DNA of 64,000 nt from Octopus sinensis (Eukaryota). A program made the position numbers and the translations under genes. A model generated the notes under the pieces. The model was not told the DNA's origin. It searched no databases and saw only the letters and a program-made list of their open reading frames with translations. Below, piece by piece: positions 1 through 64,000 of the stretch (positions are counted from its first letter, which is position 1; every line of letters begins with the position of its first letter). Location: NCBI RefSeq assembly GCF_006345805.1, contig NC_043023.1:3224001-3288000 (forward strand). Direction: 5' to 3'.

Positions 1-40018: not shown

Positions 40019-40398
40019 CTAGCAGTATCGCCCGGCGTTGCTCGGGTTTGTAAGGGAAATAACTATAAAGCATTTTTAGAGAGTTATAGTCAAAAAATAG
40101 CAAAAAAATGGTGAAAAAAATGATGGTAAATTTTTTTTTTGAGAGTTAAAAAGGTCGAGTTGCGTCCCCTAGACCATCTGTGGTTTGTGTGTCTGATTGT
40201 CGACCCCACGTCGAATTTATCGATCTTTTCCAGAACTGGGGGAAACTTTTCAAAATATTCGCTGCGTTAGTTTTGAATTATGACATTGGGCTATGTGTGT
40301 GTCAAGTTTCATCAGAATCGGTTGAAAGCCGTGGTCAGGGTGAGGGTACAACCTAACAGACACGCACACAGACAAACTGCCGTTTATATATAGAGAGA
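40019..40398 (-). mobile_element. Chimeric non-autonomous Helitron (family A 5' end, family B 3' end)
   Basis: The 5' half matches 27116 and 59258. The 3' end CCCTTACAAACCCGAGCAACGCCGGGCGATACTGCTAG matches 62561-63262 and 53176-53482. Confidence 0.85.
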
Positions 40399-40399
40399 T

Positions 40400-41947
40400 A
40401 CTCTTTTACTCTTTTACTTGTTTCAGTCATTTGACTGCGGCCATGCTGGAGCACCGCCTTTAGTCGAGCAAATCGACCCCAAGGACTTATTCTTTGTAAG
40501 CCCAGTACTTATTCTATCGGTCTCTTTTACCGAACCACTAAGTGACGGGGACGTAAACACACCAGCATCGGTTGTCAAGCAATACTAGGGGGACAAACAC
40601 AGACACACAAACACATATATATACATATATATGACGGGCTTCTTTCAGTTTCCGTCTACCAAATCCACTCACAAGGCATTGGTTGGCCCGGGGCTATAGC
40701 AGAAGACATTTGCTCAAGATGCCACGCAGTGAGACTGAACCCGGAACCATGTGGTTGGTTAGCAAGCTACTTACCACACAGCCACTCCTGCGCCTATAAT
40801 GAGTTTATTAATGTTTTTGTTATGTATTTGTAATATGGGAACTCCTCCATTTATCAATTTGGTTAGTGAAATTATATTATATATCTCTCTATATATAGGC
40901 GCAGGAGTGGCTGTGTGGTAAGTAGCTTGTTTACCAACCACATGGTTCCGGGTTCAGTCCCATTGCGTGGCACCTTGGGCAAGTGTCTTCTACTATAGCC
41001 TCGGGCCGACCAAAGCCTTGTGAGTGGATTTGGTAGACGGAAACTGTATGTATGTGTGTGTGTGTGTTTGTCCCCCTAGCATTGCTTGACAACCGATGCT
41101 GGTGTGTTTACGTCGCCGTCACTTAGCGACCGATAGAATAAGTACTGGGCTTACAAAGAATAAGTCTCGGAGTTGAGTTGCTCGAAAAAAGGTGGTGCTC
41201 CAGCATGGCCGCAGTCAAATGACTGAAACAAGTAAAAGACTGAAAGACTGAATAGATAGATTATATTTATTATTTTTTGTGTTAATAATAGTATTTATGG
41301 GAGGATTATATAATTTGGTTTTTTATGTTACGGTAGATCATGGTCAGATGATAAGATTTATAAAAGTTTTAAATGTTAATAAAAGGAATGAAAATTTATT
41401 GTTAGTATTACATATTATTCCTTTATTAATATTTATTTTGAATATTGGATATATTAGAGGTATTGATTTTTAATTATTAGTAAAATTAGTTTATGTGAAA
41501 ATACTAGGTTGTGGGCTTAGAGAAAAAGTTAATTTATTTTACTATCTCTCTCTTTTCCCTGTTTCCGTTATTTGACTGCGGCCATGCTGGAGCACCGCCT
41601 TTAGTCGAGCAAATCGACCCCGGGACTTATTCTTTGTAAGCCCAGTACTTATTCTATCGGTCTCTTTTGCCGAACCGCTAAGTGACGGTGACGTAAACAC
41701 ACCAGCATCGGTTGTCAAGCAATGCTAGAGGGACAAACACAGACACACAAACACACACATACATATATATATATACCTATATACGACAGGCTTCTTTCAG
41801 TTTCTGTCTACCAAATCCACTCACAAGGCATTGGTCGGCCCGGAGCTATAGCAGAAGACACTTGCCCAAGATGCCACGCAGTGGGACTGAACCCGGAACC
41901 ATGTAGTTGGTTAGCAAGTTACTTACCACACAGCCACTCCTGCGCCT
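40400..41947. mobile_element. Three SINE family A insertions in the NUMT (40400-40796 minus, 40897-41250 plus, 41548-41947 minus)
   Basis: Full or nearly full SINE A copies separating nad4, trnH and nad5 pieces. Confidence 0.9.
41478..41544 (+). tRNA. trnH: NUMT pseudo-tRNA-His(GUG)
   Basis: Acceptor TAGTAAA/TTTACTA, anticodon arm CTAGG-TTGTGGG-CTTAG, between nad4 and nad5. Confidence 0.9.
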
Positions 41948-41986
41948 ATGGGTAAATTAAAGTTAGAAATTTTTTTTAGTATTATG

Positions 41987-42715
41987 TTAACCCCTTACCC
42001 AACAATTATTTTGAAAATAAATGTATTTTTTCAGACATATTTTTTAATTGTTTTATTTTACTATGTTTTGAATGGTGATTTCGAGGTATATTTCAAACCT
42101 TATTTATTATGAATTTTAATTCAATAATATTGATTTTAAATTACCGCTTTGGGCAGAAACGAGTTAACCCGTTTTTTTCATAAATCATATTACTTTTACA
42201 AAAAATCATGTTATTTTATTTGGTTATCTTATTTTCCAAATTGAGAATGAATGATCAAAACATGATTGTTTACTTCTGTTGATTTTATTACTTCAAAACT
42301 CTTCTGACGAACTTTCACTCTCATCAGATGTATCCAACCCTCCAAGAGAAGCTTCATAATCGCTATCATCATCAGAGCTCGACATGGTGGGGTTATAATA
42401 TAAAGGTATAAAAAAAACAACGTAAAAACAAAGTGAACACTTCTATTCATAAAATATGCCTTCCAACCCTTCGACTGTCTCCAGGTGACTAAATCGTACT
42501 CGGTCTTCAATGCCTTACTCAAGCGAAAGGTGGCAGAAATCGTCACTGCCAGACGTATAAAGTGAGCGAATATACTCGTATATGTCAAAAAAGAGTTTAT
42601 AATAGACGAAGGAACTCGTTTGCTGTCGATTTTGGCGAGTCTATCTTTTGACGAGTTAACTCGCCAGAGATAGAAAAAAACCATTTCGGTCAAAACGCAT
42701 ATATTCGTTTCTGTC
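41987..42715 (-). mobile_element. piggyBac-like remnant inserted in the nad5 NUMT
   Basis: TTAA-CCC left end, palindromic GACGAGTTAACTCG and GCGAATATACTCG subterminal motifs, and a minus-strand acidic start MSSSDDDSDYEASLGGLDTSDESESSSEEF*. Confidence 0.5.
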
Positions 42716-43393
42716 AGTTTCTTTTATATTTATAATTACATTTATATATTTAATTTTAAATAATTATTGTTATATTATTTCATGGGAAATTTTTAATGTA
42801 ATTGGGTTATTTGTTGAATTAGATGTTTGTTTAATTGAGTTGTAGTTTTATTCCTAGGTTTGTTAGTTTAATTTTAGGATGAGATGGATTAGGTTTAGTA
42901 TCGTTTTGTTTAGTAATTTATTATCAAAATAATAAATCACTAAGTGCAGGTATATTAACAGTATTAATAAATCGGATCGGAGATTGTTTTATTTTGGCTG
43001 GAATTAGGATTATGTCATTATTGGGACATTGAAATTATTTATGTATTTGATATTTTTGATTTATTGATATTTGTATAATTTTTGTGGTTATTGCTGGAAT
43101 AACTAAGAGGGCTCAGATTCCTTTTAGAAGTTGATTACCTGCTGCTATAGCAGCACCAACTCCAGTTTCAGCTTTAGTACATTCATCTACTTTAGTTACA
43201 GCGGGGGTATATTTATTAATTCGGTTTTATAATTATTTAGTTGAAGTAAATTATTTTTGTAACTTTATAGTGTTTATTTCAATTATAACTACTTTTATAT
43301 CGGGGGTTTGTGCTATTTATGAATACGATATAAAAAAAATTATTGCTTTATCGACTTTAAGACAATTAGGGGTTATAATAATGTCTTTGGGGA

Positions 43394-43666
43394 TGTAGCG
43401 TGTGCGCGATTTGAATACAAAGGCACCTACCTTCTCTTCTTAGTGATGGAGACCCTCCAACGGTAACTAGTCCTTCCACACAGCCCCGACCCAAACACTA
43501 ACGATAGCAGCTGCTAGCCCTAACCCTTAGCGACGTCCTCACACATCTTGTCACCTGCACGACCCACGTTGGAAAGGCCCAATTGCCCGTTCCCTGCACA
43601 CGCCTGACGGCTGACCCCTTCCGGTCAACGCACCCAGCTGCTGACGTCATCCCACAGGGGATAAAG
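43394..43666. mobile_element. GC-rich insert in nad5, possible LTR fragment
   Basis: Starts TGTAGCG. GC-rich against the AT-rich nad5, and the nad5 frame resumes after it. Confidence 0.4.
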
Positions 43667-45024
43667 ATACCTATATTAGCTTTGTTTCATTTATATACTC
43701 ATGCTATATTTAAGGCTTTGTTGTTTTTATGAGGGGGTAATATTATTCATTGTTATTGTGGTGCTCAGGATATTTGAGATATTAAAGGAGTTAGGTATAA
43801 TTTACCTTTCGCTAGGATTATTCTTCACATTTCGAATATGGCGTTATGTGGGTTTCCATTTTTAGCTGGGTTTTATTCAAAAGATTTGATTATTAAAATT
43901 TTATTGAGTAGAGATATAAATATGTTGATTGGTATATTTGGCTTATTTGGGGTGTGTTTAACTATATTATATTCAATACGTATATCTATGTATGTAGTAT
44001 GAGGAGATGTAAAAAGAGGAGTGTATGAAAATATGGAGGATATGTGTGTGTGTGTGTGGTCCCCCTAATTTAGTATTTCAGCAAAAGATATCACTACAAT
44101 TAGTTCTAGGCTTAGAAATAAGTCCTGGGGTCAATTTGTTTGAAAAACCCCAGTCAAATTGCTGAAAGAAGTAGAAGCACATCTATGTGGGCGTAATATT
44201 ATTCATTGTTATTGTGGTGCTCAGGATATTTGAGATATTAAAGGAGTTAGGTATAATGTCCCCCACCCCACCCGCCATACACCTCTGAATTTCTTTCCTC
44301 ATATCGTCCAGAAAAATTAATATTCTTTTAAACGAAATTTGCAACAAATATGCTTCAGATGTTGTAGATTATAATTAGATTGAAATCTATTCTAAAAAAA
44401 AAAAAAAAAATTGATATGTTTGCACACACACACACACGCAGATATAACATTTTTTATCAAAACTTTAAGTTTCAATTCATGATGTGTATGTAATTAGGTA
44501 TGTGTGTGAGCCCACAAATTTTGTTAACGTATTAAATTCTGATATAATTTCACCTTCACAATCCGAATGATATTTGTAGAAAATTTCATCAAAGAAATAT
44601 CCATTTCTCCAAAAGTTATGAGGAAATAAAGCTGACTGATGTGTATTTTCCAAAACTTTTCACCCCACCCTCATAAAACATTTTCACAACAAATTCCAAA
44701 ATATCCATTAATATCCATTTGTGAGAAAGTTATGAGTAAAGAAAGGTGTGTGATTTAAGGGAGATCTGCCTGTTGTTTCTAACACATCCCATTCTTGTTT
44801 CTTCCTCACTGTAACATGTATTAATGTTTTTCAATAGTTTTATTCCCATAAAAACATTTATGCTATTAAAAACAAATTAGTTTGAAAATTTGATTTTTGG
44901 GGGGATTCTCGTTTAAGTACCCCATATAACCACTCATAACCTTTTTACTTTTGGAATTTTTTTAAAATTCAGTACATTTTCAGTAAAATTTTTTAAAATA
45001 GTTTCTTTTCTTTTTATCTTTCAG

Positions 45025-45076
45025 AAACTAAGTTCCTTTTTTGAAACTTCCCTTTGCATCAAGCCACAACTACAAG
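45025..45076 (+). other. Probable 5'UTR exon of the small membrane-protein gene
   Basis: Long polypyrimidine tract plus TTTCAG acceptor, AAG|GTATGT donor, no ATG. Confidence 0.5.
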
Positions 45077-45541
45077 GTATGTCCAAAAAGAAGAGACTCT
45101 GTTGTTAATACTGGTTTGTATAGTAATAAAAACACAAGATATATGTTAAAGATTATTTCGTAAAATTAAGGTGAACATCAGTAATATATCGATATGCTAT
45201 TTTCTGGCAGTGATTCTCTTAAATTAATAATTAAGATAATATTTCATTTTATGATCCAGAAAGTGAAACACCATGCTGTCTTTTCAATAATCATATTAAT
45301 TTGTGTGTGTAGCAAAAATTTTCTGAAATTATAAGGACTGTTTAAACTAGGATTCTACCTGGAAGGCCACAATTATACAAATACCTCTAATTTGGTATTT
45401 GTTTTCATTCAGCAAGAAGAAAGAAAGAGACAAAAAATGCAGTTTCTTTAGTGTTGTATAGTAACTGATAAAACTCAAGAAAAAGGGGGGAGGGAGCAGA
45501 AACAGTACAAAGTTTAAATCTGTCTCGCTTCAAATCATACA

Positions 45542-45775
45542 TTAACCCTATTGATACCAACCTGGCCAAAACCTGCTCTGGCTCTGTAGTACAAACATCT
45601 TGTTTTCTTAAAGTTTTGAATTAAAATCTTCTTCCAAACCTTTGTCACAATTTATGTTACTAACACTAGCTAAATGGTAACTAAGTTATTTTTCTAAATT
45701 CTTTGTTATATTTAAAATTAATTGAAAAACAAACACAGAGCATCTCAACAGAAATATGGTAACGAAAAGGGTTCA
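45542..45775. mobile_element. piggyBac-type MITE
   Basis: TTAA-CCCT...AGGG-TTCA. Related pieces at 45856-45912 and 48880-49143. Confidence 0.7.
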
Positions 45776-46911
45776 AGACAGTCAGTCAAATGTGTCTTCA
45801 ATTTGCACAAAATTTGGCTGCTATTTCTAACAAGTGAAACAAAATCTGCAAATTTACCCTTTTGATACCAACCCAGATAAAACCGGCTCTGGCTCTGAGT
45901 ACAAATGTCTTGTGCAGGTAGCATGTGCAGGTAGCCATTTCTGGCCGATAGCTGTGAGCAGGGATGTGATCCAGGGCCCTAGGGTGCCAGAAATCTCCAA
46001 TGTGCACACTCGACCATAAACCCACCATCCCACAAAGATTTCTTTCCAAAAATTTTCCTCAGTAAAAATCGTTATATCATCTTTCTGTGTATTCATTTTT
46101 CATTTCATCTAGTTTCAGCTCACGAGCTGTGGCCATGCTGGGGCACCGCCTAGTTTTAATTTAGAGTGTACCACTTGAAATAGGTATCACTATGAATTTT
46201 TGAAAATATTTAAATCTACTTTTTCTTTTTTTTTTCTTGGTGAAATGAAATGATGTGTGATATAAGGAAGATTTAGCTATTGTGTCTTGCACATCCCACA
46301 GACACTGTATACCTTTCACAGAATAACATATAGACGTAGATTAAAGAACAAACAAAATGTGAAAACTAATTCCTTATTTTAAGCATTAAAAACATAAATT
46401 CAAGACATTATCAATATCTGTAACTTACTGCAAACTCATTAGGAGATGTGGAGAGAGAGAGAGAGAGAAACAACCCAAAATAAATATGTAAATACTGACA
46501 CATATTCTGACTATTCAAAATCGGATGAAAAATTTACACCTGAATTTAATAATTTACAAAATTATATATATTACACAACATGGTCTTTATTGGCAGAATT
46601 TTACCAATATTTCTCAAAGAAAACCCAAATTTATATGTACGACAATATTTGCCCAGTTTGCCTAATGGTCCTCCAAATGTTAAAAACGACATTCTCCACA
46701 CAACGATTTCATGCTAAGTTTCGGCTAAGGAAGACTTATTAAACTCAATTCAGGGCAAGTTTTGTGTAGAAATATATGTTTACTTAATAATTAGTTTGTC
46801 CATTTCTTGGTATTCTGGCACCAACTTCAGATTTGAGGCTTGGATGTGTGTTGCGTCTGACCTCTCACCACATCTGGATACATCAGTTTCACAAGTAGGG
46901 TGAGCTGGAAG

Positions 46912-47110
46912 AAATGTTAGCACACCGGGCGAAATGTGTAGCCGTATTTCGTCTGCCGCTACGTTCTAAGTTCAAATTCCGCTGAGGTTGACTTTGCCTT
47001 TCATCCTTTCAAGGTCGAAAAATTAAGTACCAGTTACGCACTGGTGTCGATGTAATCAATTTAATCCGTTTGTCGCCTCTGTGTTTAGCCCCTTGTGGGT
47101 AGTAAAGATA
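46912..47110 (+). mobile_element. SINE family B
   Basis: CCGGGCGAAATG...GCCTTTCATCCTTTC...GTAGTAAAG. Confidence 0.8.
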
Positions 47111-47287
47111 TATATAGTATTTGAAATAGTTAAGAATAAGATCTCCACTGCCAGAGTCTCGACCATAAATCTATTAAAGAGTGACTGATGATATTGTGAC
47201 TGTTTGTTTTTCTCAACCTGACCAGCAGTGGACCCTGGGTTATAAGCCTTGTTAGCTTACAGCTTTTGAAACTTATTTTTTCAGATC

Positions 47288-47333
47288 ATGGGTATTTGGA
47301 ACTTGTTCTGCTGTATGTTTGCAATATTTGTCG
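47288..47333 (+). CDS. Coding exon 1 (signal peptide MGIWNLFCCMFAIFV) of a small single-pass membrane protein
   Basis: Acceptor TTATTTTTTCAG ending at 47284, ATG at 47288, hydrophobic stretch, phase-1 donor G|GTAAGT. Confidence 0.75.
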
Positions 47334-47978
47334 GTAAGTTTTATTTTAATTTTATTTTTTCCATAACTTATTTTTGTTAAGGCAAACTTAGTCAAGAGCA
47401 CAGAGGTCTGGAATAGGTCACTCACATAAGGAGGATTTTCTTTGTTTGGACAGGGATTTTTCCAATTTTGTTTTTAGCAGAGCTTTAGAAATGATGCATT
47501 TTATGGAAGAAAATTTAGAAGTTTTTGATTTTCCATCACAATCCAACTTATAAATTATCTACCTCATTAACAAATTATATACAGAACCTCAGGTCCCAAA
47601 ACATTCCCTATATTCTACCCTGGTGAATTAACAGTGAGCCCTCACACCCACCCACCCCATACAACACTAATCTTGGCACTGTGTATGAGAATCATCCACT
47701 ATCTTTCAAAACCACAATCCCTCATCATTTAATAAATTTTCAGATGTAATCCTCTTTATCTTGTAGTTTTGACATTTTGATGATGTGATTGTTTATTTTT
47801 AGACTGACATTGTAGGGTAGGTGTGAGAGGGTGGATGTGGCTACTTCAAACATAAAACAGATATGGCTGGTTTAATCCTTTAGCAATCAGATTACTGTGA
47901 AATATAATGTTCTTTTATTCACCTTATTTTGAATTATATCATCTTAAAATCAAACATTTTTGAGTTCATTTTTTACAG

Positions 47979-48017
47979 GTTTGACAAATGCATATACTGA
48001 TGAAATCACCGAAAGTG
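47979..48017 (+). CDS. Coding exon 2 (39 nt, GLTNAYTDEITES)
   Basis: Acceptor TTTTTTACAG, donor G|GTAAGT, phase 1-1 and in frame with exons 1 and 3. Completes the signal peptide (..GLTNA). Confidence 0.75.
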
Positions 48018-48609
48018 GTAAGTGGATTAACAAACCTTTTCTCTCCAAGACATTACCTTTTCAATTCTGTCTTGTATTTCTTTCCCTTAACTCATAACTT
48101 TTAGCCAATCTTTTGATTTTTGATTTCTTTAAATTTCTAATTTGACCTTTGAGAAAGGCTAAAGAGCCAAAAATGCACATCAGGGAATGTACTGCAACAG
48201 TGGTTTTCGACCAGGGTCATGATGGTTTGTGGGGGTCCATATAGGACTGACACCTTCAAGTTTGTTATGGATCCAACAAGCCACAGCATTGTGGTGAACT
48301 CCATTCCATGCATTGGCAAGGCTTCTATTGCTTCATGGCCCTCCTAGCACTCAGGTAATGCTCACCTCTCTCACCCACCTTTCAACAAACTGATTGCAAG
48401 GCAGCCCTTACTTCTCCCCCCTGATTTTCCTCTTTAAGTGAAACCTGAAAAAGATTATTAAGGTTTTGACAAAAAGACAACTGCCGGTCTTTAGCCCTTT
48501 CAGCAATGTCTACTATATGATCCCCTTTGCCCTGGGCCTCAAGCAAATAAAAACTGGTTGCATTTCCTAGTTGAAGGAAAGTAGAGGGGCCATCTTCACA
48601 AGGGACTCA

Positions 48610-48880
48610 GCTGATAGTTACTCTTTTACTTCTTTCAGTCATTCGACTACGGCCATGCTGGAGCACCGCCTTTAATCGAGCAAATCAACCCCAGGACTTA
48701 TTCCTTGGAAGCCTAGTACTTATTCTATCGGTCTCTTTTGCCAAACCGCTAAGTTATGGGGACGTAAACACACCACCATCAGTTGTCAAGCGATGTTGGG
48801 GGGACAAACACAGACATACAAACATATACACACACATACATATATATATACATATATACGTTGGGCTTCTTTCAGTTCTG
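48610..48880 (-). mobile_element. SINE family A (3' part)
   Basis: Homology to the other copies. Confidence 0.8.
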
Positions 48881-49149
48881 AAAGGTGGAAGATTTTAATT
48901 CAGAACTTCTGAAAACCAAATATTTGTACTCAGAGCCAGAGCTGGTTTCAGCCGGGTTGGTATCAAAAGGGTTAAATATAACAAAGGATTTAGTAAAATA
49001 ACTTAGTTATCATTAAGCTAGTTTTGGGAACATAAACTGTGACTAAGGTTTGGTGGAAGATTTTAATTCAGAACTTCTGAAAATCAAATATTTGTACTAA
49101 AGAGCCAGAGCCGGTTTCAGCCGGGTTGATATCGAAAGAGTAAATTTGC

Positions 49150-49560
49150 AGATTTTGGCACAATGCTAGTAATTTCAGGGGTGGGGCTTATTATATCGAC
49201 CCCCAATGCCCAACTAGTACTTACTTCATTGACCTCAAAAGGGTGAAAGGCTAAGTTGACCTCAGTGAAATTTGAGCGCAGAATGTAAACAGGTATCAAA
49301 TGCTGCCAAGCATTTTGCCTGGCATGCCAATGGTTCTGCAATGGTTTCAAATTTTGGAACAAATCCAGCAATTTTAGCGGGGAGAGGGTAAGTTGATTAC
49401 ATCGACCCCAGTGCTCAACTAATAATTATTCTATTGTCCCTGGCAGGATGAAAGGTAGAGTAGACTTTGGCAGATTTTGAACTCAGAACATAAAGATGGA
49501 CAAAATGTTGCTAAGCATTTTGTCTGGCATGCTAACAATTCAGCCACCTCTCTGCCCTCC
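49150..49560 (-). mobile_element. Two degenerate SINE family B copies
   Basis: GATGAAAGG and ATCGACCCCAGTG motifs. Confidence 0.65.
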
Positions 49561-49585
49561 TAATTAATAATAATAATAATAATAA

Positions 49586-50140
49586 ATGCCCTGATGCAGT
49601 CCCAGGCAGTGGCTCTCATGACTTCTGATCTTAACTGATTGCAAGTGTTATCATGTACATTGTTTTGTCTTGGTACAAAAGATGGGCTACAGCAAATATT
49701 CTGCTCAATACCACAGATTTGCTTGTCAGTTGTTTGACGTTAACCAGTTGAGCATGTCCCTTAGTGGCTGACGATATGTGCATCTCTGATCACGAGCAGA
49801 GGTAGTGGGGGAGCATCATAGCCATGTGTTGAAAGGAATTCTTTGAGGGTTGAATATTTCACCTCTGGAAACATGGGTGTTTCATTCAACATCCTTAAAC
49901 AATCCTTATTCAGGGACCTTTTGAGTGGGATGGGTTACTCGACCAGAAGAAAATTCTAACTGGGTCCCACCTGCAAGGTCATGCGCTGTTTATCTTGATA
50001 TGAGATCACCATGTCGCGCACACATGGTTGTGAGGCATGTGCCTGGTGTACCTTTATCAGACGGGTAGTCATGATGGGTATATTGGGCTTTGTATATTTT
50101 ACCCCAGTGTCACCTTGATGGCATGTACTGCTCTCTCACT
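49586..50140 (-). mobile_element. Unclassified ~560-bp interspersed repeat
   Basis: Third copy of the 12027-12580 family. Confidence 0.8.
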
Positions 50141-50168
50141 CAACAACAACAACAACAACAGCAACAGC

Positions 50169-50206
<38 letters not shown>

Positions 50207-50522
50207 AAGCAGCAGCAGCAGCAGCTGCACATATATTTTCATAATATTTACACAAATTCAAAGTTTGTAACTTGACAATTTCAAGGTTTGCTGTATTAGA
50301 TTTTCTTTTCTGTTTTGAATTGATAAGTTTTGATAATAATCCCTGGCGGGATATTTTTATAGTTCAAAGAATGGATTAGTTAGTTTCATTACCTAGGATT
50401 ATCTGTCAATTGTACTATCTAATTGTTATAGAAATGAGTGACATTTTCCAGTTAATCATGAAGGTTGAATTTGAAGAGAAAAATATTATTAATTGCAAAA
50501 ATTGACAGAAGCCCTGCTTTTG

Positions 50523-50730
50523 CTATATAACCCTTCTAAATCATGGACTGATCTGTTGACCTTGCATTTCTGTGATAGAATAAGAAAGTCAAACCCCGTT
50601 GCATATCCTATATAACCCTTCTAAATCATAGACTTATCTGTTGACCTTGCATTTCTGTGCTAGAAGAAGAAAGTCAATCCCCTTTGCATATCCTATATAA
50701 CCCTTCTAAATGATGGACTGATCTGAAGGG
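50523..50730. repeat. 85-bp tandem repeat, ~2.4 copies
   Basis: CTATATAACC anchors at 50523, 50608 and 50693. Confidence 0.9.
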
Positions 50731-50776
50731 GATTAGCTAATCTTTTAAATATAGTCGTCTCGGATACTGGTGTGTG

Positions 50777-51339
50777 TTAACCTATTCCTTACCATATTTC
50801 TGTTGAAATACATTGCTTTTGTATGAAGGTGCATGGCTCAGCGGTTAGAGCATCAAGCTTACGATCGTGAGGTTGTGAGCTTGAATCCCGGACCAGGCTG
50901 CATGTTGTGTCCTTGAGCGAGACACTTTATTCCACGTTGCTCCAATTCACTCAGCTGTAGAAATGAGTTGCAACGTCACTGGTGCGAAGCTGTATCGGCC
51001 CCTTTGCCTTTCCGTTGGATAACATCAGTGGTGTGGAGAGGAGAGGCTGGTATGCATGGGCGACCGCTGGTCTTCCATAAACAACCTTGCCCAGACTTGC
51101 GACTAGAAAGGTAACTTTCTATGTGCAATCCCATGGTCTGTGTTGTGACCGAAGTGGGTTCCTACCGACCGTATGAATAAATTTTGAAAATTATGAAGAT
51201 TTTAGTAAAATAACCTTGTCATTACCAAGCTAATGTGTGCAACATAGTGTTACTGGAAATTTTGATGGGGACTTTTCCTTTAGATCACTTTAAATTGGAA
51301 TTTGTATAATAGAAACGAAAGTATTTTTTAATAGGTTAA
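50777..51339. mobile_element. piggyBac-type MITE interrupted by a tRNA-derived SINE D (~50823-51165)
   Basis: TTAA-CCTATT...AATAGG-TTAA. The insert has head GAAGGTGCATGGCTCAGCGGTTAGAGC and core GTGTCCTTGAGCGAGACACTT. Confidence 0.7.
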
Positions 51340-51411
51340 TATGAAAATGGTCAAGCTTGGGAGATATTACTATTTTTTATTAAAAACAAAGGCTATATAT
51401 TTTTGTATTTA

Positions 51412-51670
51412 GGAATGGTCATTTTGCCTGTTTAGCCAATAAAAACACACGCACTATATATTTGGTGTTACTTTGCTTCAGCGTTATTTAATTTTTACAT
51501 TAATCTTAATCTTATTTCAGCCAGAGTTCTTTCGTCACACTCCTGTGACCTCATCAGTGGTCCTTTGCTTTCTTCTTTCTTATTTGTGTGTCTCTCCTTA
51601 GCAACGGTCAGCCATTTTGTATTTTGTATCTCTATTTTTTATTGGCTAAACTGGCAAAATGACCATTCCG
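51412..51670. mobile_element. Inverted-repeat-bounded element carrying a minimal hammerhead core (51521-51560, minus strand)
   Basis: ~35-bp inverted ends GGAATGGTCATTTTGCC.GTTTAGCCAATAAAAA. Internal CCA-CTGATGA-GGTCACAGGAGTGTGAC-GAAAGAACTC-TGG. The same insertion is present at 63868-64000. Confidence 0.65.
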
Positions 51671-51770
51671 AAATACAACAATATCTGTTTCAGCACACGA
51701 TTTCACATCAAAAATCTTGTAAAACAAATATATAAATGTAGCTGTATATTTTATTGTTCATCAATTGCAG

Positions 51771-51922
51771 ATCCAAAAACTGAATCTCATGGATCAGGAA
51801 TCTCCACTATACTTAAGTTTGTCGGAATTGGTTTTGGCTCACTTGCAATGTTAGTCGGACTCGTTTCCTACTGCTGCCTAAAGTACAAGAATAGGGAAAA
51901 TTCTGTTCAGCCGCAATGTTAG
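51771..51922 (+). CDS. Last coding exon: transmembrane helix plus short tail ((D)PKTESHGSGISTILKFVGIGFGSLAMLVGLVSYCCLKYKNRENSVQPQC*)
   Basis: Phase-1 acceptor TTGCAG, ~21-residue hydrophobic helix followed by basic residues. Frame, splice site and stop are conserved in the paralog at 63605-63765. Confidence 0.8.
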
Positions 51923-52464
51923 AAAACTTTCACCGATTGCATTGGCATGGTTGGATTTTAAAGAATTTATATCCATATTTTTTATATATCATCATCATTG
52001 TCATTAGTTTAGCAGTGTCTTTTCAAGATTCTGCTACATCTTTTGGCTAAAACGACTGAGAATTAAAAAATTTTAAAGCTATTAACTGTCTGTTTATCAA
52101 TTTATGACAACAACTAATAACCTTTTTTAAGTTTTTGGAATTAAAAAAAGCTCAGTACATTTTTAGTAAAATATTCAAAAATACAGTTTTTTAATTTTAT
52201 ATTTCAGCTTATGTAGAGAAACTAAGTTCCTTTTCTTGCTTGTATTTCCCAGTTGGTTTGGTAAAACTAAAGCTTTTGACCCAGTCATAAAAAAAAAATA
52301 GTGTAATAGGTGTAAGTAGTACCCAAGACTTTTTACTTCAAGTTTCAAAGGAAACATTGCTGGCCTAATTTTGTTATATTTATATTCAGCAGCATAAATA
52401 CATAAAAACAGAACAGGCACACACACACACAGACAAGATCTTTTATTATGTATAGATAAGTAAC

Positions 52465-52840
52465 AGTCCCACTGCGTGGTGGCATCTTGGGCAAGTGTTT
52501 CTACTATAGCCTCGGGCCAACCAAAGCCTTGAGAGTGGATTTGGTGGATGGAAACTGAAAGAAGCCCTTGTGTGTGTTTGTCCCCCTTCCCCCACAACAT
52601 CGTTTGACAACCGATCCTGGTGTGTTTACGTCCCTGTAACTTAGCGGTTCAGCAAAAGAGACCGATAGAATAAGTACTAGGCTTACAAAAGTAGGTCCCA
52701 GGGTCGATTTGCTCGACTAAAGGTGGTGCTCCAGCATGGCCGCAGTCAAATGAATGAAATGAGTAAAAGAGTAAAGAGTAAAACAGTGCCCCAGCATGGC
52801 CACAAACTAATGACAGAAACAAGTAAAAGATAAAAGAACA
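52465..52840 (+). mobile_element. SINE family A (5'-truncated)
   Basis: Homology to the other copies. Confidence 0.8.
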
Positions 52841-53175
52841 CACACACACACATGCATTATTACTGAAAGGCTCCTTTTCCCTGAGTTACTAATTTCCCAT
52901 CATCCGCTGGTAAATTAAGCTTCCTTTTCTCTTGAAATATTCCCCATTTGGATAAGCTTTTGAAATTTGAAATGGAAGTTTGAAGGAAACACTGATCTTT
53001 ATGCTCTATTGTTCAAAAAACCTTTGTGAACGACAAGTAGCAAAAAAAGGGCTGCCTCAAGGTTATACTTTTGATTTTGTTTCTGGTTTTCGTGGTAATA
53101 CTATTACAAACATCTTATGTGTGAAGTCCTGCAAATGTCTTACGTTTAAATAATGTTTTACAGTTATACTTTTAA

Positions 53176-53482
53176 CTAGCAGTATTGCCTGGCGATGCTC
53201 TGGTTTGTAAGGGAAATAACTATATAAGCATTTTTAGAAAGTTACTTCCCTTACATAAACCGGGCAAAAATCATTAAAAATGTGGAAAAGTTATGGTAAA
53301 TTTTTTTTTAAATCGTAGACTCATCGTAGACACATGCTAATACTCAGAAGGGCTCGATATGAATCACGACTATAAGATACCCGGTTTTGGTTAAACTGCA
53401 CCGCAAAATGTGGGAGTAGTTAGGAATCTAAATCGGAGTAGACAGACACTCACACACACAACTTCAGTTTTATATATAAAGA
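53176..53482 (-). mobile_element. Non-autonomous Helitron, family B
   Basis: TC 5' end, CTAG 3' end with hairpin. Homologous to 62561-63262. Confidence 0.8.
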
Positions 53483-53526
53483 TTACTGTATTAAAAAACA
53501 ATTTATGCCCATGTTTTACTTTAAAG

Positions 53527-55589
53527 CTGGGGTTCTCAACGATTTTTTATCTACGGATCCCTTTGATTGCTATTTTATTTTGCTGGAGCCCCATAAACAT
53601 TTGGTGTTTAATAACAAGTTTTATAGGAACTTTTTTCAAAATTCCTCTTTTGTTCTTCCCCCATTAACTTGTGTAGGTCGAACTATGTAAATTGTTAGAG
53701 AAAGAAACCTAGCTGTTTCTTGCAATACATACCAATACATACATCTAAAACAGGGGTTCTCAACCATTTTTTATCTATGGACCCCTTTGATTATGATTTT
53801 ATTCTGGTGGACCCTTGTAGCAATTCAATGTTTAAAACTAGTTTTACACAAACTTCTTTCAAAATTCTTGTTTTGCTTTTTCACCCATTAACTTGTGTCG
53901 GTTGACCTATGTAAGACATCAGAGAAAGAAACCTAGCTGCTTCTTACAGTAAATACAACTAAAGTACAATTTTTTCATCATCATCATCATTGTTGTCATT
54001 TAACGTCCGCTTTCCATGCTAGCATGGGTTGGACGGTTTGACTGTGGGCTGGCAAACCAGATGGCTGCACCAAGCTTCAGTCTTGATCTGGCAGAGTTTC
54101 TACAGCTGGATGCCCTTCCTAATGCCAACCACTCTGAGAGTGGACCCTTAAACCAGATGGCTGCACCAAGCTTCAGTCTTGATCTGGCAGAGTTTCTACA
54201 GCTGGATGCCCTTCCTAATGCCAACCACTCCGAGAGTGGACCCTTAAACCAGATGGCTGCACCAAGCTTCAGTCTTGATCTGGCAGGGTTTCTACAGCTG
54301 GATGCCCTTCCTAATGCCAACCACTCCGAGAGTGGACCCTTAAACCAGATGGCTGCACCAAGCTTCAGTCTTGATCTGGCAGAGTTTCTACAGCTGGATG
54401 CCCTTCCTAATGCCAACCACTCTGAGAGTGGACCCTTAAACCAGATGGCTGCACCAAGCTTCAGTCTTGATCTGGCAAAGTTTCTACAGCTGGATGCCCT
54501 TCCTCATGCAAACAACTCCGAGAGTGGACCCTTAAACCAGATGGCTGCACCAAGCTTTAGTCTTGATCTGGCAGAGTTTCTACAGCTGGATGCCCTTCCT
54601 AATGCCAACCACTCTGAGAGTGGACCCTTAAACCAGATGGCTGCACCAAGCTTCAGTCTTGATCTGGCAAAGTTTCTACAGCTGGATGCCCTTCCTCATG
54701 CAAACAACTCCGAGAGTGGACCCTTAAACCAGATGGCTGCACCAAGCTTCAGTCTTGATCTGGCAGAGTTTCTACAGCTGGATGCCCTTCCTAATGCCAA
54801 CCACTCTGAGAGTGGACCCTTAAACCAGATGGCTGCACCAAGCTTCAGTCTTGATCTGGCAAAGTTTCTACAGCTGGATGCCCTTCCTCATGCAAACAAC
54901 TCCGAGAGTGGACCCTTAAACCAGATGGCTGCACCAAGCTTCAGTCTTGATCTGGCAGAGTTTCTAGTTGGATGCCCTTCCTAATGCCAACAACTCCGAG
55001 AGTGGACCCTTAAAATACTACCACAGATCCCCATTTAACTATTTTTTACATGTGGACCTCTTTTGATTAATATTTTGTTCTGGTGGACCCCTATAGCCAT
55101 TTGATACTTAAAAACTAGTTTTATAGAAATTTCTTTCAAAATTCCTATTTTGCTTTTCTCACATTAACTTGTGAAGGTGGAACTCTGTAAAAAGTTAGAG
55201 AAATAAACCTAGCTGTTTCATGCAATTCATACATCTAAAGCAAAGATTTATTATGGACCCTTAAAATACTACACCAAATCCTCAATTTACTATTTTGCTT
55301 GCATAGACCCCCTTTGTTTATTATTTTATTCTGGCGGGTTCCCATAACCATTTGATGTTTAAAAACTAATTTTTCACCCATTAACTTTTGTTGGTTGAAC
55401 TCTGTAAAATATTAGAGAAAGAAACCCAGCTGTTTCTTACAATGTATACCAATACACACACCCAAAGCAAAATTTTTTGAGGGTCCCTAAGATGCTATTG
55501 GATCCCCAATTTACTGTTTTCTTACATGGATCTCCTAAAATCTTATCTGGACACTCAGGGGTCATGTGGACCCTGTTTGAGAACCACTG
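53527..55589. mobile_element. hAT-type non-autonomous element with internal duplications
   Basis: TIRs C(T)GGGGTTCTCAAC / TTTGAGAACCACTG and 8-bp TSD CTTTAAAG / CTTTCAAG. Hosts an RTE fragment and the 96-bp array. Confidence 0.7.
54055..55012. repeat. 96-bp tandem array, 10 copies, with a 192-bp higher-order repeat
   Basis: Period 54055->54151. Units 4-9 alternate GCAGAG..TAATGCCAACCACTCTG and GCAAAG..TCATGCAAACAACTCCG. Confidence 0.97.
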
Positions 55590-57089
55590 CTTTCAAGTAT
55601 TACATTAAAGCATTATTTAAACCACAAACAGTTTCAGGATTTTGAGAGTATGGAGCTTATAACATTTATAATAATACTAGTCTGAAGGCTGCACACAATG
55701 TGGACCTTTACGCTTACTCTTGCGGAAGGATAATTTGGCCTACAGCCCCAAACTAAAGTGGGCTAAATAGCATGACCATAATACATCTATAATAACTATA
55801 GGCCCCTAGTGGTGTTTGATCAGAGATTAAGGATGGGATGACAATTAAGTCTGTAATGCAATCATTCTATTGTTTTAGTCCCAAGTTGAATTCCAACTGT
55901 TGGACAATTTGTTCCAAAGTTCTTATCTTGGCATAAAATTAATGAAGCAAATGTGTTTTATCTCTCCCCTTTGGTCTCTGACATCATCTGACAAACGCCA
56001 ACCAAGATGGCGAGAATCATCCAAGCTTTATCTGCTAGAAATAGTAACCCAAATACTTTTAAATCAGATCCCAATGATGGATGTTCAAGAACCAAATGAA
56101 GGGCAGGTTTTCAATCCCATGATGATCCTGATTCCCAAAATGTTATATGTTTATGCAGAGCAAATTTAGACTGAGCTACAGGGGTTCCAGACGGATGGAC
56201 AGAATTTCCCTTTTATTGATATAGATTCCCACGAGGTAGTGGATAGCGATTTTTTTCACTATTTCAGTGAGTGACGACCCTGCCTGACATGAGTCCCTAT
56301 CCAGGGTTACAGAAAGGAGACAACCTTCAAAGGAATCCGAAGTGGAGCCCTGTAGGTAATTTAGTGTTCGACACTGATGTGGCAGCTCCTGCAACCAAGC
56401 TGGTGCCAAACGTACTGCTCTGCACTGCTTTGGACTACATCAGGAAGGTGGAAAGAGGAATCCTGACGATTGGGCTACCCAGGATTTTCTTACATCTAGT
56501 GCAGGCCTGCGCAAAACTGGAGAGGACATGAAATGCAAAAACCAGACTGGATTAGTTTATGCGCAACTCCATTGTCTCCCGAGACAAAAGGGCGCCAACG
56601 ATAACCATGAGAACCAGAAATGGAATGCAAAATGTAACCTTGAAGCAGCTGTATTTGCATGTGTCGTTCACAAAGGCTTTAAAGCAAAAGGACATAAGGA
56701 TAAGTGTTTTCAAACTTTTATTTCATATTTCAGAAAGTATCCAAACAGCTGATAATCGGAAATGAGTAACTCTGAGTACTGGAAATCAGAGTGGTAATGT
56801 ACCAGAGAATACTCCACATTTGGATTGAGTCCTTGGCACCTTGTTGTGCTCAAGAAAGCCTGTACTCTGAAGCAGAAGTGTTAAGATCGATCCTTCTGGT
56901 GGTGTAAAGCCCTCATGGCAGTACCTTGTAAAATTGCCTGTGTGGTGTCACATAATAGAATTTGTTAGGATATATTTTGATGAAGGACTAATTTTCATAT
57001 GTAATTTGTTTGAACTATTATCTAAAGCTTGAAACACAAAACCTGATACACATATATCCATATACACATACACAAAAATCTATCAATCA

Positions 57090-57147
<58 letters not shown>

Positions 57148-58009
57148 AACAGTACTTGGAGGAGAAGAAACAAAACGAACGAATCGAATCGAATCGACGT
57201 GAGGGCGCTCAATCATACAATAGTGTAATAAATAAAATATATGCATACATACATACATACATATATGTACGTACCTACATCTACATGTATATATACATGC
57301 ATATATAAATATATACGTGAGTACAGGACACCACAAATAGACGCAGAACTCAACGAGAAACGAAAACGGAAAAACAAGCATGGAACAGACCATTATTTTT
57401 TACAACAAAAAACAGAGTACAAGACAAACTACACCAGGAAAAATCCCCTTCATCAGCTGTCCCTAGTTCAACTCCAGCATGTTTCGAAGGTTGGACAGAA
57501 CATGACTCGCTGAACTAGCCCTTCCTGCGAAAGAATTAAAAGAAAATTACCTCGCAGAGGGGTGAAAACAAAGAAAGAAAAAATGTAACACAAACAGGAC
57601 GTAAAAACGATACAAATAAAATTACAACATAAAATACAAATTAAATACAAAATAAAAATACAATACAAAAAAATACAATACGAGAAATAAAAACAACCAA
57701 GAAAACAAACGAAAAGGGCCTTTTGTTGGCCCTAGACGAAGAGATTCTGGAAGAGCGCAAGGAAACCGTGTGTTTACAGTTAGAAGTCCACATGTAAGAG
57801 GAAGTAAGTTGGGTGGCTGTGAAAGAGATGAGGAGGAGTGAGAGAGAGATAGGGAAAGAAGGGTATATATATATACCGGAGTAAACACATAAATGTGAAA
57901 CAAGGTGGAAAAAAGAGTACTCAAGTACCAGTGGTAGAGTAATATGCTTTATTTAAAGCAGCAGAAAATTGTTGAATTTTCTGCTGCTTTAAATAAAGTA
58001 TATATACGG

Positions 58010-58258
58010 TGACACGTAAAAGCACCATCTGTTCGTGGCCGTTCACCAGCTCCGTCTGGCACCTGTGCGGGTGGCACGTAAAAAACACCCACTACACTCG
58101 CGGAGTGGTTGGCGTTAGGAAGGGCATCCAGCCGTAGAAACACTGCCAGATTTGACTGGGCCTGATGAAGCCTTCTGGCTTCACAGACCCCAGTTGACCC
58201 GTCCAACCCATGCTAGCATGGAAAGCGGACGCTAAATGATGATGATGATGATGATGAT
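58010..58258 (+). mobile_element. RTE-type LINE 3'UTR fragment
   Basis: Conserved domain plus (TGA)n tail. Confidence 0.75.
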
Positions 58259-58357
58259 ATATATATATATATATATATACTTTGATACTTTGAGAGGTTT
58301 CGGCCATTATTGGCCCAGGCCATGTCTAACTTAATAGCACCACCCGGTGCTATTATA

Positions 58358-58637
58358 TATACACAACTCTGAGAGAGAATCCACTATGTAGACGCTCTTA
58401 CGCTAGATATAGATCCGCAAAGGGACTCAACCACAAGAATTGTTCTCAAGATTAACATACAATTAATCTATAAGGTTAATCTATATTTTTGTTATTTTTC
58501 ATTTGTCCTGCTCGCTTACGTTCTTAGTGTGCTAAAATGTTTTCTTGAGAACAATTCTTAGTGGTTGAGTCCCTTTGTGGATCTATCTCTAGCGTAAGAG
58601 CGTTCACACAGTGGATTCTCTTTTATAGTTGTGTATT
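58358..58637. mobile_element. Fold-back MITE with ~95-bp inverted arms
   Basis: 58360-58452 is the reverse complement of ~58545-58636, with a few mismatches. Confidence 0.85.
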
Positions 58638-58821
58638 AATAATATTTACTGAATCTCAGTCTTTTATATGCTAGGCCACTGGTGTTTAAATTGATGTTAT
58701 TAGATTAATATCCAATTATTTCACCCTCTTTTTGACTTATATATATATATATATATATATACATATATATATCTTAGATACCCTAAATTATAATTTTAAA
58801 TAATTTTAAATATATATATAA

Positions 58822-59120
58822 CATCATCGCTTAACGTCCGTTTTCCGTGCTAGCATGGGTTGGACGGTTCGACCAGGGTCTGGGAAGCCAGGAAGCTGCA
58901 CCAGGCTCCAGTCTGATCTGGCAGTGTTTCTACGGCTGGATGCCCTTCCTATCGCCAACCACTCCGTGAGTGTAGTGGGTGCTTTTAACGTGCCACCGGC
59001 ACAGGAGCCAGGGGAGTCTGGCAGCGACCACGATCGGTTGGTGCTTTTAACGTGCCACCTGCACAGAAGACAGTCAAGGCAGCGCTGGCATCGGCCACGT
59101 TCGGATGGTGCTTTTTGGGT
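58822..59120 (-). mobile_element. RTE-type LINE 3'UTR fragment inside a small inverted-repeat element (~58771-59170)
   Basis: Flanked by inverted TCTTAGATACCCTAAATTATAATTTTAAA / TTTAAAATTATAATTTAGGGTATCTAAGA. Confidence 0.7.
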
Positions 59121-59257
59121 GCTACTGACACAAAATGATTTAAAATTATAATTTAGGGTATCTAAGAGATACCACCACACTGGAAATAGCAATCAAAACT
59201 TGATTCTAAAACAACATATATATGTATGTATACATTAATATATGTAAGTATATCATA

Positions 59258-60004
59258 TCTCTCTATATATAAACGGCAGTTTGTCTGTCAGGTTGTACCC
59301 TCACCCTGACCACGGCTTTCAACCGATTCTGATGAAACTTGACACACACATAGCCCAATGTCATAATTCAAAACTAACGCAGCGGTTCTGAAAAAAAATC
59401 GATAAATTCGACATGGGTCGAGAATCTGAGCTTTTTATATGCAACACATTTTCTACAGACTGTCTAGGGGACGCAACTCGACCTTTTTAACTCACGGAAC
59501 ACGAGGGGTAAGTATTCCAAAATGTATAAAAATGTACAAAAACGGCAAAAAAGCGGGCAGCAATGTGAGTGACAACAACGAAAAAGTCAAAAGTGACCAA
59601 ACTGAACAAACAAATGGAAAAGGTTTTTTGGTGCACACGACAAAAGCGGTTTATAATAAACCAAGAGTTTGCAAGTAGCGTCCGAGGACCCTTAGGGTAC
59701 GTCAAAAATTTAAGGTAAAACGTTTGGGGTGGTAGTTATAAAGAAAGTTTAAACAAAAAAAGTATTCGAATAACTTGCGGCTGCAGCAGCTATTAGCAGA
59801 AGTGGCGGTGTTGGGGGTAAAGTCTTGAATGTAATTTCTTCCTGGTAGGAATTGGTTGGGTTGAATTATCGATAGCTGTTTGATAGTTATTTGGGAGTGA
59901 AGAGAAGACCTACACATGCGCCTTCGTTCCCTAGAGGGAAAGGACTAGATTGGGATTAGTCGTTGCCTACTAGGGGCTCTTACATACCCGGGCTATGCTG
60001 CTAG
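59258..60004 (+). mobile_element. Non-autonomous Helitron family A, long form
   Basis: Same 5' and 3' ends as 27116-27515, extra ~400-bp internal segment, partially deleted hairpin, CTAG|T. Confidence 0.85.
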
Positions 60005-60007
60005 TTT

Positions 60008-60055
<48 letters not shown>

Positions 60056-60078
60056 CATTTATGTGCTTTCTGAGTATA

Positions 60079-60135
60079 TTCCACTGATGAAGGCGGAGCA
60101 TTTCTAATGCAGAGCCTGAAATCTGGGATCTGGAA
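60079..60135 (+). ncRNA. Type-I hammerhead ribozyme motif (complete core)
   Basis: Stem I TTCCA/TGGAA, CTGATGA, stem II AGGC/GCCT with inner GCATT/AATGC, GAAA, stem III A-TC-TGG-GA-T, C17 at 60130. Confidence 0.8.
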
Positions 60136-60459
60136 TTATGCAGTAATTTCTTTGCTAGTTTGTCTCTTTGTCTTCTCTCCTGGTGCTGTATGAACATTTA
60201 ATGTGGTTCTAGAGTCAAGTTTTGGCTGCTATTTCCAGCATGGAGGTATCTCTTGGATACTCTAAATTATAATTTAAAATAATTATTACCTTTGCAGGTT
60301 TTTATCCCCAAGCTGGCCACCTGATAAGATCAGTATTTAAATATCAATCTTATCCTTATTTATATATATATATATATGTATGTATGTATATATATAAAAA
60401 TACTGGGCCACTTGGTGTTGAATAGATATACTATTAAATTAGTATCTAATTCTCTCACC

Positions 60460-60472
60460 CTTATTAATTAAT

Positions 60473-60545
<73 letters not shown>

Positions 60546-60566
60546 ATGTATGTATATATATATATA

Positions 60567-60597
<31 letters not shown>

Positions 60598-60614
60598 GTC
60601 TGTCTCTCTGACTG

Positions 60615-60665
<51 letters not shown>

Positions 60666-60829
60666 AGCTACCTGTGTGTGTGTGTATACATAGATATACA
60701 TACATATATACATATATATATATATTGATAGGAAATGTGTATGTGTATATATATGTATAAATAGATATATACACACACACATATATATATATAAATATAT
60801 ATATTGATAGATAGACAAATGGATATATA

Positions 60830-60877
<48 letters not shown>

Positions 60878-60880
60878 GTT
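60460..60880. repeat. (TA)/(TC)/(TATC) microsatellite field
   Basis: Simple repeats. Confidence 0.9.
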
Positions 60881-61113
60881 AGATTGATAGATACTCATTA
60901 TATGAAAGCTGAACAGCCTCTGGCTGTTCAAGACTGTACACATGATGAAGCCAGAGGCCAAACTCAAAAGTACAAGGTCAGAAATAAACATAACATGGTT
61001 CCGGGTTCAGTCCCACTGCATGGCACCTTGGGCAAGTGTCTTCAACTATAGCCTCGGGCCGACCAAAGCCTTGTGAGTGGGTTTGGCAGACAGAAACTGA
61101 AAGAAGCCCATCG

Positions 61114-61169
<56 letters not shown>

Positions 61170-61542
61170 ATATATATATACCGGAGTAAACAAATAAATG
61201 TGAAACAAGGTGGAAAAAAAGAGTACTCAAATACCAGTGGTGGAGTAATATGCTTTATTTAAAGTAGCAGAAAATTCAACAAAATCTGTTACTCTGAGTT
61301 TCCCGTTGCCGTCCATCAGACAGTTTTGAGAAAAATACAAAGTAAATAATTTTTTAAACAAAGTAAATAAAACACAAAAACACAAAGTAAGGATCGACTA
61401 GTTATGACTATCTAGTGTGGATGCAAGAGTATGCGGTATTTGATAACGATTTATCTGATAACGAGCAAGCTTTAAAATAATAATCAAAACCTATTAAGCA
61501 AAGTTCTGCATTCGTTTATTGTTTTTTTAACTCAATATTAAT

Positions 61543-62300
61543 CATCATCATCATCATCATCATTGTTTAACGTCCCTTTTCCATGCTAGCACAGGTTGGA
61601 CAGTTCGACCGGGTCTGGGGAACCAGGAGGCTGCACCAGGCTCCAATCTGATCTGGCAGTGTTTCTACAGTTGGATGCCCTTCCTAACGCCAACCACTCT
61701 GTGAGTGTAGTGGGTGCTTTTTATGTACCACCGGCACAGGTGCCAGGGGAGGCTGGCAACACCCACGATCGGTTGGTGCTTTTTACGTGCCACCGGCATG
61801 GAAGCCAGTCAAGCTGGTGCTGGCATCGTCCATGTACTGATGGTGCTTTTTATGTGCCAGGGGAGGCTGGTAATGGCCACGATTGGTTGGTGGATTTTAC
61901 GTGCCACCGATGCGGAAGTCAGTCAAGGCGGCGCTGGCATCGGCCACATACAGATGGTGCTTTTTATGTGCCACCAGCACAGAAGCCAGTCAAGACGGCG
62001 CTGGCATCTGCCATGTATGGATGGTGCATTTTACATGCCACCGGCACAGGTATTGCCACTACAATCCCCATTTGATTTTTGATACTGATCTACTTGACTC
62101 AATGGGTCTCCTCAAGCACAGCAGGTCACCCTACGATCCAAGGTAAGCACAGCAGGCCGTCCTGCGATCCAAGGCACTTTTGAAGGGCTGGGGCTTCTAT
62201 GTGAAGCTGGTGCAGGAAACAACCATGAACTCACATTATTTGTCGGGTCTTCGCAGTCATAGCATATCTCCAGAAGTCTCGGTCTTCCGTTATTGCCTCT
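61543..62300 (-). mobile_element. RTE-type LINE 3' end: ORF2 C-terminus plus modular 3'UTR
   Basis: Minus strand LTEAITEDRDFWRYAMTAKTRQIM*, followed by modules, conserved domain and (TGA)n tail. Confidence 0.75.
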
Positions 62301-62560
62301 GTGAGAATCCGGAAATTTTTCGTCACACACCTGAGACCTCTTCAGTGACTGTTGCCTTCTTACTCCATTTCTTTGCTTTCCAAATATGAAATTGTTGATC
62401 TCTTTGCAGTTTTAGACGATTTTTCTTTATTTTCAGCTGTGTGTACTATGTTGAATCCACAAGAAGCAAAAGTGAGGAAAATTCCTGTTTTCTTCATTAC
62501 TTCATCATATCAAAAGAATTCAGGAGCATCGGATTGTGGAGGTACGACTCAATGAACAAA

Positions 62561-63262
62561 TCTTTATATATAAAAGTAAGGTTGTGTGTCTGTCTTCTAC
62601 GATTTAGATTCCTAACTACTCCCACATTTTGCGGTGCAGTGTAACCAAAAGCGGGTATCTTATAGTCGTGATTCATATCGAGCCCTTCTGGGTATTAGCA
62701 CGTATCTATGATGAGTCTACGATTTAAAAAAAAATTTATCATCATTTTATTCCATTTTAATGCATTTTTTCGCCATTATATAAGGGAAGTAACTCTCTAA
62801 AAATGTCTACGATGAGTCTACGATTTAAAAAAAAATTTACTATCATTTTTTTCCATTTCAATGCATTTTTTTCGCTATTATATAAGGGAAGTAACTCTCT
62901 AAAAATGTCTAAGATTAGTCAACGATTAAAAAAACATTTACCATCAATTTTTTCCATTTTAATGCATTTTTTCGCTATTATATAAGGGAAGTAACTCTCT
63001 AAAAATGTCTACGATGAGTCTACGATTTAAAAAAAAAATTACCATCATTTTTTTCCATTTAAATGCATTTTTTTCGCTATTATATAAGGGAAGTAACTCT
63101 CTAAAAATGTCTACGATGAGTCAACGATTAAAAAAGAAATTTACCATCATTTTTTTTCCATTTTTAATGCATTTTTTTGCTATTCTTTGGCTATAACTCT
63201 CCAAAAATGCTTCTATAGTTATTTCCCTTACAAACCCAAGCAACGCCAGGCGATACTGCTAG
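62561..63262 (+). mobile_element. Non-autonomous Helitron family B with an internal ~120-bp tandem repeat (~4 copies)
   Basis: A|TC start, CTAG|T end, hairpin CCCAAGCAACGCCAGG. Repeated AAGGGAAGTAACTCTCTAAAAATGTCTACGATGAG. Confidence 0.85.
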
Positions 63263-63604
63263 TTATTGATAAAGCTCTTCCAGTAAATCGCAATGTGCCA
63301 CCAAAATATTGCAAGTGTGTTTTTCTTTTCAGCTCCTTCAGTTTTGTTCCATTTGATTTCAAATTTAGTGTATCAATGTAGTTTTGTCTGTTAATTATAT
63401 AAATGAAATTATTTGTTGTCATAAATTGATAAACAGACAGTTAATAGCTATAAAATTTTTTCAATTCTCAGTTATTTTAGCCAAAAGATGTAGCAGAATT
63501 TTGAAAAGACTCTGTTAAACCAATGACAATGATGATGATATATAAAAAATATGGATATAAATTCTTTAAAATCCAACTATGCCAATGCAGTCAGTAAAAG
63601 TTTT

Positions 63605-63765
63605 CTAACAGGGCTGCTGAACAGAATAATTTCCCTTCTTGAAATATTTGTAGCCGAAGAAAGGGAGTCCGAGAAGGATTGCAGCAAGGATGAATGAGCA
63701 AAAAATGATTCCGACAATCTCAAGTGCACTGAAGGTTCTTGATCCATCAGCTTCAGTTTTCGGAT
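63605..63765 (-). CDS. Paralogous last exon: (D)PKTEADGSRTFSALEIVGIIFCSFILAAILLGLPFFGYKYFKKGNYSVQQPC*. Upstream exons lie beyond the window end.
   Basis: Same phase-1 TTGCAG acceptor, transmembrane helix, stop and 3'UTR as 51771-51922, in inverted orientation. Confidence 0.8.
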
Positions 63766-64000
63766 CTGCAATTGATGAACAATAAAATATACAGCTACAT
63801 TTATATATTTGTTTTACAAGAATTTTGATGTGAAATCGTGTATTGAAACAGATATTGTTGTATCTAGGAATGGTCATTTTGCCAGTTTAGCCAATAAAAA
63901 ATAGAGATACAAAATACAAAATGGCTGACCGTTGCTAAGGAGAGACACACAAATAAGAAAGAAGAAAGCAAAGGACCACTGATGAGGTCACAGGAGTGTG

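Follow-up and report, generated by a model that had tools for sequence, protein, structure and literature searches.

An unannotated three-exon octopus gene probably encodes a 78-residue single-pass membrane protein

Within a 64,000-nucleotide stretch of the Octopus sinensis genome (here called the window), three small exons probably form an unannotated gene for a single-pass membrane protein of 78 residues. Comparison of its terminal exon with an inverted copy in the same window demonstrates that the divergence between them is confined to the coding block, with frame, stop and hydrophobic helix preserved; in this comparison the coding exon changes about eight times as fast as the surrounding DNA.

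Results

The gene model lies on the plus strand at 47288-51922. Its exons (47288-47333, 47979-48017 and 51771-51922), all in phase 1, join into a spliced frame of 237 nt and 78 codons for amino acids; direct reading of the sequence confirmed this arrangement, which the earlier note had proposed, and reproduced the exact 78-aa peptide. Exon 1 (47285-47333) contributes 46 coding nt from the ATG at 47288 and ends in a G/GTAAGT donor. The start context is good (atcATGg), and an in-frame TGA lies 18 nt 5′ of the ATG. The product of this exon, MGIWNLFCCMFAIFV plus the first base of a Gly codon, corresponds to the n- and h-region of a predicted signal peptide. Intron 1 (47334-47978, 645 nt) consists mostly of unique sequence, apart from a short fragment of a repeat (47747-47911). 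It is followed by exon 2 (47979-48017), a 39-nt phase 1-1 micro-exon with a ttttttacag/G acceptor and a G/GTAAGT donor; its product, (G)LTNAYTDEITES, would supply the signal-peptide c-region, the predicted cleavage site TNA/Y and the start of the ectodomain. Intron 2 (48018-51770, 3753 nt) is packed with SINE and other repeat copies, and a 49-nt inverted repeat is found inside it (51397-51445 and 51636-51684). The coding part of exon 3 (51771-51922) comprises 152 nt including the TAG stop codon and is preceded by a caattgcag/A acceptor. It encodes the remaining ectodomain (DPKTESHGSGISTILK), the predicted transmembrane helix (FVGIGFGSLAMLVGLVSYCCL) and the tail (KYKNRENSVQPQC). The 3′UTR (51923-52118), its bounds set by homology with the second copy, contains an ATTAAA at 52062.

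To estimate splice-site strength, we used an approximate metazoan matrix that is not octopus-trained. By this measure, the donors of exons 1 and 2 fall into the top 0.4-0.7% of 3836 GT sites of the plus strand (exon 2 donor: top 0.4%), and the acceptor of exon 2 ranks second among 3326 AG sites. The acceptor of exon 1 belongs to the top 1.6%, that of exon 3 is only moderate (top 6.7%). Among all three-exon models on both strands with splice sites of at least this strength, exactly one has a layout of signal peptide plus transmembrane helix, and this is the present model. At least one such model was obtained in 2 of 300 simulated 64-kb sequences (order-4 Markov), a figure that is optimistic because the thresholds were chosen post hoc. 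Moreover, among possible first exons in the 10 kb upstream of exon 3, exon 1 alone begins with an ATG, is open, ends in phase 1 and has a donor scoring 3 bits or more. Exons 1 and 2 are thus supported by splice-site strength, uniqueness and the null simulation, and they would be spliced to exon 3. Since they have no second copy within the 64-kb window, their coding status rests on the splice scores and the post hoc statistics.

The earlier note had allowed for extra phase 1-1 exons in intron 2. We found no credible one between 48018 and 51770; the only sizeable candidate (48639-48884) lies within a SINE copy and has a weak donor. Further upstream, a candidate non-coding 5′ exon without ATG is located at 45025-45076 on the plus strand. 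Its borders are strong: the acceptor ctttcag scores 5.79 bits (top 0.3%) and the donor CAAG/gtatgt 5.26 bits (top 0.55%). Its start is overlapped by a block on the same strand (44928-45040) that occurs a second time at 52105-52235. The two occurrences are ~71-76% identical and share the identical core AGAAACTAAGTTCCTTTT. The second one sits where the homology between the two gene copies stops, and the block may possibly mark the boundary of an ancestral duplication unit or a part of that unit close to the promoter.

An inverted paralogous copy of exon 3 and its flanks (copy B; the original is copy A) occupies 64000-63408 on the minus strand. Its terminal coding exon including the stop codon (63605-63765) encodes DPKTEADGSRTFSALEIVGIIFCSFILAAILLGLPFFGYKYFKKGNYSVQQPC, with 44% amino-acid identity to A. 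Upstream, 230 of 235 nt of the intron flank (63766-64000) are identical to 51536-51770, and the flank is cut by the end of the window; exons 1 and 2 of copy B would fall past position 64000, outside the window. The 3′UTR of copy B lies at 63408-63604; on the side of A, the homology between the copies stops at ~52112-52118. A canonical poly(A) signal is not conserved in B. Part of the shared flank is also part of a MITE-like inverted repeat. Both copies have in common the acceptor, the frame, the position of the stop codon and the hydrophobic helix, and B carries a 9-nt in-frame insertion. Conserved residues include DPKTE, VGI.F, GL, a basic K-Y past the helix, SVQ and a C-terminal Cys, so that DPKTE is kept at one end and SVQ plus the terminal Cys at the other.

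The differences between A and B are distributed very unevenly. Identity amounts to 97.9% in the intron flank, 73.7% in the coding sequence and 93.9% in the 3′UTR, corresponding to 5/235, 40/152 (plus the 9-nt indel) and 12/196 differences, respectively (Fisher p = 1.8e-13). The first coding difference is found at 51775, 5 nt past the predicted acceptor, and the last at 51916, 4 nt short of the stop, so that the limits of the divergent block agree with the predicted acceptor and stop codon. While the last 56 nt preceding the acceptor show no difference at all, divergence reaches 26% from 5 nt past it. The ratio between the hottest 150 nt and the rest is 8.0 for this pair, compared to 1.4-2.1 for other repeat pairs in the window. 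This paralog with its exon-limited hyperdivergence is the most informative feature of the locus and had been missed in the earlier note.

Estimates of substitution rates gave dN = 0.41, dS = 0.18 and dN/dS = 2.2, with K = 0.04 for the flank. The excess of dN over flank divergence is significant (p = 3e-15); dN/dS > 1 taken alone is not (p = 0.13). Divergence at synonymous and third-position sites likewise exceeds that of the flanks (p = 0.004 to 1e-4), so that flanks kept similar by homogenisation or constraint, or a local mutational hotspot, could contribute to the pattern. By codon position, the differences are distributed 18/13/10. Of the six frames, A and B share a single open one, the frame proposed here. 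In mean Kyte-Doolittle hydropathy, the best 19-residue window reaches 2.67 in B versus 2.09 in A, and both copies contain a hydrophobic helix of at least 19 residues. When 40 random substitutions were simulated, 13% of the sequences were still open, and 0.1% were open and had a helix as hydrophobic as that of B. Based on the exon-confined divergence, the sole shared open frame, the retained helix and the values of dN, dS and flank divergence, we regard the terminal exon as very likely to be truly coding and to belong to a small gene family that diversifies rapidly.

The predicted precursor begins with a hydrophobic stretch (residues ~6-17) that would act as a cleavable signal peptide, cut after Thr-Asn-Ala20. 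Over 10 residues, the h-region LFCCMFAIFVGL of this stretch averages 2.96 on the Kyte-Doolittle scale; the -3/-1 site T-N-A/Y follows it. The n-region MGIWN contains no basic residue, so the N-terminal segment could instead be an uncleaved anchor. The mature protein would comprise ~58 aa in type I topology: an acidic, Ser/Thr-rich ectodomain of 24 aa that may be O-glycosylated, one transmembrane helix of 21-23 residues and a basic cytoplasmic tail of 13-14 aa with the conserved Cys at its end. Net charges of -3 for the ectodomain and +2 for the tail of A agree with the positive-inside rule, and the tail of B is also basic (KYFKKGNY). Single-sequence AlphaFold2 placed helices at residues 3-27 and 36-74. 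For copy A, the layout described in the earlier note thus holds with respect to the signal-peptide-like N-terminus, the acidic Ser/Thr segment, the helix and the basic tail. GxxxG and the juxtamembrane Cys, which had been listed with them, are both absent from copy B and cannot serve as features of the family.

We found no relatives in searches of billions of proteins, including the annotated proteins of Octopus sinensis and O. vulgaris, or in Pfam and PDB, which bears out the earlier description of the family as unrecognised. The protein collections include transcript-derived sequences, and family members as diverged as copy B would escape searches of this kind. Several known families were considered and rejected. 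The F-x-Y-D motif of FXYD proteins (PF02038) is missing from YTDEITESDPKTESHGSGISTILK, and this family was not among the Pfam hits even at E ≤ 10. Glycophorin A (PF01102) matched copy B with 11.8 bits at a cut-off of 30.1, and copy A was unmatched. For tetraspanins (PF00335), the score of 14.9 bits (E = 0.021) compares to a cut-off of 32.1, and the octopus protein has only two hydrophobic segments where this family needs four helices; these two segments also gave a weak, sub-threshold alignment to the TM1-TM2 region of CD9 (E = 3.4). Adaptors of the DAP10/DAP12/FcR-gamma type were dismissed, as the helices of A and B contain no Asp, Glu, Lys or Arg and the tails KYKNRENSVQPQC and KYFKKGNYSVQQPC lack a YxxL/I pair or YxxM.

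Discussion

We consider it probable that this locus harbors a genuine, unannotated protein-coding gene of an octopod genome and that it belongs to a small lineage-restricted family of at least two members, A and B, arranged tail to tail ~11.3 kb apart. The mature part of the protein appears to be shaped by diversifying selection or by exon-targeted hypermutation, with only general membrane-protein properties retained. Such a pattern would be expected for a protein of the surface or secretory pathway in fast co-evolution with a pathogen, gamete or self/non-self partner; a conserved accessory subunit with a housekeeping role would evolve differently. The previously suggested role as receptor accessory subunit or surface marker is pure conjecture.

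Two alternatives question the gene model itself. In one, which we regard as unlikely, the terminal exon is real and the upstream part is wrong, either because other or additional 5′ exons are used or because the product is an unspliced ORF of 87 aa in A and 90 aa in B, starting at the ATGs 51659 and 63877, without a signal peptide and with a C-terminal membrane anchor. Indeed, the genomic ORF is open for 37 codons 5′ of the acceptor in both copies, the ATG is kept in both, all five of the intron-flank differences (5/5) lie within this extension, and no independent comparison supports exons 1 and 2. However, given 98% identity in the flank, the fact that the extension is open in B carries no information, and its 37 residues show no recognisable feature. 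The jump from no differences over 56 nt to 26% fits an exon border at 51771 rather than continuous coding; exon 1 is also the sole compatible start in 10 kb, and the splice sites of exon 2 are near-best. In the other, quite unlikely in our estimation, there is no gene at all: A and B would be copies of a low-copy repeat or segmental duplication without coding function, one stretch of which is a mutational hotspot. The hydrophobicity, the open frame and the splice-like signals would then have arisen by chance in AT-rich DNA and been selected among many combinations. A number of observations would fit this explanation: none of the searches found a homolog, 13-19% of random-substitution simulations keep the frame open, synonymous sites are above the flanks as well, the codon-position counts lack a third-position bias, the shared flank is partly a MITE-like inverted repeat, and ~0.7% per 64-kb window would add up to many chance models in a genome-wide scan. 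Yet the edges of such a hotspot would have to fall within 5 nt of the predicted acceptor and 4 nt of the stop codon, the indel length is a multiple of three, and no frame other than the proposed one is open in A as well as in B. Moreover, the helix is retained or even improved despite replacement of 22 of 49 aligned residues (joint probability ~0.001), conservation persists at the two ends (DPKTE, SVQ and the terminal Cys), no comparable block exists in other repeats of the window, and the evidence for exons 1 and 2 is independent of the comparison between A and B.

If the three-exon model is right, its product could still adopt a different topology, namely that of a two-helix hairpin microprotein with an uncleaved signal anchor, a luminal or extracellular loop of 24 residues and both termini in the cytoplasm. 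The n-region without a basic residue, the long first helix predicted by AlphaFold2 and the sub-threshold alignments to tetraspanin TM1-TM2 (Pfam and CD9) are in line with such a hairpin. On the other hand, an h-region of only ~12 residues is short for a membrane span and is directly followed by a textbook small/neutral -3/-1 site, and the tetraspanin match is far under the family cut-off. In addition, splitting of a signal peptide across small exons in phase 1 is typical of secreted and type I proteins. We judge the hairpin to be improbable and favor the type I arrangement.

One close parallel to the type I gene proposed here is one of pattern, not of homology. Conopeptide genes of cone snails are likewise small genes from a mollusc, in which one exon encodes the signal peptide and the last exon the mature product. 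Among conopeptide paralogs this last exon is hyperdivergent, with introns and UTRs much more conserved and synonymous change raised in the mature region. As in these superfamilies, the mature-product exon of the octopus gene is far more diverged than intron and UTR. Unlike conopeptides, which are secreted Cys-framework toxins without a membrane anchor, the octopus copies retain a transmembrane helix together with a basic tail, and we found no Cys pattern conserved between A and B beyond the C-terminal Cys. In size (~60-100 aa), the presence of several small exons, a short ectodomain, a signal peptide that is cleavable in some members, a single helix containing Gly and a tail that is basic next to the membrane and carries a Cys, the predicted protein resembles FXYD proteins such as phospholemman and the Na,K-ATPase gamma subunit; however, its Gly and Cys features are not kept in copy B, and FXYD proteins evolve slowly, unlike the octopus family. 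Glycophorin A and small mucin-like type I sialoglycoproteins share the short, acidic, Ser/Thr-rich ectodomain, the short basic tail and, for copy A, the GxxxG helix, but the octopus ectodomain is much shorter and copy B lacks GxxxG. Glycophorins evolve rapidly under pathogen pressure. Like sarcolipin, phospholamban, myoregulin, DWORF and sarcolamban, the octopus protein belongs to the very small membrane proteins commonly missed by ORF-length filters and annotation pipelines. These micropeptides differ in being single-exon-coded and tail-anchored, without signal peptide or ectodomain and with conserved helices, and we found no sequence similarity to them.

Annotation that relies on homology or on filters for ORF length systematically overlooks small membrane proteins encoded by several exons, and the genomes of cephalopods are rich in repeats and have been annotated only thinly. 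As the present locus illustrates, such a gene can be supported from genomic sequence by comparing paralogs in one window. If confirmed, it would add to cephalopod biology an orphan gene family whose signature, a hyperdivergent coding exon between near-identical non-coding flanks, marks arms-race molecules in other animals, such as venom peptides, gamete-recognition proteins and pathogen receptors. Its ~150 nt would, moreover, offer a compact system for asking if selection alone or an added targeted mutational process is behind exon-limited hypervariability. More tentatively, and with considerable doubt, octopods may possess an unseen family of membrane-anchored surface microproteins whose mature exon has diversified much faster than the surrounding DNA, synonymous sites included. 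If so, conopeptide-style exon-limited hypervariability would act on a cell-surface tag instead of a secreted toxin. Such a family could indicate an exon-targeted mutational or conversion mechanism, and, in an animal that lacks adaptive immunity, it could act in the recognition of self and non-self, of pathogens or of gametes.

Splice anatomy of the proposed gene

The proposed gene (copy A) lies on the forward strand, and its three small exons, read directly from the sequence, agree with the earlier note: they are joined in phase 1 at every junction and give a splice product of 237 nt, encoding the predicted 78-aa peptide MGIWNLFCCMFAIFVGLTNAYTDEITESDPKTESHGSGISTILKFVGIGFGSLAMLVGLVSYCCLKYKNRENSVQPQC. 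Exon 1 (47285-47333) carries its ATG at 47288 in the context atcATGg, with an in-frame TGA 18 nt upstream, and ends at the donor G/GTAAGT. Exon 2 (47979-48017, 39 nt) is bordered by the acceptor ttttttacag/G and the same donor sequence, and exon 3 (51771-51922) begins at the acceptor caattgcag/A and ends with the stop codon TAG. When the 3836 GT sites of the forward strand were ranked with an approximate, hand-written metazoan matrix, both coding donors were among the best 0.4-0.7%; of 3326 AG sites, the acceptor of exon 2 came second. By the same matrix, that of exon 1 reaches the top 1.6%, that of exon 3 only the top 6.7%.

We enumerated all ATG-initiated three-exon models on both strands with splice sites at least as strong as those of the candidate and applied a layout filter, which demanded a hydrophobic stretch at the N-terminus and, further on, a 19-residue hydrophobic window with basic residues behind it. 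Only one of the 48 models passed, the proposed gene. Among 300 order-4 Markov sequences of 64 kb, two (0.7%) contained at least one model passing the filter, with thresholds that had been picked after the candidate was known. Such a rate would produce many false models genome-wide, and the uniqueness of the layout is by itself suggestive, not decisive. No other exon in the 10 kb ahead of exon 3 shares with the proposed exon 1 an ATG start, an open frame, a phase-1 end and a donor scoring 3 bits or more, and neither tblastn nor blastn found other copies of exons 1 and 2 within the window. The earlier note had allowed for extra phase 1-1 exons in intron 2 (48018-51770). This idea is not borne out, since the intron holds no credible candidate: the only sizeable one (48639-48884) falls within a copy of a SINE, and its donor is weak. 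As judged from the sequence, we regard the full three-exon model as moderately probable.

An inverted copy of the terminal exon

Comparison of the locus with the window revealed an inverted copy of 51536-52118 at 64000-63408 on the reverse strand, where it is ended by the window edge. The duplication takes in 235 nt of intron 2, all of the coding sequence of exon 3 and a further 196 nt past the stop codon; the coding exon of this paralog (copy B) is located at 63765-63605. We considered whether the terminal exon might simply be a piece of a high-copy transposon and dropped this reading, since the window has just two copies of the segment, compared with at least 15 of the SINEs in intron 2.

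The differences between the copies are concentrated in the coding block. The intron flank differs at 5 of 235 positions (97.9% identity) and the post-stop flank at 12 of 196 (93.9% identity), compared with 40 of 152 plus an in-frame 9-nt indel in the coding block (73.7% identity; Fisher p = 1.8e-13). The first difference of the block, at 51775, is found 5 nt past the predicted acceptor and the last, at 51916, 4 nt ahead of the stop codon; acceptor and stop position are common to both copies, and the final 56 nt upstream of the acceptor are without differences. The proposed frame is the only one of six that is open across the block in both copies. In copy B it reads DPKTEADGSRTFSALEIVGIIFCSFILAAILLGLPFFGYKYFKKGNYSVQQPC, with 44% identity to copy A, and its best 19-residue window has a mean Kyte-Doolittle value of 2.67, compared with 2.09 in copy A. 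When 40 random substitutions were simulated in copy A, the frame stayed open in 13% of cases, and it was open with a helix as hydrophobic as that of copy B in 0.1%. The ratio of divergence in the hottest 150 nt to that in the remainder is 8.0 for the two copies; in the control pairs from the window, which belong to a 600-bp repeat and to a SINE, it is 1.4-2.1. Because the limits of divergence, the frame, the helix and the controls combine, we interpret the block as a translated exon with the borders proposed in the earlier note. Selection probably kept the frame, the stop and the membrane helix, with nearly half of the residues replaced. We consider it very likely that the terminal exon is truly coding and belongs to a gene that has been duplicated and evolves fast.

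Between the copies, the Nei-Gojobori method gave dN = 0.41, dS = 0.18 and dN/dS = 2.2, at a flank divergence of 0.04. The dN is about ten-fold above the flank rate (p = 3e-15), and the comparison of dN with dS alone is not significant (p = 0.13). Synonymous sites (p = 0.004) and third positions (p = 1e-4) likewise exceed the flanks in divergence. Differences at the three codon positions number 18, 13 and 10, and replacements are evenly distributed across ectodomain, helix and tail. The simplest reading of these rates is diversifying selection over the whole mature protein; flanks that are constrained or homogenised, or a locally raised mutation rate, may contribute to the pattern. The same combination of rates has been described for conopeptide genes.

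Predicted protein product

The hydrophobic h-region of the predicted peptide, LFCCMFAIFVGL, is followed by T-N-A/Y, in agreement with the -3/-1 rule, and the n-region is without basic residues. The predicted mature N-terminus is Tyr21. A putative ectodomain of 24 residues with a net charge of -3 and 8 Ser/Thr forms the mature N-terminus, succeeded by a putative helix of 21 residues and a tail with a net charge of +2. Type I topology with a cleaved signal peptide is the best reading of this layout. The main alternative takes the N-terminal segment as an uncleaved anchor, which would result in a two-helix hairpin. AlphaFold2, run on the single sequence, placed helices at 3-27 and 36-74 with a mean pLDDT of 69.

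Conserved between the two copies are DPKTE at the exon start, the motifs G-S, V-G-I-x-F and G-L, a Lys/Tyr-rich basic stretch directly behind the helix, S-V-Q and the C-terminal Cys. Copy A also has the two features emphasized in the earlier note, a GxxxG motif and a juxtamembrane Cys (here as Cys-Cys), and neither is conserved in copy B.

Boundaries of the proposed gene unit and surrounding repeats

Homology between the copies ends at about 52112-52118. Here, immediately past the 3′UTR, a low-copy block (52105-52235) resembles a block upstream of the gene (44928-45040) with 71-76% identity and an identical core, AGAAACTAAGTTCCTTTT; the upstream block runs into the candidate 5′UTR exon (45025-45076). 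This arrangement fits a putative ancestral duplication unit from ~44.9 kb to ~52.1 kb, and the block may represent its boundary or a promoter-proximal element. It weakly suggests that the region at 45025-45076 is part of the gene. In the self-comparison within the window, no copies of exons 1 and 2 were found past the 52105-52235 block. An ATTAAA, a candidate poly(A) signal, is located 140 nt past the stop codon of copy A and is disrupted in copy B.

The window has a G+C content of 40% and is dominated by satellites, minisatellites and SINEs. A 107-bp satellite (2184-7961) has 54 copies with 96% identity, and a GC-rich (~60%) 67-bp minisatellite (36300-39656) has 50 copies, likewise with 96% identity, and gives rise to spurious minus-strand ORFs of up to 1076 aa; degenerate kin of its unit are scattered at 34732-35706, 61740-62049 and 20637-21104. 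A 96-bp tandem repeat (54054-55014; 10 copies, 95% identity) yields a spurious 322-aa ORF. Copies of a ~600-bp repeat, each adjoined by an (ATT)n run, occur at 31690-32290, directly ahead of a 100-N assembly gap (32291-32390), at 49563-50158 in intron 2 and at 12009-12605 on the reverse strand. Intron 2 also contains a SINE, of which the window has 15 or more copies, and a tRNA-like SINE head (48618-48877 and 50826-51180) and, shortly upstream of exon 3, a MITE-like 49-nt inverted repeat (51397-51445 and 51636-51684) with 94% identity and arms 190 nt apart, whose right arm recurs in copy B (63852-63900). At 11270-11716 on the reverse strand lies a jockey-like fragment of a non-LTR reverse transcriptase, with 73-82% identity to proteins named from Octopus sinensis and O. 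vulgaris, which points to an octopod or a near relative as the source of the window. Rfam and ARAGORN tRNA scans of the window gave no calls, and a bacterial promoter and terminator scan, irrelevant for a eukaryote, stayed at chance level.

Search for relatives

Word-indexed searches of a protein collection that includes annotated Octopus proteomes gave no match at E ≤ 10, either with the 78-aa peptide or with the exon-3 alignment of both copies. HMMER, run exhaustively over 1.84 billion representatives, produced a single match, the 966-aa tandem-repeat protein P0001 (E = 2.7e-24), which we rejected as a repeat-inflated artefact: a 13-residue stretch, matched 13 times ("VSxCCxxYKN"), accounts for the whole score. 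This case illustrates how repeat proteins may inflate HMMER whole-sequence scores of short queries. In Pfam, neither the full peptide nor its mature part nor copy B yielded more than sub-threshold noise, and among PDB sequences only CD9 appeared, also sub-threshold (E = 3.4). Exact look-ups gave no protein record for the reverse-transcriptase fragment or for the genomic ORFs that surround the two terminal exons. Patterns from the conserved flanks had no matches in JGI metagenomes, a result of little weight since cephalopod DNA is not expected there. The peptide strings are absent from searchable papers, which also held no relevant literature on cephalopod orphan or hypervariable families. The family thus stays as unrecognised as the earlier note had left it, within the limited power of a 50-78-residue query, for which a member diverged like copy B would stay below significance. 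The product lacks the defining features of FXYD proteins, glycophorins, tetraspanins and DAP-type adaptors, and belongs to none of these known families with which it was compared.

In functional terms, the predicted product resembles a type I microprotein of the cell surface or the secretory pathway. From the rate pattern, we would favour a recognition-type, co-evolving role over a conserved regulatory one.
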